Notes under the pieces: model-generated
The model's input: only the letters and a program-made list of their open reading frames with translations
What the model was told of the DNA's origin: nothing
The model's database searches: none
In this document: positions 1 to 64,000 of the stretch, piece after piece
How the letters are laid out: each line of letters opens with the position of its first letter
Numbering within the stretch: position 1 is the stretch's first letter
Assembly (NCBI GenBank): GCA_043745805.1
Contig: JAYTSD010000004.1
Coordinates: 213,150 to 277,149, forward strand
Length of the DNA: 64,000 nt
Source: Fibrobacteria bacterium
GTDB lineage: Bacteria; Fibrobacterota; Fibrobacteria; UBA11236
Direction of reading: 5' to 3'
Program-made: the position numbers and the translations under genes

Positions 1-1
1 T

Positions 2-406
2 TTTATTGCGGATGATTATTTTGGTTTTGATGATGCCATTTATGCAGCTTGCCGAGTCCTTAATATTATGGATAAAACCGGCAAAACTATCACCCAACTT
101 CTGGAAGGTGTTCCCCGTTACCCCAATACTCCTGAAATCCGTTGCGAATGCGAAAATGATGATGAAAAATTTAAAATCACTGCCAAAGCTGTAAAGTATT
201 TTTCCGAGAATTATAAAGTTTTAGCCATAGATGGTGTGCGCATTTTGTTCTCTGATGGTTGGGGTCTAGTGCGAGCTTCCAATACACAACCCACTCTAGT
301 CACACGCTTTGAAGGCAAAACGGCTGCACGCCGTGATGAAATTAAAAATATGGTACTAAACAAAATCCAAGAGTTTGGTAATATCATCATTGGATCAAAG
401 CATTAA
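2..406 (+). CDS. Phosphomannomutase/phosphoglucomutase, C-terminal part (5' end outside the window)
   Basis: Frame is open from base 2 (FIADDYFGFDDAIYAACR...). C-terminal DGVRILFSDGWGLVRASNTQP motif is typical of AlgC-type PMM/PGM. Confidence 0.9.
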   Translation, partial: FIADDYFGFDDAIYAACRVLNIMDKTGKTITQLLEGVPRYPNTPEIRCECENDDEKFKITAKAVKYFSENYKVLAIDGVRILFSDGWGLVRASNTQPTLVTRFEGKTAARRDEIKNMVLNKIQEFGNIIIGSKH

Positions 407-425
407 AAAAATATTCTTGTTAAAT

Positions 426-458
426 AAAAAAAGGACGATTACATAATCGTCCTTTTTT
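426..458. terminator. Bidirectional intrinsic terminator
   Basis: A7-GGACGATT-acat-AATCGTCC-T6 between convergent genes. Confidence 0.85.
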
Positions 459-519
459 GCAGCGTTCCTCTGTTACATAGCAATTATCTGACCTAGCAGA
501 GGAGTTCCGTTGCGCGGGA

Positions 520-2499
520 TTATTTTATTTGTCCATTCCTTTTTAGCCAATCTTTCATTGCTAGAAATAAAGCTTGTTTCTTTGCATTACTATTTTCGCC
601 AGCGATTTGAAAAACACCACGTTTTTGGCTGAAAAGATATTCGCTTTCCCCAGAAGAACTAACTGGAGCGAGATTATTCAAATCCCAATCGATGGGTATT
701 TGCTGTGGAAATTGCAAAAGTAACTGCTTCAATTCCAATAAAGCCTCCGCAGATATTTGGACATAAAATCGTATGGCTTTTGTATTATCATTAGGATTAC
801 TTTTAATATTTAAAACTCTTCCTTTTTCCGAGATATAAATATCGACCAAACAAGGTTTTGATTCCAGTCCATCAAAACGAAATTCTTGTGAACTTTGTAA
901 AATGCGATAATTCAATAATGGATCCATAAATTCCAAATCGATTGGAATAATTCTTTCTCGTAATTCTAAAGAATCAGCAGTATAACGTTGTATCAGATTG
1001 GATCCTTGTGGATTCGAAATGTGAAAAACCTCAACCCCTTTTCCATTCATTTCTATCATCATGGAACCTACGCGCTCTGATGAACTTGTATTTTTATACC
1101 ACGATGACTTTATGTTTTCTAATAAATGAATATTTTGAAAATAATCGACTTGTTTAAAACTGCGTAGGCGCATTGCTTTGCCACGTGTCACATTATCCGG
1201 AACAAGCACAAAACTGACTTGCTGCCCAGGCTTTAATTGTGAACTATTTAACGATTGTTCATAGGTGTGAAGGTTATACCGCAATAATGCATCTTGATGT
1301 CCAATGCCTCCTTCACCGAGATTTTGTAATTCCCCTCCTAACGGTAAAACTATATAATTAGGTAATGAGGTATCGCCTACAAAGCTTATTTCATCAAGTC
1401 CCCAAAATTGCAAATCATTTCCCTGTAATAATTTTTTCTTATTGATCTTAAATTTCCAGTATACTTCTCCATTAATAGATCCAAAATTAGTCGGCTCAAT
1501 AGCTTGCGCATCAATTATAAAATATGGCATTGTTTGTTGAGATTCACTGGCAAGATTAAAAATCCACTTCTTTTCTACCATGCCACTTTGTAGATAAATT
1601 TTCAAAACAATCTTATTGCTAAACCCTTCCAAAAGCATATTTGAATTCATTTCTAAACTTGGAGCCAATTTATATTGGCTTTCCATATCGGCATTCAAAT
1701 ATTTATTGTGAGGGATGCTTTTACCATTTGCGCTCCAAACTACCGAGTCAATCAAGGCCATAGGAGCATCCACTTGCACTTGAAAAGCCCAAGGCAATTG
1801 GCTAAATGAGGCTCTGATGGTATCACCCATATTTCCATCTATCACATAGCCATAATTAAGCTTGAGCGTGTCGGCTATAGTTGTTTTGCGACCAGGTTCG
1901 ATATGAATAGGAATATTATTTAAAGGATTAGCCCCTTCGTATTGAACAGTTAATAAATAATCCCCAGTTGGAATTTTGTTAAAGTTGAAGCGACCATTTA
2001 ATTCCGACTCAATTGTCCATGGGGTTCCAATTAAATGTAAAGTGAATTTTTTGTGGTGCAAGGGATCGTTCGTCCAAGCCACGCCTTCAATGGATCCGAG
2101 GCTGTCGAGACGTAATTTACTTAAATTATTTTCCATCTCGGGATTGTAATTATAATCGTATACCAAGCCCAAATTTACGCTATCGGTTGCAATTAATAAA
2201 TAATTACCGGCATCCATTTTAGTAAAGCTGAATTCACCATTATCATTTGAAGTTGTTCGAAATATGGCTCCATCCTTACGAGAATACATAGAGACTGAAG
2301 CATTTTTTAGTGGATCATAATGTGGGTTTAAAATCATCCCTGTAACATTACCCGCTTCGGTGCCGCCACCGCGGGGTGTAGAACTCAACCTATTATCTAA
2401 ATCAAAGGTTTGGTCGCAACCTATTAATAACAAGCCTGCGAAAAAGAAAAACAGCAATGTTTTACGATTTTTTTTCACAGAGGCGAAACTCAATTCCAT
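520..2499 (-). CDS. Lipoprotein with carboxypeptidase-regulatory-like (beta-sandwich) domains, partner of a TIGR02147-type gene
   Basis: Lipobox LLIGC, GGGTEAGN linker, G-x-F-x-F...G-x-Y repeats. Start placed at ATG 2499 (GAGGA RBS upstream) rather than the track start 2580. Confidence 0.7.
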   Translation of the reverse strand: MELSFASVKKNRKTLLFFFFAGLLLIGCDQTFDLDNRLSSTPRGGGTEAGNVTGMILNPHYDPLKNASVSMYSRKDGAIFRTTSNDNGEFSFTKMDAGNYLLIATDSVNLGLVYDYNYNPEMENNLSKLRLDSLGSIEGVAWTNDPLHHKKFTLHLIGTPWTIESELNGRFNFNKIPTGDYLLTVQYEGANPLNNIPIHIEPGRKTTIADTLKLNYGYVIDGNMGDTIRASFSQLPWAFQVQVDAPMALIDSVVWSANGKSIPHNKYLNADMESQYKLAPSLEMNSNMLLEGFSNKIVLKIYLQSGMVEKKWIFNLASESQQTMPYFIIDAQAIEPTNFGSINGEVYWKFKINKKKLLQGNDLQFWGLDEISFVGDTSLPNYIVLPLGGELQNLGEGGIGHQDALLRYNLHTYEQSLNSSQLKPGQQVSFVLVPDNVTRGKAMRLRSFKQVDYFQNIHLLENIKSSWYKNTSSSERVGSMMIEMNGKGVEVFHISNPQGSNLIQRYTADSLELRERIIPIDLEFMDPLLNYRILQSSQEFRFDGLESKPCLVDIYISEKGRVLNIKSNPNDNTKAIRFYVQISAEALLELKQLLLQFPQQIPIDWDLNNLAPVSSSGESEYLFSQKRGVFQIAGENSNAKKQALFLAMKDWLKRNGQIK

Positions 2500-2515
2500 T
2501 GTGTAGTCCTCAGTT

Positions 2516-3340
2516 TCATTTGCGCGTGAGAGGGAATAATTGCAAATTGCATTGGAAAATTCTATCGGGCTTAATTTCATCTAAAGCCATTTTTAATATT
2601 CTTTTTCGCAATAATCGAATTTCTTCTACCGCGGCCAAAAAACTAGTGTCCGACAAAGTTACCGTGAGCACAGAAATATCTCGGTCAGGATGAGGAATTC
2701 TATCAATGGCTGTTTTCGCTAATTCCATAGTAGCCACTTGAAAATTCGCCACCTGCAAAGATTTTACTTCATCCCCAGTGCCAATTAAATTTTCTTTTTG
2801 ACGATAAATTCCTTTACCGTCTTTTTCGATTAAACCTAATTGCGTCAACACTTCTATCGCTTCTTTGGCATCTTGGGTTTTGATACTGGGCAACATTTTC
2901 TTTGCAAGCGCTTCATAATCATTTCGAAAAGGAAAGAAAAATAAAAGCTCCCTAATAGCAACATAATGCCATTTGGAAAATAATTCGTATTGTGATTCTT
3001 CTATTTTTTTTATCCGCAAAGGTTTAATAGAAAGCAAATTACGGAAAAAGCGATTTTTATCCGCTAAGGTTTTGGACTGATTAAAGGCGACTAAGTTTTC
3101 AAAATAAAAAGTGGATTTTTTGTCGAGCTGCAAAGCTTCGGCTAATTTGCTTACATGCGAGAGTGGTAAATTACGTTTTTTGGTAATGATATTGGATAAA
3201 AAACCACTGGAGCTCACACCCATTTTAGCCAATAAATAACGATGGGAAAACTTAGGCTTAATCGCCTTCATTTCCTTCAACCAATCCGATAGATATTGGC
3301 GATAATCGTAATATGCAAAAAGATCCAATGAACTGTTCAC
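2516..3340 (-). CDS. TIGR02147 family protein (HTH plus DUF4423-like putative regulator)
   Basis: YYDYRQYL...FSHR N-terminus, WHYVAIRELL, RDISVLT and terminal CNLQLFPLT motifs. Confidence 0.9.
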   Translation of the reverse strand: MNSSLDLFAYYDYRQYLSDWLKEMKAIKPKFSHRYLLAKMGVSSSGFLSNIITKKRNLPLSHVSKLAEALQLDKKSTFYFENLVAFNQSKTLADKNRFFRNLLSIKPLRIKKIEESQYELFSKWHYVAIRELLFFFPFRNDYEALAKKMLPSIKTQDAKEAIEVLTQLGLIEKDGKGIYRQKENLIGTGDEVKSLQVANFQVATMELAKTAIDRIPHPDRDISVLTVTLSDTSFLAAVEEIRLLRKRILKMALDEIKPDRIFQCNLQLFPLTRK

Positions 3341-3417
3341 AAGATCTAGTATAGATTGCAGAATTAAATGGCGCTGCCCATTTTAAAAAATTACTGCTTA
3401 CAAATTGGGAGCAGGTT

Positions 3418-4530
3418 TTAACCCTTATAGGTATCGCCAAAGACAATATCCGGCTCATTTTTTCCATTTAGCTCTTTTACTTCATGGAATACACGACCCC
3501 GATAATTCACCACACTGGCAAAAAAAGCATCTAATTCAGTAAAAAATTCATCCGTAGATTGTGACCTTAATAAGGTGGTACGCCCTTTGGCACTATTGGG
3601 TAAGCATTTCATAGTACGCGCCGCCATTTGCTTGAGCTTGCCTAGCACGCGCATTTCTATGTCCATTTCTTCGCGCAATAATTCGGCATAGAGTCGAAAA
3701 ATATCGCGTTGTTCATCGAGTGTCGGCTCTTTAGGAATAATGCCGGCATAGACATCGGCCACTTGATTGAATATCCAAGGATTATGCATCGCGCCGCGAC
3801 CAATAGCCACACCGTCTACGCCCCATCGCTCTAATTTATCCACCACATCGTCTACCGTGAGGATGTCCCCATTGCCCACCACGGGAATGCTTGCACGACT
3901 TTTGGCTTCCGCCATAATCTCCCAATTGGCCAAACCCTTATACCCTTGTGCGCGCGTGCGGCCGTGAATCACTAAGGCACTAGCCCCTTCGCCTTCAACA
4001 ATGCGTTGAGTTTCGGGTAAGTTGATGCAATCATCACTCCAACCAATTCGCACTTTTACTGTAACCGGGATTTTAACTGCCTTTTGCACTTTGCCGATAA
4101 TATTTTTCAAATTATCTAAGTCTTTAAGCAAACCGGAGCCGCCACCTTTTTGCACTACTTTGGGCGCGGGGCAACCACAATTGATTTCCACAAAATCAGC
4201 ACCGCAGTCTTCTACCATTTGCGCTCCCCAAGCCATGCGCTCAGGTTCGCCACCAAAAATCTGTACCGTAAAAGGACGTTCTTCTTCCGCAAAAGCCATT
4301 TGTCGACAACATTTGGGATTCAAGCGGGTAATCCCTTCCACCGAAACAAATTCCGAAACCATTAAGCCTGTGCGTCCGCCCGCTAGGCGAGAGACTAATC
4401 GACGAAAAGAAATATCGGTTACCCCAGACATAGGCGCTAAATACACATTGGGGAAAATATCTTTTCCCGCTACCGTGTAGCGTTGTTTAATCTTGGCGGC
4501 TCTCGCCAATAAATCTTCGTGATAAGTCAT
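3418..4530 (-). CDS. dusB: tRNA-dihydrouridine synthase (DusB/NifR3 family)
   Basis: LAPMSGVTD, EINCGCP, VKVRIGW, IHGRTR and GNGDI motifs. Confidence 0.9.
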   Translation of the reverse strand: MTYHEDLLARAAKIKQRYTVAGKDIFPNVYLAPMSGVTDISFRRLVSRLAGGRTGLMVSEFVSVEGITRLNPKCCRQMAFAEEERPFTVQIFGGEPERMAWGAQMVEDCGADFVEINCGCPAPKVVQKGGGSGLLKDLDNLKNIIGKVQKAVKIPVTVKVRIGWSDDCINLPETQRIVEGEGASALVIHGRTRAQGYKGLANWEIMAEAKSRASIPVVGNGDILTVDDVVDKLERWGVDGVAIGRGAMHNPWIFNQVADVYAGIIPKEPTLDEQRDIFRLYAELLREEMDIEMRVLGKLKQMAARTMKCLPNSAKGRTTLLRSQSTDEFFTELDAFFASVVNYRGRVFHEVKELNGKNEPDIVFGDTYKG

Positions 4531-4553
4531 TTTATTTTTTTCCCAGCCGTTTA

Positions 4554-5813
4554 CTATGCAGCTACGAAAGCATTTTTATAAAGAGGAAAATGCGCACATA
4601 ATTCTTTAACGTCATTATGAATCGTTTGCAAATACGCTTCATCGCCTACATGCATTATTGCTCTATCAATAAAATCCGCTACTTGACGAATTTCACTCGC
4701 ACCCATGCCACGTGTAGTAATAGCTGCCGTGCCTAAGCGCACGCCCGAGGGATCCATGGCTTTTCGCGTATCAAAAGGTACGGTACTACGACTGCAAGAA
4801 ATTCCAATTTTATCGAGCGCCACTTCAGCTGCTTTACCCGCAACATCTTTGTTACGTAGATCAACAACCATCAAATGATTATCCGTGCCGTCGGTTAAAA
4901 TGCGATAACCTTTTTCCATTAATGCCGACGCTAAAGTTTGTGCATTGATAATCACATTTTTCGCATAGGTTTGGAATTCAGGTTGCAAAGCTTCTTTAAA
5001 GCAAACCGCTTTAGCAGCATTGATATGATCATGTGGGCCGCCTTGTATACCAGGGAATATGGAACGATCGATATCCTTTTGGAATTGGCTTTTGCACATG
5101 ATAATCGCGCCGCGCGGGCCACGCAAAGTTTTGTGAGTAGTCGTAGTTACTATATCAAAAAGAGGCACGGGATTCTCAATAGCTTTACCGGCTATGAGGC
5201 CTGCGACATGCGCAATATCACCAAAAGTGATTGCACCCACTTCGTCGGCAATACTTTTAAAAGCTTTCCAATCGATATTGCGTGAGTAAGCGGAGAAACC
5301 GGCGATGATCATTTTCGGACGTTCACGCAAAGCAATTTCGCGTACTTTGTTCATATCAATACGACAAGTTTTTTCATCCACTTCATACTGTGAAAACTGA
5401 TACATCATACCGGAAAAATTCACGGGATGGCCATGGGATAAATGTCCACCATGATCGAGTTTTAAACCAAGCACTTTATCGCCAGGTTTTGCCACCGCTA
5501 AATACACCGCTAAATTGGCAGGCGAACCGGAAAGTGGTTGAATATTAACATGCTCAGCACCGAATAATTCTTTGGCGCGCGCAATGGCTAAAGTTTCCAT
5601 TTGGTCGATGACTTCATTGCCCCCATAATAGCGTTTGCCAGGGTAACCTTCGGAATACTTATTGGTGAGTACGGATCCCATGGCTTCTAAAATTGCTGGG
5701 CTCACATAATTTTCGGAGGCGATAAGCTCAATGCCTTCTTCTTGGCGTTTGGCTTCATGCTGAATAATTTTCAGGATTTCGGTATCGGTGTGCTTTAAGT
5801 TTTGCATAGTCAT
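4554..5813 (-). CDS. glyA: Serine hydroxymethyltransferase
   Basis: LIASENY, NKYSEGYPGKRYYGG, TTTTHKTLRGPRG (PLP lysine). Confidence 0.98.
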   Translation of the reverse strand: MTMQNLKHTDTEILKIIQHEAKRQEEGIELIASENYVSPAILEAMGSVLTNKYSEGYPGKRYYGGNEVIDQMETLAIARAKELFGAEHVNIQPLSGSPANLAVYLAVAKPGDKVLGLKLDHGGHLSHGHPVNFSGMMYQFSQYEVDEKTCRIDMNKVREIALRERPKMIIAGFSAYSRNIDWKAFKSIADEVGAITFGDIAHVAGLIAGKAIENPVPLFDIVTTTTHKTLRGPRGAIIMCKSQFQKDIDRSIFPGIQGGPHDHINAAKAVCFKEALQPEFQTYAKNVIINAQTLASALMEKGYRILTDGTDNHLMVVDLRNKDVAGKAAEVALDKIGISCSRSTVPFDTRKAMDPSGVRLGTAAITTRGMGASEIRQVADFIDRAIMHVGDEAYLQTIHNDVKELCAHFPLYKNAFVAA

Positions 5814-6058
5814 CCGGCTTTAAAGGAAGCGGCAAATGTAGAAAAATCACGGGTTTTATTGGGCGGGAAAGATGTTACTCGGAATTGAGAAATTCGGGAC
5901 GCTAAAGGATTTTATCAGCTATTAAAACAAAAATAACCTAAGGCAAGCTAACTACATCTAAATCAATTAGTTTCATTAACCCAAAATACCAGTTTTGGCG
6001 TATATGCAAAAAACCAAAGCTTCCCTTAGTTGTTCGTAACTCCTAAATTTTAGCTCCT

Positions 6059-7240
6059 TTAACTCCTGTAAGAAGCGTTAATCTTGACATAGTCATAAGT
6101 CAAGTCGCAGGTCCAATAAGTCCACTCACTAGAGCCGGAGTGCAGATTTAAAACGATGGAAATATCTTTAGCCAACATTTTATCCGCCACGTCCTTTTCC
6201 ACATAACTCGCCGGATTGCCACCCCGTAACACGGGTGTTTCGCAAAAATCGAGATCGAGTTTTTGTGGATCAAAAGCCACACCACAAGAGCCCGCCGCTG
6301 CAACCACACGACCCCAATTGGGATCGCCGCCGAACAGTGCGGTTTTCACTAAAGGAGAATTCGCCACCCCTTGCGCTATGGTTTTGGCTTGCGCCGCATT
6401 TTCGCAGCTTTTTACTTGAATGGTGACTAACTTGGTCGCCCCTTCCCCATCACGCACAATAAGCTTGGCTAATTTTTGCATTAAGGAAAGTAAAGAGTCG
6501 TCGAAGGATTTTTGCTCCGTAGCATGGAGGTTAACATAATTCACACCACTGGCCCCATTGGCTAAAAGCAAGGCCGTGTCATTGGTGCTCATATCGCCAT
6601 CTACCGAAATGGAATTAAAACTTTTCTCCACCAAGGCTGCGAATTTTTCTTGATAACTTGCCGGTAATGCTATATCTGTGGTGAGATAAGCCAGCATGGT
6701 AGCCATATTGGGACGTATCATGCCCGCGCCTTTGACCGCGCCGCCGATGCGGATTTCTTCGCCTTGAATCGTTAAGGAAATCTCTCCGATTTTTTCAAAG
6801 GTATCCGTAGTCATAATGGCCTGATGAAAGGGGCTATAATCCTTTTCCTTGGCGAATAAACGGCGAATGCCCGCGCTTAATTTTTCCATTGGTAATACTT
6901 CGCCAATAACCCCGGTGGAAGAAATTAAAAGATCGCCCTTGGCGGATGAAACCTCGAGTAAAAGAGAGGCCGTTTCTAAAACATTTTTATCACCGACTTC
7001 GCCTGTACAGGCATTAGCATTGCCGCTATTGACTAAAACATGAGAGATTTTTTTTCCGCTCTGTAAAACTTTAATGTCATATTTCACCGGCGCCGCTTGA
7101 AAAACATTGGTGGTGAATACGCCGAAGGTTTGTGCGGGAGGTTCGGAAACTAAAATGCCTAAATCGGGTTTGCCATTTTTTTTTATTTGGCAAGCCAAGC
7201 CCCAAGCGATAAAGCCCTTTGGATAAGTCACATTTTGCAT
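6059..7240 (-). CDS. argJ: Bifunctional ornithine acetyltransferase/N-acetylglutamate synthase
   Basis: NSGNANACTG, KGAGMIRPNMATML, DGDMSTND, DGEGATK, terminal INASYRS. Confidence 0.97.
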   Translation of the reverse strand: MQNVTYPKGFIAWGLACQIKKNGKPDLGILVSEPPAQTFGVFTTNVFQAAPVKYDIKVLQSGKKISHVLVNSGNANACTGEVGDKNVLETASLLLEVSSAKGDLLISSTGVIGEVLPMEKLSAGIRRLFAKEKDYSPFHQAIMTTDTFEKIGEISLTIQGEEIRIGGAVKGAGMIRPNMATMLAYLTTDIALPASYQEKFAALVEKSFNSISVDGDMSTNDTALLLANGASGVNYVNLHATEQKSFDDSLLSLMQKLAKLIVRDGEGATKLVTIQVKSCENAAQAKTIAQGVANSPLVKTALFGGDPNWGRVVAAAGSCGVAFDPQKLDLDFCETPVLRGGNPASYVEKDVADKMLAKDISIVLNLHSGSSEWTYWTCDLTYDYVKINASYRS

Positions 7241-7410
7241 AAACCCTCAATAAAACTCAAAAGATATCGTAAAAAATTATGATTCGCAGCCTTTTTTAGT
7301 GCAAATTCTGTAAACTTGCCGAAAGTTCTGCTCTTAAAATTGGTAAAAATCTATATTTTGTATCAGCTAAACCAATACTTTTGGTTTGAGATCAAATTTT
7401 AGAATGCATT

Positions 7411-7449
7411 AACGACTATGCTATTAAAAGTAGCAGGCAGTCGTTTTTT
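7411..7449 (+). terminator. Terminator-like hairpin in the greA 5' leader
   Basis: AACGACT-a-TGCTA...TAGCA-ggc-AGTCGTT followed by a T run, about 70 nt upstream of greA. Confidence 0.55.
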
Positions 7450-7519
7450 GTTTCAGTTAAATATTTCAAAGTCTTGAAATATTTAACTGTGAATTTTGCC
7501 GTAATGGCATGGAGGTTTT

Positions 7520-7993
7520 ATGAGTGATGGAAGAATTCCGATGACGCAATTGGCTTTTGATAAGCTGACGGCGGAATTAGAAGTTTTAAAAAAAACCGAT
7601 AGGCCTGCGATTATTTATGAAATTGCTACGGCGCGCGCGCAAGGTGATTTGAGTGAAAATGCGGAGTATCATGCGGCCAAAGAAAAGCAAGGCGTGATTG
7701 AAGACAAGATTAAAGAAGTGGAAGATAAATTAGCACGTTCCGAAATTATGACGCTTTCCGCTGCGGATAGTGATCATGTTATTTTTGGCGCCATCGTTTC
7801 CGTAAAAAATTTAGGTACCAATAAAGTTTTGGAATATACCTTGGTGAGTTCCGATGAAGTCGATGTGCCCAATGGAAAAATTTCTTCGGCCTCTCCTATC
7901 GGTAAAAGTTTGCTGGGCAAAAAATCAGGCGATGTCGTGGAAGTTATGATTCCCAAGGGTTTAATTCAATTGGAAATTTTGAATTACCGTTAA
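7520..7993 (+). CDS. greA: Transcription elongation factor GreA
   Basis: ARAQGDLSENAEYHAAKE, ISSASPIGKSLLGK; GGAGG RBS. Confidence 0.97.
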   Translation: MSDGRIPMTQLAFDKLTAELEVLKKTDRPAIIYEIATARAQGDLSENAEYHAAKEKQGVIEDKIKEVEDKLARSEIMTLSAADSDHVIFGAIVSVKNLGTNKVLEYTLVSSDEVDVPNGKISSASPIGKSLLGKKSGDVVEVMIPKGLIQLEILNYR

Positions 7994-8970
7994 TGCCCTT
8001 ATTTGCATTTAGCGGCAATGATGATTTAAGCAAACAGGAAGCCTTGGACAAGGCTTTGCTGCAATGGTTAAATGCTGCGGGCTTTGCTGCACAAAGTGAT
8101 CAAGATGGCTCGCTGCATAAAGAATTTTTTTTTGGTGATGACTTTCCAGTTGAGCGTTTTATGGAGAGTTATCAAACCGTTTCACTTTTCGTTGAAAAAA
8201 AAGCTCTCATTCTCAAAAATGTGGATAAAGTTCCCGCCGCTAGCTTGAAACGTTTGGAAACGCTTTTCAAAACCGATAATCCTGATAGAGCGGTATTTGC
8301 CACGCTCGATAAATGGGGCACCGGATCTACTTTGAAAAAAATCTTTACCCAGCATGGTGAAATTTCGGAATTTAAATTGCCTTATGCGAATCAAATTCCC
8401 GCTTGGCTGAATCAACGCGCCAAACAAAAATATCAAAGGCATTTGGGATTAAGCGAAGCGCAATTTTTGCAAGATATGGTGGGCGCAGACATGGCTGAAT
8501 TGGATAGAGAATTAGAAAAGCTCGATACTTTTTTGCCCAAGAAGCAGGCGATTTCCCATGCCGATATTGAAGAGTTGATTGCGCCGACACGTGCCATCGA
8601 TATTTTTGAATTTCAAAAAAATATGGGCTTAAGGCAGAAAACCTTGCAATTGCAGGCCTTGCGGAGCATGCTCGATAATGGGGATCCCGCTTTTCAAATT
8701 GCTTTATTATTGTTTCGGCACTTTTTGGTTTTGTTAAAAATCCGCGATCGACTCGATCAAGGGCAAAATCCCAAGGATATCGCCGATGCACTCAAGCTCA
8801 ATTATTTTTTTCATTTCCAACGTTTAAATTTTGTCGATCAAGCGCGCTCACGCAGCGTGACGCTATGGAAAAAATGTCTTATTCGTTTGTCACAAATGGA
8901 ATTGGAATTTAAACAAGGCAAAATGACGCAACGATTTGAAATTGAAATGGCTTTTGCGACTTTAGTTTAA
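7993..8970 (+). CDS. holA: DNA polymerase III delta subunit
   Basis: SLF motif, ELEKLDTF, degenerate AAA+ layout, 325 aa, TAATG coupling to greA. Confidence 0.85.
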   Translation: MPLFAFSGNDDLSKQEALDKALLQWLNAAGFAAQSDQDGSLHKEFFFGDDFPVERFMESYQTVSLFVEKKALILKNVDKVPAASLKRLETLFKTDNPDRAVFATLDKWGTGSTLKKIFTQHGEISEFKLPYANQIPAWLNQRAKQKYQRHLGLSEAQFLQDMVGADMAELDRELEKLDTFLPKKQAISHADIEELIAPTRAIDIFEFQKNMGLRQKTLQLQALRSMLDNGDPAFQIALLLFRHFLVLLKIRDRLDQGQNPKDIADALKLNYFFHFQRLNFVDQARSRSVTLWKKCLIRLSQMELEFKQGKMTQRFEIEMAFATLV

Positions 8971-9023
8971 TATAATCTTCTTTTCTATTCTTCTATTCTC
9001 ATTGTCTTTTATTGGAGGTCACT

Positions 9024-9773
9024 GTGAACACCCTTACCCCACGTGTGAAAACAGGTTGTGAAGGACTCGATCAAATTTTACATGGCGGCCTTTTAGAAGG
9101 CAATGCCACCTTGATTGAAGGTTCTGCCGGCACCGGCAAAACCACTTTAGCTACGCAATTTATTATGCAAGGCGTGAAAGAAAATGAACATGGTGTACTT
9201 TTCGCTTTCGAAGAATATCCTGAACAATATTATGATTGCGCTGCTGAATTAGGTTGGGATTTGCGTGGCTTAGAAAAAGCCGGAAAAATCAGTGTGATTT
9301 TTACTACTCCCGAAAGTTTTTTGGAAGAGATCGAAGAAGACGATGGTCGTCTCACGAAATTGTTTGAAGAGAAAAAAACCAAGCGTGTGGTGATCGATAG
9401 CATTACCCATTTTGAAAAACTCTCACCTGAAATTGGTCAATTGCGCAGTATTGAAACCGATATTGTCAATGCCATGAAGCGCGAAGGTATTACGGCATTG
9501 GTTTTAAAAGAGAATGCCAATGTGCTCGGTAAATGGGATGTTTCGATGAACAAAATTCCATTTATTGTGGACACTTATATTTTGTTACGCTATTTGGAAA
9601 TGGATTCACAAATTAAGCGCTGCCTTATGGTTTTAAAAATGCGCGGTAGCGATCATGATAAAGATATTCGCGAATATGTGATTGAAAAGGGTGGCTTAAA
9701 AGTGGGAGAGAAATTCTCAGGCGTTTCGGGAATTTTCCTCGGCACCGGCATTCATGCCCGAGCTGCAAAATAA
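9024..9773 (+). CDS. Single-domain KaiC-like/RecA-superfamily ATPase
   Basis: RVKTGCEGLDQILHGG, Walker A GSAGTGKT, FEE, RVVIDSI, VLKMRGSDHD. GTG start after GGAGG. Confidence 0.88.
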   Translation: MNTLTPRVKTGCEGLDQILHGGLLEGNATLIEGSAGTGKTTLATQFIMQGVKENEHGVLFAFEEYPEQYYDCAAELGWDLRGLEKAGKISVIFTTPESFLEEIEEDDGRLTKLFEEKKTKRVVIDSITHFEKLSPEIGQLRSIETDIVNAMKREGITALVLKENANVLGKWDVSMNKIPFIVDTYILLRYLEMDSQIKRCLMVLKMRGSDHDKDIREYVIEKGGLKVGEKFSGVSGIFLGTGIHARAAK

Positions 9774-9785
9774 TACGCATGAACT

Positions 9786-10469
9786 TCATTTTGGTATGAC
9801 CAGAGCGGTTTGCATTTGCAAAAGCTCTTGGTATAAAGCCTGAAATTCCGCCACCCAAAAAGGATCTTGCCCTTTTAAGGTATTGAAAAAATCTTTCAAA
9901 TTCCAGCGATCATTATAAGGGCCTACGACTTGCTCAGGCAAATGCGTTTTATTTGTTCCCATTTTGGCTTGCTTTGTTTTGCTCACTGCGCGTAAGGCCA
10001 CCATACGATGACGTAACAGGCGCGTATACAAGCGCGAACGAAAATCCGTCAAGTCAGTATTATGCGTTCTATCTATGTTGCGATTCGTCGTTTTGCTTTC
10101 CGAAAGCTTATCTTCGAAGCGTTGCATCCATTGCAAACCTTGGGCTTTTTCTAAATTCGAAATGCCACGACCACTATTTTGTAAAGTTTTTTTAACGCGC
10201 CGAATTTTTTCTTTATTCCAATCCTGTAAGGGTTGAGAAAGCGTGCGCGTCTTTTTGATTTTAGGTGAAGTGGATTTTTGTCCCTGCGCTAAAAGTTTTT
10301 CTGCTTTATTTAAAAAATAGACTCCGGCTTTATTCTGTAATTTGGATTCCGCTTGTTTTAATAGTAAGCCCACATAACGCGCTTTAGGGCGCGATAAGCC
10401 CGTGCTTGGCAACTGCTGACGTAAAGCCTGCAATTGCTCCATTAAAACTGGGTTTAAAGTTTCGGACAT
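9786..10469 (-). CDS. Hypothetical protein, DUF2894 (ZorG)-like C-terminus
   Basis: C-terminal PEQVVGPYNDRWNL...DPFWVAEFQALYQELLQM resembles my recollection of the DUF2894 pattern (P..AGPLNS...SP.YL..F..Y...LL.L). Confidence 0.5.
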   Translation of the reverse strand: MSETLNPVLMEQLQALRQQLPSTGLSRPKARYVGLLLKQAESKLQNKAGVYFLNKAEKLLAQGQKSTSPKIKKTRTLSQPLQDWNKEKIRRVKKTLQNSGRGISNLEKAQGLQWMQRFEDKLSESKTTNRNIDRTHNTDLTDFRSRLYTRLLRHRMVALRAVSKTKQAKMGTNKTHLPEQVVGPYNDRWNLKDFFNTLKGQDPFWVAEFQALYQELLQMQTALVIPK

Positions 10470-10479
10470 AAATTAAAGC

Positions 10480-11919
10480 TTAATTTTCCGTCGTTAAACT
10501 TTGATCGCGTGCTTCGGACAAGGCCGCCAAAGCTTCCATTAAAATTTCTTGCGTTTTATAAGTATTTTCTAAAAGTAATTCCGAGGACTTTTCTTGGAAG
10601 GCCATGAGAGAATCATTCAATTGACCCACGAAATCTTTTTCCGCATCCGTGCTTTCCACTTTGGCATCGAGTTTTTCTAATAGTGTCATCAAGCCTTCAT
10701 TGAGCAAGCTCACGCCCGCTTGCATTTCCCCTTGATTAATCTGTAACAAACTCGTTACCTCAGCAAAAATACCTGAGGTATTCTGTAAGTTACCAGCTAA
10801 GCCATCAACCTTTTGCGCCAATTCCAAACCTAATTGCGCTTGGCCTTGCATAAGCTCTTGCGTTTCGCTCATGGTTAAGCGATAGCGTTCCAATAAACTC
10901 TCGAGCAATTCCCCATTGGGACGAATGGCATTTTCTTCCAAGGTTTGCAATAATTCCAAAGTTTTTTCCGCACCCTTTTGCACCGTCTCTTGCATGGAAA
11001 GCGTAGCCTGTTGTAAAGCTTCAGCTTTCGTCGCAAAGCTATCAGACGCTTGCTGGGCTTGCTTTTCCCAAGTTTGCAGCGACTGCGCTAAAATGGAAGC
11101 TAACTGATAGTTTTGATTTTCTCTCTCCGCTTTGGCCAACTCAGATTGTTCACTTAAAGTTTCTTGATACTGCGTATTTAATACACTCAAAACTTGTTGT
11201 AAGTCCACTTGCCATTTTTCTCTCAAGCCTGCAAAATTTGCATTTTGTGTTTGCGCATTTTCCAGTAAAGCCTGATGAGCATTGCGAGTTACGGTTGCTT
11301 CTTCATACCAATTTTCTAATTGCGTTTTGAATTGCTCCACTTGTTGCGCTTGTACTTTTTGCCAGCCGTCTTTCCATTGACTTAAAAGTTCCTGTGCCGA
11401 TTGTGTGGCACGTTGATCCGCCGCCTGAATTTGAGCCTTTGCTTGCGCTTGCGCTGCTTCAATTTCGGCTTTCGATGATTTACTTAAAGCGTCTTCTCTT
11501 TTAACATCTTCTGCCAAAGTTTTCTCGGCTAACTGCGTTTGCTTCTCAGCTAATTGTGATTGCAATTGCCCTAATTTTTCCACCGCCGCAACCGTTTGCA
11601 AAGTTTGTTTATTTTGCTCCGCTAAACTTTTTTGAAAACCATCTTGAAATCCTTTTTGTATAGACTCGGAAACTTTATCCGAGGATTCATCCAAGGCTTT
11701 AGCCATTGCTACTAAATGCGAAACGAGGTCCGGCTTGTTTTGTTGTTTATCGCGGCGAATTTGCAAAGCGAGTATTTGGCTATAGGCCCAGAAGCCCAGT
11801 CCCACCACGCTTAACCCAGCAAGGGCAAAATTTTTAGTGGTGGCACCAATAGCGATAATGGCTATGCTACTAATGGCCATAGCCATCCAAATTTTCTTTT
11901 CTTGATTTTGTTCTAGCAT
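10480..11919 (-). CDS. Membrane-anchored long coiled-coil protein, DUF802 (ZorA type III)-like
   Basis: N-terminal two-TM hairpin, then about 400 aa Q/E/A-rich coiled coil. Start ATG 11919 has an AAGGAG RBS and overlaps the upstream stop. Confidence 0.55.
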   Translation of the reverse strand: MLEQNQEKKIWMAMAISSIAIIAIGATTKNFALAGLSVVGLGFWAYSQILALQIRRDKQQNKPDLVSHLVAMAKALDESSDKVSESIQKGFQDGFQKSLAEQNKQTLQTVAAVEKLGQLQSQLAEKQTQLAEKTLAEDVKREDALSKSSKAEIEAAQAQAKAQIQAADQRATQSAQELLSQWKDGWQKVQAQQVEQFKTQLENWYEEATVTRNAHQALLENAQTQNANFAGLREKWQVDLQQVLSVLNTQYQETLSEQSELAKAERENQNYQLASILAQSLQTWEKQAQQASDSFATKAEALQQATLSMQETVQKGAEKTLELLQTLEENAIRPNGELLESLLERYRLTMSETQELMQGQAQLGLELAQKVDGLAGNLQNTSGIFAEVTSLLQINQGEMQAGVSLLNEGLMTLLEKLDAKVESTDAEKDFVGQLNDSLMAFQEKSSELLLENTYKTQEILMEALAALSEARDQSLTTEN

Positions 11920-12821
11920 GGAACACTTAACTCCTTGTGAAATTCTTTCACCGCTACTCCTTTGAGTAACAGTTCCCATTTTTTTTGAAAATGCATAATC
12001 ATATGCTCCGTATATGATTCGGCAAAGCCGGAAAATTGTTGCATAAATCCTTCGAAGCCGCTTTCATAGCGATATGGATTATGCCAAGGCGCAGCGATTT
12101 GCGCAAATAAAGTTTGTTCATTGGGATAAAATTTCTTGTCCCATTTATTGACTTTGTTCACAAAAGTTTCGAGTGCCATTTCATTTAATGACAATCGAAT
12201 TTTTTTGAAAATTTCAAATTCTTTTTGGCGAATGCCACTTTCCAAAACCATGAGCAAGCGCTGATAAGGATGTTTGCTCAGTTGATCTTGTTGCGAAAAA
12301 TTTTGGGCAAACTGTTGTTGCAAACGAAAAATAATTCCGGAAATGGCCGAAACTGTGCGTTCACAATCCGAAGACATATCATGCAAGCTTTGTATATACA
12401 GCGTTTTCGCTTCCTTACGCGAGCCTTTGCCCACTAAGGCATGGCCTTCGATTGTTTCCGTAAACCATTGATTACGTGCTAAATAAGGATGCAGTTGCGC
12501 ATAGCTTAAACGTTTTTTCCACTTGTCACGAAACTCCACAAAGCGTTCATTACATTCGGTTTTTAAGGCCGAGAATTTTTCTATGGCTTCATTATAGGTT
12601 TCTGTATAAACTTCAGAATCAGAATGGGATGAGGCTGTCAGCAAGGCTTTGGGATTGCGTTGTATGGCATCCATGCCTTCGCGCAAAATAATCGATGGCA
12701 TGGAATCCAACATTCCCGAAATGAAATTCATGGTGGAATTTTCATTTGGCTTTTGCAATATGTTCTGAAATTGGCTTTGGGCGCCGAATCGATTGAGACG
12801 TGTTTTTAAATCCGATATCAT
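11913..12821 (-). CDS. Hypothetical helical protein, possibly DUF3348 (ZorF)-like
   Basis: 302-aa helical ORF, first gene of a three-gene operon. Weak pattern similarity (LMVLESGIRQKE; FEGFMQQF...WELLLKGV). Confidence 0.45.
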   Translation of the reverse strand: MISDLKTRLNRFGAQSQFQNILQKPNENSTMNFISGMLDSMPSIILREGMDAIQRNPKALLTASSHSDSEVYTETYNEAIEKFSALKTECNERFVEFRDKWKKRLSYAQLHPYLARNQWFTETIEGHALVGKGSRKEAKTLYIQSLHDMSSDCERTVSAISGIIFRLQQQFAQNFSQQDQLSKHPYQRLLMVLESGIRQKEFEIFKKIRLSLNEMALETFVNKVNKWDKKFYPNEQTLFAQIAAPWHNPYRYESGFEGFMQQFSGFAESYTEHMIMHFQKKWELLLKGVAVKEFHKELSVPC

Positions 12822-13007
12822 CTCATGCTTCCCATGGGTTGGGAAATATAAAAGTTATTGGGGGTTAAAACCAGAATTTTTATGTGAATCGACGCTTTAT
12901 TATGGCTTTAAAAACTCAATTTCGAAGGGTTTGGCAGGATTGGATAGGAAAATTTGCTTTTAAAAGGAAATGAGTGGGCGAAGGTTTTTATGCCTTTTAT
13001 TGCCCCC

Positions 13008-15710
13008 TCACTTATTTAGTAATTTTTCAAGGTACCGGTATTCAAAGGTGTTTTCTGGGAAGTTTTTCAGATTCTGTGATAAATATGTTATAGCATGGCG
13101 CGATTTTCCCGCTTGATCCAATTTTAAATATTCCACTAAAACATCTTCTAATGTAGCTAAGGTATTTTCTGCACTCCTTGGTGTGATAATGGCTTCACCA
13201 TTTTTCCCATTGAGATAAGTCATTTTTAAAAACTCATTACGTGAAGAGGCGTCCCCAGAAGATAATTTTTTTGTTTCAATATTTATTCCAAAATCTGCAA
13301 TTTTTGCTAAGGCTTGATTATGTATAATCGCCTGATAATGAGTGCCGTTAATATCTGCAAAGCGATTGAATAATTGATCGTATTTATTAGCTGCTAGGCG
13401 ATAATCATCGGATAAAAAAGCTAAATCGCCTTGTAATAAACATAAAGCGCTCGCATTAACCGGCGATAAATTTTCTATGCCCAGCTCTTGCACTACTTGG
13501 CTGGCCTTTTTAAAATCCTGCGAACCTAAAAAATAGCGGGCTTGCAAAAACCTTAATGCGGTATGAACATCTGCATTGTCCTTGTAATAGCTCAATAAAT
13601 TTAAAGACTGTTGCAAAGGTGGAGTAAACCCTAAGCGCCGAAAAATTTCTAAAAGTTGCGCATAATAGTTTCCAAAAATAGGTCGTAAAGCATCTTCATA
13701 CTCAATGAGAAAATGAAATTCTTCTGCCATTTTATTTGCACATGCTTCCGCACTTCCGCCATCATTTAAACACTGATAAATCGATTCTACTCGATTATCC
13801 ACTAAAGCGGCATTAAATTCTGATTCAGGATAGGCTAGCGGTAACAATTTTAATTTGTCAAAAGCCAAATTATTTTTTCCTAAACCGAAATAACATTGCC
13901 CTAATTGAAATAAAGCATCGGGAATTAATCGTGGATCTTTGGAGTGACTAAGGGCATTGGTAAGGTGATTAATCGCTTGGGAATAATTTTTTTGCAACAT
14001 ATAACATTTGCCCAATTTTAAATAAGCGACTTGCTTTACGCTTTTTTTAGGGTAGGCTTCAATGACATGTCGATAGGCTTGAATGCTATTTTGAATGAAG
14101 CCTAATTCCAAGTAGGCATCGGCCACCACCGTAGGGCTAGCCGCAAGCGCTACGGCCTTTTTATAAATGCGAATATCATCAAGTGCTACATTTGAATTCC
14201 AAGTGAAAAATCCAAAACGACTATTGCGCTCCACCTTTACTGGCAGAGTACAAAAACGATGAGCTACTTGTTTATCGTCGATTAATAGCCTTAAATCATT
14301 ATCCTCTTTTTCCACCGTCACTTTATATACTTTGCCACTGCGTAAGGGCACTGGCACTGCATTAAAAGCATACTTGCCTACTTTTCCCATTTCAATTTTA
14401 GCGTCCTGACTTCCATACCCACCCAATGAAAAGCGAATACCTTCTTCGGGAGAAGAGCCAAAAAGAAAAATATTTAAATCATTGTTTGCGCCATTTAATC
14501 CTTTAATCGAAAACTCGATTTTCACATCACCGAATACTTCCTGATTTGCCAAAGCATAACTTTCGCCTGTTGAAAGCCCTTCCAATCGTTCATGTACAAT
14601 TTGCCAATTATGCGAAGGGATCCAAATATTATTTTGTCGCTCAAAGGAAGTAAATAATATAGAAGTATCTTTACTATTGAAGTTTTCTTCTTGCACCCAG
14701 CCCCATGGAGCCTGTTTATTTTCTTCTTGCAAATTAAGGAAAAAGAAAACCAAAGCCGATATGAGTAGTAAAATTCCACCGCCCACGTATAAAATTGGGT
14801 TTGCTTTTACAAAACGCCATGTCAGATTCAAAATACTAGGTGGCTTCGCTTTAATAGGAAGCCCATGTTTATAGGCGGAAATATCTTCTAATAATAAATC
14901 CAAACTTTGATACCTATCGACCGCTTCTTTATAGATGCATTTACCGGCAATGGCCGCAAAGTCCGCATCGAGCCAAGGGCATAAAGAACGTAAGGATACA
15001 GGTTCCGCACGAATGGCATTGAGGGCGGTTTGATGTAAAGAACGAGGATCCAAATAAGGGTTTTTAAAAGACACGAGTTCATAAATAATAATGCCTAAAG
15101 AACAAATATCTGAAAGTACTCCTACGCCCTGTCCCATTGCTTGCTCTGGGGACATATAAGCGGGAGAACCAACTACTTCACCGGATAATGTGAGAGTAAC
15201 TGCCAAGTTAGGATCCACGGATTTAGCTAAACCAAAATCAATAATGATCGGTTTATTTTTTTGCATTAAAATGTTTGTAGGCTTAAGGTCTCGATGGATA
15301 ATTCCTTGCTGATGACAATACGCTAAGCCTTGTCCTATTTGTTGTACTATATCTAATACTTCAGGAAAGCTGGGTTTCTTTTCATGTAAAAAAGTCAGTA
15401 AATCATTACCCTCAATATATTCCATCACCAAGTAATAAATACCGTTTTGCTCACCGACTTCATAAATTTTAATCACATTGTCGTGACTCATTTTAGCAAC
15501 GGCACGCGCCTCGGCTTGAAAGCGTTCAATAAAACGCTGATGTAAAGCCACACCAAACAATACTTTGATAGCCACAATGCGATCCAAATCGGTTTGATGC
15601 GCTTTGAAAACCACGGCCATTCCACCGCGGCCCAGTTCCGAAAGAATTATATATTTACCGAGCCTGCCGCCTACTTGGAGGTTAAGCAATGCATCAGTAG
15701 CCATGCTCAT
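13008..15710 (-). CDS. Membrane Hanks-type Ser/Thr kinase with extracytoplasmic beta-sandwich and TPR region
   Basis: LGRGGMAVV, VAIK, HRDLKPTN, DFG, GSPAYMSPEQ; one TM helix; lectin-like strands and TPR repeats follow. Confidence 0.92.
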   Translation of the reverse strand: MSMATDALLNLQVGGRLGKYIILSELGRGGMAVVFKAHQTDLDRIVAIKVLFGVALHQRFIERFQAEARAVAKMSHDNVIKIYEVGEQNGIYYLVMEYIEGNDLLTFLHEKKPSFPEVLDIVQQIGQGLAYCHQQGIIHRDLKPTNILMQKNKPIIIDFGLAKSVDPNLAVTLTLSGEVVGSPAYMSPEQAMGQGVGVLSDICSLGIIIYELVSFKNPYLDPRSLHQTALNAIRAEPVSLRSLCPWLDADFAAIAGKCIYKEAVDRYQSLDLLLEDISAYKHGLPIKAKPPSILNLTWRFVKANPILYVGGGILLLISALVFFFLNLQEENKQAPWGWVQEENFNSKDTSILFTSFERQNNIWIPSHNWQIVHERLEGLSTGESYALANQEVFGDVKIEFSIKGLNGANNDLNIFLFGSSPEEGIRFSLGGYGSQDAKIEMGKVGKYAFNAVPVPLRSGKVYKVTVEKEDNDLRLLIDDKQVAHRFCTLPVKVERNSRFGFFTWNSNVALDDIRIYKKAVALAASPTVVADAYLELGFIQNSIQAYRHVIEAYPKKSVKQVAYLKLGKCYMLQKNYSQAINHLTNALSHSKDPRLIPDALFQLGQCYFGLGKNNLAFDKLKLLPLAYPESEFNAALVDNRVESIYQCLNDGGSAEACANKMAEEFHFLIEYEDALRPIFGNYYAQLLEIFRRLGFTPPLQQSLNLLSYYKDNADVHTALRFLQARYFLGSQDFKKASQVVQELGIENLSPVNASALCLLQGDLAFLSDDYRLAANKYDQLFNRFADINGTHYQAIIHNQALAKIADFGINIETKKLSSGDASSRNEFLKMTYLNGKNGEAIITPRSAENTLATLEDVLVEYLKLDQAGKSRHAITYLSQNLKNFPENTFEYRYLEKLLNK

Positions 15711-16714
15711 GTTTGGTCCGGAGAATTATTTCGCGAGGTTTCTAAATTATCAATGCTGTTTAAGCACTCTTGTAAATCCGCAGGAAGCGGTGCAGTAAAA
15801 TGACAGGCTCTATTTTTCCAAGAAAAATCCAAGCGGGCCGCATGTAAAAAAGTGCGTCGCAGACCTAAATCCTTTTTGTATTGTCGATTATTATTGAAGT
15901 TTCCATATCGGCTATCTCCCAAAACCGGATGTCCGGCATCAGCCAAATGCGCCCTAATCTGGTGCATGCGACCTGTTTCTATAATAACATCCAAGAGCGC
16001 AAATAACCCCATCTTTTTTTTCACTTTATAATGGGTCACGGCGTCCTTACCTTCAGGATCGCCCACAACCGATTTAGCACCGCCCTCTTTGGCATCAATA
16101 CGCAAAAGGGGTCCATTTAATGTGCCTTCTAATGGATCGGGAATGCCTTCCACCAAGGTCACATATTGTTTACGAAAATTCTTTTCCCGCAAGGCATGAT
16201 GCAACTCTCTCAAACTAGTACTGTTCTTCGCTATTAAAATGAGGCCCGAGGTTTCTTTGTCTAAACGATGTACCAAGGCAGGCTGAAAAAGCGCGCGCGG
16301 ATCTTGACTAGGTGCCAAATAAACTTGGGCCTTTTCAATTAAGGAATTACCCAAAATTATGCCCGTGCCAGGGTGAACCGCGAGGTTACCTGGTTTATTT
16401 AAAACCAACAATTCCTCATCTTCAAAAACAATGGGAATATCAAATTTGATCGGTTTTTCTGGTTTTGTGGAATCCGTAACAACTTTCTTTTTGTGACCTG
16501 CCGTCAATTCATCTTCATGTAAACCATAGATTTTTAAGATATCATCCGTTTTCAGGATATAATTATGATTAACGGGTTTTTTTCCCACCTTAACTTCATC
16601 GCGGCGAAATAAGGAATGCAAGCGACTCGTGCTTAAATGGGGTAATAATTTTTGCAAATATTTATCTACTTTTTGACCCACATCTTTATCGGGAATAAGC
16701 CATTCTTTTAACAT
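15707..16714 (-). CDS. RluA-family pseudouridine synthase with S4 domain (RluC-like)
   Basis: NKPGNLAVHPG, HRLDKETSG, TGRMHQIRAH, PVLGDSRYG. Confidence 0.95.
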   Translation of the reverse strand: MLKEWLIPDKDVGQKVDKYLQKLLPHLSTSRLHSLFRRDEVKVGKKPVNHNYILKTDDILKIYGLHEDELTAGHKKKVVTDSTKPEKPIKFDIPIVFEDEELLVLNKPGNLAVHPGTGIILGNSLIEKAQVYLAPSQDPRALFQPALVHRLDKETSGLILIAKNSTSLRELHHALREKNFRKQYVTLVEGIPDPLEGTLNGPLLRIDAKEGGAKSVVGDPEGKDAVTHYKVKKKMGLFALLDVIIETGRMHQIRAHLADAGHPVLGDSRYGNFNNNRQYKKDLGLRRTFLHAARLDFSWKNRACHFTAPLPADLQECLNSIDNLETSRNNSPDQT

Positions 16715-16715
16715 A

Positions 16716-18353
16716 TTAACCTACCCAAGCCTTTATTGTATCGGCGAATTTAAGTCCATCGCCTCCTGAAGAAACTATTCCACCGGAATATCCGGCTCCT
16801 TCACCTAAAGGATAAAGTCCGGAGATATTTGTCGAGGCAAAAGTATTTGCCTCTCTGCAAACTCGCACTGGTGAAGAGGTACGCGACTCTGGACCAATAA
16901 TAACACCCGTAGCAATAAAGCCAGGAATTTTCCGATCAAAGTTTTGAAAGGCTTGATGTAAAGCATTATTCACAGTGGGTGAAAATAAATTATTGAACTC
17001 GGCAAAGCGCAAAGCTTTTTGAAAAGATGTTTTGGGAAATTCTCCCGTTTCTAATTGCCCGTTCATATAGGCAGAAATACGTTGTATCGGATAGGTAAAA
17101 TCACCGCCGCCCAAAACATTCGCTTTACGTTCCAAATCACTTTGATATGCTAAACCGGCTAAAACATCTTGCGAAGGCAAATCATCGGTTTGTACCGGAA
17201 CTACTACTGCGGAATTAGCAAAAGCACTGCCGCGCGAAGAGTAGCTCATACCATTGGTAAATATGCCATCTGCCGAATCCGCGCAAGGCACAATCACACC
17301 ACCCGGACACATACAAAAAGAATACGCAGCTAAACCTTGTTCTTCCTGGTTAAAAGTCAAAAAATATTCCGCGGCACCCGTAACATCTAAGTTAACTTTG
17401 TCACCTAATTGCCGAGTATTAATAAGTTGTTGAGGATGTTCTACACGCACGCCTACCGAAAAGGGCTTGACTTCCATAGCCACATTCCAAAATTTCAACC
17501 TATCGTATAAAATCCTTGAAGAATGGCCCGCAGCCAATACTACGGCATCAAAGGGTAAGGTTTCACCGGAACTTAGCACTAAACCTTTTATAGTTTTTTC
17601 TTGCATAACAAAATCTGCCACCTTGGTATTGAAATGCATTATACATCCCAAAGCCAAACATTTTTCGCGCCAAGCTTTAATGAGAAATTGCAATTTATCG
17701 GTTCCAATATGCGGATGCGAAAGATAGAGAATGTTTTCAGGAGCGCCACATTCGATGAGTAATTTTAAAAATGCTTCCGTAAAAGGATTACGTGTGCGTG
17801 AAGTAAGCTTTCCATCAGAAAAAGTTCCCGCTCCTCCTTCCCCAAAAAGAATATTCGAATCGGCATTAAAAATATTTTGTTTTAAAAAACGGCGAATATC
17901 GAGAAAGCGTTGCTGCACGGCGCTGCCCTGTTCAAAGACATCTACCTTATACCCTTTATGAATTAAACCCCATGCCGCTGCCATGCCAGCCGGACCGCTA
18001 CCAATAATAGCTACACGCTGCCCAGGTAATAAATTTTTTACACCATTAATAATGGTTTTTATGGATTCGTTATCTTTCGCCTCTTTAAGCTTCGCTTTGG
18101 GATGACGAATTTCTCCCGCAAAAGAAAATTCTACTGAATACTTCCACCGCGGTTGATTACGCACTCGCGAATCCAAAGACTGCCGTAAAATTTTTAATTG
18201 TTCAATGCGATTCGCTTTAATGCGAAGCATTTGGCCTACGCGCTCACGTAGAACTTTTTCGTCGGGTGCGGAAGTTAATGCCGGAAGATCTACTTCATGT
18301 ATAACATAAGTGATGGGCATTTCCTGCCGGATTGTTGGGTCCGGATTTTTCAT
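16716..18353 (-). CDS. FAD-dependent oxidoreductase (uncharacterised dehydrogenase family)
   Basis: IIGSGPAG, FGEGGAGTFSDGKL, FCMCPGG, GEGAGYSGGI. Confidence 0.9.
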   Translation of the reverse strand: MKNPDPTIRQEMPITYVIHEVDLPALTSAPDEKVLRERVGQMLRIKANRIEQLKILRQSLDSRVRNQPRWKYSVEFSFAGEIRHPKAKLKEAKDNESIKTIINGVKNLLPGQRVAIIGSGPAGMAAAWGLIHKGYKVDVFEQGSAVQQRFLDIRRFLKQNIFNADSNILFGEGGAGTFSDGKLTSRTRNPFTEAFLKLLIECGAPENILYLSHPHIGTDKLQFLIKAWREKCLALGCIMHFNTKVADFVMQEKTIKGLVLSSGETLPFDAVVLAAGHSSRILYDRLKFWNVAMEVKPFSVGVRVEHPQQLINTRQLGDKVNLDVTGAAEYFLTFNQEEQGLAAYSFCMCPGGVIVPCADSADGIFTNGMSYSSRGSAFANSAVVVPVQTDDLPSQDVLAGLAYQSDLERKANVLGGGDFTYPIQRISAYMNGQLETGEFPKTSFQKALRFAEFNNLFSPTVNNALHQAFQNFDRKIPGFIATGVIIGPESRTSSPVRVCREANTFASTNISGLYPLGEGAGYSGGIVSSGGDGLKFADTIKAWVG

Positions 18354-18368
18354 TTCAGATTTCCCGAA

Positions 18369-18830
18369 TTAATGATGATAAGGAATATTTTTCTGTATGC
18401 AATAAGCTCGATAAATTTGTTCCATTAATAGCAATTTAGCCATTTCATGGGTAAGAGTAAATCGACTTAATCTGAGTTTTTTGGGAATCAAAGCTTTCAT
18501 TTCTGGAGCCAAGCCATGCGAAGAGCCAATAATAAAGGTTAATCTTTTGGTCGCGCGATTTTCTTTTTCACTGATCCATTTGCAAAACTGCAAGGAGTCC
18601 ATATCCTCACCACGTTCATCCAAAATTACCGTATCACTAGGCGCATCCATTTTAGTTTGAATGAGTTTAGCTTCTTGCGCTAACCGTTTTCCCGCTTCGT
18701 GCTCTTGACCATCTTTTAAAATCACATTTTCAAAATCACAAAAATGGTTGAGACGATCGGCATACTCTTCGACTAATGCTTTTAATTGTGCATTTTGCAT
18801 TTTCCCAATACTAAGTAAACGAATTTTCAT
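18369..18830 (-). CDS. rlmH: 23S rRNA (pseudouridine1915-N3)-methyltransferase
   Basis: LDERGE, FIIGSSHG, LSRFTLTHE, EQIYRA...PYHH. Confidence 0.95.
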   Translation of the reverse strand: MKIRLLSIGKMQNAQLKALVEEYADRLNHFCDFENVILKDGQEHEAGKRLAQEAKLIQTKMDAPSDTVILDERGEDMDSLQFCKWISEKENRATKRLTFIIGSSHGLAPEMKALIPKKLRLSRFTLTHEMAKLLLMEQIYRAYCIQKNIPYHH

Positions 18831-20875
18831 GGAGATTCTATGTTTGCCACGTTTACTGTAGCTATGGGTGAAGGGGTGATTGCTGGCTTAATTGCCATTT
18901 CTGTGGGTTCAGAAAGGTTTGCAAAAATCCCGCTAAAAAAATCTTCGATGAAAGCTTTTTTCTCCTCTAGATCTTTTTTGCCTAAAGGGCCATCCCAAAA
19001 CTCTTCGGGGATTTCATATAAAAAGCGCGAAGGAATAACTTCGCGTACCACGCGATAATAAAATTTTTGCGTGGGCCAAGAAAAATATAAGCGACGTTTC
19101 GCGCGCGTCATTGCCACATAAAATAAACGACGCTCTTCTTCGATGCCATTATCGGTATGATTTTGTTTGGAAGGAAAAATATCATCATCCATATTGGGGA
19201 GGAAAACTATTTCATATTCCAAACCCTTGGCTGCATGCACCGTCATCAAGCGTACGGCTTGCTTTTCCCCATCTTCTTCGAATTTAGTTTCTAAGGCTAA
19301 GGTATTGAGCATTGCACCTAAGCTCGCTTCAGGACGACGTTCTTCTTCCGCACGGAGTAATCGCAAAAACGATTGTACATTAGCCGATTTTTTTTCACCT
19401 TCCACGAAAGCCGATAACACGCCGGTTTCCTGTAATAAACTTTCTAGTACCGAATAAAAATTTCCTGCGCTTAGCTCATGCGCTTTACTTTTTATTTTTT
19501 TTAACAATTCAATGAGCGGCGCGCACCAAGCCCGACCAAGGCTTTCGGCATAGACCAATAAATTATCTAACACGGGCTCTTCGCTGCGGGTCATATCCGC
19601 TAAAGTATTTTTAGGAAAGCCGCGCTTGGGAAAAACTAATACTTTGGAAAGTGACAATTCATCATGCGGATTATACAGCACTTTGGCATAAGCCAGTACA
19701 GCCTGAACCTCAGGTAACTCCAATAAATTTTGCGCGCCCTTCATTACAAAGGGAATGCCTGCCGGAATAAAATATTCCATCATATCACGAAGCTGTAAAT
19801 TGGTACGTACCAGTACCGCCATTTCTTGCCAACGTACACCTTCCTCTTTATGCAAAGATTTAATTTTTTCGGTTAACCAAATCATTTCACTTTTTTCATC
19901 ATCGGCGGCGAAATGATAAAGTGGTTCACCAGAATCTTGTTGGGTGAATACCGTTTTAGCGCGACGTAATTGATTCTTTTGAATAAGTGTATTCGATGCA
20001 CGAATGATAGTATCGCTAGAACGATAATTTTGTTGCAGCTTTAATAAAGTGGCTTGTGAAAAGCGACTTTCAAAGCTCAATAAATTTTGCAATTCCGCTC
20101 CGCGCCAGGCATAAATACTTTGATCATCATCACCGACCACAAAAACATTTTGTTTCGCTCCCGATAAAGCCTCTAGCACATTTATTTGCGCCGAATTGGT
20201 ATCCTGAAATTCATCCACATGAAAATAATGCCATTGATTTTGATAACGCGCACAGATTGCTGGCTGTGCTTTAAATAATTCTAAAGGCCTTGCCAGTAAG
20301 TCTTCAAAGTCCACTTGTCCAGCTTTGCGTTTACTCTTTTCATAGGCCCCATATAATTTTCCTAAACGTGGACCATACTCCGTATCTTCCGGACAGTTTT
20401 CGGGAAGAATTCCTTTTTCACGTAATTGCCCTAAACAAGCAGACAATTCAAACACATCAAATTTTAAATTCTTCGGCCAATGCTTTCGCGCTAAACCCAT
20501 CAAGATGGAAAAACGTTCATGCGCATCCAAAACCGAAAAATCTGACCGTAACTCTGAGGCTACGGTATTCTCTTTTAATATCCGCAAACCCAAAGCATGA
20601 AAGGTTCCAATCCAAACATCTTTTACAAGGCTGCCACCACTGGCTTTTAAGCGTTCTCGCATTTCTTGCGCCGCTTTATTACTAAAAGTTAAAGCTAAAA
20701 TTTGTTCCGGTTTTACTTTTTGATTTTCGAGTAAATGTTGTATGCGGCTAATCAGCACTCGCGTTTTACCTGAGCCGGCACCCGCTAAGACAAGTACCGG
20801 GCCTTGTACAGCTTTAACCGCTTGCTCTTGTTCGGCATTTAATCCTTTAAATAAAGATCCTGAAGCAAATGCCAA
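18827..20875 (-). CDS. UvrD/Rep/PcrA superfamily 1 DNA helicase
   Basis: LAGAGSGKT, VDEFQDTN, GDDDQSIYAWRGA, QNYRS, TVHAAKGLE, EERRLFYVAMTRA. Confidence 0.95.
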   Translation of the reverse strand: MAFASGSLFKGLNAEQEQAVKAVQGPVLVLAGAGSGKTRVLISRIQHLLENQKVKPEQILALTFSNKAAQEMRERLKASGGSLVKDVWIGTFHALGLRILKENTVASELRSDFSVLDAHERFSILMGLARKHWPKNLKFDVFELSACLGQLREKGILPENCPEDTEYGPRLGKLYGAYEKSKRKAGQVDFEDLLARPLELFKAQPAICARYQNQWHYFHVDEFQDTNSAQINVLEALSGAKQNVFVVGDDDQSIYAWRGAELQNLLSFESRFSQATLLKLQQNYRSSDTIIRASNTLIQKNQLRRAKTVFTQQDSGEPLYHFAADDEKSEMIWLTEKIKSLHKEEGVRWQEMAVLVRTNLQLRDMMEYFIPAGIPFVMKGAQNLLELPEVQAVLAYAKVLYNPHDELSLSKVLVFPKRGFPKNTLADMTRSEEPVLDNLLVYAESLGRAWCAPLIELLKKIKSKAHELSAGNFYSVLESLLQETGVLSAFVEGEKKSANVQSFLRLLRAEEERRPEASLGAMLNTLALETKFEEDGEKQAVRLMTVHAAKGLEYEIVFLPNMDDDIFPSKQNHTDNGIEEERRLFYVAMTRAKRRLYFSWPTQKFYYRVVREVIPSRFLYEIPEEFWDGPLGKKDLEEKKAFIEDFFSGIFANLSEPTEMAIKPAITPSPIATVNVANIESP

Positions 20876-20925
20876 AGCGATTTCCTTTTACTAAAAATTA
20901 AAACGGGGAAAAAAAGACGATTGGG

Positions 20926-21654
20926 CTAGCGCCCTTCGGCCAAGCGATTCACTAAAAATTCGGCAAAGTCCAATTTTCGCATTTCTGCTTGGGTTTTAGA
21001 AATATCATATTGCACGCGCACAATTTCCACCGTCATAGTTTGCGTATCAAAGTAACACCAGCTCGCTAAAGGCACGCGATCACGAGGTTGACCTACACTA
21101 CCCACATTCACTAAAATGCGTTGATTAGGTAACATGCGATGTGCTAAAGATTCCGAAACCCAAAAGGATTGTTCGTTTTCCATGATTACAATAGAAGGAA
21201 TATGCGTATGTCCTACAAAACAAACGCGTTCATTAAAAAAAGAAAAGGCATCAATAGCATCATCAAAGCTCGTGATATAATACCAATCCACCGGAGATCT
21301 TGGGCTTGCATGCACAAAACTTAAAGGTGGTTCATCTACAACGTATGGTAATTTGTCGAGAATATTATATGACTCTTGACTTAAATTTTCTTTCGTCCAT
21401 TCAATGGCTTTACGTGCGTAAAAGTTGAAATTTTCCGAAGATTCTCGGCCTAAGGCCACGCTATCATGATTGCCCAACAAAAAAACCGCGCTACGTTCTT
21501 TAATCATTTTAACACATTCATTGGGATTGGCGCCATACCCTACCGCATCGCCCAAGCATATGCGACGCTCCACGCCCACTTGGTCCATGGCATCCATAAC
21601 CTGAGTTAACGCTTCCAAATTACTGTGAATATCTGAAAAAATGCCGTATTTCAT
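20926..21654 (-). CDS. Metallophosphoesterase (calcineurin-like)
   Basis: SDIHSN, LGDAVGYG, GNHD, GHTH, NVGSVGQPRD. Confidence 0.92.
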   Translation of the reverse strand: MKYGIFSDIHSNLEALTQVMDAMDQVGVERRICLGDAVGYGANPNECVKMIKERSAVFLLGNHDSVALGRESSENFNFYARKAIEWTKENLSQESYNILDKLPYVVDEPPLSFVHASPRSPVDWYYITSFDDAIDAFSFFNERVCFVGHTHIPSIVIMENEQSFWVSESLAHRMLPNQRILVNVGSVGQPRDRVPLASWCYFDTQTMTVEIVRVQYDISKTQAEMRKLDFAEFLVNRLAEGR

Positions 21655-21795
21655 GCTGTTATTAAATTTTCCTGAAACTTATTCATTTGCGTATAGTGTA
21701 AAATACTTTTAGCGAAAGATAAAGTTCTTTTTGCAAAGACTCTCTCATTGCTTCAGAGAAAGAATAAGCGGTATAATTCACAAGTGAATTTCGCT

Positions 21796-23739
21796 ATGCC
21801 TCAAAACACCCAAGGTCACGAATTAATCGTTCATAATTTCACCTCATTGATAATTCCATCCCTAAGGTCCGATGGGATACCCATCCGCGTTATTCAACCC
21901 GAGACCTTGCTAGATATTGCTCCTTTTAGTCTGGTAATATTGAATTCGGTTCAAATAGAACAAGCCGAAGAATTGTCTTTTTTACGCCAACAAACGGCTG
22001 TATTGCTCTGGGATCCCGAACAAAAATTAACCGATTGGCCGAGCTGTGCCGACATCGCATTATCTCCACAACCCTCCGAAGCCGAATTGCAAAAGGCCCT
22101 GATACAAGGGGCACGTATTGCCAAGTTAAAAGAGCAATGCTTGCAATTACAAAATCAATGTGCCATTGCCGATACGCGCAATCAACAACTAGGCCAAATT
22201 GGAATGGCCTTAATGTCGGAACGCCATATCGACACACTGCTCAATTTGATTTTAGATAAAGCCATGAGCTTAACGCAAAGTGATGCGGGCTGTTTGTATT
22301 TACTCGAAAATCGTGCAGGAACTGTCGAAAACCCCCGTGCCTATTGGGAAAATAAACAAGTACGCTTTAAATTAACACGCAATAATTCCGTGGAATTTCC
22401 TTTTGAAGAAACCCTTATCCCCATAGCACACAGTTCGATCATTGGCTATACCTTAGTCGAAGGTGTGGCGCTCAACTTGGAAGATGTTTATCATCTCGAT
22501 GGAAAATTACCGTATAAGCATAATCATATTTTCGATACTAACTCAGGCTATTATAGTCGATCCATGTTATGTGTGCCACTCATTGATAACCATAATCATG
22601 TGATTGGAGCCCTTCAATTAATCAATAAATGTCGCCGTAAAAACCACGCCATTACGTCCTCTGCGGCAGCCGATGCACAAGTAATGGCATATCAAACCGA
22701 TGATGTGAATTTATGTATGTCCTTGGCCTCACAGGCCTCCGTGGCGATTTTAAATGCGCAGTATGAACATGAAATTAAAAATCTTTTCGAAGGCTTTATT
22801 AAAGCCAGCGTCACCGCAATTGAATCTCGCGATCCCACCACCTCAGGTCATTCGCAGCGCGTTGCCGATTATTGTATTGATTTTGCCCTTTGTCTTTCAC
22901 GCCTAAGCAATGCGAAATTCAAGCATTGTTATTTTTCCGATTCGCAATTACAGGAATTACGCTATGCCGCATTGTTACATGATTTTGGAAAAATTGGAAT
23001 TCGTGAACAGGTACTTACGAAAGCAAAAAAATTATATCCCGAAGCCTTAGAACAAATTGGCCAGCGCATTGCCTGTATCAAACGCTGTATTGCATGGGGT
23101 TGCGCCTTAGATAAAGTTCGCTTGTATCAAGGTAAAACCACTCAATATGCAGAATCTATTTTTTCCACTTGGGATAAAATTCAACGCGATAAAATTGAAG
23201 AGATGGAAGATATGTGGGCTTGTATTTTAAAGGCCAATGAACCGTCTCCCTTAGCCAATGAAATCGCTGAAAAGCTACAACGCTGGGCAGAAACCCCTTA
23301 TACCGATCCCGAAGGTTATACCATTCCAATTTTATTAAAAGCCGAGCTAGAACAATTACTCATTCCGCAAGGTACCTTGAGTCATGAAGAAAGAGATTCC
23401 ATCCAAAGTCATGTGATGCATACCTATAATTTTCTTTCCAAAATTCCTTGGACCAAAGATTTAAAACATATTCCTGAAATTGCTTTTGCTCATCATGAAA
23501 AACTCAATGGTACAGGTTATCCACGTGGCTTGATTGAGGAACAAATTCCCGTGCCCTCACAGATTATGACGGTATGTGATATTTACGATGCCTTGACTGC
23601 AAGAGATAGGCCTTATAAACGTGCTATTCCCACTGATAAAGCCTTAGCAATTATTGAAATGGAAGTCAAAAGCGGTAAAATCGATAAAGAACTTTTTCGA
23701 GTTTTTGTAGAAAGCAAGATTTATTTGGGTTCGAAATAA
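21796..23739 (+). CDS. GAF plus HD-GYP cyclic-di-GMP phosphodiesterase
   Basis: GAF (SMLCVPL...GALQLINK), TSGHSQRV, LLHDFGKIG, HHEKLNGTGYP. Start uncertain (track gives 21748). Confidence 0.9.
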   Translation: MPQNTQGHELIVHNFTSLIIPSLRSDGIPIRVIQPETLLDIAPFSLVILNSVQIEQAEELSFLRQQTAVLLWDPEQKLTDWPSCADIALSPQPSEAELQKALIQGARIAKLKEQCLQLQNQCAIADTRNQQLGQIGMALMSERHIDTLLNLILDKAMSLTQSDAGCLYLLENRAGTVENPRAYWENKQVRFKLTRNNSVEFPFEETLIPIAHSSIIGYTLVEGVALNLEDVYHLDGKLPYKHNHIFDTNSGYYSRSMLCVPLIDNHNHVIGALQLINKCRRKNHAITSSAAADAQVMAYQTDDVNLCMSLASQASVAILNAQYEHEIKNLFEGFIKASVTAIESRDPTTSGHSQRVADYCIDFALCLSRLSNAKFKHCYFSDSQLQELRYAALLHDFGKIGIREQVLTKAKKLYPEALEQIGQRIACIKRCIAWGCALDKVRLYQGKTTQYAESIFSTWDKIQRDKIEEMEDMWACILKANEPSPLANEIAEKLQRWAETPYTDPEGYTIPILLKAELEQLLIPQGTLSHEERDSIQSHVMHTYNFLSKIPWTKDLKHIPEIAFAHHEKLNGTGYPRGLIEEQIPVPSQIMTVCDIYDALTARDRPYKRAIPTDKALAIIEMEVKSGKIDKELFRVFVESKIYLGSK

Positions 23740-23819
23740 AGCGCATTTTTACTCTCCAATTTTGCTTCAAAACGCTTTACAAAAACTGCTTTTCGAATTA
23801 CTTTTGCACCGGCTTTTAG

Positions 23820-23895
23820 GTTCCCATCGTCTAGTGGCCTAGGACAACGCCCTTTCACGGCGTCGACCGGGGTTCAAATCCCCGTGGGAACGCCA
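23820..23895 (+). tRNA. tRNA-Glu (TTC)
   Basis: Acceptor stem GTTCCCA/TGGGAAC, anticodon arm ACGCC-CT TTC AC-GGCGT, GGTTCAAATCC T-arm, encoded CCA; 76 nt. Confidence 0.97.
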
Positions 23896-23898
23896 AAT

Positions 23899-23932
23899 AA
23901 AAAAACCTTCTCCTCCAAGAGAAGGTTTTTTT
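23899..23932. terminator. Bidirectional intrinsic terminator
   Basis: A7-CCTTCTC...GAGAAGG-T7 between the tRNA and a convergent ABC operon. Confidence 0.85.
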
Positions 23933-23976
23933 ATGAAATTCTTTTAGTTAGCGTCTCTTTTTAATTAAAAATCTTT

Positions 23977-24765
23977 TTAGGACGAGGCCGAAGAATAAAC
24001 TCTTAATCCCGCTCGCCAAACAATAAACACAATACCCATAAACAATAAAATCACACCCAAGAATTGTCCTAAAATCCAAATATCAAAAGGCTCCAATAAA
24101 ATTCGCGCAGGAAAAGAAGCCATTAAAGCGAAGGGTACCGCAAAGATTAATACTTTACGCGTGAAACCTTGATAAATCCGATCCGGCCTTTCCATAAAGC
24201 GCGTGGTATTATAAAAAATTTGATGCAAAGTTTTTGCCGATTCCAACCAAAATACCGGAAGGATGGTTAACAAATGCACCATAAAATAAAGGATTGCACC
24301 CAAGCCTATGGCAAAAAAATAAGCGAGGACTGAGGTAACGCCAAAATGACCGGGATAAGAAAAAATGGCCCAACACATAATGCCCAAAGCAAAAATTAAA
24401 TTGATGCAAGAATTTGCCGCGAAATCGCGAAGATTTAAAAAGAAAAAAGACGAGACTGGCCGCGTCAGATAATAATCCAAATCCCCTTTATTCACGAGTA
24501 CCGGCAACCACCATACATTATTGGAAAAAAAAGTCATGTGCAGCGCATCGACCGTAAGATAACCGGCAACAAAAATAAACATTTGCTGCGCATTCCATCC
24601 CCCTAATAAATTCGTATGCAAAAATACCAATTGGAAAAAAGTAAGGTTCACGCCATAGTAAACCAAATCCATAAAAATGCGAAAGAAAAAATCCATGCGA
24701 AATTCCATATTGCGACTAATGGAAAAACGCACAAAGTAGGCATAGAGACGAAGATAGCGTAACAT
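23977..24765 (-). CDS. ABC-2 family permease (DUF990-type)
   Basis: Multi-TM protein; KGDLDYYLTRPVS; ends LRVYSSASS. Confidence 0.88.
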   Translation of the reverse strand: MLRYLRLYAYFVRFSISRNMEFRMDFFFRIFMDLVYYGVNLTFFQLVFLHTNLLGGWNAQQMFIFVAGYLTVDALHMTFFSNNVWWLPVLVNKGDLDYYLTRPVSSFFFLNLRDFAANSCINLIFALGIMCWAIFSYPGHFGVTSVLAYFFAIGLGAILYFMVHLLTILPVFWLESAKTLHQIFYNTTRFMERPDRIYQGFTRKVLIFAVPFALMASFPARILLEPFDIWILGQFLGVILLFMGIVFIVWRAGLRVYSSASS

Positions 24766-25574
24766 TAAATTCCCACTCCGGCATATTGCCGTGTGCCTTT
24801 ACGCCATAGCCAAAGCGAGATGGCAGTAAATATTCCAGACCAAAAAATCAAAACCCCGAAGCCGAATAAAGTTTCTTGCCAAGTTAAAGTTTCGCGCAAA
24901 AATCGAATGGGAAATGAAACCATATAGGTAAAGGGTAAATAGCTCAAAACCTTTTGTGCCCAATTAGGAAAGAACGCCAAGGGGATTAATCCTCCGCCAA
25001 ATAAATGTAAGATGATGCGATTCAATACCAATAAGCTCCACACATTATCCGCCCAAAAAGCTAGCATTTCCAAAGCGGAAGCTAACATAAAATAAAGATA
25101 ACCGGCTCCACCTATAGCTAGTACCGCTAAAGTTACCCCTAACGGTTCAAAATGAAAGGAAGGTGGCTTACCAAAACAAAATAAATAGACGCTTGCGGCT
25201 AGCAAAAATTGCAAAATAAAAACGGCGCTCTGTGCTAAGGAGGAAACATATTTAAAACGAAAAAAGGAAATCGGATATAACAGGTAACGTGTCAGTGTCC
25301 CTTCATAAATTTCCGGTGAGATAAAACCCATTTCTGGGCCGGCCACGACACGCTCAATCAGTGGTACCATCAAATAATACAGAATGAGATCGGGAAAGGT
25401 AAACCCTTGCAAGGTGCTGATGGCACGATATGCAAAAACCGCTTTCCATAAAAAAAACGCCACCCCAAATTGAGAAAAAGTATTGCCTAAAAATCCAATC
25501 CAAAATTCGGCACGAAAAGAAATGATCTTTTTAAATTCTAAAACAAAAATATGGCGAACTAAAGCGAATTGCAT
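24765..25574 (-). CDS. ABC-2 family permease
   Basis: Multi-TM protein; EIYEGTLTRYLLYPIS, GGLIPLAFFP. Confidence 0.88.
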   Translation of the reverse strand: MQFALVRHIFVLEFKKIISFRAEFWIGFLGNTFSQFGVAFFLWKAVFAYRAISTLQGFTFPDLILYYLMVPLIERVVAGPEMGFISPEIYEGTLTRYLLYPISFFRFKYVSSLAQSAVFILQFLLAASVYLFCFGKPPSFHFEPLGVTLAVLAIGGAGYLYFMLASALEMLAFWADNVWSLLVLNRIILHLFGGGLIPLAFFPNWAQKVLSYLPFTYMVSFPIRFLRETLTWQETLFGFGVLIFWSGIFTAISLWLWRKGTRQYAGVGI

Positions 25575-25581
25575 AAATGCT

Positions 25582-26574
25582 TCATTCAGTCTTACGAATT
25601 AAAGCTTCGATCACCGTACCAATGTCTTCTTCTTCAATGCTTAAATCCGCTACCGCATAATGCTGTAATAACCATCCTGCCGCTTCAGCGACTTTTGAGC
25701 GTAACACTTTCACTTTAAGACATTCCGGCGTTTGTTCTAGGGACATTCCCAATTCTTGGGGGAAAAGGCTTTCTGGTTTTTTTGTGTTTAAAGGATCATG
25801 ATCTTCAAAGGTTACCGTGAGAATCTTATGCTGAGCATATTGCGTTAAAATTTTTTGCAAAGATCCATCATATACCATTTCGCCTTCGCGAATAATAATA
25901 ATACGCTCGCAAAGCTTTTCAATATCTTCCATATAATGCGAAGTCAATAACATAGCCGGTTGATGCTCTTGCCGATACTTTAATAAAAATTCTCGTATCG
26001 CTCTTTGCGCACTCAGATCGAGACCAATAGTGGGTTCATCCAAAAAAACCACTTTAGGTTGATGTAACAATGCGGCTATCAATTCCATTTTCATACGTTC
26101 GCCCAAACTTAATCGGCGAATTTGAATATTCAATTTATCTTGCACTTGCAAAGTATGCGTTAAGGTTTCTAGCGTCGCATTAAATTGCAAACGCGGGATT
26201 TGATAAATCTCACGTAACAGTAAAAATCCATCCGCAGCCGGTAAGTCCCACCAAAGCTGAGCCTTTTGCCCCATGATTAAAGCGATTTGTCGACGAAATG
26301 CATCCTTGCGTTGCCAAGGCACATGATCGAGCACTTGTGCCTCACCACTCGTGGGATGAATAATGCCCGCTAAGGCTTTTACTAAAGTTGTTTTACCGGC
26401 ACCATTCGCGCCAATGAGGCCCACAATTTCGCCCGCTTGCACTTGCAGGGAGATGTTTTTCAAAGCATGTACTTGCTGCCATTCTCGCACAAATAAGGAT
26501 CGCAGCGAGCCCTTAAGCCCTGCTGCTTTTTTATGCACGCGAAAAGTTTTACTTAGTCCTGCGACTTTAATCAT
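25582..26574 (-). CDS. ABC transporter ATP-binding protein
   Basis: GANGAGKTT, LSLGERMK, FLDEPT, TSHYM. Confidence 0.95.
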   Translation of the reverse strand: MIKVAGLSKTFRVHKKAAGLKGSLRSLFVREWQQVHALKNISLQVQAGEIVGLIGANGAGKTTLVKALAGIIHPTSGEAQVLDHVPWQRKDAFRRQIALIMGQKAQLWWDLPAADGFLLLREIYQIPRLQFNATLETLTHTLQVQDKLNIQIRRLSLGERMKMELIAALLHQPKVVFLDEPTIGLDLSAQRAIREFLLKYRQEHQPAMLLTSHYMEDIEKLCERIIIIREGEMVYDGSLQKILTQYAQHKILTVTFEDHDPLNTKKPESLFPQELGMSLEQTPECLKVKVLRSKVAEAAGWLLQHYAVADLSIEEEDIGTVIEALIRKTE

Positions 26575-26608
26575 AAAACTTCACTCATTTTTTGGGGTTG
26601 AAACTTAT

Positions 26609-26989
26609 TTATTCCAATACCGCATCGGCTTCAATTTCGACCAACATTTCTGGTGCAATTAAACGCGTCACTTCCACCATCGCCGTAGCGGGACGGATTA
26701 CGCTAAAAAATTCACCATGGGCTTTGCTAGCTTTTTCCCATTCGTCAATATTTTTCAAATACATGCGCGTGCGCACCACATCTTTCATTTCCGCACCCGC
26801 AGATTTCAAAGCGCTTTCAATATTTTTCAAAGCCTGCAAAGTTTGGGCATAGACATCACCTTCTACTTTACCTTCGGCATTGCTACCCGTTGTGCCCGAT
26901 ACAAAAATTTGTTTGCCTATACGCACTGCACGCGAGTAACCAATAATAGGTTCCCATTTCGATCCGGTGCTAATATTTTGTCTGGTCAT
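26609..26989 (-). CDS. RidA/YjgF family protein
   Basis: [36 protein letters not shown] 26989 follows an AAGGA RBS. Confidence 0.92.
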
Positions 26990-27041
26990 GAATATTCCTT
27001 TCAAACTTGGAAAAATTTCTTATGAAGTTTCAAAATAGAAA

Positions 27042-28259
27042 TTAATCTCGGTTCTCCAGCAAAGGCGCCAAAGCCGGCGCATATTTTTTGCGAATCCAAA
27101 CCCCGTCGCGACGCGACTTCCCTTTCCAATACAAGCTCAAATCATGATCCAAGCCATATAAAAAGGCATACCATTCGCGTTGCAAAGGTGATTTCCATTC
27201 CCATAATAAAGTAAACAAGGCTTTTTTGCAGGCCTGTAAATTCCGCGTATTAAAATGCTTGGCTTGTGGCTTAAAAAAGGGGGAGTCCAAAAAATCCGCC
27301 ACTACTTTAAAAGCCGGCGGCACAGCAAATTCATGCAAAGTTTTTTCCCAAATTTTCTCGGAACTTTCAGCTTGTGCAAAGCCTGCCATCAGCTGAAATA
27401 CAAACCGATCGGTTTCGGGAAGTCCCGTGGGATTCAATAATAAACCGGCCACAGCTTTAGTCAAAGCGGGTGGACGATGACGATAAGGCCCTACAAAAAG
27501 CTTGGAAGGGCAATAATCATTAGCATACAAATTATCCCATAATACAATTCGCCCAGGAAACATAGACGTTACCGTAGACAAATCTTGCGGTCGTAACTTT
27601 TCCGAAATAATGCGTGGTCCGGTCCATAATAACGGAATGTTTTCCGGCATACAGTTCGCCAAATCTAATAGGTACACATTTTTTTCAATAGGGCCTTCCG
27701 AGAATTGATCCGTATACACCGTGGGACAAAACCAAAGCTTTGCCGCTTTTTTTATAGCCCTATTGGTACTATTGGATATTTTTTTAAAAAAAGCTTTTTT
27801 GGCGAATTTTAAATCGTTTTGCAAAGCTTGCAAAAGCAAAGCATGCGCTTCCCCTAAAGAATTAAATTTACCCTGAGCCGCGGTAGGCAATTCCGGTGAA
27901 ATATCGTCCATCAGTAATGCGACATCCTGACAACCCCACTCGGCAAAAGCCTGTAATTTTTTCAGCAGAGTTTTATAATCCGCCTTACTCGTATAATTAT
28001 AGGAGAGCCCAGGAGCCATACCCGGAATAACCGAAATCCCTAAATGCTTCGCCTCTGCCACAAAAGCTTGAAACTCTTTTTGCCAAGCCTTAGGATAAGC
28101 CTCTCGCCAGTAACGTCTATGATACGGATCTTCCTTCGGCGCATAAACATAAACATTCGCACCATTTTTTTTTAACACTTTTAATAAATGGCTTCGCTCG
28201 GCAAAAGAAAAAAGCTTGCCATAGTAACCTTCAATATACCCTTTAAAAAAAGTCGTCAC
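27042..28259 (-). CDS. GH84 beta-N-acetylglucosaminidase (O-GlcNAcase/hyaluronidase-like) catalytic domain
   Basis: GYIEGYYG, YVYAPKEDPYHR, LLMDDI catalytic pair, FCPTVY, WTGP, WDNLYANDY. Confidence 0.9.
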   Translation of the reverse strand: MTTFFKGYIEGYYGKLFSFAERSHLLKVLKKNGANVYVYAPKEDPYHRRYWREAYPKAWQKEFQAFVAEAKHLGISVIPGMAPGLSYNYTSKADYKTLLKKLQAFAEWGCQDVALLMDDISPELPTAAQGKFNSLGEAHALLLQALQNDLKFAKKAFFKKISNSTNRAIKKAAKLWFCPTVYTDQFSEGPIEKNVYLLDLANCMPENIPLLWTGPRIISEKLRPQDLSTVTSMFPGRIVLWDNLYANDYCPSKLFVGPYRHRPPALTKAVAGLLLNPTGLPETDRFVFQLMAGFAQAESSEKIWEKTLHEFAVPPAFKVVADFLDSPFFKPQAKHFNTRNLQACKKALFTLLWEWKSPLQREWYAFLYGLDHDLSLYWKGKSRRDGVWIRKKYAPALAPLLENRD

Positions 28260-28654
28260 TATTTTCCTTCTGGAGAGTTTGTATTTGCATCTTCCTTGTC
28301 ATAATTCATCTGACGTCTACCTTCGAGTACGCCACGCTGATGCGAACGCGGCACAGGTGAATTTGCACTCAAACTCACTCTTGCTCGAGGCTGACTGCCA
28401 TCTTTCAAAAAAGTAATTACTGCGGAATAACCCTGTATCCCTCCCCGCTCCAAAGCACCCCATTGCCAGCGCCCACCCTCAAACATGGCATCATAATCAC
28501 TAGGTTTAAAAGGCTTTTCGCCAAAAAGTTTAAAACACTCCTCATTGGCCAGTCGCGCAGCAAATTCATTCGCATGGTTTTGACTCATAGAGGATGCGCA
28601 GGCGCAAAGTATTAACAGGCTTAGTCCCATACATAGTTTTTTAGTCTGATTCAT
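28259..28654 (-). CDS. Hypothetical lipoprotein
   Basis: Signal peptide with LCAC lipobox; abuts the GH84 gene. Confidence 0.65.
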   Translation of the reverse strand: MNQTKKLCMGLSLLILCACASSMSQNHANEFAARLANEECFKLFGEKPFKPSDYDAMFEGGRWQWGALERGGIQGYSAVITFLKDGSQPRARVSLSANSPVPRSHQRGVLEGRRQMNYDKEDANTNSPEGK

Positions 28655-28820
28655 AAAACCCCTTTGTGTGCCGGAGCATCCGGATTTTAAAATTATAAAG
28701 ACTATAACATGATAGCTTTAAAAATCGCAAGTCAAAGGTTTAGACAAATCCATAAAACCCACCAACAATTCCCCCTAACTTTTTTACTTTTACCCGCATA
28801 CAAAAGACAAGGAGAAGAAA

Positions 28821-30887
28821 GTGGATCAATCGATCGTCAAACGCATTGCAGATAATATTCGCATACTCTCGGCAGCCATGCCTGAGCAAGCTAAAAGTGG
28901 CCATCCAGGCGGAGCTATGGGCGGAGCGGATTTCGCAGCCGTTTTATTTACCGAGTTTTTGAATTTTGATCCCAAGGATACCACTTGGCTAAATCGCGAT
29001 CGCTTCTTCCTTGACCCAGGGCATATGTCCCCTATGCTTTATTCCACGCTTTCCATGTTTGGTTTATACAGCATGGACGAATTGAAAAATTTCCGCCAAT
29101 GGGATAGTCCTACTCCTGGCCATCCTGAAGTGGATGTAAAACGCGGTGTAGAAAATACTTCCGGTCCTTTAGGCCAAGGCCATGCAATGGCTTTGGGCGC
29201 TGCCATTGCCGAACGCTTTTTGGCGGCTCGTTTTGGCGAATGGATGCAACATAAAACTTTTACTTTCATTTCCGATGGTGGCGTGCAAGAAGAAGTTTCT
29301 CAAGGTGTTGGCCGTTTAGCAGGTCATTTAGGTTTGCATAATTTGGTCATGTTTTATGATTCCAATCAAGTACAGCTTTCTAGCGTAACCGGCGTGGTAA
29401 CTAGCGAAGAAACCGCTAAGAAATATGAAAGCTGGGGCTGGAAAGTACTTAGCATTGCCGGAAATGATCATGATGCTATTCGCGGCGCATTAAAACAAGC
29501 CATTGCCGAAACCGCAAAACCGACTTTGATTATTGGCAATACTACCATGGCAAAAGGCGCGGTAACCGAAGCCGGTGGCTCTTTTGAAGGCCAAGTAAAA
29601 ACGCATGGTATGCCTTTATCCAAGGGCGGCGCTTCTTTCAAAAAAACCGTAGCCAATTTAGGCGGTGACCCTGAAAACCCTTTCCAAATTTTTCCCGATG
29701 TAGCGGAATATTTAAAAGGCATTTGTGCTGCCAAAACTGAAGTGGTTAAAGCAGCCAAACAAAAACAAGCAGAATGGGAAAAACAAAATCCTGAATTAGC
29801 GACCAAATGGCAAAGCTTCTTCTCCGGTAAACCTCCTGCTCTTGATTATAGCGCCATTGCCCAAAAAGCCAATAGCGCTACGCGTGCCGCTTCCAAAGAA
29901 TGCTTGGCTTATTTCGTAAAGCAAGTGCCGAATATGATTGTCGCTTCCGCGGATTTATCCGACAGCGATTATACCGATGGCTTTTTACATCATACCCAAG
30001 CTTTTAAAAAAGGGGATTTCAGCGGAGCTTTCTTACAAGCCGGTGTAGCTGAATTAACTATGGCTGCGGCTTGCGCAGGTATGGTTTTGCATGGGGGAGT
30101 AATTCCTGCTTGCGGAACATTTTTTGCATTCTCCGATTTTCAAAAACCGGCTGTGCGCTTAGCGGCCTTAATGGAACTCGGTGTGATTTATATTTGGACA
30201 CATGATGCTTTCCGCGTAGGTGAAGATGGTCCAACTCATCAACCAATTGAACAAGAAGCACAAATTCGTTTGTTGGAAAAATTAAATAACTTGGCCGGTC
30301 ATCGCAGTATGTTAACTTTGCGTCCAGGTGATGCACATGAAACGACTATTGCTTGGAAAATGGCTTTGGAAAATCGCCATGCGCCAACAGCTTTAATCCT
30401 CACTCGTCAACCGGTAACCGATTTGCCTGCCGCTACTGGTAAACGCTTTGAAGAAGCCAAGCAAGCTTCGCTTGGAGCCTATACCGTTTTAGAAACTGAA
30501 GGTAAACCGGAATTAGTTTTGGTTGCTAATGGTTCGGAAGTTTCTTTATTAGTGGAAGGCGCGCAAAAGCTTATTACTAAAGGCTTAAAGGTTCGCGTGG
30601 TGTCGGCTATTTCTGAAGGACTTTTCAATGAACAAAGCGAAAGCTATAAAGAAAAGATTTTGCCTTTCGGCATTCCTACTTTAGGCTGGTCTGCTGGTCT
30701 TCCAGTGACCTTGCAAGGTTTAGTGGGTCCTTTAGGTAAAGTATATGGTATGACCCGCTTCGGTGCTTCGGCTCCTTTTGAAGTACTCGATCAAAAATTC
30801 GGTTATACTGCAGACAATGTAGTTGTTCAAGCCGAAAAATATTTAGCTGAATACAAAGCCACCGTTGCCAAGATTGCGGCTTTGTAA
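28821..30887 (+). CDS. tkt: Transketolase
   Basis: SGHPGGAMG, RDRFFLDPGH, TPGHPE, SGPLGQG, GEDGPTHQPIEQ. Confidence 0.97.
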   Translation: MDQSIVKRIADNIRILSAAMPEQAKSGHPGGAMGGADFAAVLFTEFLNFDPKDTTWLNRDRFFLDPGHMSPMLYSTLSMFGLYSMDELKNFRQWDSPTPGHPEVDVKRGVENTSGPLGQGHAMALGAAIAERFLAARFGEWMQHKTFTFISDGGVQEEVSQGVGRLAGHLGLHNLVMFYDSNQVQLSSVTGVVTSEETAKKYESWGWKVLSIAGNDHDAIRGALKQAIAETAKPTLIIGNTTMAKGAVTEAGGSFEGQVKTHGMPLSKGGASFKKTVANLGGDPENPFQIFPDVAEYLKGICAAKTEVVKAAKQKQAEWEKQNPELATKWQSFFSGKPPALDYSAIAQKANSATRAASKECLAYFVKQVPNMIVASADLSDSDYTDGFLHHTQAFKKGDFSGAFLQAGVAELTMAAACAGMVLHGGVIPACGTFFAFSDFQKPAVRLAALMELGVIYIWTHDAFRVGEDGPTHQPIEQEAQIRLLEKLNNLAGHRSMLTLRPGDAHETTIAWKMALENRHAPTALILTRQPVTDLPAATGKRFEEAKQASLGAYTVLETEGKPELVLVANGSEVSLLVEGAQKLITKGLKVRVVSAISEGLFNEQSESYKEKILPFGIPTLGWSAGLPVTLQGLVGPLGKVYGMTRFGASAPFEVLDQKFGYTADNVVVQAEKYLAEYKATVAKIAAL

Positions 30888-30935
30888 AAAAATACCGCAT
30901 GGGTTACTAGTTAAATAACTATTAACCCTATAAAT

Positions 30936-30970
30936 AAAAAAAGGCTGCGATTAATCCGCAGCCTTTTTTT
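30936..30970. terminator. Bidirectional intrinsic terminator
   Basis: A-run-GGCTGCG...CGCAGCC-T7. Confidence 0.85.
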
Positions 30971-30997
30971 ATGCTCTAAAATACATTGGTCTAGTCG

Positions 30998-33346
30998 CTA
31001 AAACTTAAGCCCTATCACATCCACGCGGAAAATCGTAGTCTTCCCCAAATCATTGGTAGTAAGCGTTATATTTGCATGACCAGGCTTTGTGCCAACCAAA
31101 CGTTCACCCAACACTTTCACCGAAGTACTATCATCACTAATAAGCGTAAAATGTTTATTAAATGCACTTGTAGGATTCCACGTTAAATTCGGCGCTACTG
31201 GCACTGTATCATTTACTAAAATTTTCATATCCGGCGCGGAAACAGATTGTACATGCACTCGAACGCGCGCTTTAAAAGCGTTTTGCGCACCACCACCATC
31301 CAGCGCTTGAATTACAAAGTATGCGGAATCTTCCTTGAGCCCCGTCAAAGTAAGTCCATTTTCCCCTACCTTAACTATGCTTGAATCATATGAAACTAGG
31401 CGATACGATTTATTCGTTGCGTCTGTCGGCAAGGCTATAACCGTAGGTTTTCCTGTTTCACCTAAATACACATTGAAAGCATTTGAAAGGGTAAAAGACG
31501 TAACTTTCACAATTGGCTTTACCGTAACGGTAAACTTTTTGTAGGTTTTGCTTCCATCCATAGCAGTCGCTTGTATAGTGGCGGTTCCCACGGATTTAGG
31601 CCTTATCTTTTGATTTGTTCCGCCCACCCCCGATATTATCTCCACAAAATTGGTATCCGCGGTTTCCAGTAAAATACCATTATTGGTTGCTGTTTTCGGA
31701 CTTACCGTGATCAATGGTAAAGTATCCGAACCCCCTTCAGTTAAAATTAAATTTGCCACAGCAATACCTTTGACATGTGCCAAAACGGTAAGGGTGCATT
31801 TCGCTCTAATGTTATTGTCTACCAACGAATAAGCCCATACTTCGCCCACACCCACCGAATCCGGTTGAGGTCTCAACGTTTTATCATTGATATAAACCGC
31901 AGAAAGATTTGAAGATAAGCCATAAGCCTGAGGGGCGCCGATCGGCTTTACCGTTACATTAGGTGTCCAAGTTACCCCAGTGTCGCTATAAAGAGTATCG
32001 GTTGAAACTATCACAATGGAAGTGGGACTGATGGTTGCTGTTTTAACAGTTATCACCATGAAAGCATATTTAGACGTATCAGAAATAGCCGTTACCTTTA
32101 TAGTATCGACTCCTGCAGCGATAGCAATAACTTTTTTACGATCGGCCGACAGCGTCACTGCTCTTTTGGTTTTAGTACCTACGGTATCCAAGAAATATTC
32201 AGAGCTCGTTAAACTTACAGGATTCCATTGAATTGTTGGAATCGAACTATCTCCTACAATTAAAGATAATGGATTCACGGTTATGCCGAGTAATGTTGGG
32301 GAAACACGTACGTTAAAAGTACTTTTAATCGAAGGCCTATCCGTAGATTGCACGGTAACCGTAGCATTACCCTCTGCCAAACCTTTAACGCTTTGCTTAT
32401 CAGCTGTAATACTTACGATTTGCTGACCCGTTGCATTGGCTATCGACAAAGTATAGTTCTTATCAATAGCCCCACTGGGCAGCCACAGAAGAGTGGGTTT
32501 CAAAATTTCATTGACTTTAATATTCAATTCTGAAGGAATCACTGAGGTCACATGTATGGATGTATCCTTTTTGGAAACCGTTACTTCAAAGATACCTTTG
32601 CGCGCATTATTGACCCAAATCTCTACCGAGTCTTTCCCAACCGATAACGGATTCAAACCCATTTGATCCGCACTTTTTTTCACAATCGTGGTAGATTTAG
32701 GTTTAAGAATATAATCACGTTCCGTGGTATTATCGGGGATAAAGGTAAGTGATGGCATAAAAGCCGTAGAATCTTCCAAATAAATCGCGGCATTAGGAGC
32801 TTGAATAGTGTCGAGAGGGATAGTCGCTGCGCTCACATAAACCATAAAGCTATCCAAAGTATTATGCGTCAAGAAATATATCATGGATTCCCCTACCGCA
32901 TTGGCTTCCACTTGGGAGGTAATTTTATTGATTTTTACTGCGGGCGAAAATGACAATAATAAAGAATAGCTTTTGTCCGAAACTGAATCTGGATAAAAAT
33001 GAAGATTAGGTGCTTGCACCTCTCCTACTACTAAATACAAGTCGTCAGCATGAACAGAATCTAAAGGCACGGTAAGATTATTGCTTTGAGATTTTTTGAT
33101 AGCCAAAGCCGAGTCTAAACATTTTTGGGGAGTAAGTTTACAATTGGGAAAATATTTAGCTACGCTGTCCGCTACACCATCATGATTTTTATCTTCGGTA
33201 AAAGTAGTATCCTTGCTACTCAAATAAGGATTTGTAGTATAGTCGCGATTACAAGACATTAACCATGTACCCAATAAGCCAACTAATAAAAAAGCACAAG
33301 CACCAATCAAGCACTGCTTAAAAAATACCAAGGATTTTATTCTCAT
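30998..33346 (-). CDS. Lipoprotein with tandem Ig-like (Big_2-type) repeats
   Basis: Lipobox WLMSC; repeated units of about 85 aa (P.xATNK.Y...G.A.ITV...D). Confidence 0.75.
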   Translation of the reverse strand: MRIKSLVFFKQCLIGACAFLLVGLLGTWLMSCNRDYTTNPYLSSKDTTFTEDKNHDGVADSVAKYFPNCKLTPQKCLDSALAIKKSQSNNLTVPLDSVHADDLYLVVGEVQAPNLHFYPDSVSDKSYSLLLSFSPAVKINKITSQVEANAVGESMIYFLTHNTLDSFMVYVSAATIPLDTIQAPNAAIYLEDSTAFMPSLTFIPDNTTERDYILKPKSTTIVKKSADQMGLNPLSVGKDSVEIWVNNARKGIFEVTVSKKDTSIHVTSVIPSELNIKVNEILKPTLLWLPSGAIDKNYTLSIANATGQQIVSITADKQSVKGLAEGNATVTVQSTDRPSIKSTFNVRVSPTLLGITVNPLSLIVGDSSIPTIQWNPVSLTSSEYFLDTVGTKTKRAVTLSADRKKVIAIAAGVDTIKVTAISDTSKYAFMVITVKTATISPTSIVIVSTDTLYSDTGVTWTPNVTVKPIGAPQAYGLSSNLSAVYINDKTLRPQPDSVGVGEVWAYSLVDNNIRAKCTLTVLAHVKGIAVANLILTEGGSDTLPLITVSPKTATNNGILLETADTNFVEIISGVGGTNQKIRPKSVGTATIQATAMDGSKTYKKFTVTVKPIVKVTSFTLSNAFNVYLGETGKPTVIALPTDATNKSYRLVSYDSSIVKVGENGLTLTGLKEDSAYFVIQALDGGGAQNAFKARVRVHVQSVSAPDMKILVNDTVPVAPNLTWNPTSAFNKHFTLISDDSTSVKVLGERLVGTKPGHANITLTTNDLGKTTIFRVDVIGLKF

Positions 33347-33355
33347 AAAGCCTTT

Positions 33356-34696
33356 CTAAAAAACCCAGAGTACCGCTGAAAAAGTAAAAGCTACACCACT
33401 TAATAAACCCCATCCATTCGCTTTTTTGTCAAAAGCTTGGGATTTCTTTTTATGATCCAGCGCTGATTCTGCAGATTGAGCATTTTGATATGATTTGTAT
33501 TCATCATTTGCATTTTGATTTGCTTGATAGCATAAAAGCCCGCTTGTTACGCCTAAAGCTATTCCAGCCGCATAAGTCCATTTACTATGTCCTTTAGTAG
33601 CCGGAGGCGCAGCATAGGTGTTTTCTCCAGATGAAGCAAATAAGGTGGCAAAAAATTTATTTTCGAATTGCAAGAGATCCCTAAAATCGGAGCTTTCCTT
33701 AGCCGGCCATTCGCGCACTTTTTGTTTGTTCTTAATATCAAACATGGCCAATTGTAAGCGATAATTTTCACCCTTGCGCGTGAGTCGGGAATAAGCCAAA
33801 TGCGCAATATCCATTTTCTGACCCAAATCAAATAAGGCGCTATCTGCTAATAAAAAATCTCGTTTGCGAATATTTAATGCTAGTAGTAGCTCTTCTAATT
33901 CTTTTTGGCCCATTAAATCATAATTGCGAGAAGCGAAAAGTTGAGTAGTAATTCTATCGGTAATGGCCCGTGAATAAGGTGTGGACTGACTTAAATCAAT
34001 TACACTCATCAAGCCATGTTTTTCAACCTTACCAATTTTGAATTGACTTTTATCCAATTCAGAAAGTATTTGGCTGAGTTGTGATTTAACCGCAGCAACT
34101 GAATCATCTCCCTTTTTACTACGCATATCCCCTATGCGTGACCAGACAACTTGAGAGGACGGTACATGGATCAAATTCAGTGTGTATGTGTAAAGCTGAT
34201 CAAGGCGCGTTAAGGAACTGAAAAGGACAAATTCAGCAGGAAGCATATTACCTGTATCAAAAGCACATTGAAATTCATGACAAGGTTTTTGCGCATCTAA
34301 TTTATATTCTAAAAGTCTTTTTTGTACGGTATCACGAGAGATAACTATCCATTTTTTACGCAGAGTTAATTCATCGCGTATAAAGTCACCCCATTCACGC
34401 TTCACTTTGAAATCCCCAATATCCACTGGATCGAGAACGATTAAACTGGTTAATGAATCGGATCCTGATCCTATTTTTTTTTGCGCAGTCAGACTATTTT
34501 GCGCAGCTTGTCCATAGATTACTTTTACCAATCCCATTGGAAAAAGAGTGATGGCAAAGAAAATGAATGTCATATTGATGAGTTTAATGGTATTTCCTAT
34601 TCTATACCTATAGTGAAGTCTGAAAAGTATCAAAAAAAACGGGGCTAAACCTGCCAAAAAGCATATAAACAATGGGAGAATTGGTCCCAGATCCAA
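33356..34696 (-). CDS. Hypothetical envelope protein (two CsgG/TolB-N-like alpha/beta domains, C-terminal membrane helices)
   Basis: C..CA...G..L.A pattern, duplicated domain, hydrophobic C-terminus. True start may be ATG 34573. Confidence 0.6.
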   Translation of the reverse strand: MDLGPILPLFICFLAGLAPFFLILFRLHYRYRIGNTIKLINMTFIFFAITLFPMGLVKVIYGQAAQNSLTAQKKIGSGSDSLTSLIVLDPVDIGDFKVKREWGDFIRDELTLRKKWIVISRDTVQKRLLEYKLDAQKPCHEFQCAFDTGNMLPAEFVLFSSLTRLDQLYTYTLNLIHVPSSQVVWSRIGDMRSKKGDDSVAAVKSQLSQILSELDKSQFKIGKVEKHGLMSVIDLSQSTPYSRAITDRITTQLFASRNYDLMGQKELEELLLALNIRKRDFLLADSALFDLGQKMDIAHLAYSRLTRKGENYRLQLAMFDIKNKQKVREWPAKESSDFRDLLQFENKFFATLFASSGENTYAAPPATKGHSKWTYAAGIALGVTSGLLCYQANQNANDEYKSYQNAQSAESALDHKKKSQAFDKKANGWGLLSGVAFTFSAVLWVF

Positions 34697-34845
34697 AAGG
34701 ATCTCAAAAACTGAGAGCAGATTATTTCCATTCTCCAGAGAATACCCGTCTCACCAAGTACTTTTTACCCTTGTTAAAGGGTTGGTCCACCGATATGATC
34801 ATATGATATCAAACACGGGCAGAACTTTATTAAAAAACCTTCAGG

Positions 34846-36570
34846 ATGGTAGTGATGCGATGGAGTAAGGTACTCACCTTTATCGCGATAATTACTGGAT
34901 TTGGCTTTGGTCAAAAATTATGTGATCTAGAGTTTCTAAATTGCCCCAAAGACTTTCAGCAAAAAATCCTTAGTCTTTCCTCCGATATTGTCTCAATCGC
35001 TCCCAAAATTCCTTTTTGTATTGATCAAGTTGTGTCTCGAATTAATGTGCCCATGTCCTTGGTGATCATGATTGACAATTCTTCTAGCATGCATGCAGTG
35101 GATCTGCAAAACACTCGTTTTTCGGAAACCCGAAAACTGCTCGATAAGCTGCAACTTGTTTACCCTTCTTTAAAGGTAAGTCTTGTCGTTTTTACCCGTC
35201 GGCTGCTTTATGATGATCAATTAAATCCCTATAGCAAAGCTTTGTTTAAAGATGGAATACAACATGATGCGTATATCCCTCTCACCGCATTAGATACAAC
35301 TTTTGCCAATGGAAGAAGAGGAATAGATACTTTAAAATCTTTTTTACAAATCGATTCTCTCACCATGACTTTAATTAATGGCCTCAACAATAACAATAAA
35401 GCACAGCATCTCGACGCACGCAAAAATACCCAATTCCTTCCCGATAATATTATCAATGGCACCGATATTAATTTGGCTTTTGAAGCGGCAAAAGCATCCC
35501 TAGCCACTTCCAATGCCACCAAAGAACAACAGGTTTTGCTTTTACTCACGGATGACGGTGTACCCAAAGATATGGATACCGAAAGATCACCGCCCATTAT
35601 CGATATCTATGAATTTCGTAAAGGGAAAGCTACTCCTACAACATTCACTATTTCTTTCACTAATGATATTACTGAACGCAATCCGCCAACACCTATTCGT
35701 GAGATGACCTTAAACATTCAGAACAACAAATACTCCTTGGCTAATTTTCAAAGTAAAGCTTGGATTTGTAATAATTTAGCGGGGAAGCTGGAACAACTAT
35801 TCAGTCAAAGTATGCTTCCTAAATTCAATCCTTTAACCCCTAAATCCATGCGCTTGAATGGAATAAATACAACACAACTTAGTGGAGAGAGTTTTGATTT
35901 TGGCAAAGTCTTTCCATTGCCGGATGACAAAACCAATATTAACATACAAGTTACCTACACCTTTAGCAAACAAGGTATTTTACAAGAACTGATAGACACC
36001 ACTATTTTCACTTTAGAAAAAGGTTCCTCAAGTTCTTTACCTAAAGGCTTAAATAAGATTTGTCGTGATCCCACTTTAATGGGAATACTTTCATTCTCGC
36101 CACTCAATAGTATTGCAAAACCCAAAACACAAGCGTCGTCGGTTGTTAATGAACATTGGACACTCCTTAACCCCAATGTGCTGGAGATACAAACACTAGG
36201 AAAAGGAAAATGTTGCAATACCCGAACACAACCATTTACTGCTGAGGATTCCCTCGAATATGTTGGCCTTAATCTGGAGATGTCGAGAGAATTTTCTTTA
36301 GAGATAAAGGTATATGATCATTTAGGATTATTTGTGGACAAAGTTCATTTAAAAGTTCCACGCAGCGAATTTTTAAAATTGCCTGTCGGCCATACTCTCG
36401 GGTCCAAAGCCTTTCGCCTATTATGGAATAACCGCGCGGAGAACGGTAACCTAGCAGGTACGGGAGTTTATATTTTCAAAGTGCAAATATATTTAGAGCC
36501 CTTAGCAGGAGCCGTTCCGGCTAGCTTGGATTTTGTTTATCGCTGGGGAGTGATACGTTCAAAAAATTAG
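34846..36570 (+). CDS. Secreted vWA-domain protein with C-terminal FlgD-like domain
   Basis: MIDAS DNSSSM, GTDINLAF, LLLTDD; C-terminal VYDHLGLFV...WNNRAENGNLAGTGVYI. Confidence 0.8.
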   Translation: MVVMRWSKVLTFIAIITGFGFGQKLCDLEFLNCPKDFQQKILSLSSDIVSIAPKIPFCIDQVVSRINVPMSLVIMIDNSSSMHAVDLQNTRFSETRKLLDKLQLVYPSLKVSLVVFTRRLLYDDQLNPYSKALFKDGIQHDAYIPLTALDTTFANGRRGIDTLKSFLQIDSLTMTLINGLNNNNKAQHLDARKNTQFLPDNIINGTDINLAFEAAKASLATSNATKEQQVLLLLTDDGVPKDMDTERSPPIIDIYEFRKGKATPTTFTISFTNDITERNPPTPIREMTLNIQNNKYSLANFQSKAWICNNLAGKLEQLFSQSMLPKFNPLTPKSMRLNGINTTQLSGESFDFGKVFPLPDDKTNINIQVTYTFSKQGILQELIDTTIFTLEKGSSSSLPKGLNKICRDPTLMGILSFSPLNSIAKPKTQASSVVNEHWTLLNPNVLEIQTLGKGKCCNTRTQPFTAEDSLEYVGLNLEMSREFSLEIKVYDHLGLFVDKVHLKVPRSEFLKLPVGHTLGSKAFRLLWNNRAENGNLAGTGVYIFKVQIYLEPLAGAVPASLDFVYRWGVIRSKN

Positions 36571-36575
36571 GCGTT

Positions 36576-36643
36576 AAAAAAATCGCCGCCACCTAGGGGG
36601 AACCAGATAGCGACGATTAGGATTCTCGTTGGGGGAACGAGAA
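36576..36643 (-). ncRNA. Candidate structured RNA 3' end: two hairpins with C-rich loops plus terminator
   Basis: Minus strand reads UUCUCGUU-CCCCC-AACGAGAA, then AAUCGUCGCUAUCU-gguucccccu-AGGUGGCGGCGAUU-U5. All three stem mismatches are G-U only on the minus strand. Confidence 0.4.
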
Positions 36644-36856
36644 ATTGAGATTATTTTCAGTTATCGATATATTGCATTGTGCTTGCATAGCCATATTTTC
36701 TTTTTCGACCTTCTAATTACCCCTAAATCTGCTCTTAATTTAAATCATAACTCCTAATATAAATCACAAATAGCTCTCTTTTTGTAATAAATAGCTCATA
36801 AATTGCTCTCATGTTTTTTATGGGTTTAGGTTATATTATAGAGCAAAGAGGCAAAT

Positions 36857-37717
36857 GTGGAATCGCAGTCAAACTTAAATATTTTTGAATTTTTTGAGTA
36901 TCGCTCTTATTTAAACGAATATTACCGTTATAAAAAATCATTGAATCGACATTTTTCCCATCGACAATTTGCACTCAAGGCGGGAATTAAATCCAGCGGC
37001 TATTTTAGTGAAGTACTCAATGGACAAAGAAAACTTTCTAAAGCACAGATTCCCAAATTTGCCCAGGCCTTGAATTTAACTGAAAAGGAAAAAACTTTCT
37101 TTGAGCTAATGGTCGATTTTTGTCATGCTAAATCTCCTTTGGCGAAGCAAAAAATTTATAGCCTTATGTTAAAAATATTGCCTTTACAAGTTCAACAAGT
37201 AAGGCTATCGCAACAAGAGTATTTTTCCAAATGGTATTATGTTGCGATACGCGAATCGCTGTCTATTGCTAAGATAAAAGGCGATGGCGAAGAATTAGCC
37301 GCCTTACTCGACCCACCCATTACCGTGGTGCAAGCACGCAATGCCATCAAATTATTAGAACGTTTAAAACTTATTGTACGTGACAAAAATGGTTACTGGC
37401 AAGTTAATCATAGCTCCTTATTGTCTTCCGATGATCCTGCCGCAGCCATGCAATTGCGTGCTTTTCAGGCAGAAATGATGTTGCGAGCCCAAGAGGCATT
37501 AGAGCGCGTTCCCCAGCCCCTGCGCGATATTTCCTGTGTAACGATGAGCGTATCGGATGAAGGCTGGCAAAGAATAAAAACATTATCGTCAGAGTTTCAC
37601 AAACAAATTTTGCAAGTGGTACAATCGGATAAACATGAAGATCGCATTATTCAACTTAACTTGCAATTATTCCCCTTAACACGCATCGAGGACAAAAATG
37701 CAAATGATAAAATTTAA
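36857..37717 (+). CDS. TIGR02147 family protein
   Basis: IFEFFEYRSYL...FSHRQFA, WYYVAIRE, RDISCVT, QLNLQLFPLT. Confidence 0.9.
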   Translation: MESQSNLNIFEFFEYRSYLNEYYRYKKSLNRHFSHRQFALKAGIKSSGYFSEVLNGQRKLSKAQIPKFAQALNLTEKEKTFFELMVDFCHAKSPLAKQKIYSLMLKILPLQVQQVRLSQQEYFSKWYYVAIRESLSIAKIKGDGEELAALLDPPITVVQARNAIKLLERLKLIVRDKNGYWQVNHSSLLSSDDPAAAMQLRAFQAEMMLRAQEALERVPQPLRDISCVTMSVSDEGWQRIKTLSSEFHKQILQVVQSDKHEDRIIQLNLQLFPLTRIEDKNANDKI

Positions 37718-38405
37718 TTTTCGACTCTTTTTACTGTGTTTACTTGTAAGTTTTTTGCTTATTAATTGTATCACAGACAATCGAACGGCAGGAACATCCA
37801 CCACGGTAACCAATCCTCCTACCGTAACCGGAATGGTTATTTTAGCGGAAGGTAAACCCGCAGCCCATGCAGAAATTGCTCTACGCACTAGGCAGGTGAT
37901 ATTTTCGGATCAAGGCATTCCCGCTTCCAAACTCATCGCATCCACTATTACCGATGATTCGGGAAAGTTTACGTTTCCGTCTATAGCCGATCATGATATT
38001 TATATGGAAATCAAACAAAACCCTACGGCCCTACCTATTGCGAGCAAAGACTCCCTACAAGTTTTTCTTCGCGGCTGGATTGATGGCTTACCCCTTAAAG
38101 GACAACTGGGAACATTTCGCTTAGCCAATCCCGGAACCATGGCGGGACAATTCCTGCCCGATTCTTTATTTTCCGACTCTGCACGTTGGGTAGGTATAAG
38201 AGGAACCGCAAACTTCGCCGCAATGAAAAATAATCGCTTTAAGCTTAGAGGCATTTGCCCAGGTATTCCAAATATCACCTTGGTAAAGCCACGCGATCCC
38301 ACAGATACGTCACATATAGCGCGCATCACAGGTTATGTCGTAACCGATTCCGTGCAAGCCGGTAAAGATATTGATTTTGGGACGGTAACTATAATTGGGG
38401 ATTGA
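37698..38405 (+). CDS. Putative lipoprotein with carboxypeptidase-regulatory-like domain
   Basis: LLINC lipobox-like, AGTSTTVTN linker, TDDSGKFTF; overlaps the TIGR02147 stop. Confidence 0.7.
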   Translation: MQMIKFNFRLFLLCLLVSFLLINCITDNRTAGTSTTVTNPPTVTGMVILAEGKPAAHAEIALRTRQVIFSDQGIPASKLIASTITDDSGKFTFPSIADHDIYMEIKQNPTALPIASKDSLQVFLRGWIDGLPLKGQLGTFRLANPGTMAGQFLPDSLFSDSARWVGIRGTANFAAMKNNRFKLRGICPGIPNITLVKPRDPTDTSHIARITGYVVTDSVQAGKDIDFGTVTIIGD

Positions 38406-38469
38406 GTAACTTTGAGGTTACTCATTTTTATAACTTTATTTCCGAATCAAAAGTGAAAAGATAAAACGA

Positions 38470-41400
38470 CTAATGCTTATTCCGATTAAAAATCTTGCTT
38501 GCCACATGATCAAGCACTTCCGCATGCTTAACTAAAGGATCGCCGTTTTCCAAAGCCTGCTTCGCTTCCACAGCCACTTGGGCGAGAGTCTTAGCGGGTA
38601 ATGCAGGTACCGTTCCAGGATTCGCCATTAATAAAGGCATTAAACTCGGCCTTAGGGTTTTAAGAATTTGCACGGGCAATGAACTCGTGAAACCAAAATC
38701 TTTTGCGGCTTCCCCATGGACATGCGCTGTAACCGTACCGAAAAAGCGATCGCCTAAAAAGAAAACAAATGTGGCTGTGCGATTGACCACACGCGACTCT
38801 AAAAGCTTTCCTCCTGGAGCAAAGGTATCAAAGCGTTGATCACCTGTTCCCGTTTTACCACCCAAAGGAATGTATTTTCCATCCGCAAGCGGAAAGGCTT
38901 TATAACCGCGCACCGCGGTACCTTTTTCCACAATGTCCAATAAACAACCTTTTATGGCTTGCGTTAAAGCCAAGGGTAATAAACGAATACCGCTGCTATC
39001 ACTAGAGGAAAATACCGTCTCATACGGGGTACCCTCACCAAAATGTAATTTTCGCATCGCCGTGGAGGGATAATGCATCCCTTCATTTTGAATGAGTCCT
39101 ACCAACTCCGCCAAAGCCATTGGCCTATCCGCAGAGCTCCCAATAGATGTCGCATACGATGGCACTAACGATCCAAATGGGTAACCTAAACGTTGCCAGG
39201 CTTTGTGAATTTCTAAGAAAGCTTCCATTTCCAAAATACTGGAAATGCGAAAATCTTGTGCATGTTTACTATGCGATTGAAATAACCAGCGATAAACACC
39301 TTGTACCTCGGTTTTGCTCGCATCCTTTATTTGATTCCATCCAGCACTCGGATATTGTTTTAAATAACTAATAAGCCATAAATCCAAAGGATGCACACCG
39401 GCCACATATCCTCTATCCGCCAAAGAGAGGCTATCCTTAAAAAATTGATCGAAAAGTGGTTCCATTACTTTTTGGGGATAAAGAGAGTCGCTCATTTGTT
39501 CGCGAATAAAAGCAAAAAATTGATTTTTATTGGCATCGGGATGAATACTCAAATAGGCAGTAGTTAAGCGACGTGGACTAGTATGCACACCTTGAAAAAA
39601 TTCATCTTCCATTTCTGCAAAAACATGTCCGCGATACTTTTTAAAAAATCGACTTAAAAAAACTTGTCCTTCTTGTTCTGCAAACTTACCCAAATATTTT
39701 TGTCGCTCCGGTGAAGCAATCGTATCTTGTATGAGGCCTGCCGCTCCCGGAATTTGCGCACGATAATAAGAAACAATGTCGCGCATCAATCGTACAAAAA
39801 CCAAATTTATTGAATGGCGAAAACCTAAACGTAAAGTAATAGCCTGATGATCATAATCCGTTTCGAAGTTTACAAAAGTGTGTGCGCCGCCTCCGGTGAA
39901 AAATGTCTCCGCGGGACTCGCTGAATATTTTCTATCCAAAGCCACCGCTAACAAAGTATCTAAGGTGGAGTCATTACCCGCTTTAAAATAATCCAAAGTC
40001 CAAGAAGTAATAGGATCATTACCAATAATTTTAATACTATCGAGAGCCTCGCGCGTTTTACCCTTAAAGCGTTGATGTAAACTGCAAACAATTTCCAAAT
40101 AATTCACCAAGGTACGTAACTTGGCTGTAGATCCTAAATCTAATTTTACCCCTTCATTAATATTAAAAGGTTGCTCATAATTATCTGCTTGTACACGCAA
40201 TAAATTGCGGCCTGGAACATGTTCATACAAAGTGAAGCTATAAATCACTTTCGCAGGATCCCCTTTATCTAAAAGGCGAAATGCATTCAATCCCGAAGAA
40301 TCCACAAAAGCTTTGGTGCCTAGGCGTTTTAATAATTGCACCACCGAACTTTGAGTTTGCCCATCTAAAGTAGTTTGTACATGTAAATCGAGTCGATCCA
40401 AATCATAGAGTCGCGGCAGTCCGAGTAGGGTGGTTAAATGAGCGCGAATAGCATTCACGGCTTTACGTTCGGCAAAGCCAGTGGGTGGAAAAGGAGCGGC
40501 GCGCTTCATCAATACAGGGTCCGCGAGTAAAGCGGCATCCCGCAATTGCGGAGTAATATTGTATCCTTGGCCCACCAACCCCACATAGCTTTGGCTAATT
40601 GATTTTAAAGCCAAACGATTTTGTAGTAGATAAGAAGTAGGGCGACGATGCGCGATAAATAAATTCAAAACTTTTCGATAAGCTAAACCTGTTTTAGCCA
40701 TATCCACGCCACTATCAATCCCTTCGGGCGAAAGACGCAAGGCCACAGGTTGGCGCAACAATCTGTTCAAGGTATCAATAGGAGTACCGTACCATGCTAG
40801 TAACCCATCGCCCAAACCATTTACTTCGCCGTAACCTGGAAGTGCCGCCAAAGGAACAGTATTAATATATTCCAAAGCAATACGCCTACGCGCATCCAAC
40901 GTATTTTCACCTTGTTGATACGCTCTTAAACTGGCCGATACCATTTGTTGCAGCTTTTCCGTTGCGCCCACGGTACGTCCTTCATCGGAATGCTTATACT
41001 TTTCTAATTGTGTGGCTAAAGTACTGCCGCCAGGTACATCCTCTCCTATTCCCAAACGCTTGCGAATAAATTCCGTACCTGCTTTTACAAAGCGTATCCA
41101 TTCAAGCGCGGGATTACGATAAGGATGTAAACTATCCAACAAACTTTTATTTTCAATAAACAATAAGGTTTGCGTCACTTCGCTCGGAATGGAAGCAAAG
41201 TCGGGATAAATTTTCATGGGATAATTGGAGTTATAAAGCAATTCACCAGATCGATCGAGTAAACGTAAGCCCGCTTGCGTTTTTTCGATATAAGTCGGAT
41301 TAATCCCTTTTTGCGCTAAATCAAACATCGTTGCTGAAAAACGACTTTGGCTTTCGATAGTATACCCTTTCGCCAATAAATGTTCCGTGAAAGTCGGGAG

Positions 41401-41658
41401 CATAATATACCCGCGTCTTTCATCCGAGGGCCCTTTTTGAGGAAATACAATACTAGGACTAGGTCCGGTTTCTACTGAGTAAAAAATCTTCTCGGTATAT
41501 TTTTTTACGTAATGAGCTTGCAGCCGAGAGGATTGCAGCTCAAAGCCTATTAATGCGCCTATTATTAGACATAGGATAAAAAACAGCCAACAGCTGTATT
41601 TAAAAAAAGTTCTCAATTTTGTTGTGCTCTTCAAGTTTTTCCTATTTGGCATCCTCAT
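38470..41658 (-). CDS. Large class A penicillin-binding protein (GT51 transglycosylase plus transpeptidase)
   Basis: N-terminal TM, LLFIEN, GGSTLATQL, then SxxK (STAK), SxN (SIN) and KTG motifs. Confidence 0.88.
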   Translation of the reverse strand: MRMPNRKNLKSTTKLRTFFKYSCWLFFILCLIIGALIGFELQSSRLQAHYVKKYTEKIFYSVETGPSPSIVFPQKGPSDERRGYIMLPTFTEHLLAKGYTIESQSRFSATMFDLAQKGINPTYIEKTQAGLRLLDRSGELLYNSNYPMKIYPDFASIPSEVTQTLLFIENKSLLDSLHPYRNPALEWIRFVKAGTEFIRKRLGIGEDVPGGSTLATQLEKYKHSDEGRTVGATEKLQQMVSASLRAYQQGENTLDARRRIALEYINTVPLAALPGYGEVNGLGDGLLAWYGTPIDTLNRLLRQPVALRLSPEGIDSGVDMAKTGLAYRKVLNLFIAHRRPTSYLLQNRLALKSISQSYVGLVGQGYNITPQLRDAALLADPVLMKRAAPFPPTGFAERKAVNAIRAHLTTLLGLPRLYDLDRLDLHVQTTLDGQTQSSVVQLLKRLGTKAFVDSSGLNAFRLLDKGDPAKVIYSFTLYEHVPGRNLLRVQADNYEQPFNINEGVKLDLGSTAKLRTLVNYLEIVCSLHQRFKGKTREALDSIKIIGNDPITSWTLDYFKAGNDSTLDTLLAVALDRKYSASPAETFFTGGGAHTFVNFETDYDHQAITLRLGFRHSINLVFVRLMRDIVSYYRAQIPGAAGLIQDTIASPERQKYLGKFAEQEGQVFLSRFFKKYRGHVFAEMEDEFFQGVHTSPRRLTTAYLSIHPDANKNQFFAFIREQMSDSLYPQKVMEPLFDQFFKDSLSLADRGYVAGVHPLDLWLISYLKQYPSAGWNQIKDASKTEVQGVYRWLFQSHSKHAQDFRISSILEMEAFLEIHKAWQRLGYPFGSLVPSYATSIGSSADRPMALAELVGLIQNEGMHYPSTAMRKLHFGEGTPYETVFSSSDSSGIRLLPLALTQAIKGCLLDIVEKGTAVRGYKAFPLADGKYIPLGGKTGTGDQRFDTFAPGGKLLESRVVNRTATFVFFLGDRFFGTVTAHVHGEAAKDFGFTSSLPVQILKTLRPSLMPLLMANPGTVPALPAKTLAQVAVEAKQALENGDPLVKHAEVLDHVASKIFNRNKH

Positions 41659-41720
41659 TTGGATGGCTATATTGTAGCATGATTCGGTTTGCTTTTTTCA
41701 CTTATCGATTTAGAAAAATT

Positions 41721-42248
41721 ATGAAGCTTGATCCTGAAGATGAAATAACAGAAAGCTCGGCTCCTTGGGGCGTTTTGCTATTAGCATTTTTGAGCGGTAT
41801 TTTCATTGCTTATTTCGGATTAAAATCCACCCTTGAAGATATTCACGAGCTCAAGCATTTGACTAGCTTCGACACTTACACGGCCACCGAAGGTCGCTTC
41901 TTGCAAGTTAAAACGCGCGCCGACACCGCCAGTCCCGAAGATTATTATCCGGATATTCTTTTCGAATATTTTGTGAATGGAAAAAGTATTTGGGGATGGC
42001 GCTTGAGCTATGAGGAAGTGAATAAGCCGAAAGCTTATTGGGAAAATCGTTTGCGAAACTATACAGTAAATCAAAAGACTACCGTTTACTATAATCCGCT
42101 CGATCCTAAAGACTCTATGGTGGAAAAGAAGAATGATGGTTTGCTCAAGCCTATTTTAAAATTATTGGGTGGATTAGCTTTTGTGATTTTCGGATTATTT
42201 CTCTTTTATATACCGCTCAATACTTGGCTGCACCAAGGGTTTCGCTAA
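41721..42248 (+). CDS. DUF3592-like membrane protein
   Basis: TM, then T.G...YYP.I.FEY.V.G...VYYNP.DP..S, then TM. Confidence 0.7.
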   Translation: MKLDPEDEITESSAPWGVLLLAFLSGIFIAYFGLKSTLEDIHELKHLTSFDTYTATEGRFLQVKTRADTASPEDYYPDILFEYFVNGKSIWGWRLSYEEVNKPKAYWENRLRNYTVNQKTTVYYNPLDPKDSMVEKKNDGLLKPILKLLGGLAFVIFGLFLFYIPLNTWLHQGFR

Positions 42249-42316
42249 GCTTTCAAAATGCCTAGCCTAGTCCCAAAGAACTAGGACAACCTAGCGAACC
42301 TATATGTGAACTGATA

Positions 42317-42739
42317 CTATTTTAACACCGTCCCTAGGCCTTGCAATTCTTCCGGAGCTAATACTCCTTTCACAATTTTTTGAGCTTCAAATTGCGCCGT
42401 AACCGTATCACCTTTATTTAAAGCGACTTTAGCCTTCTCTGCGGCATCCTTAGAACGTTCTTGCATATTCTCTATCGAATCGAGTCGAGCATAAATTAAG
42501 CTGTCATTTTTAGAGGTTAAATACTGAGCCGTTTTCAATTTTTCATAATGTTGTTTTGCGGGCAAAAACTCCCCTTTAGTAAAAAGCGAATCCGCAGTAC
42601 TAAAGCTATGCAGTGAGGATTTTTTTTGGAATTGATAATAAGCGGTAAATCCACCGATAATAACTATCAAACCTATTCCTACTACCCAATCCCAAAAGGA
42701 GGATTGACTTTCCTCACCATCTTTATCTAAAAAACTCAT
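42317..42739 (-). CDS. Hypothetical membrane-anchored TPR-like protein
   Basis: Single TM, ADSLF..GEF..A...Y pattern; AAGGAG RBS. Confidence 0.7.
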   Translation of the reverse strand: MSFLDKDGEESQSSFWDWVVGIGLIVIIGGFTAYYQFQKKSSLHSFSTADSLFTKGEFLPAKQHYEKLKTAQYLTSKNDSLIYARLDSIENMQERSKDAAEKAKVALNKGDTVTAQFEAQKIVKGVLAPEELQGLGTVLK

Positions 42740-42780
42740 AACTCTCCTTTTCAGTCCGGCACAAAGTTAAAAAAAAGCGC

Positions 42781-43473
42781 CTAAGTCGGAATAGCTTGAA
42801 TGCGTTTCAACCAAAAGGATTGTCCTTCGCTTAATTGAGGTTGAAACCCGTATTTTAGCATTTTTTTCGCTAAATAAAGCCATGGAAATCCGCAGATGAT
42901 TAACCCTAAAGACCACAATAATTTGGCCAAAGAAAATCGACTGCGAAGTGTGAGTTGCAACGTAAAAGCACGGGTTTCAAAATCATAATGTATGGGAAAA
43001 TTCATAACTGGAAATGCTGAAAGCGTCGCTAACCAAGCAGCCATCTGTCCTAATCGCATGGGATCGCCATCGCTTAATTTTAAATAGTGCACTCTTATTT
43101 TTAGCAATTTAAAAATTCGCGCCACAAGCTTCAGGCCATAAGCGCCGAGGATTTTCCATGTTCGCCAGTCCAAAAATAATTTCAACAGCATTTGACGAAG
43201 TCTTTTTTTAAAAGGCATGCGCAATTTGGGAGTTTGCACAAAACCCGCTTGCGATGAAAGCTTGCTTATCAAGGACAAGGACGAGGAGATTTTTTGCGGT
43301 GTGTCGTGTTCCGGAAAAGCAATTGCATATTTCCATTTTAAAAAACTTATTTCAAAATGACCAGCCGCATGAAAAGGGAAATTTAAATGAAGACTAATAG
43401 TAAAGTGTAATGCAAAAAGTAGGAGGCACAATACTCCTAATAGCAATCCGCCCATGGCGAAAAGCCAAATCAA
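42781..43473 (-). CDS. Hypothetical membrane protein
   Basis: 230-aa ORF overlapping the upstream stop (TTGA), with hydrophobic termini. Confidence 0.6.
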   Translation of the reverse strand: MIWLFAMGGLLLGVLCLLLFALHFTISLHLNFPFHAAGHFEISFLKWKYAIAFPEHDTPQKISSSLSLISKLSSQAGFVQTPKLRMPFKKRLRQMLLKLFLDWRTWKILGAYGLKLVARIFKLLKIRVHYLKLSDGDPMRLGQMAAWLATLSAFPVMNFPIHYDFETRAFTLQLTLRSRFSLAKLLWSLGLIICGFPWLYLAKKMLKYGFQPQLSEGQSFWLKRIQAIPT

Positions 43474-44159
43474 GTTTTAGCCTTGGCCTTTGCTTTTGTT
43501 GCTGCGGCTTTCGGTTTTGCAGCCTCGCTTACTTTGGCCAGCTCGCCTTTGCTTTTCTTTTCCAACTTTGCAATTAATCCATCAATAGTATTAGTTTGCA
43601 AAATTTTCTTAAACTGTTCGCCATAATTACGTGCCGTACTTAAATCATCTATTACTAAATCCCATGCCCGCCAAGCACCCTCTTTTTTAAAGAGCTTATA
43701 AACGATGATGCTTTCTTGACCTTTAGAAAATACATGCGTGGTAACACTTAAATGATCCGTTTCGCCTTCGGGTTTTTCGTATTGAGTAGAATCGTTTTGA
43801 TACACTTCTAATTTTTTTACCGAAGCATTTTCCACCATTTGTTTAAAGGCTTTTACAAAGCGACTTTGTTGATTTGGATTCAGAGTTTTCCAAGTTTCAG
43901 CACCTAAAGCTTTTTTTCCCAATTCTTCGAAATCAAAAATATCATTGATCAAAAATTTAATCTTATCCGTTTTTTTACTGCTGTCTTTGTCTTTCAAAAG
44001 TTTTTGTAATTCCGCATCTTTTTTTTGAATCATTTGCACCGGCTCATCCATAGCCACAGCAAAACTTAATGAACTCAATAAGCTTGCGCTTAATCCAAGC
44101 GTTAATGCGAAAAAAGCGAAAGCTCTATTTTTAAAAATCTGCATATTTTCCTCAAACAT
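43470..44159 (-). CDS. mlaC: MlaC/Ttg2D-family phospholipid-binding protein
   Basis: FDFEELGKKALG..W, W...DLVIDDLS..RNY..QF..I.....IDGLI..L. Confidence 0.85.
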   Translation of the reverse strand: MFEENMQIFKNRAFAFFALTLGLSASLLSSLSFAVAMDEPVQMIQKKDAELQKLLKDKDSSKKTDKIKFLINDIFDFEELGKKALGAETWKTLNPNQQSRFVKAFKQMVENASVKKLEVYQNDSTQYEKPEGETDHLSVTTHVFSKGQESIIVYKLFKKEGAWRAWDLVIDDLSTARNYGEQFKKILQTNTIDGLIAKLEKKSKGELAKVSEAAKPKAAATKAKAKAKT

Positions 44160-44179
44160 TTTTATGTCCCAGTTTTGCC

Positions 44180-45631
44180 CTATTGGGCAGAAGTTACGGT
44201 ATTCAAACTATGAAAATAGTCAGTGAGAGTCCATCCCACGGCTTTAATCACTTTACTTACCGCCAAATTATACTCCAAAACTGCTTCGTAAAAATCCTTT
44301 TTGGCATATAAAGAGGTTTTATAGGGCGAAAGCATATCTTTCGCTAAAGTGGGATCCAAATCATATTTCATAGCTGCGGCTTTTAACCAAGCCTCAGCAG
44401 CGCGTAATGACTTTTGACTTTCTTCCACGTTTTTTTTGGCACTTAAATATTGTACATAGGCTTCTGCCGTTTTAAGCAATAGGCCTTTGGCGGCATAAGC
44501 CTCTGTCCTTTGCAACTGGGTTAATGCGATTTTTTCTTTACGGTAATTTTGATAGCGATCCCATACATTCAAATGAAATCGTAAGCCCAATCCCGCGACG
44601 GCAGTCAATTCATTGAGTGGATCAGAGGCAAAGGGATCGCCACCGCCTGATTGTCTATCCGAAGACCAAGCCTTGGTATATTTAAAATTTCCGAATAAAA
44701 AAATGTCCGGTCCTAACTCCCCCTTAGCTACCGTTAAAAGTTCTTCTCTAGCGGCCAATCCATTTTTCAGTCTTTGCAAATCGGGATGATTTTTTAAAGT
44801 CCACTGTTTTAAGGTATCCAGCGAAGGCAAAGCTTCCTTGCGCTGAAAAAGTGCTGTATCTTGTGCGACAAAATTAGTGCTTTCAGGAATTTGGATTAAA
44901 AATGCTAAACCCATTAACGATCTTTGCACACCTACATCCGCTTCATTTTGTGCTTTCAGTAAAGCATAACGGCCCGCCTTTAACTCTAACAAATCCGTTT
45001 GTTTCACATTATCGTCGCCATCATCCAACATTTTTTGTAATTGATTTTGGGCCTTGTCTAATTCTTTGCCCGCACTTTGCAAAATTGATAAGATCATACG
45101 CGCATAAACATGACTAAAATAAAGTTTCTGTGCCTCCTCCGAAACATCCATTTTTTCTTTTTGAAATTGCGCTTCCGATATTTTTATATCATAGCTGGCC
45201 GCCCTATGACCCGCATTATAACGCGCAAAATTTAAAGGCTGCACGGCGCTAAACTCTACCCCAAAATAAGGACCCCAATTGCGAAAATCATAATCCTTAT
45301 GTGAACCCGTTACCGGAAAAGAATCAATCCCACTTAAAGCATACCCCGAAGTATCTCGCACATTATTTAATCCGGGCGCAGGACCTACCGCTAAATCCGT
45401 TTGAAACTTCGGCAAAATAGCTGCCATTTCCAAAGCTTTTAGTTTCTGTTCCGTTTTTTCAATTTCCAATTGCTTTTCTTTTAAAATCGGATGAAGTTGC
45501 AAAGCCTTCGCTTCGAGCGTTACATAATTCATGGCTTGATTTTGTATTGCGGAATCTAAAGGAGGTTCTGCAAAAGCTAGCGCTTGCAAAAGCATTAAAG
45601 CTAAAATGAGTAGAAGGGATTTATATTTCAT
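44180..45631 (-). CDS. TolC-family outer membrane efflux protein
   Basis: Signal peptide, duplicated A...HP.L repeats, alternating helical and beta segments, YNLAVSKV..AVG. Confidence 0.85.
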   Translation of the reverse strand: MKYKSLLLILALMLLQALAFAEPPLDSAIQNQAMNYVTLEAKALQLHPILKEKQLEIEKTEQKLKALEMAAILPKFQTDLAVGPAPGLNNVRDTSGYALSGIDSFPVTGSHKDYDFRNWGPYFGVEFSAVQPLNFARYNAGHRAASYDIKISEAQFQKEKMDVSEEAQKLYFSHVYARMILSILQSAGKELDKAQNQLQKMLDDGDDNVKQTDLLELKAGRYALLKAQNEADVGVQRSLMGLAFLIQIPESTNFVAQDTALFQRKEALPSLDTLKQWTLKNHPDLQRLKNGLAAREELLTVAKGELGPDIFLFGNFKYTKAWSSDRQSGGGDPFASDPLNELTAVAGLGLRFHLNVWDRYQNYRKEKIALTQLQRTEAYAAKGLLLKTAEAYVQYLSAKKNVEESQKSLRAAEAWLKAAAMKYDLDPTLAKDMLSPYKTSLYAKKDFYEAVLEYNLAVSKVIKAVGWTLTDYFHSLNTVTSAQ

Positions 45632-45747
45632 ATTGGGAATAATGCTTGGTTATCCTTTTTTTTAAAGATACCTTTTTGGAAGGCGCTCTCCAAATGCGGA
45701 AGCTCATAAAATGATCAAAAAATCCATCCAAAAAGATAAAGGTCACC

Positions 45748-46818
45748 TTGAAGTCCGATAAAACGCAGCTAATTGAACTTCCTTCCGAAATAAGCGCCGA
45801 ATGGATCGCAGCACAAAATGTTTTTTTAAAAAAACACGATGGCCGTGAAATTCAAGTAAATTGTGGCCAACTCCAGCGCTTAGATTCTTTATCCTTAGCG
45901 TGGCTATTGCATCTACAAACGGGTTTGGAAAAGCGAGGAGGCAAACTACTCTTGTCGCAAATTCCTCCGCATCTGCAAAACGAATTCCAAAATGCGACTT
46001 ATCCCGAAAAATTAATTCCCGAAGCGCCAGAAACCTCTTTTTTATTACGCTGGGGAGAAGGGGCTCTCGCCATTTGGGAGGAAGCACACACGTTACTCTA
46101 TTTGCTTTCGGAATCCTTATACTGGTCTACTTTAGGAGTTTTACGGCGTAAAACTATTTTGCCTGGAGAAACAGCACGCCAAATGTTTCGTTTAGGAAGC
46201 TCTGCCTTGCCCATAGTATTATTGCTTTCTGCACTTATAGGCTTAACCTTGTCTATTCAAAGTGGTATGCAATTAGAAAAATATGGAGCAGCGATTTTTT
46301 TGGCAGGCGGCATTGGTATTAGTATGCTCACAGAAATTGGACCTGTGCTTACAGCAGTGATTTTAGCCGGCCGCTCAGGCAGTTCTATCACTGCCGAAAT
46401 ATCCACTATGGTGGTGCAAGAAGAGCTGAGTGCTTTGCATACCATGGCTATTCGACCAATTCATTTTTTGTTATTGCCACGTTTTTGGGCCATGAGCCTG
46501 GCCCTGCCCTTATTGACAGTATGTTCGGTACTAATTGGCATTGGCTCCGGAATGGTAGTGGGGGTTTTGGTTTTTAAATTATCCGTACCGAGTTTTTTAA
46601 ACGAATTAAAAAATAATATAGAACTCCGTTATGTATTCCAGTGCTTAATCAAATCACTTACCTTTTCTTGGGTTATCACCTTGGTAGCTGTATCCAAGGG
46701 GTTACAAGTTCGCGGAGGCGCAGATGCGGTAGGTAAAGCCACCACCTCTTGTGTAGTGACCTGTATATTTCTTATAATTTTTGCAGACGCTATTTTTTCC
46801 TTTATCTTTTATTTCTAA
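45748..46818 (+). CDS. mlaE: MlaE-family ABC permease with N-terminal STAS (MlaB-like) domain
   Basis: LQRLDSLSLAWL STAS motif; EIGPVLTAVILAGRSGSSITAEI; GGADAVGKATT. Confidence 0.9.
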   Translation: MKSDKTQLIELPSEISAEWIAAQNVFLKKHDGREIQVNCGQLQRLDSLSLAWLLHLQTGLEKRGGKLLLSQIPPHLQNEFQNATYPEKLIPEAPETSFLLRWGEGALAIWEEAHTLLYLLSESLYWSTLGVLRRKTILPGETARQMFRLGSSALPIVLLLSALIGLTLSIQSGMQLEKYGAAIFLAGGIGISMLTEIGPVLTAVILAGRSGSSITAEISTMVVQEELSALHTMAIRPIHFLLLPRFWAMSLALPLLTVCSVLIGIGSGMVVGVLVFKLSVPSFLNELKNNIELRYVFQCLIKSLTFSWVITLVAVSKGLQVRGGADAVGKATTSCVVTCIFLIIFADAIFSFIFYF

Positions 46819-46823
46819 TCCTC

Positions 46824-47606
46824 ATGGCAAAACTGAAAATCGAAAATCTAAAAGCAGGCTATGACCACAAAATCATTTTGCAAGATGTGTCCATGGAAGT
46901 GCAAGACAAAGAGATACGCATTATTCTCGGTGGATCGGGCTGCGGAAAAAGCACCTTGTTAAAAAATATTATTGGACTAGAAAAACCCTTAGCCGGACAA
47001 ATTGAAATTTTAAATCGCAAAGTCAATTGGACCGAAGAAAAACTTCCTCCCGAAGCCATGCGTAAAATTGGGGTATTATTTCAAGGGAGTGCTTTATTAT
47101 CGTCTTTAAGTGTAGGTGAAAATGTCGCTTTGCCATTGCGCATTCATCATCCCGAGCTCTCCGATGATTTACTGGAAGAACTCGTGCATATTAAACTAGA
47201 TCAAGTACGTATGAGTCAGGCTTATCATAAAATGCCTAGTGAGCTTTCGGGTGGGATGAAAAAACGCGCCGGTTTAGCGCGTGCCATTGTAACCGATCCC
47301 GAATTGCTTTTTTGCGATGAACCTTCAGCCGGTCTTGATCCTTTAACCTCTCGCAGCTTGGATGAATTATTATTGGAATTGCGTGATACCTTAGGCTTTA
47401 CCATGGTTATTGTTACCCATGAATTAGACTCCATTAAAGCCCTTTGCGATAAAATGACTTTTCTCGAAAACGGTAAGGTGCTATTTGACGGCTCCTTTTC
47501 AGAGGCTAAAAATAATGGTCCCGAAGCGGTTAAGAATTTTCTGGACAGGCATGCTGCCCCAAATAATCGAATAACGAAAACCCCAGCTTTTCATTGGACA
47601 AATTAA
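46824..47606 (+). CDS. mlaF: MlaF-family ABC ATPase
   Basis: GGSGCGKS, LFQGSALLSSL, PSELSGGMKKRAGLARA, DEPSAGLDP. Confidence 0.92.
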   Translation: MAKLKIENLKAGYDHKIILQDVSMEVQDKEIRIILGGSGCGKSTLLKNIIGLEKPLAGQIEILNRKVNWTEEKLPPEAMRKIGVLFQGSALLSSLSVGENVALPLRIHHPELSDDLLEELVHIKLDQVRMSQAYHKMPSELSGGMKKRAGLARAIVTDPELLFCDEPSAGLDPLTSRSLDELLLELRDTLGFTMVIVTHELDSIKALCDKMTFLENGKVLFDGSFSEAKNNGPEAVKNFLDRHAAPNNRITKTPAFHWTN

Positions 47607-48490
47607 TGGATCTCAGTAAAAACGAAAAAACGCGACTTGGACTTTTTATTGTCGTTGGCATTGGCCTTTTTTTAATCTCTATATTTTTTCTAGCGGGCCA
47701 AAAACTTTTTGCGCGCACGGAACATTATTTCACTCGCTTGGCCGAATCCGTAGGCGGATTAAGTCTCGGTTCACCCGTAAAACAAAATGGCGTAGATATC
47801 GGTACAATTACTTCTATACAAACCGATTCTCAAGATGTACAAAAGTCTATCGTGGGCTTTGAGGTAAATCGCGGTACACCTATGAAAGTAGATATGGTAG
47901 CGTCTTTAGGTAGCTTTGGAATTACGGGGCTTAAGTACATTGAAATAACGGGTGGAAGTTATTCTGCAGCGGATATTCCTAAAAGGGGAGAAGTTCGGTC
48001 TACCCTATCCATGCTTGGTAAACTTAGTTTGCGCGCCGATTCGATAGCTTATAAGGTGGATTTGCTTTTGGGCAATGTGGTTTCGCTGACCAGTCAAAAT
48101 AATCGCGGTAGCATTGGCCAAATTATGGAAAGCTCGGCTCGTATTAGCCAAAATTTAGACTCCTTGATATTGGACATAAGACATGCACAACCGGGGAAAA
48201 AAATGGAATCTATTCTGACTGATTTTCAAATTGCCGCTGCTGATTTCAAAAAACAAGTTGGCTCGCAAGAATACGAAAAAACCTTGATTGAGTACAAAAA
48301 AACCGCCACGAGCATGAATGAAGTTTCCAAGAAGGCGGATTTAACCGTTACCAAAATTCAAGAAGATTTATCGCAAACTATGAGTAACCTCAAAGAGACT
48401 ATGAAAAATCTCAATACCTTCAGCAGGCAAATCAAAGAAAATCCTTCTGTGCTTTTGCGCGGGGAAAATAAACAGGAACGGTCACGATGA
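47606..48490 (+). CDS. mlaD: MlaD/MCE-family protein with helical C-terminus
   Basis: TM, SVGGLSLGSPVKQNGVDIG, GITGLKYIEI, terminal IKENPSVLLRG. Confidence 0.9.
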   Translation: MDLSKNEKTRLGLFIVVGIGLFLISIFFLAGQKLFARTEHYFTRLAESVGGLSLGSPVKQNGVDIGTITSIQTDSQDVQKSIVGFEVNRGTPMKVDMVASLGSFGITGLKYIEITGGSYSAADIPKRGEVRSTLSMLGKLSLRADSIAYKVDLLLGNVVSLTSQNNRGSIGQIMESSARISQNLDSLILDIRHAQPGKKMESILTDFQIAAADFKKQVGSQEYEKTLIEYKKTATSMNEVSKKADLTVTKIQEDLSQTMSNLKETMKNLNTFSRQIKENPSVLLRGENKQERSR

Positions 48491-49188
48491 ATATTTGGCG
48501 AAGTCACTTATGCAAACATTATTCAAAGCTAAGTTTCATTTTGCTCATGCTCTTATTTTCGGGCTGCTATTTTGGGAAAACTTTAGAGTCAAGCTATTAT
48601 ATCCTAGAATACATTCCGAACATATCGGAAGCCCGCGAAACTAAAGGTGTATATCCTTATACCTTGCGTATGCGTGATTTTTCCATTGCGGAGTCTTACC
48701 GTCGTAGTCAAATTGTTTATCGTAAATCGGCATTGCAAATGCAATTTTACAGCTATCACTTATGGGCTGTAGATCCAGAACGCATGGTGAATGACATGTT
48801 AGTCAAGCATTTAAAATCAGCGCATCTTTTCGAAAACATCACTCGCTCGGTGGAAAGTTTTGCGCCCGATTTTTATCTTGATGGCGATGTACAAGCCATT
48901 GAAGAATATGATACCGAAGATCAGTGGTATGCTCATTTAGCCATAGAATATAAATTGGAGAATACCAAAACCAATCAAATTATATGGCGAAAAACTTTTG
49001 ATCTCAGAAAAAAAGTAGCGCAACAAGAGCCCATTTATTTAGTTCGCGAAATCACCACCTTATTAGAAACTATGAACAATAAAGTAGTGGAGGAATTAGA
49101 CATAGCCTTAGACGAGAATTATGTAAAAAATCTATCTTCCGATTCTCTCAAAAACAAAACTCTTCCCGCACCGTCTAGTAAACCCTAA
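48487..49188 (+). CDS. PqiC-like ABC transport auxiliary lipoprotein
   Basis: Lipobox FSGC, YYIL, IVYR...Y.YHLWA..P. Confidence 0.8.
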   Translation: MNIWRSHLCKHYSKLSFILLMLLFSGCYFGKTLESSYYILEYIPNISEARETKGVYPYTLRMRDFSIAESYRRSQIVYRKSALQMQFYSYHLWAVDPERMVNDMLVKHLKSAHLFENITRSVESFAPDFYLDGDVQAIEEYDTEDQWYAHLAIEYKLENTKTNQIIWRKTFDLRKKVAQQEPIYLVREITTLLETMNNKVVEELDIALDENYVKNLSSDSLKNKTLPAPSSKP

Positions 49189-50843
49189 TGACTAAGCGAC
49201 TATTAATTTTAGGAGTTACCCTTGTTTGGGGCATGACTTGTATTCCTGCAAGCCCTTTGCCCGATTTACCGGGTGAAGAAATTGTGAATTCGCCCTTAGA
49301 AAAATCAACCCCAAAAGAAGTTGTGGAAACTAATAAACCAGAATCTCGTAAAATAAATAATTGGATCGCACCTTCGGTAAATGAACAATTGGATCGTGAT
49401 AAGACTTTAATCCCTTTAGGTAAAGGTGCTTTATTTATTCCTACTTTTTCCGAACCTCGGAGAGAGCCCGAAGTTTCAGTTTTTAAAGGCCATCACAAAG
49501 CGGTAGCGAGCGGACAAACGGGTGAACGGATTTTAATCGATTCGGGAACTTACACGGTACGCTTGGGATCAGGAAGTTTTAATCAACAACAAGTTTGGGA
49601 AACCAGCATTAAAGAAGGTCATACCACCACCTTAGCTCCACTTTGGGGAGAGCTTATTGTGGAAACCATCAATGCTGCGGACGGGCAATATATTGAAGGC
49701 GCCTATGAAGTGATACGTATGGATAAATGGATCAATTATGGTAAAGGTCGCGGACGCAAAGAAGAGCGCTTGCAGGATATTAAAGCTTGGATTCTACCTC
49801 CGGGGCTTTATCGCATTTCTAAAGTGGGCGAAGGATACAGTTCTTATGCCAACTATATTACCGTGCAAATTAGTGAAGGCGAATTAACCTCCATAGAATT
49901 AGTTTTCGATGGCGATAAAATTACAGCGGGTGGAATCAAAGCTATTACTACTCGACAAGTGGCGGGTAAATATTGGCATTATGGTTTGCGTGCTGGAGGT
50001 AACGTTAATGTTACAAGTTCCGTAGACGAAGCCGAGCTCCGCAAAGAAAATATTCAAGTGGCCAGTGATATTCGCTTAAGAGCGAAATACGATAATACAC
50101 TTTTTTTTGGATTAAATGAAATAGTAGTCCGTAATAGTTTTATAAAAAACAATGGAGAACGTTTTACACCTTCAGATGATAAATTACAAATTAGATCGAC
50201 TTGGGTGCGACGTTTAAACAAATGGATGGGTCCTTATGTTCGCGGCCAACTAGAAACTCAACTTTTTCCCGTAAAGTCTCTTGCGGATACCGTGCATGTG
50301 GTAACAGAAAAACATGATAGCTTGGGGCGTTTATTGATAAGTAAAAATGGCGCACAGCTCTTCGATACTACGAGTACTTTTTCCTCAGGTGATTTTATCA
50401 TTCGACCCTCTTTTTATCCACTCTCTATTGTCGAAGGAATAGGCTTAAATCTGGATCTTTTTTCGCAGTATTATTTAGAGTTTTCCACGCAAATTGGCTT
50501 AGCAGCTCATCAAAAGATTGTGGGAGAAAGCTATACTCCTATTTCAAATGTCGGGTATTTAAGAAATAAATCCGAATATATTATTGGGGCTGAAAATATT
50601 ATTAATGCCAAAGTAGCGCTCAGTTCCATTTTGACTTTAGATTTACGCACTGAACTTTTTGCACCGAATGCAAATTTAGCACAGCTACGTTTGGAAGATT
50701 TAACCGCTGATTTTCGCCTTTATCTTACACGAAATTTAGAACTGGGTTACATATTCGATATTAAAGAAGTAATCGATGCACAGGAAAAAAAACATTTTCC
50801 CCATTCGCAAAATATTTCCTTGCGTTTTTCTATCAATTTTTAA
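49188..50843 (+). CDS. Putative outer membrane beta-barrel protein with periplasmic beta-sandwich N-terminus
   Basis: Signal peptide, amphipathic strands, C-terminal SLRFSINF (Bam-type signal). Confidence 0.65.
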   Translation: MTKRLLILGVTLVWGMTCIPASPLPDLPGEEIVNSPLEKSTPKEVVETNKPESRKINNWIAPSVNEQLDRDKTLIPLGKGALFIPTFSEPRREPEVSVFKGHHKAVASGQTGERILIDSGTYTVRLGSGSFNQQQVWETSIKEGHTTTLAPLWGELIVETINAADGQYIEGAYEVIRMDKWINYGKGRGRKEERLQDIKAWILPPGLYRISKVGEGYSSYANYITVQISEGELTSIELVFDGDKITAGGIKAITTRQVAGKYWHYGLRAGGNVNVTSSVDEAELRKENIQVASDIRLRAKYDNTLFFGLNEIVVRNSFIKNNGERFTPSDDKLQIRSTWVRRLNKWMGPYVRGQLETQLFPVKSLADTVHVVTEKHDSLGRLLISKNGAQLFDTTSTFSSGDFIIRPSFYPLSIVEGIGLNLDLFSQYYLEFSTQIGLAAHQKIVGESYTPISNVGYLRNKSEYIIGAENIINAKVALSSILTLDLRTELFAPNANLAQLRLEDLTADFRLYLTRNLELGYIFDIKEVIDAQEKKHFPHSQNISLRFSINF

Positions 50844-50869
50844 TTCATTTATTTTATTTAGTTTCTATC

Positions 50870-52000
50870 TCAAAAGCTTTGCGATGCTTTCTCAAGGCCC
50901 ATTGCCCGAACATAAGCTTGGGCTACTTTAGAAAAGTCCCAAGAATAATGATTAGGCTTAACCGTTATCTCTCCTTCGATCATAGCCTGCAATATTAAAC
51001 TTAATTCCTGCACATTTTGATACAATAGTAGAGGCGCGCCCTGCTCTTTTAAATACTGAGTAATTGGTAAATTGGTTGCAAAAATTGGTTTACCCAAAGT
51101 GAATAAATGTAAGGCCGAGGCGGTATTACTTTTAAATTTAAACGGACAAATAAAGGCATGGCAAAAAGAAAAGTATTCGGCAAGATCTGCTTCGGGAATG
51201 TAACCGCTAATGCTTATTCTGGATTCCAGTCCCTCCGTTAAAATTTGTTCTTGTAATGCTATCTGCAAATGACTATTAGCCCTATCGCCACCTATAATTA
51301 ATAAACCTATGTCTTCGCCTACCATATGCATAGCCTGAAAAACGGTTGCATAATCATTCGCTGGATTGAGAAAACCAAAAATCCCCACTATAAATTTGGT
51401 TTGCTTTATATTCCTTTTTTCCTGAAAGTTTTTCGCAATGACCAAAGCTTTGGTTTCGCTCACCAAATTTGGCAAAGCTAAAGGAATGGAAAGTAATATA
51501 TTTGATACTCCATTTAATTTATTTTCCATTTGCAAAATTTTTGCCGAAATCTCGGATAAAGGAATTACTTTATGCGAAAAATAGCCGTTTGCTTGAAGTA
51601 TTTTTTCTTGGTTATAATCGGAATGTCTCAAACGGTACAAAATCTTTTTCAAGATCAAAATAAAAACATTGTTAGCGCTCAAATTTCCATACGGAAATGC
51701 AAAGGGATCTTCCTCATAAACCTCATGCGGTACGACATATACCTTAGCTGGAAATTGTTTCCCTAAACGAAACATAAAATCAGAAGAAGGCATTAATCCA
51801 CATTCATATTGCACCAGAATAGCAGAAGCGGATTTTATTTCATCGCAAGAAAAAACTTTTTCAAAAGGCAAAAAAAATGTTGGCGTTAGAACCTGCAAAG
51901 CAGAAAATAATCGCGCCGTATAATCGGCTATGCCACAGGGCTGATCTTGGCCCGGTCCAATTAAAATCAACATACCTGATTGTACAATTCGGGTAGCCAA
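50870..52000 (-). CDS. Glycosyltransferase family 4
   Basis: PCGIADYT, FGFLNP, GYIPE..L, GKPIFAT. Confidence 0.8.
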   Translation of the reverse strand: MATRIVQSGMLILIGPGQDQPCGIADYTARLFSALQVLTPTFFLPFEKVFSCDEIKSASAILVQYECGLMPSSDFMFRLGKQFPAKVYVVPHEVYEEDPFAFPYGNLSANNVFILILKKILYRLRHSDYNQEKILQANGYFSHKVIPLSEISAKILQMENKLNGVSNILLSIPLALPNLVSETKALVIAKNFQEKRNIKQTKFIVGIFGFLNPANDYATVFQAMHMVGEDIGLLIIGGDRANSHLQIALQEQILTEGLESRISISGYIPEADLAEYFSFCHAFICPFKFKSNTASALHLFTLGKPIFATNLPITQYLKEQGAPLLLYQNVQELSLILQAMIEGEITVKPNHYSWDFSKVAQAYVRAMGLEKASQSF

Positions 52001-52014
52001 AAGACCCCGCCAAA

Positions 52015-52956
52015 TTATTCTTTATCTTTGCGGCGCGTTTGCTCGGATAACACTAAAGAATCGGGTGGAACCGAAGCGGTAATCCAACAATTTCCACCAA
52101 TAATACTGCCTCGACCAATCGTGGTTTGTCCTCCTAAAACCGTAGCTCCAGCATATAAAGTGACATGATCTTCAATATTAGGATGCCGTTTGATGCCTTT
52201 AATAGGATTACCATTTTCATCTTTAGGGAAACTTAAAGCACCTAAGGTTACGCCTTGATAAAGCTTTACCCCTTTACCAATAATGGTAGTTTCGCCAATC
52301 ACTACACCCGTTCCATGATCAATAAAAAACCCTGGGCCAATCGTAGCCCCCGGATGAATATCAATACCCGTGCGCGAGTGGGCCACTTCGCTCAGCATGC
52401 GTGGCAATAAAGGCACTTCGGCGCGGTATAAAAGATGTGCTAAACGATGGATCGCAATAGCCTGTACAAAGGGGTAACTCATAAGTACCTCTACCACCGA
52501 ACTAGCAGCAGGATCCCCTTCATAGGCCGCTTCTAAATCTTGGGCTAATAAAATCCTAATCTCTGGTAAGGCCAATAAAAATTCATCGGAAATAGTTTTG
52601 GCCTTTTGGATCTGTTCCATCGTAACGCCACAAGGATCGCTTTTTTTTCGACTTAGCTGCACCGAGGCATAATAGTTAAGCGCCATTTCAATAGCGCGCG
52701 TCAAAGATTTTTGAATAGAATGTAAACTCGCTTCGAGATAACTTTCCAAATCTTTTTCCAACACTAATTCATGGCCAAAAACCCCAGGAAATAATACGGA
52801 CAATAATCCATCCACCAAATGTCCGATAGCATCGCGCCCAGGCAAGCAACCACTTTCCCAAATATTGGCAAAGTGATCGTCGGAAATCGCCGCACTTAAT
52901 TTTTTGGTTAATTGGCTTAAATTCAATTCCACTGACTTTTCTGTACTCATAGTCAA
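52015..52956 (-). CDS. cysE: Serine O-acetyltransferase
   Basis: GDPAA, TGIDIHPGA, FFIDHGTGVVIGET, KRHPNIED. Confidence 0.95.
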   Translation of the reverse strand: MTMSTEKSVELNLSQLTKKLSAAISDDHFANIWESGCLPGRDAIGHLVDGLLSVLFPGVFGHELVLEKDLESYLEASLHSIQKSLTRAIEMALNYYASVQLSRKKSDPCGVTMEQIQKAKTISDEFLLALPEIRILLAQDLEAAYEGDPAASSVVEVLMSYPFVQAIAIHRLAHLLYRAEVPLLPRMLSEVAHSRTGIDIHPGATIGPGFFIDHGTGVVIGETTIIGKGVKLYQGVTLGALSFPKDENGNPIKGIKRHPNIEDHVTLYAGATVLGGQTTIGRGSIIGGNCWITASVPPDSLVLSEQTRRKDKE

Positions 52957-52990
52957 AATATAACACCTGTAAATTTATTACCCTTTATTC

Positions 52991-54169
52991 ATGAAAATAT
53001 TTGTTGACGAAAATATCCCTCAAGGCCTTGAGGCCTTTGCCTCTCATGGTGAAATCATCCTTTTTCACGGTCGTAAGCTCACGCAAAATGACCTAAAACA
53101 TGCCGATGCCTTAATCGTGAGATCCATCACAAAAATAAAAACCGAACTGCTCGAAGATTCACCGATACGCTTTGTTGGCACAGCCACCATTGGCACAGAT
53201 CATGTGGACCAAAATTATTTGGCCCAAAAAGGAATTGGTTTTTCTTCAGCGCCAGGATGCAATGCTAATTCTGTAGCGGAATATGTTCTCTCCGCCCTTT
53301 GCCGATTGCAATTAAACCACGACTTTGCTTGGCGCAGTAAAACCTTGGGCATTGTGGGACATGGGCATGTGGGTAAAAAATTAGCCGCCAAAGCCAAGAT
53401 TTTAGGGTTAAAAACCTTACTTTGTGATCCACCTTTGCAGGCTTTGCAAGCCCAGCATTCCTTAAGCAAAAATCAGGAGTCGTATTTTCCTTTAGAAACA
53501 TTATTGCAGGAATGCGATATACTCAGCTTGCATGTGCCTTTAACACGCAGCGGGCCTTACCCCACTTATCAAATGCTCAATGCACAGAGTTTAGCCTTAA
53601 TAAAAAAACCTTTAACTTTATTTAATTCCTGTCGTGGCGAAGTGATCGAAGAAAAATCCTTGTTACAGGCGAAGCGAGATGGAAAAATTCAATATTTGAT
53701 TTTGGATGTGTTTGAAAATGAACCGAATATAAATCCATTACTTTGCTCACAAACTACTTTTGTTACCCCACATATTGCGGGATATTCCATCCATGGAAAA
53801 CTAAACGGAACACAACAAATTGCCTCTGCATTTTGCCAGTTTTTCAATTTACGGAACGACTTTAAACCAGTATTTCCAGTACCACCCCAACCGATTATAG
53901 AGTATGGCACAAACAAAATGCAAGCGCTGCAAAATAATTTTGGCCAAGATTTTTTAGTTCAATGTATTTTAAGCACTTATGATATTGCCCATGATGACAT
54001 TGCTCTACGCCTAGCCTTACAGGGCGAAAACCCAGGAAATGCTTTTGATGAATTGCGAAAAAAATATCCTGTGCGTCCAGAGTTTTGTGATTTAGCAATA
54101 CAAAATTTGCCTCTCGAAAACACCCATTTACACCAGATTTTGAGCGCTTTGGGTTTTAAGATATTATAG
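52991..54169 (+). CDS. pdxB: Erythronate-4-phosphate dehydrogenase
   Basis: MKIFVDENIP, VRSITK, TATIGTDHVD, APGCNA, TPHIAGYS. Confidence 0.95.
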   Translation: MKIFVDENIPQGLEAFASHGEIILFHGRKLTQNDLKHADALIVRSITKIKTELLEDSPIRFVGTATIGTDHVDQNYLAQKGIGFSSAPGCNANSVAEYVLSALCRLQLNHDFAWRSKTLGIVGHGHVGKKLAAKAKILGLKTLLCDPPLQALQAQHSLSKNQESYFPLETLLQECDILSLHVPLTRSGPYPTYQMLNAQSLALIKKPLTLFNSCRGEVIEEKSLLQAKRDGKIQYLILDVFENEPNINPLLCSQTTFVTPHIAGYSIHGKLNGTQQIASAFCQFFNLRNDFKPVFPVPPQPIIEYGTNKMQALQNNFGQDFLVQCILSTYDIAHDDIALRLALQGENPGNAFDELRKKYPVRPEFCDLAIQNLPLENTHLHQILSALGFKIL

Positions 54170-54282
54170 TGATTTACTGAATAACCACGGATTCAGTAAA
54201 TATTTTTTTTTAATTTTATCCGGTCTAATCCAATTTTACTGTGTATGTTATAAAAGGACACTCGGACGAAATAAAAAAAACC

Positions 54283-55080
54283 ATGAAAAATTTATTCCAC
54301 GCAACACTCACCGTTAAGCAAATACTGCGCATACGTCCGCTTGCAATTGAAGTTCTTGAAAAGCATAAGCTGCGTTTTTGGGATAGCCTAGAACTTCCTT
54401 TGGAAGAATTATGCAAACAATTTCACGTGTCCACCGATTTAGTTTTACAACAACTTGAAGCCTTAGATTTTCTTGAAGAGAATAGTGATTGGATAGCCTT
54501 ACCACTTTATGCTCTTTGTGATCATCTCACCCAAAACCATCGCGATTTTTTCCTCAGTGAAATTCACGATTTACAACATACTTTCGATATTCATACCTTA
54601 CTCGATACGGAGGAAACTCAGGAGTTACGTAAGATTTTTAAGGAATTCCAAGCTTTTTGTACTATGCTGAAGAATTATTTTGACGAGGAAGAAGTCGTAT
54701 TACTTCCCAAAATTTTACGCCAACAAGCTTGCTTACAAAACAATAATATTCATCCTGAATTCCATAGCGGCTCGGTAAAAAGTATTATCATGACCCGATG
54801 CTCGCCTCATGAAAAAAAGGCCTTGGATGATTTACTAGTTTTCTTAAAAAAAATTCAACATCCTAGTCTCAAAAATTCGGACTCGGCCAATGAAATTCGG
54901 AGTATTTTGGCTCGCTTGGTACAAAAATTGCAAAGGCATATTGATTTGGAAACCAATATTTTATTTCCGCAAGCGCAAGAAACCGAAAAACAACTTTTCG
55001 ATTTAAGCATTGGCGGCCAAAATAAAAAAGCCCGCAATACGGGTTTAGATTCGGGTGTTATGCGTTTGATGGTTAGCTAG
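54283..55080 (+). CDS. Ric/ScdA-like hemerythrin-domain protein (divergent)
   Basis: ScdA-N-like start, DW...PL..LCDHL...H, HIDLETNILFP. Start uncertain (track gives 54241). Confidence 0.7.
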   Translation: MKNLFHATLTVKQILRIRPLAIEVLEKHKLRFWDSLELPLEELCKQFHVSTDLVLQQLEALDFLEENSDWIALPLYALCDHLTQNHRDFFLSEIHDLQHTFDIHTLLDTEETQELRKIFKEFQAFCTMLKNYFDEEEVVLLPKILRQQACLQNNNIHPEFHSGSVKSIIMTRCSPHEKKALDDLLVFLKKIQHPSLKNSDSANEIRSILARLVQKLQRHIDLETNILFPQAQETEKQLFDLSIGGQNKKARNTGLDSGVMRLMVS

Positions 55081-55117
55081 CTAAGAAAATATTCCCTAAT
55101 AAATAGATGCACTCGAT

Positions 55118-55145
55118 GTTGAGACGCCAGGCATGGCGTCTCAAC
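55118..55145. repeat. REP-like palindrome associated with a RAYT remnant
   Basis: GTTGAGACGCCA-ggca-TGGCGTCTCAAC, perfect 12-bp arms, next to the RAYT stop. Confidence 0.75.
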
Positions 55146-55149
55146 GGTT

Positions 55150-55434
55150 TTATTCGTTTTCGCCGATGATGATGATTCCGCGAATATGATTGGGCATGAT
55201 TATGAATTCGCCTAATTCTAATTTCATATCGGATCGTATATTTGAGGTGTTGATCCATTCATTGTATGCAGCTTGGCCTAATTCGTTTAAAATCATTTCG
55301 CTGTTTTGGATTTTGCCGAAATAATGTTCGCGGTTTTTGGTGCAAATGGTGATGAAATATAAGGCGGGTAAATTGTAATTCCAATTTTTCCAGCGGGCAG
55401 AGGGTATGCGATATTTGTTTTTGAATTTTTCCAT
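55150..55434 (-). pseudogene. Truncated REP-associated tyrosine transposase (RAYT/Y1 HUH)
   Basis: KYRIPSAR...W.Y...YFITICT..RE..FG...MPNHIRGII. The second HUH His is Arg, and the ORF stops at 94 aa before the catalytic Tyr region. Confidence 0.85.
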
Positions 55435-55564
55435 TTGTGATTTTCTGATGTTGTTCCAAATCTTTATGAATGATATTTAAATGGTATAAGTATTACGTGA
55501 TGCTTATCACAGCATGTCCGATTGTGCTTGCTATGTTGTAGGCAGAACAACCCGGAGAATATTT

Positions 55565-56449
55565 ATGTCAACTCAAGATTGGAATGCCTATTGGGTAGAA
55601 CGTTTAAAGAAAGAAATTCGCGCAAGAAATTATTCTAAAGAAACGGAGAAAAATTATGCGTTGGCGCTGCGAACATTTTTGGAAAAATGTCCAGGGAATC
55701 CCAAAGAAAAAAGTCAGAGAATTGTGCAATCCTTTCTCTTGGATATTCGCGAGAAAAATGGATTAAATGCTTCGACCATTAATCTTTATCGTGATGGACT
55801 AAGTTTTTTCTTTCATCATGTTTTGAAAATGCCAGAAGTCATTGAAGGAATTCCGAGGTTAAAAGAACAACAGGCTTTACCTGATGTGTTTGATATTCAT
55901 TCGATGGCTCGTATGTTAAATGGCATTGAGAACCCTAAACATCGACTTGCGCTATCTTTAATTTACGGCTGTGGACTTAGGGTTGGTGAAGCTGCGTCTC
56001 TGCAACTCAACGAAATTGATTTTGCGCGCAAAACTATTATGATTAGGCAAGGCAAGGGTGGAAAAGATAGAATGGTTATGCTACCTGAAAGCTCGACTCC
56101 CCTTCTCCGCGCGTATCTTAACGACTATAGTCCGAAGAAGTATTTATTCGAAACCTCCATTCCGGGAAAGCCTTTAAATAAGCGTACTTTTCAACTGGTT
56201 TTTAAAGCTGCCTGTGGAAAGGCTGGAATTATTCAAAAAGGAGGGATTCACAGTTTGCGTCATTCCTTTGCCACTCATTTACTGGAGAATGGGACGGATT
56301 TACGGTATATTCAAGCGCTTTTGGGGCATTCTAATTCCAAAACCACGGAGAGATATACCCGGGTGGCGACGAATCATGTCGTTTCCATCAAAAGTCCGAT
56401 GGATATTTTACCTTTAACAGCAACGGATCCGCTTCGCACTAGGTCATAA
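55565..56449 (+). CDS. Tyrosine recombinase, integron-integrase-related but lacking the IntI-specific insertion
   Basis: SAM-like N-terminus (RNYS.ET..Y); GLR, GKGGKDR, HSLRHSFATHLLE, LLGH and ERYT catalytic residues intact. Only about 15 aa between LPES and YLF. ATG 55565 follows a GGAGA RBS. Confidence 0.92.
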   Translation: MSTQDWNAYWVERLKKEIRARNYSKETEKNYALALRTFLEKCPGNPKEKSQRIVQSFLLDIREKNGLNASTINLYRDGLSFFFHHVLKMPEVIEGIPRLKEQQALPDVFDIHSMARMLNGIENPKHRLALSLIYGCGLRVGEAASLQLNEIDFARKTIMIRQGKGGKDRMVMLPESSTPLLRAYLNDYSPKKYLFETSIPGKPLNKRTFQLVFKAACGKAGIIQKGGIHSLRHSFATHLLENGTDLRYIQALLGHSNSKTTERYTRVATNHVVSIKSPMDILPLTATDPLRTRS

Positions 56450-56487
56450 AATCGGGACTTATTACGAATCAGATCACACAAGTGGTA

Positions 56488-56494
56488 GTTATGC
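56488..56494 (+). other. attI-like core site (GTTATGC)
   Basis: First GTT after the integrase. It complements GCATAAC at 57950-57956 and has no hairpin site body upstream. Confidence 0.65.
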
Positions 56495-56650
56495 AACATA
56501 TTGCGTTTAATATGTTGCTACTCGATTTTCCAATCGAGTAGCAAGTTAAATAGTCTGTTTTTAGGGGGCTGAAAACCCAAATCTTAGAAGACTCTGGTTT
56601 GGAATTCTTTTGCTAAGGTATTAAATTAGAATTTGCGGAGATCAAAAAAT

Positions 56651-57268
56651 ATGAAAACTTGGACAACGCTATCCTTTTGTATGGTCTGTCTTCTATGTCC
56701 AGAAGCCAAAGCCTCCTGCGATACTTCTGTCGATCCAAATTTGGAATTTCATCTTGCGGATAAAGACACTCAAATAAACATCCATGAGGGGAATAGTGTT
56801 TATGGCATTAAAGGTGGCCCTGATACAATAATGCTCATAATCAGTTCACCAGGAATGATTCGATTTACAAAATCGCTTTTAAATTCGAACAAAATGGATA
56901 CGCTCTACAAAGTACTCTATCAAGATACGATACTCTCAGCAGAAAGTTGGGATATCAATTTTAGTAACTTCAAAAAAATTATTGCGGACAAAGGCATTTC
57001 ACCACACCAAGCCATTTTTGACAGAAAAACTCCGCTTGATACGATATATATTGTCCCTGATCCAAATGGCAAGCTTTGTCTCTCTAGTGGTGGCTTTTTT
57101 GACTTCCAAATCACATGGATTGGCCATGATGTCGCACAATGGTATAATTCACCAACGATTTTGAACAAACGGGCCAGCAACGATAAATCCCATCGGAAAC
57201 GCTTTTATTTGGATGGGAAATTTTTCTGGAAAAATGACGTGTTTCTTACGAATGGGAAATCACAATAA
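56651..57268 (+). CDS. Secreted hypothetical protein (unit 1)
   Basis: Signal peptide MKTW...EAKA; GGAG RBS. Confidence 0.7.
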   Translation: MKTWTTLSFCMVCLLCPEAKASCDTSVDPNLEFHLADKDTQINIHEGNSVYGIKGGPDTIMLIISSPGMIRFTKSLLNSNKMDTLYKVLYQDTILSAESWDINFSNFKKIIADKGISPHQAIFDRKTPLDTIYIVPDPNGKLCLSSGGFFDFQITWIGHDVAQWYNSPTILNKRASNDKSHRKRFYLDGKFFWKNDVFLTNGKSQ

Positions 57269-57286
57269 ATCACTGACTGGGTAGCT

Positions 57287-57895
57287 GTGGAATCATTAAT
57301 CAAATACCTTACTCTAACAAGAATTATATTTGTCATTTTTTCTTGCTCCGTGGCAATTCTGATTTTTCCAACTTCCTGGCAGCAAAAGTTAATGCTGATT
57401 CAGTTTGTTTCGGATTGGGGGAAATATATTGGGATAACTGCATTGGTATCTGGAGGAATCCTTTTCACATCACTTTTAACAAACTCGTTGGGGTTCACTT
57501 ATGGAGTTACCAGTAAACTCTGGAAACGGAAAGAATTTAAATCCAAATTGAAGAAGTACGTATCTTCTCTCGATGCTTTGGAGCAAGCTGTTTTGAGAGA
57601 ATTTTATACCCAAAGACAAAACTCTATCTTGGTTCCATATAACGATGTGAAAATTCAGTCTCTTCTAGCTAAAGGCATTCTTAAATTGGTTAGTCCCGTT
57701 GGGAAAATCTCTCTAGCAGGTCTGATGGTTAGTGTATTCATTTCTGATGCGGCATCCGACCTTATTGATAACGCCGCCCTTGGGTTGCCCGAAGAGTTAG
57801 TGCCATCCGAATCGACAATCAATTTTATTAATCGCAATAGACCTAGTTGGTTGAATGAAATTCGGAGAATGAAAGAGATATTTGATTGGTATTAG
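57287..57895 (+). CDS. Superinfection exclusion B (SieB)-like membrane protein (unit 1)
   Basis: Two N-terminal TMs, then L...EQAVLREF...Q....VP.....IQSL..KGIL winged-helix-like pattern. Confidence 0.7.
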   Translation: MESLIKYLTLTRIIFVIFSCSVAILIFPTSWQQKLMLIQFVSDWGKYIGITALVSGGILFTSLLTNSLGFTYGVTSKLWKRKEFKSKLKKYVSSLDALEQAVLREFYTQRQNSILVPYNDVKIQSLLAKGILKLVSPVGKISLAGLMVSVFISDAASDLIDNAALGLPEELVPSESTINFINRNRPSWLNEIRRMKEIFDWY

Positions 57896-57949
57896 ATTAG
57901 CATTCAGTGAAAGTAAATACGCCCCCTAAAAACGAAACGCAATACGATC

Positions 57950-58199
57950 GCATAACACAGCCCAGGGTGCTCCGCGCGTGTTTCCACACGCGCTCCGGGG
58001 CTTCGCCCAAATGGTTTTTTGGATTGGTCCGGCTGTTCAAACTCCCTTTCGAGACGGCGCGACGAAACGTCGCTTGCTCTCAAGGGGTTTTCACAGCACG
58101 CTGCGGGCGTTCATTACGGGGGCTTCCGCCCCACTCCATTCTCGTCCTCGCGTTACGGCCCTAATCCAAAAAACCACTTCACCCTCTGCAACGTTGGGC
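57950..58199 (+). repeat. attC-like site, long type, copy 1 (250 bp)
   Basis: GCATAAC...GTTGGGC with nested stems (e.g. TGGTTTTTTGGATT/AATCCAAAAAACCA); 6 substitutions versus the copy at 62312-62561. Confidence 0.85.
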
Positions 58200-58356
58200 G
58201 ACAGGGGCCTCGAAAAGTTGGCCTTCAGCCAAAGTATTGAAACTATTTTTTGGGGGCGAAAAGAAAAATAATGGAAAACAATAAAGAATGAAAACCAAAA
58301 ACGAAATTCAAAAAAATCAAATGATCGTTTTGCTTTAAAAAGTAAAGTAAGATGCC

Positions 58357-58419
58357 GTATAACAAAAGTTTCAAAAATCCTTCGCACGGCTGTGCTCACT
58401 GCTTAACTGTGTGTTATAC
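58357..58419 (+). repeat. Degenerate canonical-type attC inside unit 2
   Basis: GTATAAC-5nt-TTTCAAAA...GCTTAAC-5nt-GTTATAC; spacing and the L' GCTTAAC match aadA-type attC. Confidence 0.65.
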
Positions 58420-58556
58420 GGCCGAAAAAATTTGAAAATATGGAATCGAAAAGAATGGTTAGTCAATCGGTTTGAAGGGGCGTAATTTTAAGGCCTGGTA
58501 TTGAGGTCATTGGGAAATGTAAATGAAGCTACATTTCAAACAAAAGGAGGGAAGAG

Positions 58557-59282
58557 ATGAAAATAACCCTACAAAACCTTCTATTATTTCTTTGCCTAAC
58601 TGGATCAGTTATTGAGGCAAAGGGAAACGGTGGAACTGTACACGTAAAAGGATACACCCGTAAAGATGGAACCTATGTTCAGCCACATAATCGGACAGCT
58701 CCGGACGGAAACTTTAATAATAATTGGAGCACCCAAGGGAACGTAAATCCATATACTGGGGAAGATGGAACAAAAACAGAACCATCCTCGTCTTTAAATT
58801 CGTTGTCTCCTTCACCTGACGCAAGATCGTCCGCAACTGTTCGTACAAATACGACAACTCAGAGTTTTGGAGTTACCTCAGAATCAGAACCCGAGATAAC
58901 GACTGATAACTACGGCTTCTACAAAAGGCACCTAGAATATTATCACGGGGTATTATCGGATCAAAATTCAAACGCATTGGCCAAAGAAAGTGCGCGAAAC
59001 GTAATCAGACAGTATGAAGCATCGGTTAAACTTTATGAATTAGAGTCAGCAGATCCTCCCACGACAAATAAGGAAGACGCTGGTTCCAAATCGAAATTAG
59101 CAGACAAAGATTTTTTGAAAGAGTGCAGTGATCAGTTCAAAATAAATACGTGGGTTCCTGTAGCTTGCAGGGATGACGAAATGTGTCGGAAAATAGGAAC
59201 GCACGGCTTCGAAAATGAGACATGGCTTCCTGCCGCTTGTGCCCAAACACGATCACTGCAAAGCATTACTCCAGAAAAATAG
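58557..59282 (+). CDS. Secreted hypothetical protein (unit 2)
   Basis: Signal peptide; conserved-looking VKGYTRKDGTYVQPH.RTAPD...NNWST.GN.NPYTG motif; AAGGAGG RBS. Confidence 0.8.
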   Translation: MKITLQNLLLFLCLTGSVIEAKGNGGTVHVKGYTRKDGTYVQPHNRTAPDGNFNNNWSTQGNVNPYTGEDGTKTEPSSSLNSLSPSPDARSSATVRTNTTTQSFGVTSESEPEITTDNYGFYKRHLEYYHGVLSDQNSNALAKESARNVIRQYEASVKLYELESADPPTTNKEDAGSKSKLADKDFLKECSDQFKINTWVPVACRDDEMCRKIGTHGFENETWLPAACAQTRSLQSITPEK

Positions 59283-59472
59283 ATTTTAAGCAAGTTAATT
59301 TATTTGGGTTAGACAAATTGTCTAAAATATTGATTCACTCCCAAGAGGACCATCTGAAAAGATCTAAATGACCATCATTTATGGTCGCCGCATAACAATC
59401 GAGTCTCTTTAGCCAAGTTATGTCAAGAGGAAGACAAAGACCGCCCCCAAAGAAATATCGAGGCCCACGATC

Positions 59473-59504
59473 GCCCAACAAGCGCCATGGCGCGAACGTT
59501 GGGC
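59473..59504 (+). repeat. attC-like site, minimal (32 bp) deletion derivative of the short type
   Basis: GCCCAAC-aa-GCGCCATGGCGC-gaac-GTTGGGC. Confidence 0.75.
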
Positions 59505-59600
59505 GACAGGGGCCTCGAATTGTGGCCCTGCGGGCCAAAGATAAAGATTATTTTTTGGGGGCGAGAAATAAGCAAACTAATTCAAGAAAACGAGCGCGGT

Positions 59601-59873
59601 ATGAACCAAGTTGATCCAATACTAAAATGCAGAAAATGTGGAAAAGAAATCTCGAAATTTAAACAGAATGCAGAACAGATTTATGAAGGCATGCATAGGC
59701 TTTGTTTTCATTTTGAGTATGAACACGAAGGCGAACCAGATGAATCCTGCGCAGACGATTCTTCCTGTCCAAACTTCAAAATCAAAGTTTATGAAAAAAA
59801 ACTGAAAGAAGCTGGAGTAGATCTCCAAAAAGTACTAGAAGAAGAAATTAAAAAAGGATGGAATCCGGATTAA
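59601..59873 (+). CDS. Small Cys/His-rich protein (unit 3)
   Basis: CxxC...MH..CFH..YEH...PD..C.D..CP pattern; ATG 59601 inside the unit. Confidence 0.7.
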   Translation: MNQVDPILKCRKCGKEISKFKQNAEQIYEGMHRLCFHFEYEHEGEPDESCADDSSCPNFKIKVYEKKLKEAGVDLQKVLEEEIKKGWNPD

Positions 59874-59882
59874 AAAACAGCC

Positions 59883-59947
59883 GTGTAACAATCTATTTAA
59901 CCTGTCAAGCCCTTCGCCCTCGTTTGCAGGTTAATCGGGCATTATAT
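59883..59947 (+). repeat. Degenerate canonical-type attC inside unit 3 (core GTT decayed to ATT)
   Basis: GTGTAAC-aatct-ATTTAACCTG...CAGGTTAAT-cgggc-ATTATAT, 9 nt after a stop codon. Confidence 0.65.
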
Positions 59948-59977
59948 GGATAAGAATAAAATTAATGAAGGAATGAA

Positions 59978-60694
59978 ATGGAAGACAAGCCTATCCTGGA
60001 TAAAAACAAAACCGAGTTCATAAAATTAAACAACTTGATAAATCAAATTGTTTACGAAAATCGCTTTTCATTGAGTGATGCAAATCGGGTTTATTTGGAT
60101 TCGATCTTAAAATATTCTGATACTATCTTTAACTCGATTTTAAAACGAGATACCCTATTGTTTCGTTCTCGCATAAACAAAATAAATCTCGATAATTTAA
60201 GTGGTGAGGATGTCACACATCCGATAAAAGATATGGGGGCGCCTCCTAAAGCACTTGCTGCCGCTGGAAGAATAAATCCTGTTGGAATTCCTTACCTTTA
60301 TTGTTCCGGCGAGGAAAAAACGGCAGGCGCGGAATCAAGACCGGATAGTGGAAATTACATTACGATTGCAAAAATAAATGTGTTGAAAGATCTAAAAATT
60401 GCGGATTTCACAGTGAACTTTTCAGGAAACGAATTAAGCGAATATTTTCAAATATTATGTTCAGTATTTAGCACTCAATGGCCTGCCGAATACAAAAACC
60501 ATTATTTAATTTCACAATATCTGGCTTCACATTTGAAGACAAATGGATTTCGTGGCATTAAATACAAAAGTGAAGTTAATGCCGATGGGACAAATTTTGC
60601 TCTTTTTCACAAAGAAGATTATGAAATTCGAGAAATCTATTCCAGGCAAACTGTCCGAGTTGATTATTATTTTCATACACCAGGTCATGGGTGA
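59978..60694 (+). CDS. RES-domain protein (putative NAD+-degrading toxin or defence effector; unit 3)
   Basis: MGAPP...AGRINPVGIPYLY...AESRP...GF.GI.YKS...G.NFALF (R, E, S residues). Confidence 0.88.
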   Translation: MEDKPILDKNKTEFIKLNNLINQIVYENRFSLSDANRVYLDSILKYSDTIFNSILKRDTLLFRSRINKINLDNLSGEDVTHPIKDMGAPPKALAAAGRINPVGIPYLYCSGEEKTAGAESRPDSGNYITIAKINVLKDLKIADFTVNFSGNELSEYFQILCSVFSTQWPAEYKNHYLISQYLASHLKTNGFRGIKYKSEVNADGTNFALFHKEDYEIREIYSRQTVRVDYYFHTPGHG

Positions 60695-60787
60695 CTCTAA
60701 TCCGGAACAATTCTTATGTCCTCAGTCTTCGACCTTAAAATACGACAAAGGAGAAGACGCCCCCAAAAAGAAGCGAGGCCCCCGATC

Positions 60788-60843
60788 GCCCAACATGCGC
60801 CATAGCAAAATGATAACACTTCGCTATGGCGCGAACGTTGCAT
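60788..60843 (+). repeat. attC-like site, short type, copy 1 (56 bp)
   Basis: GCCCAAC-at-GCGCCATAGC-aaaatgataacacttc-GCTATGGCGC-gaac-GTTGCAT. Confidence 0.85.
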
Positions 60844-60944
60844 GCAATTGCCCCCACACAAGAGAATGCAAATTACGGAATTACAAAACCGCCCCCCAAG
60901 AAAGAGAGCAGCGAAAATAACGATGATATTCTAATTTATTCTAA

Positions 60945-62108
60945 ATGAACAAAGTTATTTCACCGAAAACAGTACTTATCCTTGGAGCTGGGGCAAGCCA
61001 TGACTGCGGCTTCCCCTTAGGTATTAAACTAATCGACCAAATCATTACGGCGCACCAGGATAAAAAGTTTGTATTATCACTTCGTCGAATTCTTTACAAT
61101 GCCCGAGATTATCTTCGTCGAAATAATCTTTTTGATTTACTTCCTCCCGAAATCGGAGTAGTTCTTTTAAGCCATCAACCATATAGAATATTTGATTTGA
61201 ATGATAAAATCCTTACTGATTGGGTGGTCACCTTAAACGTGTTCAAGTCCATCGACGAATTTATCTCGTACCATAAAAAATATTCGCTGTTGGCGAAGAT
61301 TTCTATCCTGCTAATTCTGTCGAAGTGTGAACTAAAGGAATTTTTTGACAACAGGCATCAAAATGATCAAGTGAAGTCCTATTTTGGACCAGAGCGAACT
61401 TGGTACAATGCCCTTTGGGGAAATATCACCAAAAAGGGGCCAACGTTTCAACAACTAGAAGAAATTCTTAAGACAATTCACATCATAACTTTTAACTATG
61501 ATCGCTCTCTTGAATTTTTTCTGGTGGAAGCAATAAAGAAATTTTTTCCTGAATCCGAGAAGCCTTATACCGATCTTCCAATCACTCACGTCTACGGGTC
61601 CCTTGGACAATTGGATACCCAAAGTGATCTTTTTAATCCATACCAGCAAGTTCCCTATATGAGTGGAAGCACTATTCCTGATGGTTTCCAAATGAATACA
61701 TTCAGTACCTACTTAGGGGAAAAGCAAGAAGATGCAATGCGGACAAAGTACGATGAGCATTTAATCAAATTGGCCACATCGATTGAAACCTATGGGAACG
61801 CCTATCCAATTGATAAAGCGGAAAAAATACAGCAGATGATTATCGAATCAAAAAACACCTACGTTTTTGGATTCTCTTTTGCTGAGCAGAACATGAAAAT
61901 CCTTTTCAAGGGAACTCCTAAGAGACAGCCCCAATGGATATCCAAAGGCACATTCGATGGCTCATGCTATGGAATTTCTAGAGAAATGCAGTTTGATCTC
62001 AAAACATTTTCGTCTAAGTATTTTAAAGGAACTTCTGATTTCTTAGACGATTCTAGAAGAAAAGTTTCTGTCGCAGATTTTTTCACCGACTATTCCATAA
62101 AGATTTAA
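60945..62108 (+). CDS. SIR2-like domain protein (unit 4)
   Basis: VLILGAGAS...FPLG, IITFNYDRSLE, HVYGSL, FGFSF..QN. Confidence 0.85.
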   Translation: MNKVISPKTVLILGAGASHDCGFPLGIKLIDQIITAHQDKKFVLSLRRILYNARDYLRRNNLFDLLPPEIGVVLLSHQPYRIFDLNDKILTDWVVTLNVFKSIDEFISYHKKYSLLAKISILLILSKCELKEFFDNRHQNDQVKSYFGPERTWYNALWGNITKKGPTFQQLEEILKTIHIITFNYDRSLEFFLVEAIKKFFPESEKPYTDLPITHVYGSLGQLDTQSDLFNPYQQVPYMSGSTIPDGFQMNTFSTYLGEKQEDAMRTKYDEHLIKLATSIETYGNAYPIDKAEKIQQMIIESKNTYVFGFSFAEQNMKILFKGTPKRQPQWISKGTFDGSCYGISREMQFDLKTFSSKYFKGTSDFLDDSRRKVSVADFFTDYSIKI

Positions 62109-62311
62109 AGCCGCTTTTTGAATATCATTTCAAAGTAAAACAAATTGCACACAAACGTTGCATGGTGAAATGCTATGCACTTCACCATACCTGAAGAAGC
62201 AATTAATTAATTACATGAAGAGGGGGCGGAAAGAAAAAATTATTTGTCATCCCCTGTGTGTGGGGGCAACTCGGACTGCGCGCCGAAGCGGCGCTTGCCG
62301 GCCTGCGGCGC

Positions 62312-62561
62312 ATGCAACACAGCCCAGGGTGCTCCGCACGGGTTTCCACCCGCGCTCCGGGGCTTCGCCCAAATGGTTTTTTGGATTGGTCCGGCTGTTC
62401 AAACTCCCTTTCGAGGCGGCGCGACGAAGCGTCGCTTGCTCTCAAGGGGTTTTCACAGCACGCTGCGGGCGTTCATTACGGGGGCTTCCGCCCCACTCCA
62501 TTCACGTCCTCGCGTTACGGCCCTAATCCAAAAAACCACTTCACCCTCTGCAACGTTATCC
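62312..62561 (+). repeat. attC-like site, long type, copy 2 (250 bp)
   Basis: ATGCAAC...GTTATCC; body near-identical to 57950-58199. Confidence 0.85.
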
Positions 62562-62740
62562 AAAAAACCGGGGGCAAGATTATAAAAGAAAATAGCGAAG
62601 ACCGGCCAGCGAAGAATCAAAGCAAAGACAATTAGCAAAAGACAAGAAGGAACGAAGAAACTAATTAGCGAAGACAAGACGCTGGCCGGAAGAAAGATCC
62701 TTCGTGGTCTATACCCTGGGCCCCCGTTTTTTCAGATAAC
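62555..62740 (+). other. ORF-less cassette-like unit 5
   Basis: Complementary arms 62555-62575 and 62720-62740 enclose an A-rich segment with an internal IR CCGGCCAGCG/CGCTGGCCGG. Confidence 0.75.
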
Positions 62741-62935
62741 ATCGCGCCATCGTGCTTCGCTCCGCCGTACCGGCTCCGCTCGGGGCTTCGCCCAAATGGT
62801 CTTGCAGGGTGGTTTGGGCATTTCCAATGCCACGCTCCGGGCGCCGCCTACGGGGGCCATACGGCCCCACTTCGGCGACGTCCTCGCGTACAAACCAACC
62901 CTGCAAGCCCACTTCACGCTGGCGCTACGTTGTAC
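62734..62935 (+). repeat. attC-like site, intermediate type (202 bp)
   Basis: AGATAAC-atc-GCGCCA...TGGCGC-tac-GTTGTAC; shares GGGGCTTCGCCCAAATGGT, TACGGGGGC, CGTCCTCGCGT and CCACTTCAC with the long type. Confidence 0.8.
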
Positions 62936-63030
62936 GCAATATGGCAGTTTAAAGTGTTGCCTTCCATCCCTTCGGGACGAAAGACAAAAAAAGAATTTAT
63001 TTTTTAATGGGGCGAATTATAATACCAAAA

Positions 63031-63600
63031 ATGAAAATCAAAAAAAATATTAGGAATAAACTTTATTTTGCATTCGCACTTATCATGTCAATTTTAGGAA
63101 TTTCCGCCTGTGGACCTCATTTGATCAACGAAAAGAAATTCTTAGAGGAAAATCCCTTAAAGGAAGATGATAGTGAAAAATACTCAATAGAAATTAGAGT
63201 CTGGCAAAACTGTTCCCTTTCCACATTTTTACTGTTATTATTTTGGAATAGCTGCGAAGAGAATTACACGGTATATGTCAAATTGGAAACGAAAGATGCT
63301 AATGACACTGGAAAATCCGTTTCCTTCGAAAGTGTGAAAGTTGAAGCAAATGGAATTGAAAAAGAACTCATTCCAAAAGATTTACCCCCTTCAATAATGA
63401 AATTTAAAAAAGACTATCGAGAAGGCATAGAAATATCCGAGGGCTTTTATGTAGGGAAAGAGTTCACATTCCAAGATAAAAATAAGATTAGGGTGAAATC
63501 GAAATTCAAGCTGATGGAAAAAAACCAATTTATTGAAAAAGATGGTTTATTTGTAGTAAAGAAAGAAAGAAAAATAGGTTTCATGTATTATCGAATTTAA
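63031..63600 (+). CDS. Hypothetical lipoprotein (unit 6)
   Basis: Basic N-terminus, hydrophobic core, ISAC lipobox; ATG 63031 lies just inside the left arm. Confidence 0.75.
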   Translation: MKIKKNIRNKLYFAFALIMSILGISACGPHLINEKKFLEENPLKEDDSEKYSIEIRVWQNCSLSTFLLLLFWNSCEENYTVYVKLETKDANDTGKSVSFESVKVEANGIEKELIPKDLPPSIMKFKKDYREGIEISEGFYVGKEFTFQDKNKIRVKSKFKLMEKNQFIEKDGLFVVKKERKIGFMYYRI

Positions 63601-63644
63601 AATCAAAAAGACGCCCCATTAAAAATCAAGAACTGCCATACGGC

Positions 63645-63700
63645 GTACAACATGCGCCATAGCAAAATGATTTCACTTCGCTATGGCGCGAACGTTATGT
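63645..63700 (+). repeat. attC-like site, short type, copy 2 (56 bp)
   Basis: GTACAAC-at-GCGCCATAGC-aaaatgatttcacttc-GCTATGGCGC-gaac-GTTATGT; body differs from 60788-60843 only in 2 loop bases. Confidence 0.85.
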
Positions 63701-64000
63701 GAAAGTTTGCCTAAAAGTGTTGCCGGCCGAACTTGCAGTTCGCCCGGCAATTTTATTGAGATGAATTCTATTATGGGGCGGGGAAGAGAAGAAATTACGA
63801 ATTACGAAAGAAAAGACGCACGCCGGAAAGAGAATTGCAAACCGAACATCTTTTCAATACCTTATTGTGCGAACGGTCTAAATGTTTCACTATTTTAGAC
63901 CCTGCTCTTATCGGCTTAAATTCGAACCAGCTATGCTGCTAATTTAAGTTTAAAAAAATCATTTGGCGACATCATTCCTAATCCCGAATGTGGCGCATAG

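Follow-up and report, generated by a model that had tools for sequence, protein, structure and literature searches.

A cassette array of integron-like organization beside a short tyrosine recombinase in a Fibrobacterota genome

The locus

The window, which is the whole 64,000-nt stretch of DNA that was analysed, comes from a sediment Fibrobacterota genome; towards its end lies a gene for a short tyrosine recombinase followed on the same strand by six entire cassettes and the first part of a seventh, as expected from the original prediction of a co-oriented array of at least seven. An attI-like junction starts 21 nt past the stop codon of this gene, with its GTT 39 nt past it; the junctions between cassettes are either branched A-type elements or B-type hairpins (a slash marks the point before GTT).

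55514..56449, + strand: short IntI-like tyrosine recombinase; matches to PF00589 and PF13495, TIGR02249 below cut-off
56470..56494, + strand: attI-like junction CACACAAGTGGTA/GTTATGC
56488..57956, + strand: cassette 1; two ORFs, a 211-aa signal-peptide-like one and a 202-aa SieB-like one; end complementarity 14.0
57950..58199, + strand: junction J1, branched attC-like A-type, 250 nt; 98% identical to J4
58193..59479, + strand: cassette 2; 241-aa ORF with a signal-peptide-like N-terminus; end complementarity 14.0
59473..59504, + strand: junction J2, B-type hairpin, 32 nt; the sole junction with matching flanks
59498..60794, + strand: cassette 3; 90-aa Cys-rich ORF and 238-aa RES-domain protein; end complementarity 15.5
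60788..60843, + strand: junction J3, B-type hairpin, 56 nt; 96% identical to J6 from CAAC to GTT, flanks different
60837..62318, + strand: cassette 4; 387-aa ORF; cores GTTGCAT and ATGCAAC
62312..62561, + strand: junction J4, A-type, 250 nt; 98% identical to J1
62555..62740, + strand: cassette 5, 186 nt; end complementarity 13.5
62734..62935, + strand: junction J5, shortened A-type, 202 nt, one arm absent; aligns with the A-type copies (nhmmer profile, 1.9e-30)
62929..63651, + strand: cassette 6; 197-aa lipoprotein-like ORF; end complementarity 16.0
63645..63700, + strand: junction J6, B-type hairpin, 56 nt; 96% identical to J3 from CAAC to GTT
63694..64000, + strand: cassette 7, start only, cut off at window base 64000, the end of contig C4

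The 202-aa ORF of cassette 1 matches PF14163 (SieB) at 2.5e-24 and the 238-aa ORF of cassette 3 matches PF08808 (RES) at 2e-14; the ORF of cassette 4 displays a weak SIR2-like N-terminal motif (PADLOC Aga_SIR2, 9.9e-05). Protein-family searches with the cassette 2 ORF gave no match, and cassette 5 contains no convincing ORF, the ORFs listed there all overlapping repeat elements.

The recombinase

The recombinase is 311 aa long if translation starts at ATG 55514 and 295 aa if it starts at ATG 55562. Its PF00589 match reaches 1e-40, and the catalytic set of tyrosine recombinases (R, K, H, R, H/W, Y) is complete; R139, K164/K167, H229, R232, H255 and Y264, together with a C-terminal S-P-x-D, are invariant in an alignment of 32 homologues. 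The AlphaFold model (pLDDT 88.5) features an IntI-like fold, and its top PDB match is VchIntIA (2a3v). Against this structure the recombinase shows a gap of about 40 residues, its residues 200-221 lying opposite chain residues 179-242; the protein runs straight through the insertion point (...LPESSTPLLRAYLNDYSPKKYLFETS...), as had been predicted. The integron integrase model TIGR02249 scores 193.8 bits against a cut-off of 265, in two stretches that flank the absent insertion, and PRK15417 does not pass either (144, cut-off 435). Between K..R and HxLRH lie 65-70 aa in 79 of 85 short-homologue rows (unreadable in five), as against 106-107 aa for 20 of the 24 rows taken at canonical IntI loci; the low TIGR02249 score, the absent residues and the short spacing together uphold the prediction of a tyrosine recombinase that lacks the IntI insertion.

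Identity as a normal IntI was rejected, since the insertion (I2) is absent, TIGR02249 remains under its cut-off and the motif spacing is 65-66 aa as against 106-107 aa. The top NCBIfam match is XerA at 198.9 bits (cut-off 220), with XerC at 161.7 (335) and XerD at 145.6 (330); none of the three Xer equivalog models is passed, and these identities were likewise rejected. A y4qK-type recombinase associated with IS91 was rejected because the downstream ORFs carry no IS91-family transposase match.

Cassette ends and junctions

Integron cores are inverse to one another, RYYYAAC and GTTRRRY. All 13 core motifs quoted in the original prediction are in place: GTTATGC (56488) with GCATAAC (57950), GTTGGGC (58193) with GCCCAAC (59473), GTTGGGC (59498) with GCCCAAC (60788), GTTGCAT (60837) with ATGCAAC (62312), GTTATCC (62555) with AGATAAC (62734; 6 of 7 bases), GTTGTAC (62929) with GTACAAC (63645), and the GTT at 63694. 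The ends pair internally in all six complete cassettes (one at 6/7 bases), and the cores mismatch across five of six junctions, J2 alone being matched; both patterns had been predicted. Each start finds its partner in the distal core of its own cassette, which makes the junctions chimeric. The claim that end complementarity extends over 7 nt was right in kind and too modest in extent, the actual length being 12-25 nt, with stretches of 15-21 nt and more among the inverted repeats; the ends of cassette 6, for instance, are complementary over 21 nt at 90%. Measured from AAC to GTT and including both 7-nt cores, the bodies are 250, 32, 56, 250, 202 and 56 nt, within the 32-250 bp proposed. AAC and GTT stand at all six window junctions, and five of seven cassette starts deviate from RRRY, in keeping with the claim that several cores break the GTTRRRY rule.

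As a chance control, pairs that start with GTT and end with AAC were collected at a gapped end-complementarity score of at least 12. The last 7.5 kb of the window contains nine and the other 56 kb three, those three at exactly 12.0; the nine comprise six cassette end pairs and three pairs that lie within cassettes or within junction elements. The ends of cassette 4 (60837-62318) match over 9 nt and then only past an inserted stretch, which keeps this cassette under the threshold. At a score of at least 13 the whole genome (3.95 Mb) holds 64 pairs, nine of them in the window array. The array is far beyond chance.

Folds and grammar of the sites

The flanks of J2 match, and this extends the site to a 120-nt hairpin (59442-59563) with a predicted DNA fold of -43 kcal/mol (z -7.3) on either strand. 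J2, J3 and J6 all have spacers of 2 and 4 nt and perfect L stems, of 12 bp in J2 and of 10 bp in the other two. The A-type fold comprises 64 pairs, 42 with compensatory change, and 94.8% of cells are paired vs 75.4% in shuffles. The A-type element has no match to any Rfam family, even at E up to 5, and its profile finds nothing in 12 canonical IntI loci (L097-L108).

Across 60 junctions, collected with a detector that presupposed GTT and AAC, the consensus at cassette starts is GTTRKNYG, with G at position 8 in 51, A at position 11 in 55 and T at position 12 in 40. The base directly after AAC is A at 43/44 junctions, and the 3' spacer is 2 or 4 nt longer at 36/44. Of 94 distinct end pairs, drawn from 23 sources, 77 carry at position 11 an A at the start and a C at the end; within the window the exact A/C combination occurs in only one of six end pairs, and manual reading finds a 2-nt mismatch at positions 10-11 in cassettes 2, 3 and 6. 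Eight of ten A-type copies retain one G·U pair of the body on the top strand, and a manual count gives 21 top-strand wobbles vs 9 on the would-be bottom strand; this excess runs opposite to the position 11 asymmetry, so that support for a single-strand step is mixed.

Four class 1 attC sites from one plasmid were read in the same terms: spacers are 5/6 in two, 0/6 in the third and 3/3 in the fourth, and the first stem is only 3 bp in three of the four, broken at an extra base. The sites of the short family differ from these in R box, spacers, L stems and position 11, which agrees with the predicted site grammar of their own.

Homologous loci and the rest of the genome

The linkage survey covered 80 I2-less homologues from many phyla, 41 of their loci with at least 2.5 kb of downstream sequence. 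Around the 80, end-complementary GTT...AAC pairs number 118 in 393 kb downstream vs 27 in 589 kb upstream; GTT and AAC are given in these counts, not found, because the detector requires them, and arrays with other cores would be missed. Unbiased inverted-repeat searches in loci L006, L008 and L011 likewise end on GTT/AAC. At least two pairs lie downstream at 23/41 loci and upstream at 5/65, which substantiates the predicted linkage of homologous recombinases to such arrays; 10 of the 41 have no pair whatever. The first cassette begins 76-225 nt past the end of the integrase match in 15 of the 23 loci, in several phyla, and among 101 cassettes from 25 sources, 97 have their longest ORF on the integrase strand. 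The attI-like CACACAAG.GGTA/GTT of the window recurs in L005, where the 5' module of cassette 4 is also found after the attI-like site; L011, L006 and L008 have GGTA/GTT or similar. The bases before GTT are TA or GA at attI-like sites and AC at 36/44 cassette-cassette junctions.

The original prediction of a separate integrase clade is borne out by a tree in which the I2-bearing IntI, IntI1 included, form one clade (23 rows, support 100) apart from the short family (103 rows, support 87); the tree comes from a quick search in which one Xer row served as outgroup, and it does not settle the order in which IntI, the short family and the y4qK type branch. Spirochaetota loci L037, L040 and L049 carry the short type. 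A wider-family member of y4qK type (L111) adjoins an IS91 transposase instead of an array. L099, a canonical IntI array from the same bacterial family, has sites of another type, in which the spacers are 2/2 and the L stem is bulged.

TIGR02249 has no match over its cut-off in the window genome (99% complete), and exceeds it in 37 of 201 Fibrobacterota genomes, including the same family. Separate Xer-like genes lie on contigs C45 and C46, and on contig C9 the genes of one 3.3-kb unit run against the array direction. The genome also features a second platform of the same kind, divergently oriented; the predicted co-orientation of enzyme and array holds for the window, but the second platform departs from it and it is not new, being known from Treponema. 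Among contigs of four metagenome runs, a search for recombination products showed only the assembly arrangement and the genome's other array pieces, and gave no rearranged form.

Proposed mechanism and alternatives

The locus is probably an integron-like gene-capture platform, with a dedicated recombinase, an attI-like dock and co-oriented mobile cassettes bearing attC-like sites. By its sequence the recombinase stands as a sister-type relative to the integron integrases and lacks the I2 insertion. The pairing within cassettes and mismatch at junctions is, as read from the DNA, the footprint of exchange within AC/GTT between sites that become complete only once a cassette is excised as a circle. 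The same layout is found next to homologous recombinases of several phyla, with cassette ORFs nearly all co-oriented. The adjacent enzyme would excise and insert cassettes, docking them at the attI-like ...GGTA/GTT just past its stop codon. Its substrate would be a folded single strand in which an extended R stem is followed by a small, asymmetric internal loop and then by an L stem that ends in a loop or in a branched 200-nt body. The longer 3' spacer and R-stem position 11 may dictate which strand is chosen. At position 11 the top strand has a C·A mismatch where the bottom strand has a G·T wobble, and this position could stand in for the extrahelical bases read by I2 in classical integrons. 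The recombinase lacks an insertion thought indispensable for integron chemistry, yet its array is built like an integron; literature searches turned up no account of such an I2-less integrase with a cassette array.

The same platform and enzyme could instead perform classical Xer-like exchange on double-stranded sites, hairpin potential being a by-product of two inverted binding arms. This reading is unlikely, though it draws on the lack of I2, the element credited with single-strand recombination in the available part of one source (PMC7790495), on R arms of at least 12 nt as in Xer binding arms, and on unbroken L stems free of extrahelical bases. However, the arms lie 32-250 nt apart with no 6-8 bp central region between them, L stems and branched body are maintained by compensatory changes, and the asymmetries of position 11 (77/94) and of the spacers (36/44) fit a folded strand. 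It is improbable that the array is a CALIN, an attC cluster served in trans or formerly by a canonical IntI and neighboured by an unrelated Xer-like gene. Canonical IntI does occur in the phylum and in the same family (37/201 genomes), but the window genome has no TIGR02249 match over cut-off, the recombinase adjoins its array at a fixed short distance in 15 loci of several phyla, the canonical array L099 of the same family has a different site type, the A-type profile is unmatched in loci L097-L108, and Xer-like genes are already present separately on C45 and C46.

Two further readings concern the units themselves. Inverted repeats bound every unit and a tyrosine recombinase adjoins them, as in a shufflon whose recombinase flips segments between inverted terminal repeats and so switches expression; the reversed 3.3-kb unit on C9 would suit this, yet the longest ORF keeps one orientation in 97/101 cassettes where both orientations would be expected, and the units hold unrelated complete genes rather than alternative gene ends, so that such a system is very improbable. 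The least credible account is a pile-up of MITE-like non-autonomous elements or REP-like intergenic repeats rather than site-specific cassettes: terminal inverted repeats and G+C-rich structured repeats between genes recall these elements, but the units are tiled head to tail with neither target duplications nor a transposase, share GTT/AAC ends while otherwise unrelated at their ends, and occur only at the recombinase flank, where 7.5 kb holds 9 of the genome's 64 pairs.

Comparison with known systems

Weinberg et al. (2017, PMC5737381) suggested that the DUF1874 motif could be an unusual attC; like the window sites this motif is a multistem nucleic-acid motif in consecutive intergenic regions, whereas an integrase adjoins the window array and, in the available part of that report, none was seen beside the motif (PMC5737381). 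The A-type element further differs from the motif in having no Rfam match. The y4qK-type recombinases found next to IS91 share 36-40% identity and the short architecture with the window enzyme; however, no IS91 transposase is present at the window and the y4qK row falls outside the array-linked family on a long branch. XerC/D and XerA, along with dif-exploiting elements, resemble the platform in enzyme size, a two-domain build without the extra domain and long binding arms; the window enzyme differs in adjoining an array, not a single dif site, and in missing the Xer cut-offs.

Integrons with an 'inverted integrase', a group comprising Treponema and others, were reportedly described by Coleman in 2004. 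In the available parts of later papers this group consists of true IntI, with the integrase transcribed towards attI and the cassettes as in the window, and with chromosomal arrays as here and attC of up to 132 nt (PMC3607928, PMC4889954). Surveys requiring the IntI additional domain listed Spirochaetes integron integrases (PMC2426708, PMC4889954), and Cury et al. count the Treponema inverted integrases among IntI (PMC4889954); as far as these published descriptions go, this standing as IntI sets them apart from the window enzyme.

Classical integrons (class 1 IntI1; VchIntIA of the Vibrio chromosomal integron) likewise combine a dedicated tyrosine recombinase with an adjacent docking site and a directional array whose cassettes mostly hold a single gene and are mostly orphan; invariant AAC...GTT cores, chimeric junctions, defence and toxin-type cargo, and hairpin sites built of R stem, internal loop, L stem and variable top are also shared. 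In classical attC each arm has a spacer of 5-6 nt, and the L box contains extrahelical bases. The window enzyme differs from classical integrases in lacking I2 and belonging to a separate clade. Short-family sites have R stems of 12-25 nt that include a conserved 12-nt box, and classical sites have R stems of 7 nt; in the short family the spacers are 1-3 and 4-7 nt, as against 5 and 6 nt in two of four class 1 sites, and the L stems are unbroken over 6-13 bp, as against a break after 3 bp in three of the four. Unlike classical attC, short-family sites conserve C·A/G·T at position 11, and some window sites reach 250 nt with a conserved branched body.

The short recombinase

The I2 insertion, a segment of about 40 residues, is held in integron biology to define integron integrases and to permit recombination of folded attC sites; integron detection tools use it as a criterion. 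The enzyme that precedes the seven cassettes of the window is a short recombinase, i.e., one without I2.

55514-56449, + strand: two-domain tyrosine recombinase ORF (PF13495 and PF00589)

The protein falls under the cut-off of every curated model, scoring 198.9 against 220 for XerA, 193.8 against 265 for the integron integrase model TIGR02249, and 161.7 against 335 for XerC. Its alignments to TIGR02249 and to VchIntIA (2a3v) each split in two stretches; because its residues 200-221 face chain residues 179-242 of 2a3v, about 40 IntI residues are absent, in agreement with the original prediction of a recombinase lacking the IntI insertion. Across 32 homologues the catalytic residues R, K, H, R, H, and Y do not vary, nor does an S-P-x-D motif at the C-terminus, which lines up with the SPL of VchIntIA. 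The AlphaFold model (pLDDT 88.5) has 2a3v as its best structural match (TM 0.73), followed by XerA. The closest proteins, 50-66% identical, are from Fibrobacteria metagenome bins. Origin of the enzyme by recent deletion from a neighbouring canonical IntI was considered and rejected, as the IntI proteins of Fibrobacterota are just 27-34% identical to it; these canonical proteins show 52% identity to IntI1.

The phylogeny with IntI that had been called for was built from 130 rows by a quick IQ-TREE search rooted on the Xer-like protein of the window's own genome. The 23 I2-bearing rows (IntI1, cyanobacterial plasmid IntI, and Fibrobacterota IntI) form one clade with support 100; apart from them, 103 short rows form one group with support 87, throughout which the array-positive loci are scattered. 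The tree fixes no branching order among the I2-bearing clade, the short group, and the IS91-linked y4qK type. The K..R to HxLRH distance measures 65-70 aa in 79 of 85 homologue rows (5 are unreadable) and 106-107 aa in 20 of the 24 rows taken at canonical IntI loci. N-terminal extensions are present in the Fibrobacterota relatives P0090-P0117 (405-499 aa), whose catalytic spacing is equally short. Longer frames of 544-598 aa, implying an N-terminal extension of about 300 aa, are found mainly in Bacteroidota, at loci L020, L025, L026, L034, L036, L039, L043, L068 (a Saccharibacteria bin), L069, L071, L074-L076, L082, and L084.

The cassette array of the window

All 13 end motifs quoted in the original prediction were read in the window sequence exactly where it had placed them, and the cassette units exceed 7-mer coincidence. 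Unbiased repeat finding extends the complementarity of the ends to 21 nt in cassette 6 and about 21 nt in cassette 3; cassette 7 is cut by the assembly, because the window stops at the end of its contig. An ungapped 7-mer pairing test proved too noisy in A+T-rich DNA and was replaced by an end score, defined as gapped complementarity between the first and last 30 nt of GTT...AAC pairs 150-4000 nt apart. Nine pairs score at least 12 in the last 7.5 kb of the window; the remaining 56 kb has three, each scoring exactly 12.0. Six of the nine correspond to cassette ends, and the rest are internal to cassettes or junction elements. The end pair of cassette 4 is below the threshold. Genome-wide, 64 pairs score at least 13, with 9 of the 64 in the window array.

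Sigma-70 promoter and terminator scans gave counts no higher than in shuffles. Four sediment metagenome runs from one study contain the stretch, two of which are possible sources of it, and no excision, circle, or reordering of the array was seen in their contigs; loose ends at junctions in these contigs are other array pieces of the same genome, and the partial cover of the window in runs X3 and X4 coincides with a depth of 3-4 and does not count as a result.

The cargo was compared by tblastn of seven cassette proteins against the loci collected by then and the window's genome, which returned self matches only. PADLOC, run on seven cassette proteins, gave a weak SIR2-like match only; this is to the N-terminus of the 387-aa protein of cassette 4 (60945-62108; 9.9e-05), which has no Pfam or NCBIfam family. 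Cassette 1 encodes a SieB superinfection-exclusion family protein (57287-57895; PF14163, 2.5e-24). Cassette 3 (59601-60694) holds a RES-domain protein and a 90-aa Cys-rich ORF that matched no family; the gene layout looks like a toxin-antitoxin pair. A 93-aa ORF upstream of the integrase has no Pfam match.

Junction elements

The six junctions between cassettes, J1-J6, are of two types.

J1, J4, and a shortened J5: A type, a branched, G+C-rich element of 200-250 nt
J2, J3, and J6: B type, a short hairpin reading AAC, 2 nt, perfect 10-12-bp stem, loop, 4 nt (GAAC), GTT

J2 is the sole window junction with both flanks of the same type, and 59442-59563 around it folds as a 120-nt hairpin (-43 kcal/mol, z -7.3). 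The A type was aligned in 10 copies, three from the window, two from contig C9 of the same genome, and five from L006, a Fibrobacterota locus; its common fold is branched, with 64 pairs in 8 helices. Paired cells reach 94.8% versus 75.4% in shuffles, a value attained by 0 of 500 shuffles, and compensatory change affects 42 pairs versus 24.4 in shuffles and at most 19 with the partners slid. Wobbles in the A-type body number 21 on the top strand against 9 would-be wobbles on the bottom strand, by our own count from pair types. At columns 193/233 of the A-type alignment A2 (window 57950-58199 and 62312-62561), a top-strand G·U is present in 8 of 10 copies. Neither junction type matched an Rfam family, whether the whole window was searched at gathering scores or the array at E up to 5. 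The A-type sequence profile matches only array pieces of the window's genome and L006; the phylum's canonical IntI genes, with their surroundings in 12 loci (L097-L108), gave no match.

A second platform in the same genome

At 99% completeness, the assembly contains no canonical IntI by TIGR02249 matches over the cut-off; such matches occur in 37 of 201 Fibrobacterota genomes, same-family genomes among them. Contig C9 encodes another short recombinase, with 41% identity to the window enzyme.

L113 (on contig C9), 1-6022: second I2-less platform, divergent

Starting at an AGGA/GTT junction just upstream of the recombinase gene, the array extends along the other strand, which is the classical divergent layout; it shares the A-type element with the window. 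Further array pieces lie at the ends of contigs C29 and C39. A 3.3-kb cassette of L113 (332-3682) encodes a C-5 cytosine methylase with GmrSD_N (DUF262) and HEPN proteins on the strand opposite to the array direction, and is a defence-type module. Another genome of the family, G044, which is complete, contains a highly regular array that repeats about every 500 bp (L097 216-6531, on contig C1), immediately upstream of a tandem pair of canonical IntI genes; the array was detected as dozens of end pairs with identical score.

Linkage of homologous recombinases to arrays

A homologue scan with one genome per species gave 80 loci. End-complementary GTT...AAC pairs number 118 in 393 kb downstream of the integrase versus 27 in 589 kb upstream; since the detector requires both GTT and AAC, the triplets are no independent finding in these cross-locus counts. 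Unbiased inverted-repeat searches in L006, L008, and L011 also end on GTT/AAC. Where at least 2.5 kb of flank is available, at least two pairs are present downstream in 23 of 41 loci and upstream in 5 of 65, which upholds the expectation that homologous recombinases are linked to such arrays; 10 of the 41 have no end pair downstream. In 15 of these 23 positive loci, the first unit begins 76-225 nt past the point where the integrase match ends.

Array-positive loci include, by group
Fibrobacterota: L006, L008
Spirochaetota: L037, L040, L049
Bacteroidota: L022, L025, L027, L034, L044
Firmicutes: L021, L031, L078
Nitrospirota: L019
Gemmatimonadaceae bin: L051

In 97 of 101 units the longest ORF shares the strand of the integrase, a co-orientation that opposes an inversion switch. 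At locus L005 the site CACACAAGGGGTA/GTT resembles the attI-like CACACAAGTGGTA/GTT of the window, and L005 4769-4840 and window 60837-60905 (cassette 4) carry the same cassette 5' module, GTTGCATGCAATTGCCCCCACACAAGAGAA...; in L005 this module directly follows the attI-like CACACAAGGGGTA, some 900 nt after the integrase match of that locus ends. The sequences thus hint that one cassette type may occupy different array positions in different genomes. The Chryseobacterium plasmid NZ_CP041688.1 (L112, 4758-9004) bears a member of the short family, annotated there as 'site-specific tyrosine recombinase/integron integrase' and followed by five small co-oriented genes.

Site grammar and proposed mechanism

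Across 60 junctions from 19 sources, the cassette start (position 1 being the G of GTT) has the consensus GTT R K N Y G M M A T, with position 8 a G in 51, position 11 an A in 55, and position 12 a T in 40. In the 44 junctions whose L stem, the hairpin inside the junction, is at least 6 bp long, the base after AAC is A in 43, AC precedes GTT in 36, and the 3' spacer is 2 or 4 nt longer than the 5' spacer in 36. The mismatches in 94 distinct end pairs, drawn from 23 sources, peak at position 11 (80 pairs versus at most 18 elsewhere in positions 7-15), where a start A stands opposite an end C in 77 pairs; the top strand thus has C·A there and the bottom strand G·T.

The chimeric junctions and the directional array bear the footprint of exchange within AC/GTT, between sites complete only in the circular cassette; the adjacent short recombinase would be the agent of this exchange. 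The substrate is probably a folded strand, since the stems are kept by compensation and the asymmetries are of a strand-distinguishing kind. Evidence on which strand folds conflicts: position 11 favours folding of the bottom strand, whereas the kept G·U pair and the wobble excess of the A-type body favour the top strand or an RNA. Strand choice may be made through an extended R stem, formed by the paired cassette ends, whose position 11 is G·T on the bottom strand, and through a one-sided spacer; the Fibrobacterota site may have grown by a conserved three-way-junction body with a putative further function. It is a tentative and rather doubtful extension of these observations that the short enzymes constitute a large, multi-phylum sister family of IntI that captures cassettes on folded single-stranded hairpins without I2, with strand choice residing in the DNA alone.

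Comparison with known integrons

Should cassette arrays be run by I2-less enzymes in Fibrobacterota, Spirochaetota, Bacteroidota, Firmicutes, Nitrospirota, and further groups, current counts of cassette platforms carry a bias, a reservoir of mobile genes, defence systems included, has escaped notice, and the origin of single-strand recombination becomes directly testable with natural I2-less enzymes. Complete integrons would seem almost absent from Firmicutes and Bacteroidota because detection tools require I2; according to Néron et al. 2022 (PMC9024848), complete integrons are very few in Firmicutes and Bacteroidetes. Full-text searches of openly available papers turned up no account of I2-less recombinases that run cassette arrays. 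Cury et al. 2016 (PMC4889954) report 21 I2-less recombinases near attC in IntI-free genomes, judged not to be IntI; Smyshlyaev et al. 2021 (PMC8138268) describe the insertion as 'not fully conserved' in an integron-like subgroup, in passages that leave arrays unmentioned. A multistem DUF1874 motif, without an integrase, is proposed as a possible unusual attC by Weinberg et al. 2017 (PMC5737381).

The sites themselves differ from those of known systems, for which the comparison sets are small, at four sites each. By the same routine, class 1 attC have spacers of 5/6 nt in two sites, 0/6 in a third, and 3/3 in a fourth, and in three of four the L stem is broken after 3 bp at an extra base; the canonical Fibrobacterota array has 2/2 spacers with a one-base bulge, by our own reading of the arms. 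If folded-site capture without I2 is true, the integron lifestyle is independent of I2 and may predate it. According to Escudero et al. 2020 (PMC7790495), single-strand recombination is conferred by I2 and intermediates are lacking; the short family would then represent these 'missing intermediates'.

Follow-up and report, generated by a model that had tools for sequence, protein, structure and literature searches.

The cassettes of an array next to a simple Xer-type recombinase gene, in an uncultured sediment bacterium of the Fibrobacterota, begin and end with long arms that pair with each other. The pairing is real, far beyond chance and specific to each cassette's own partner. We hold with moderate confidence that these arms form the outward part of a folded recombination site that resembles attC but is unusually long, and that is split at G|TT. 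The sequence analysed (the window) is a stretch of 64,000 nucleotides that stops at a contig end. The array takes up ~7.6 kb of it and consists of six complete units (U1 to U6) and a seventh (U7) that reaches the contig end.

The recombinase and the organization of the array

The recombinase scores 193.8 bits against the family model TIGR02249, for which the cut-off is 265, and the match falls in two stretches. In an alignment with IntI4 (2a3v), query residues 201–220 stand opposite chain residues 180–241, leaving ~42 residues missing. Model positions ~179–236 are unmatched in both recombinases of the genome, and no family match anywhere in the genome exceeds the IntI cut-off. The original prediction that an IntI domain is missing was therefore right, I2 being absent from the neighbouring recombinase and from the second one in the genome. 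Seven relatives that do bear I2 group apart in a quickly built tree, as a clade of their own (SH-aLRT 99). Passages of PMC7790495 describe I2 as recognising single-stranded hairpins, and the single-stranded DNA of CTX phage as being integrated by Xer proteins without I2.

The first cassette starts 39 bases past the stop codon of the recombinase, and the sequence between them is a candidate attI-like junction (Table 1). An identical 13 bases precede the first cassette in another genome too (G002, locus L018). The array in the window lies downstream of its recombinase gene, with the same orientation. The second array of the genome begins immediately upstream of the other recombinase gene and points away from it. 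Arms are present in both arrays despite this difference in placement.

Of the six junctions from U1 to U7, five have the form AAC...GTT and the remaining one (junction 5) reads AAC...TAC|GTT. The inner elements of the junctions are near-identical from cassette to cassette. On the inward side of the putative crossover, the site has a 3x3 loop, an L-box-like stem and a tip whose length varies from 18 to ~300 nt; the sites reach ~400 nt and their tips are multi-branched. The inner element of junction 1 together with its R boxes folds with a z score of -7.3 on the bottom strand and -7.7 on the top strand.

Pairing between the two ends of each cassette

The ends of the six complete units in the window are paired by a chain of 29–46 bases in three blocks. 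Every coordinate and letter originally quoted for the arms of U1, U2, U3, U5 and U6 proved exact. The claim that every complete cassette is armed also holds for U4, which had not been listed: its layout is a variant in which the right arm carries a 40-nt hairpin, and in the U4 family the G/C polarity is reversed. The partner of the U7 left arm would lie past the contig end; a search of the full assembly and of the family's loci did not find it.

Table 1. Coordinates of the recombinase gene, cassette arms and junction elements in the window
Feature	Position	Strand	Details
Tyrosine recombinase	55514..56449	+	311 aa, Xer/IntI-like, without the IntI I2 insert; Pfam Phage_integrase (1e-40) and SAM_4
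attI-like junction (candidate)	56450..56487	+	recombinase stop codon to first cassette; ends CACACAAGTGGTA|GTT
U1 left arm	56488..56569	+	core 56488-56494, second stem 56499-56508, hairpin 56515-56544, clamp 56557-56569; U1 arms pair 7+10+13 bases
U1 right arm	57921..57956	+	clamp, second stem, CGATC loop, GCATAAC
Junction 1 inner element	57957..58192	+	236 nt, GC-rich, multi-branched fold; near copy at 62319-62554
U2 left arm	58193..58258	+	~30 paired bases
U2 right arm	59442..59479	+	
Junction 2 inner element	59480..59497	+	18-nt short form
U3 left arm	59498..59563	+	arm family common to U2; ~30 paired bases
U3 right arm	60758..60794	+	
Junction 3 inner element	60795..60836	+	42-nt form
U4 left arm	60837..60897	+	unit 60837-62318; core 60837-60845 (GTTGCATGC) pairs with 62310-62318; second stem 60848-60860 pairs with 62257-62269; C-run 60889-60897, of which 60889-60896 pairs with 62222-62229
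U4 right arm	62220..62318	+	G-run 62222-62229, second stem 62257-62269, 40-nt hairpin 62270-62309, core 62310-62318
Junction 4 inner element	62319..62554	+	236 nt
U5 left arm	62555..62575	+	unit 186 nt, without ORF; arms pair 6+7+6 bases, with one mismatch and one one-base bulge
U5 right arm	62720..62740	+	
Junction 5 inner element	62741..62928	+	188 nt
U6 left arm	62929..63014	+	arms pair 9+10+14 bases
U6 right arm	63612..63651	+	
Junction 6 inner element	63652..63693	+	42 nt
U7 left arm	63694..63784	+	partner would lie past contig end

The layout recurs in 36 units from 11 genomes in three genera. Starting at GTT with a 9-bp core, it continues with a small loop, a 9–10-bp second stem from position 12, a hairpin and a distal G/C clamp. 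The stem reaches ~20 bases and is followed by the bulged hairpin and the distal clamp. With the core at 0, the second stem lies at a left offset of 11 in this set and at a right offset of 11–12 in the 30 units whose right loop is short (40–60 in the other six); the clamp lies at 47–77 on the left and 22–31 on the right in the units where the chain detected one. The predicted hairpin on the left arm (56515–56544 in U1) is real, with z < -2 in 27 of 33 family left arms folded singly. RNAalifold predicted 0 pairs for the 33 left arms when aligned, because their hairpins are of unequal length and fall out of register in the alignment.

The arm sequences vary while the pairing is kept. There are 16 different 7-base cores among the 36 units, and the core is identical at both ends in 30 (two of the six misses are register errors of the analysis). 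The second stem has 29 distinct sequences; it matches at 9 of 9 positions in 27 of the 36 units and at 8 or more in 32. Complementarity in the second stem is 95.4% with the unit's own partner against 40.5% with shuffled partners (maximum 52.5% in 1000 shuffles), although percentages from this set are inflated because 28 of the 36 units were found via their arms. The arm duplex has a mean energy of -28.7 kcal/mol when an arm is paired with its own partner; with the arms of other units the mean is -13.5 (sd 5.1). The top-ranking arm is the unit's own partner in 25 of 36 cases, and in eight of the other 11 the best foreign arm comes from the same arm family. The separation of own from shuffled and cross-unit partners bears out the prediction that each unit has ends made for pairing with one another. 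The description of the arms as cassette-specific was less apt: arm-family-specific fits better, since U2 and U3 have their arms in common and second stems are shared around unrelated cargo.

Units found independently of their arms make a less biased sample. Arms are carried by 15 of 18 units defined solely by profile matches to junction elements. A strict partner test is less favourable: of 50 left arms defined by their junctions, only 23 had a partner, against 19 false matches in 1500 controls; ten of the 27 partnerless left arms had <1.5 kb of sequence remaining. There is one well-bounded unit without arms (L019, 14506–19183) and one in which the arms have decayed (L121, 120–6172).

A strict detector (the 7-base core plus an exact block of at least 8 within 6 nt) gave five matches in the 7.6-kb array, one in positions 1–55500 of the window and 42 in the remaining 3.55 Mb, only eight of which had a block of at least 9. 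This concentration in the array, in comparison with the rest of the genome, places the pairing beyond chance. The strict detector replaced a lax chain detector, whose background was high (58 matches in 1.08 Mb). Smith-Waterman alignment with cheap gaps was dropped as too permissive, as shuffled arms scored nearly as high. At 79 loci of I2-less relatives in other phyla there were ~21 strict matches in 1.01 Mb when L075 and L086, which have long inverted repeats, are left out; this is ~2x background and not convincing. A crude hairpin scan of the flanks of ten distant loci, six of them with I2-bearing relatives, found no recognisable array. One clostridial locus (L048) has many direct repeats beside an I2-less-type recombinase; the repeated segments are at least 300 nt and of another kind.

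Each unit is flanked by inverted repeats, as it would be if it were a small element of transposon type, mobilised by a transposase, with the arms as its ends. A single transposase would not be expected to read ends with 29 second-stem sequences in 36 units. Moreover, the unit ends in every case adjoin AAC/GTT junction elements next to a tyrosine recombinase, and neither a transposase gene nor a target-site duplication at unit ends was seen in the array. We regard this explanation as scarcely credible.

The arms track the orientation of the site and not that of the gene. Units with a reversed ORF keep the arm polarity (the units at 332–3682 of C9 and 133–950 of C29, genome G000), and units without an ORF (U5, and L117 6438–6829) are armed as well. 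The strands also differ: at position 11, A is opposite C in 33 of the 36 units, so that a G.T pair forms on the bottom strand and not on the top. These observations bear on whether the arms act in RNA, by pairing of 5' and 3' UTRs, as an insulator or terminator, or as an antisense element controlling expression of the cassette. The arms do bracket the ORFs closely (in U6 the stop codon is at 63600 and the clamp of the right arm starts at 63612), a T run follows some of the left-arm hairpins and an antisense RNA would tolerate G.U pairs. However, arm polarity that follows the site even where the ORF is reversed, arms on units with no ORF and an A.C mismatch on the sense strand at position 11 all argue against a role in RNA, as do the opposite G/C polarity in the U4 family and the fact that the T run is not general. 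A search of the region against Rfam (E up to 1) gave two weak matches only, neither of them relevant. A role in RNA is thus very unlikely.

Five groups, comprising 12 units, have identical second stems around unrelated cargo. Such sharing, together with the existence of armed empty units, could mean that the pairing is a by-product without present function, kept by copying or repair in a hairpin or left as a relic of cassette building. Against this, copying would erase the A.C position, and the conserved unpaired positions and the fixed geometry across three genera argue for constraint. We give this explanation little credence, though slightly more than a role in RNA.

Folding of the circularised site

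The bottom strand of the core-loop-stem duplex is the more stable in 24 of 30 units, by ~1 kcal/mol, the units being mutually related. When the six complete units were circularised in silico and folded on both strands, as the original prediction had proposed, the bottom strand was favoured in five. The circularised site also folds better than the site in the array in five of the six, by 10 to 32 kcal/mol. The sixth, U2, has no such gain and neighbours a unit with the same arms. Contigs from four runs of one study contained no circle, empty-site or deletion joints; the joints that were listed sit in shared junction repeats.

These data do not discriminate between pairing in the excised circle and pairing in the integrated array. 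If the array were single-stranded, the two ends of a cassette could pair across the cargo as a panhandle, so that the crossover points meet and exactly one cassette is excised; the longer stem of the circle would then be a side effect. The same pairing data apply. The R boxes of a unit match each other perfectly and the arms at neighbouring junctions mostly do not, with 0–4 base pairs between arms at the U3, U4 and U5 array junctions. Since the inner elements are alike, the L halves of adjacent junctions could pair beside the panhandle. On the other hand, loops of 0.2–6 kb would have to close in single-stranded DNA, and the arms of U1, U2 and U6 pair in part with a neighbour's arm through the shared clamp. 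We think a panhandle unlikely to be the explanation, but of the alternatives to a split folded site it is the one to be taken most seriously.

In the reading that we favour, the arms belong to the recombination site itself. By analogy with integrons, we infer that the crossover lies at G|TT. Outward of it, the site would consist of a 9-bp R box (GTTRRRYNN), a small conserved loop with the A opposite C at position 11, a second stem, a bulged hairpin and a distal G/C clamp, and strand exchange would take place inside this long helix and not at the helix base. Because the crossover would split the outer helix, its halves would come to lie at opposite ends of the cassette: integration would leave the 3' half at the cassette start and the 5' half at the cassette end, and excision as a single-stranded circle would reunite them. 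Either edge of the inner element could carry the exchange, because the inner elements are near-identical between cassettes. The bottom DNA strand would be the one that folds, and the long helix and the position-11 G.T mark may let a recombinase without I2 hold and orient the single-stranded site. The identical arm pairs around unrelated cargo are not explained by a single crossover at G|TT. The original prediction had suggested a panhandle that brings the ends together and, in the excised circle, extends the site stem, and that could substitute for the missing IntI domain or stem from the making of cassettes. The paired ends, the better refolding of the circle and the missing insert were all found; the rest of that interpretation keeps the status of a proposal.

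Relation to known systems

The array resembles classical integrons (IntI/attI/attC) in several respects. It is a mostly one-directional series of cassettes starting right at a tyrosine recombinase gene, its junctions lie between RYYYAAC and GTTRRRY, the R'' at a cassette end matches the R' at the start of that cassette, and the inner part has an L-box-like stem and a variable tip; the bottom strand may also be the favoured one, as the small computed difference in stability suggests. Unlike in classical integrons, the recombinase lacks I2, the sites are up to ~400 nt with multi-branched tips and one of the two arrays is downstream of its recombinase in the same direction. The end pairing of 29–46 bases also differs from that in three cassettes of class 1 integrons from two plasmids, taken as a control, in which we found 12, 8 and 8 contiguous complementary bases and in no case a second stem. 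In these three, the complementarity exceeds the ~7 bp originally given for canonical cassettes. The duplex of one control cassette, aac(6')-Il, is at -30.0 kcal/mol as low in energy as those of the units described here. The folded site is much longer than that of classical integrons and is probably read in a way so far undescribed.

In lambda-type attP, the P and P' arms flank the crossover, belong to the mobile partner and lie at opposite ends after integration. They are double-stranded protein-binding sites of conserved sequence and are not complementary to each other. The array would be like this system in that the two flanks of the mobile partner part to opposite ends on integration, but here the arm sequence is free and the pairing is kept. 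Dimer resolution at Xer/dif or an IMEX, which use a single ~28-bp dif-like site with two conserved 11-bp arms, was rejected as a description of the array, which has many sites and 16 cores in 36 units. What the array does have in common with CTX phage and IMEX recombination by XerCD, as presented in parts of PMC7790495, is an I2-less recombinase that would act on folded single-stranded DNA, in which a stem mimics a duplex site; there, a single phage genome uses one dif site and the housekeeping enzymes of the host, with no array and no cassette-specific ends. Multi-stem elements recurring between consecutive genes are also seen in the DUF1874 motif, which the passages on it in Weinberg et al. 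(2017; PMC5737381) propose to be an unusual attC that goes beyond a hairpin; those passages report no adjacent integrase and describe no pairing across genes. By contrast, a recombinase adjoins the array described here, and the region has no relevant Rfam match at E up to 1.

Full-text searches outside subscription journals and supplements listed no paper that deals with cassette ends pairing further than the R boxes, with a panhandle or with arrays of integron type in Fibrobacterota. What is understood of integrons is built around a single kind of enzyme, IntI with the I2 helix, and a single kind of site, a hairpin with the R box at its base. Here an I2-less recombinase occurs with site stems that extend 20–35 bp past the presumed crossover, in what looks like a working platform, in three genera. 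This offers a natural test of how single-stranded DNA is recognised without I2, and of whether I2 was needed for the capture of cassettes. Search tools that need the IntI insert or models of 50–150-nt attC hairpins should miss such arrays.

More tentatively, the arrays may represent a separate gene-capture lineage that never used I2, in which an Xer-type recombinase reads a bottom-strand hairpin with an R arm of ~20 bp and the position-11 G.T mark, and matched arms let each cassette find its two ends. If so, integron-like capture would either predate I2 or have arisen independently of it. That one arm pair can recur around unrelated genes is relevant to the long-standing question of cassette formation. 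If this lineage exists, armed empty units of the U5 type and reused arm pairs may show how new cassettes are built.

Cassette arms in the window array

The original prediction placed long complementary arms at the cassette ends, and all the arm coordinates and sequence letters it quoted were exact on re-reading. U4, the fourth cassette, ends at 62318 and has a variant layout, with a hairpin in the right arm and a C-run in the left. A strict detector (a core of 7 bases plus an exact block of at least 8, no more than 6 nt apart) gives five matches within the 7.6-kb array, and in every one of them the block is at least 9. It gives one match in window 1-55500 and 42 in the remaining 3.55 Mb of genome sequence, where the block is at least 9 in 8 of them. 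The window is the terminal part of contig C4 in a metagenome-assembled genome of 3.95 Mb (99% complete); the array has its distal end on another contig, C29 (1 to about 2310), with housekeeping genes after it. The sequencing runs that contain the window DNA are sediment metagenomes from a single study.

Locations of the recombinase gene, the array and the small attC-like sites (L-numbers are loci in related genomes)
Feature	Location	Strand	Remark
Tyrosine recombinase, 311 aa	window 55514-56449	+	adjoins array start
Cassette array	window 56488-64000	+	first cassette begins 39 bases past recombinase stop codon
Small attC-like site, CGYATAAC...GTTATACG	window 58356-58420		GGCCTCG family unit
Small attC-like site	L019 4147-4272		GGCCTCG family unit
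Small attC-like site	L019 9825-9937		GGCCTCG family unit
Small attC-like site	L109 7001-7165		GGCCTCG family unit
Small attC-like site	L109 7699-7866		GGCCTCG family unit

The order at each junction between neighbouring units (J1 to J6) is right arm, RYYYAAC, inner element, GTTRRRY and left arm. These inner elements are homologous to one another and of unequal length (J1 and J4, 236 nt; J5, 188 nt; J3 and J6, 42 nt; and J2, 18 nt). The long ones are GC-rich (60-65%, in comparison with about 40% genome-wide), and J1 with its R boxes has a multi-branched fold (z of -7.3 and -7.7 for the two strands). Within U4 there is a junction without an inner element, ...CACAAAC|GTTGCATGG (window 62149-62163), perhaps a minimal site or one that has decayed, which would split off a 163-nt unit.

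The 13 bases preceding the first cassette, CACACAAGTGGTA|GTT (window 56475-56490), are identical in another genome, G002 (L018, about 2111-2126), where they are one half of an 11-bp inverted repeat. At the array end on C29 (L006 2303-2320 and 133-146) only the first 14 bases of the left-arm family GTTGTGTTCAATGG, complete elsewhere, are present, and an array end in genome G013 (L019 10481) resembles it. Several units of different arm families carry a purine-rich leader with GAATTACGAA 3' of the clamp (window 63781-63830 and 60862-60897; L006 1033-1075).

Cargo ORFs encode a SieB-family protein (window 57287-57895; 2.5e-24), a RES-domain protein (59978-60694; 2e-14) and a 387-aa product with faint SIR2-like matches (60945-62108; about 1e-4); the remaining four ORFs scanned had no family match. 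The five small, classical-looking attC sites (65-168 nt) all lie within units of one arm family and might be candidate entry points for cargo.

The textbook end complementarity of classical cassettes is 7 bases, and about 7 bp had been taken as the canonical value. Three class 1 integron cassettes from two plasmids gave 12, 8 and 8 contiguous complementary end bases in this small sample, and no second stem was found in any of the three. One of the three nevertheless has a duplex energy of -30 kcal/mol. The 12-base case, which exceeds the textbook value, is the aac(6')-Il cassette (L127 184-676, an array-oriented segment).

Arm geometry and pairing across related genomes

A relative of the window recombinase with an E value of 1e-60 or better is present in 12 of the 41 genomes searched, the window genome included. 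Of 32 family genomes, 18 carry the junction element (counting the window genome and the unpublished G021). It occurs in genera g1, g3, g5 and g6; this search did not find it in g4 or g2. Our unit set comprises 36 units from 11 genomes of g1, g3 and g5: 28 arm-first matches, 6 from junction profiles and 2 recognised by eye or with the strict detector. Cross-unit pairs were left out of the arm-first matches, as were the chance-looking L021 1561-3881 and the L110 matches except 6387-6969.

The geometry is constant in the 36 units, with the core at 0 and the second stem at left offset 11. Thirty units have a short right loop, and in these the right offset of the second stem is 11-12; in the remaining six it is 40-60. 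Where the chain found a clamp it lies at 47-77 on the left and 22-31 on the right, and the left-arm hairpin has z < -2 in 27/33 left arms.

The second stem has 29 distinct sequences among the 36 units and is matched at 9/9 positions in 27 and at no fewer than 8/9 in 32. After correction of the register, shuffling the partners lowers its complementarity from 95.4%, the value with the own partner, to 40.5% (at most 52.5% in 1000 shuffles); for core positions 4-9 the corresponding values are 94.0% and 49.8%. This bears out the original observation that arm sequences differ between units while pairing is kept. The cross-unit control agrees: mean arm duplex energy is -28.7 kcal/mol with the own partner against -13.5 (sd 5.1) with others. 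The own partner ranks first in 25/36 units, two right ends being misregistered in this computation, and where it does not (11 units), the best foreign arm comes from the same arm family in 8 cases. Free sequence with conserved pairing favours base pairing and argues against double-stranded protein sites. Five groups (12 units) have identical second stems around unrelated cargo (similarity of at most about 100 nt), an arrangement that crossover at G|TT cannot by itself produce.

Profiles of the inner-element ends gave 18 units bounded by two junction matches, and 15 of these have arms. Of the three without, one is a spurious fusion of window units, caused by the profile missing the short J2 and J3; the other two are L121 120-6172, whose arms are decayed; and L019 14506-19183, where arms are absent altogether. 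A stricter search that started from 50 junction-defined left arms identified partners for 23, in comparison with 19 in 1500 trials from random GTT sites. Ten of the 27 partnerless arms have less than 1.5 kb of sequence remaining, and several others are more mismatched or at an array end.

Recombinases without the I2 insert

The window recombinase has Pfam Phage_integrase and SAM_4 domains. Its scores stay below the cut-off of two models: 198.9 bits against 220 for XerA/integron-integrase, and 193.8 bits, matched in two stretches, against 265 for the integron integrase; no protein of the genome exceeds the latter cut-off. In alignment with IntI4 (2a3v), query residues 201-220 lie opposite chain residues 180-241, which leaves a gap of about 42 residues at the place of the IntI-specific insert I2, as had been proposed. 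The closest named relative is from a Fibrobacteres MAG. A second recombinase, on contig C9 (5102-6022), is 41% identical and lacks the same model positions. The array on C9 (L103 1-6022 with the recombinase gene) is also armed and diverges from this recombinase; the genome therefore holds both gene orders.

A quick tree of 78 relatives, read as unrooted, places the 7 I2-bearing proteins in one clade (SH-aLRT 99) and ten family recombinases, with that of the window, in a clade (97) within the I2-less ones; the C9 recombinase falls outside this clade. Plasmid genes annotated y4qK, TnpF and 'site-specific integrase' also belong to the broader I2-less family, as does one that adjoins an IS91-family transposase, so membership alone does not imply a cassette array. 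On an Oceanirhabdus chromosome (L048 2495-16400), at least five copies of 300-700-nt segments lie beside an I2-less relative; these repeats form a system of another type.

Strand preference and the role of the arms

Position 11 of the left arm is A in 33/33 aligned left arms and lies opposite C in 33/36 units, so that the top strand has an A.C mismatch where the bottom strand forms a G.T pair. Other mismatches have no strand bias (7 vs 7). In 24 of 30 units the core-loop-stem duplex is more stable on the bottom strand; five units favour the top strand and one is tied (bottom-strand mean -20.9 kcal/mol, top-strand mean -19.9). The comparison overstates the effect because the units are related. 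The excised circle had been predicted to extend the site stem and, consistent with this, circularised window units fold better than the array sites in 5/6 cases, with a gain of 10 to 32 kcal/mol; U2, which has a neighbour with the same arms, is the one that does not. Of the six circularised sites, five have a more stable bottom strand.

Arm polarity tracks the site: units with ORFs opposed to the array keep the same arms, and ORF-free units are also armed. This favours a role in recombination over one in expression. No description of such cassette arms was found in the literature searched, which included parts of Weinberg 2017 (PMC5737381) and Smyshlyaev 2021 (PMC8138268). Because pairing is kept, polarity follows the site and empty units are armed, our interpretation is that the arms form the outer section of a lengthened attC-like hairpin and that it is split by the crossover, which, by analogy, would be located at G|TT. 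Passages of Escudero 2020 (PMC7790495) describe I2 as reading single-stranded hairpins, and Xer proteins without I2 as able to work on hairpins of single-stranded DNA that imitate a duplex. Seen beside these passages, the long helix and the position-11 mark may stand in for I2.

Follow-up and report, generated by a model that had tools for sequence, protein, structure and literature searches.

Organization of the Array

The window, which is the whole 64-kb stretch of DNA that was analyzed, contains a gene for a tyrosine recombinase, designated IntX, and an array of cassettes (U1, U2, etc.) that starts 65–95 nt 3' of its stop codon (Table 1). A truncated HUH-like ORF is located immediately upstream of IntX. 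In all seven of the junctions that were read between positions 57944 and 63700, the cassettes are separated by an AAC..GTT arrangement. The junctions occur as a structured element of ~250 nt, designated D1, and as a hairpin-only form, designated H. U2 and U3 are members of family 1, the commonest family of cassette arms. The sequences cited in the initial annotation of this region are present at the positions that it gave, and the ORF of the 241-residue protein lies, as it described, between GTTATACGGC and GCCGCATAAC. The locus shares with integrons the PF00589 catalytic domain of the recombinase, the position of its gene next to the array, and the R''/R' palindromes with covarying R and L stems; it departs from them in lacking the IntI-specific domain and in the 5' ends of its cassettes, where an integron cassette has only ~6 nt of the site.

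The stretch is also present as contigs in four sediment-metagenome runs (X1–X4) of one study; no RNA data set was listed as containing it. Contigs of X1 and X2, which may represent the source sample, span positions 58166-62368 without a break, and joints that skip U2 or U3 were not found in the contigs of the four runs, the three joints listed being due to repeats elsewhere. In X3 and X4, positions 58557-59417 are uncovered at a depth of ~3, which was not taken as evidence.

Table 1. Features of the IntX array in the 64-kb window
Feature	Position	Strand	Description
IntX, 311-aa tyrosine recombinase	55514-56449	+	IntI/Xer-like; cassettes oriented alike; PF00589 (1e-40), PF13495
attI-like hairpin	56513-56551	+	TTGCTACTCGA..TCGAGTAGCAA, then directly GTTAAAT; by reading the sequence
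U1, first cassette	56545-57950	+	Ends GTTTTTAGGGGGCT/CGCCCCCTAAAAAC match at 13/14
D1a junction	57944-58199	+	R'' GCATAAC, 242-nt structured D1 element, R' GTTGGGC
U2 cassette	58193-59479	+	
U2 left arm, family 1	58193-58262	+	GTTGGGCGAC..GGGCCTCG, side hairpin, TTTTTTGGGGGCG
A/purine-rich spacer	58263-58352	+	From U2 left arm to C1
C1, C-type attC	58353-58422	+	Variable terminal structure missing; L box degraded, R box paired at 10/10
241-aa ORF	58557-59282	+	Orphan cargo of U2; N terminus signal-peptide-like
C2', C-type site truncated to its 5' half	59386-59431	+	R'' GCCGCATAAC and start of L''; no fold
U2 right arm	59437-59479	+	AAGACCGCCCCCAAA..CGAGGCCC..GATCGCCCAAC
H18 junction core	59480-59497	+	L-box palindrome GCGCCATGGCGC and GAAC; D1-type site minus variable part
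U3 cassette	59498-60794	+	
U3 left arm, family 1	59498-59567	+	
90-aa Cys-rich ORF	59601-59873	+	Orphan, in U3
C3, C-type attC	59879-59950	+	Minus variable part; L box intact; R' is ATTATAT, not GTT...
238-aa RES-domain protein	59978-60694	+	In U3; PF08808 (2e-14)
U3 right arm, family 1	60752-60794	+	
H42 junction core	60795-60836	+	10-bp L-box hairpin and GAAC; 96% repeat at 63648-63696
U4, cassette of another shell family	60837-62315	+	387-aa ORF; its own two ends pair
D1b junction element	62316-62557	+	

Structure of the D1 and H Junctions

D1a (nhmmer, 189.8 bits) is a 98% repeat of the element at 62316-62557. The fold of the D1 family comprises 64 pairs, of which 45, including those of the R-box and L-box stems, have double compensatory changes; D1 is thus a conserved structure. 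The L box of H18 is comparable to those of D1, and H42 together with its R boxes (60788-60843) folds with -17.3 kcal/mol (z = -5.3). A pattern search for the D1 core motif was noisy, with control counts of up to 3 per genome, and its exact matches were used only loosely. Comparison of the whole window with Rfam at gathering thresholds returned only a tRNA, and at E ≤ 10 the region 56400-64000 gave chance matches only, with no attC-like, intron, or ribozyme family.

Pairing of the Shell Arms

At E < 0.01, a same-strand blastn comparison of U2 with U3 aligns nothing but positions 1-70 and the final 43 nt; the two cassettes share their ends only, in agreement with the initial annotation. The matches that follow (E of 0.017 and above) represent the arms aligned in reverse complement. 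The shared arms are real; their description as near-identical was overstated because identity is 81.7% over 71 columns for the left arms and 86% for the right arms. Within the left arms, identity is complete over the first 22 and the final ~20 nt, and the intervening hairpin varies by compensatory changes. With both arms included, the U2|U3 junction (59441-59565) folds with -42 kcal/mol (z = -7.7).

The first 60 nt of each of ten cassettes, from the window and from the genome G013, were paired in a duplex matrix with the last 60 nt of each. The mean duplex energy is -21.9 kcal/mol for cognate ends, as compared with -12.0 kcal/mol for non-cognate ends, and for all six cassettes outside family 1 the cognate partner ranks first along its row and along its column (tied in one case). 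The cognate duplex of U4 has -20.1 kcal/mol, whereas duplexes across junctions are weak (U1|U2, -8.7; U3|U4, -4.9; U5|U6, -7.6 kcal/mol). An earlier ungapped end-repeat scan gave 11 pairs versus 0–4 in 20 shuffles, with chance pairs mixed in, and was superseded by the matrix. Five cassettes of the G013 array have ends complementary at 8/9 or more positions, as judged by eye. Arm haplotypes also covary inside a cassette (GTTGGGC/GGGCCTCG, GTTGCGC/GGGCCTCG, and GTTAGGC/GGGGCTCG), but this covariation is absent across the first junction of G045. The 5' arm of each cassette therefore pairs with its own 3' arm and not with that of its neighbor. At cassette starts, the GTT, at which the putative crossover is placed, is followed on its 3' side by ~70 nt that are conserved and take part in pairing. 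The shell is a split outer stem that flanks an attC-like junction, not a container.

Internal C-type Sites

The canonical attC sites of relatives, designated C-type, were represented by a covariance model (R1) built from 14 seeds, two of them from the unpublished genome G021; it is clade-specific and distinct from the attC model of IntegronFinder. The family has R and L boxes with 3–7 compensatory changes per pair and two bulges, and is a genuine attC family. All 64 kb were scanned on both strands with filters off. C3 (38.5 bits, E 1.5e-8) and C1 (29.8 bits, E 3.2e-6) rank first and second among the 40 matches listed, the best unrelated match in the window having 11.8 bits; in a search of the whole genome, C3 has 37.9 bits (E 1.3e-6). 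For comparison, full-length C-type sites score ~55–156 bits and short forms ~35–46 bits. C2', with 6.1 bits (E 7.6), is at background, and two of the three internal attC sites originally proposed are thus upheld by covariance scoring. As bottom-strand DNA, C1 folds with z = -4.8 (0/200 shuffles as good), C3 with z = -0.8 (40/200), and C2' with z = +0.2 (104/200).

C1 aligns with full-length C-type sites as an internal deletion, and lesions are present in both C1 and C3: the L box of C1 has six non-standard pairs, the R box of C3 is unpaired, its core GTT being replaced by ATT at 59941, as had been noted, and neither site retains the variable terminal structure. The proposal that they decayed through disuse fares less well. 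Shrinkage is not confined to unused sites, since the variable part is missing from the H junctions as well, and full-length C-type sites persist in this genome (G000), in a cluster at G000:C46 that holds two. The supposed shrunken remnant at 59390-59423 corresponds to the 5' half of a truncated site. It is found ahead of the right arm in three of the 20 aligned family-1 copies (U2, G004, and G017), recurs at G042:C131 and G000:C17, and is old rather than a product of local decay.

Cargo Genes

The 241-residue protein belongs to no Pfam or NCBIfam family. It has matches in four of 296 genomes of the phylum, all to the N-terminal motif only, and in 32 metagenome loci, in which the similarity ends by residue ~94 and mostly covers residues ~8–80. 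The 90-residue protein has no family and is found in one of 39 genomes of the order, its own. The RES protein occurs in two of these 39, here and in G010 at 35% identity, and an antitoxin-like partner was not recognized. R1 finds no sites in the 32 metagenome loci or the RES locus of G010. The cargo genes are orphans and, because informative homologues are lacking, asking whether homologues lie in canonical integrons says nothing either way. Of the proposed origin of the cargo in ordinary IntI arrays, what stands is that two of the sites beside it belong to an IntI-linked attC family.

Distribution of the Shells and Their Nested Sites

The shell, in which no capture device is evident, is a real and reused family, as had been supposed: a search for further copies found the family-1 shell in 15 of the 32 genomes of the taxonomic family, one of them the unpublished G021. 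In eight loci, two of them from G021, a C-type site is located 32–115 nt behind the family-1 left arm. This link is biased, since the shell itself was the query by which most shell loci were retrieved; in the independent samples, the window and G013:C85, both C-type sites of each (2/2 and 2/2) are inside family-1 shells. Clear cases of C-type sites nested inside the D1/H class occur in at least four genera. The layout of U2 (arm, C-type site, ORF, truncated site, arm) is matched in G017 with an unrelated gene. A left arm, C-type sites, and a right arm adjoin a genuine IntI in G045:C7 and are also found inside the IntX array of G013; both genomes have IntI, so that the nesting did not result from the loss of IntI. 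The three left and four right family-1 arms detected in G000 are all on array contigs. At G004:C100, a lone shell cassette lies outside any array. The U4 shell family, which has no C-type site, is reused with other cargo in G006:C35, so that internal turnover by IntI cannot explain shell reuse generally.

IntX and the Two Recombinase Classes

IntX is under both model cut-offs, with 199 bits for XerA (cut-off 220) and 194 bits for the integron integrase model TIGR02249 (cut-off 265). TIGR02249 aligns to it as two stretches only, positions 3-178 and ~237-314, and BLASTP alignment with the IntI of a relative (29% identity) has gaps of 31 and ~10 residues at the extra domain. Judged from these alignments, IntX lacks the IntI-specific insert, a domain of ~35 residues near patch III. 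IntI was not found in G000, the top TIGR02249 match having 128 bits against the cut-off of 265.

In an nhmmer map of 14 IntX loci, the first site beside the recombinase is D1 in eight and C-type in none; no site was detected in the other six, which are short DNA stretches. The eight D1-first loci are from seven genomes in four genera (g1, g3, g5, and the genus of G000). Among 14 IntI loci or flank pieces, the first site is C-type in five, all beside an IntI above the cut-off (G044:C262, G013:C53, G002:C17, G009:C13, and G042:C281), a family-1 arm with D1 in one, and none detected in eight. In the sole D1-first IntI case (G045), the attI junction reads GTTAGACGGAC, which is a C-type R', and the attI of the IntI arrays has a C-type R' in all three that were read (G043, G044, and G045). 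G013 has a hairpin and GTT downstream of IntX, analogous to the attI-like hairpin of the present locus; two of its 22 C-type matches are on the contig with the IntX array, and the others are elsewhere, including one contig with IntI. G009 has D1 junctions and the shell; IntX was not found there with the present IntX as query at E ≤ 1e-40. Across 20 genomes of genera g1, g2, g3, g5, and g6, R1 matches were obtained in 11 of 14 with IntI and in five of six in which it was not detected, so that no relation was seen between the presence of C-type sites and detectable IntI.

Discussion

With moderate confidence, we view U2 and U3 as cassettes of a noncanonical integron-like array, units of the IntX level that enclose cassettes of the IntI level or their relics. 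The shared ends and the relic sites inside them point to an undescribed two-level system of gene capture; a description of such a two-tier system was not found in the literature searched. A cassette boundary comprises R'' (..AAC), a short spacer, the L-box hairpin, and R' (GTT..), with a conserved multi-helix insert of ~200 nt in some junctions (D1) that is absent in others (H). In contrast to classical attC sites, the stem extends outward past the putative crossover, ~70 nt at the 5' end of a cassette pairing with ~42 nt at its own 3' end, and this split outer stem would be reunited only in the excised circle. From the adjacency of its gene, we infer that IntX recombines the D1 and H junctions. 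A canonical C-type attC behind the left arm, as used by the true IntI of relatives, is characteristic of family 1, and U2 and U3 are therefore composites. The cargo of a constant shell was most likely exchanged through the action of IntI on the C-type sites inside it, in donors or ancestors that possessed IntI; in G000, where IntI was not found, these sites are now damaged. A more far-reaching version, which we hold only tentatively, is a hierarchical two-recombinase integron: IntX would move D1/H-bounded units with end-tagging split stems, the family-1 arm would be an adapter with an internal canonical attC, and a true IntI would load, swap, or unload cassettes inside, and conversely IntI cassettes would carry D1 junctions.

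The reading of the shell as a reusable capture device of IntX, which takes DNA from IntI arrays whose attC sites are then ignored and decay, appears unlikely. The same shell does carry different cargo in 15 of the 32 genomes, the internal sites are members of the attC family linked to IntI and have lesions, and G000 has no detected IntI; in one route that would fit the layout of U2 and G017, IntI inserts a shell circle into a canonical array at two positions, by way of the C-type site inside the circle, and excision between the two D1 sites follows. However, the same nesting adjoins a genuine IntI in G045:C7 and occurs in the IntI-containing G013, the truncated site is common to G004, G017, and G042, intact C-type sites are present on G000:C46, and H junctions are shrunk as well. 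A capture step is not visible, and homologues of the cargo are in no integron examined. It is quite improbable that one class of recombinase uses all sites, with D1/H and C-type as interchangeable attC variants and the nesting a historical accident. The attC R-box consensus is RYYYAAC/GTTRRRY, which GCCCAAC/GTTGGGC fits, so that canonical R boxes are present in both, and both site types occur in IntI-linked and IntX-linked arrays. Free internal exchange would nevertheless separate cognate arms. In U2, U3, G013_a, G045_a, and G044_a, the arms on either side of the internal C-type sites remain matched, as they do with 2–3 mismatches in G017_a, which counts against a single class; the lack of a C-type first site after IntX (0/14) and the C-type R' at the attI of IntI arrays (3/3 read) do so as well.

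If C-type sites bounded the only true cassettes, the block of right arm, D1/H, and left arm could be a small mobile element that is not autonomous (resembling a MITE, a REP, or an intron) and has inserted into canonical cassettes. Such blocks do lie between the ORF and the next C-type attC in IntI arrays (G043 and G044), and the HUH-like ORF beside IntX and the lone shell cassette at G004:C100 would fit. This model is scarcely credible and was rejected because the blocks are chimeric: at U3|U4, U4|U5, U5|U6, and J3 and J4 of G013, they join unpaired arms of different families, and each arm has its pairing partner at the opposite end of its own cassette. The restriction of the detected family-1 arms of G000 to array contigs and the lack of an Rfam intron or ribozyme match also argue against it.

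Sedentary chromosomal integrons such as the Vibrio VCR arrays have homogeneous attC families. The present array shares with these a single orientation beside a tyrosine recombinase, one site family with unrelated, mostly orphan genes, AAC..GTT R boxes, and an L-box hairpin. It differs in its recombinase, which is without the IntI insert, and in its conserved sequence, which is divided over both cassette ends (70 + 42 nt) that pair with each other. In place of the usual variable part it has a conserved multi-helix element of ~200 nt, and its cassettes enclose sites of another, canonical attC class.

The origin of integron cassettes is described as an open question in the survey by Cury et al. 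(2016, PMC4889954). The same survey states that tyrosine recombinases without intI_Cterm near attC "are not IntI" and have fewer than three attC sites; unlike those cases, the IntX clade is beside D1-type arrays at eight loci. Clusters of attC-type sites without a bona fide IntI, such as G000:C46, resemble the CALIN elements described there (PMC4889954). The account of the DUF1874 motif in Weinberg et al. (2017, PMC5737381) presents a multi-stem structure in consecutive intergenic regions as a possible complex single-stranded-DNA attC. D1 is another motif, with no Rfam match at E ≤ 10, and has an adjacent recombinase, whereas an integrase was not seen beside the DUF1874 runs in that account (PMC5737381). 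Like the group IIC-attC introns (PMC3001079), D1 is a structured passenger at attC sites inside cassette arrays, but it lacks features of an intron or a reverse transcriptase, is unmatched in Rfam, contains its own R and L boxes, and bounds units with cognate ends. IntI-mediated insertion of cassettes outside att sites is reported in bioRxiv 10.1101/2022.09.11.507474 and is a known route for a canonical cassette into another unit; it is not known to yield nested cassettes and involves no second recombinase.

As the IntX loci show, long cassette arrays can be headed by a recombinase that has no IntI insert; in the output of standard integron finders, such arrays would rank as integrase-less clusters at best. 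The present locus offers units with both ends marked and mutually pairing, and the two site classes sit beside two different recombinases at these loci, so that which enzyme cuts where, and whether one system can load the other, becomes an experiment with defined substrates. If the hierarchical model is correct, co-integration by one enzyme and excision by the other would be a natural and observable route to new composite cassettes.

Array and Recombinase

The window is the final 64 kb of contig C4 in a 3.95-Mb genome of 50 contigs. From position ~56545 to the contig end it carries an array of ORFs in a single orientation, separated by GC-rich repeats, and more pieces of such arrays are found at contig ends in C9, C17, and C29. 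The adjoining recombinase, IntX, lacks the insert specific to IntI, the true integron integrase, and its best named relative is from a "Fibrobacteres bacterium" MAG (49% identity). A second IntX (41% identical) on C9 (locus L165, positions 1–6000) is divergent from its own D1-bounded array, in which one long unit has several opposite-strand ORFs. IntI was not found in this genome, which is 99% complete (best TIGR02249 match, 128 bits); 17 of the 32 genomes of the taxonomic family have one above the TIGR02249 cut-off. In full-text searches of the literature, no insert-less recombinase heading such arrays was found described, nor were cassette-spanning arms or nested attC classes. Cury et al. 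(2016; PMC4889954) concluded that tyrosine recombinases near attC sites that lack intI_Cterm "are not IntI"; those recombinases co-localized with fewer than three attC sites.

The ORF directly upstream of IntX contains the sequence PNHIRGI, which resembles the HUH motif found in transposases of the IS200/RAYT type. It has no Pfam match at E ≤ 0.01 and appears truncated. The last ~95 nt of the window (63906–64000) recur reverse-complemented at positions 1–95 of C16, a contig with a transposase-like ORF; an insertion sequence probably interrupts the array here, which would account for the assembly break.

As orphans, the cargo genes cannot be traced to an origin. The first cassette has a SieB-family (superinfection exclusion) gene (PF14163, 2.5e-24) and U3 a RES-domain gene with no recognizable antitoxin partner; both fit defense or toxin cargo.

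Positions of the recombinase, cassettes, junctions, and internal sites in the window
Feature	Position	Description
94-aa ORF	55150–55434 (−)	Upstream of IntX
IntX	55514–56449	311-aa tyrosine recombinase
SieB-family gene	57287–57895	In first cassette
D1	57954–58192	Insert-bearing junction
U2	58193–59479	Cassette
C1	58353–58422	Internal site
C2'	59386–59431	Internal site
H18	59480–59497	Bare hairpin junction
U3	59498–60794	Cassette
C3	59879–59950	Internal site
H42	60795–60836 and 63652–63693	Bare hairpin junction
D1	62316–62557	Insert-bearing junction
U5	62558–62745	Cassette
D1	62746–62928	Insert-bearing junction, shorter copy

Cassette Ends and Junctions

Only the first 70 nt (81.7% identity) and the last 43 nt (86%) are common to U2 and U3; all other matches in the same-strand comparison have E ≥ 0.7. 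The initial annotation, which described near-identical arms around unrelated interiors, was thus correct in that the ends alone are shared, at a lower identity. Each junction follows the plan ..RYYYAAC, 1–2 nt, a hairpin, GAAC, and GTTRRRY..., where the hairpin is either bare (H) or carries an insert of ~200 nt (D1). When the first 60 nt of a cassette are paired with its own last 60 nt, the mean duplex energy is −21.9 kcal/mol, as compared with −12.0 for the ends of other cassettes. Arm variants covary inside cassettes, and in the 28-kb array of genome G013 the arms likewise pair within the cassette. Pairing of arms across junctions of different-family neighbors is weak (U1/U2, −8.7; U3/U4, −4.9; U5/U6, −7.6 kcal/mol). 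The U2/U3 junction resembles a single 125-nt hairpin (−42 kcal/mol, z = −7.7) only because both neighbors share one arm family. The pairing of each cassette's own ends therefore identifies the shell as the outer stretch of the junction's stem, divided by the presumed crossover between both ends of each cassette, and this replaces the earlier proposal of a capture device.

U5 is a 188-nt cassette that has no ORF but has paired ends (GTTATCCAAAAAACCGGGGGC and GCCCCCGTTTTTTCAGATAAC) and an inner inverted repeat. In several families a purine-rich leader with repeated GAAGA/GGAA lies 3' of the GGGGGCG end of the left arm (e.g., 58263–58352 and 63780–63840 in the window; 3305–3395 in locus L024).

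D1 is a GC-rich element of ~250 nt with invariant loop motifs, including CGGGGCTTCGCCCAAA, CCCACT, and TCCTCGC. The common fold of 17 copies from seven genomes has 64 pairs, of which 45, including those of the R-box and L-box stems, show double compensatory changes. The two 242-nt copies in the window are 98% identical exactly from after AAC to GTT, and their flanking cassettes differ. Other copies lie on C9 and C29 and in many related loci. The element may function as an RNA or as a complex recombination site in single-stranded DNA; Rfam has no family corresponding to it. For a motif other than D1, Weinberg et al. (2017; PMC5737381) raised the possibility of a complex attC with several stems.

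Distribution of Shell Families

A search for further copies of the shell found the U2/U3 arm family (family 1) in 15 of the 32 genomes, counting the unpublished G021; these genomes span three genera and have as many as 11 matches each. The conserved portion of the left arm is ~70 nt long and that of the right arm ~42 nt, and further in the 20 aligned copies diverge. The shell of U4 is also reused, around unrelated cargo, in G006 (contig C35); thus, one shell with different cargo is the rule for this cassette type. In G004 (C100, ~104500–105250; locus L062), a lone family-1 cassette, its D1 truncated, is not part of any array. It is flanked by a direct duplication of ~130 nt of coding sequence from the host, which suggests insertion at a non-array site.

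Internal C-type Sites

Related genomes contain a canonical attC family (C-type) of 105–175-nt sites (GCCGCATAAC...GTTATRCGG). Fourteen of these fold as textbook attC: the R box is followed by a spacer that stays unpaired, by an L box that has two bulges and 3–7 compensatory changes in each pair, and by a distal portion that varies. A covariance model of the 14 sites (R1), run over the whole window, placed C3 first (38.5 bits, E = 1.5e-8) and C1 second (29.8 bits, E = 3.2e-6). In both, the 74–76 positions of the model's variable part are missing; C1 has a perfect 10-bp R stem and a poor L box, and C3 keeps its L box but has ATT in place of GTT. C2' scored at background (6.1 bits); it represents a C-type 5' half-site. 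This truncated form is found ahead of the right arm in both G004 and G017 (3 of 20 copies, counting U2) and recurs in G042 and on C17. Of the three attC relics originally proposed, two were therefore recovered by the model and the third is a recurrent half-site. The motifs first noted are present as written, as are ATT at position 59941 and the GTTATACGGC and GCCGCATAAC sequences that flank the 241-aa ORF, and the core idea of canonical-cassette pieces inside a constant shell is retained. Decay through disuse in this genome gives way, in view of the wider occurrence of the C2' form, to partly ancient truncation and partly unexplained loss.

An integrase-less cluster on C46 (124000–126900; locus L163) has two full-length C-type sites (124–140 bits with R1), repeated small two-gene cassettes resembling toxin-antitoxin pairs, and short GTCGCCGCATA... 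hairpins ~200 nt after each C-type site.

C-type sites are nested within family-1 shells elsewhere. In G045 (C7), such a shell adjoining a genuine IntI surrounds two C-type sites, both of full length, and three ORFs, and in the IntX array of G013 one surrounds ORFs and one C-type site. A C-type site follows the family-1 left arm by 32–115 nt in eight loci (two from G021), the layout of U2 is repeated in G017 with an unrelated gene, and in G043 and G044 an ORF is separated from the next C-type site by a block of right arm, D1, and left arm. In the window and in G013 (C85), the two arrays fetched without the shell as query, all four significant C-type sites are inside family-1 shells, although the sample is small.

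Sites Adjoining Each Recombinase

Sites in 50 loci were mapped with nhmmer. Following IntX, the first one detected was D1 in 8 of 14 loci and C-type in none; the short flanking DNA searched in the other six had no detected site. Of 14 IntI loci or flank pieces, five had a C-type site first and one a shell arm with D1, with none detected in eight. A C-type R' (GTTAGACGGAC or GTTATACGGAC) opens the first cassette in all three IntI-type attI junctions read.

Discussion

We propose that the array is a non-canonical integron with units bounded by D1/H sites, which are presumably cut by IntX, although in G009 D1 and shell junctions occur and IntX was not detected. A reading with two classes of site also has against it that no direct sign of recombination was seen. 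U2 and U3 belong to an arm family in which canonical attC sites are habitually enclosed, and the different cargo of one shell would stem from IntI-level insertion or exchange at these inner sites. Against this, the presence of C-type sites does not track that of IntI across genomes, the U4 family reuses its shell without any C-type site, and the orphan cargo points to no traceable source. The insertion or exchange would have taken place in a lineage having IntI, and relics of the inner sites would now lie in a genome without it, although C46 still has C-type sites that are intact. Such IntI-level events at the inner sites would most simply explain how one shell has come to hold different cargo.
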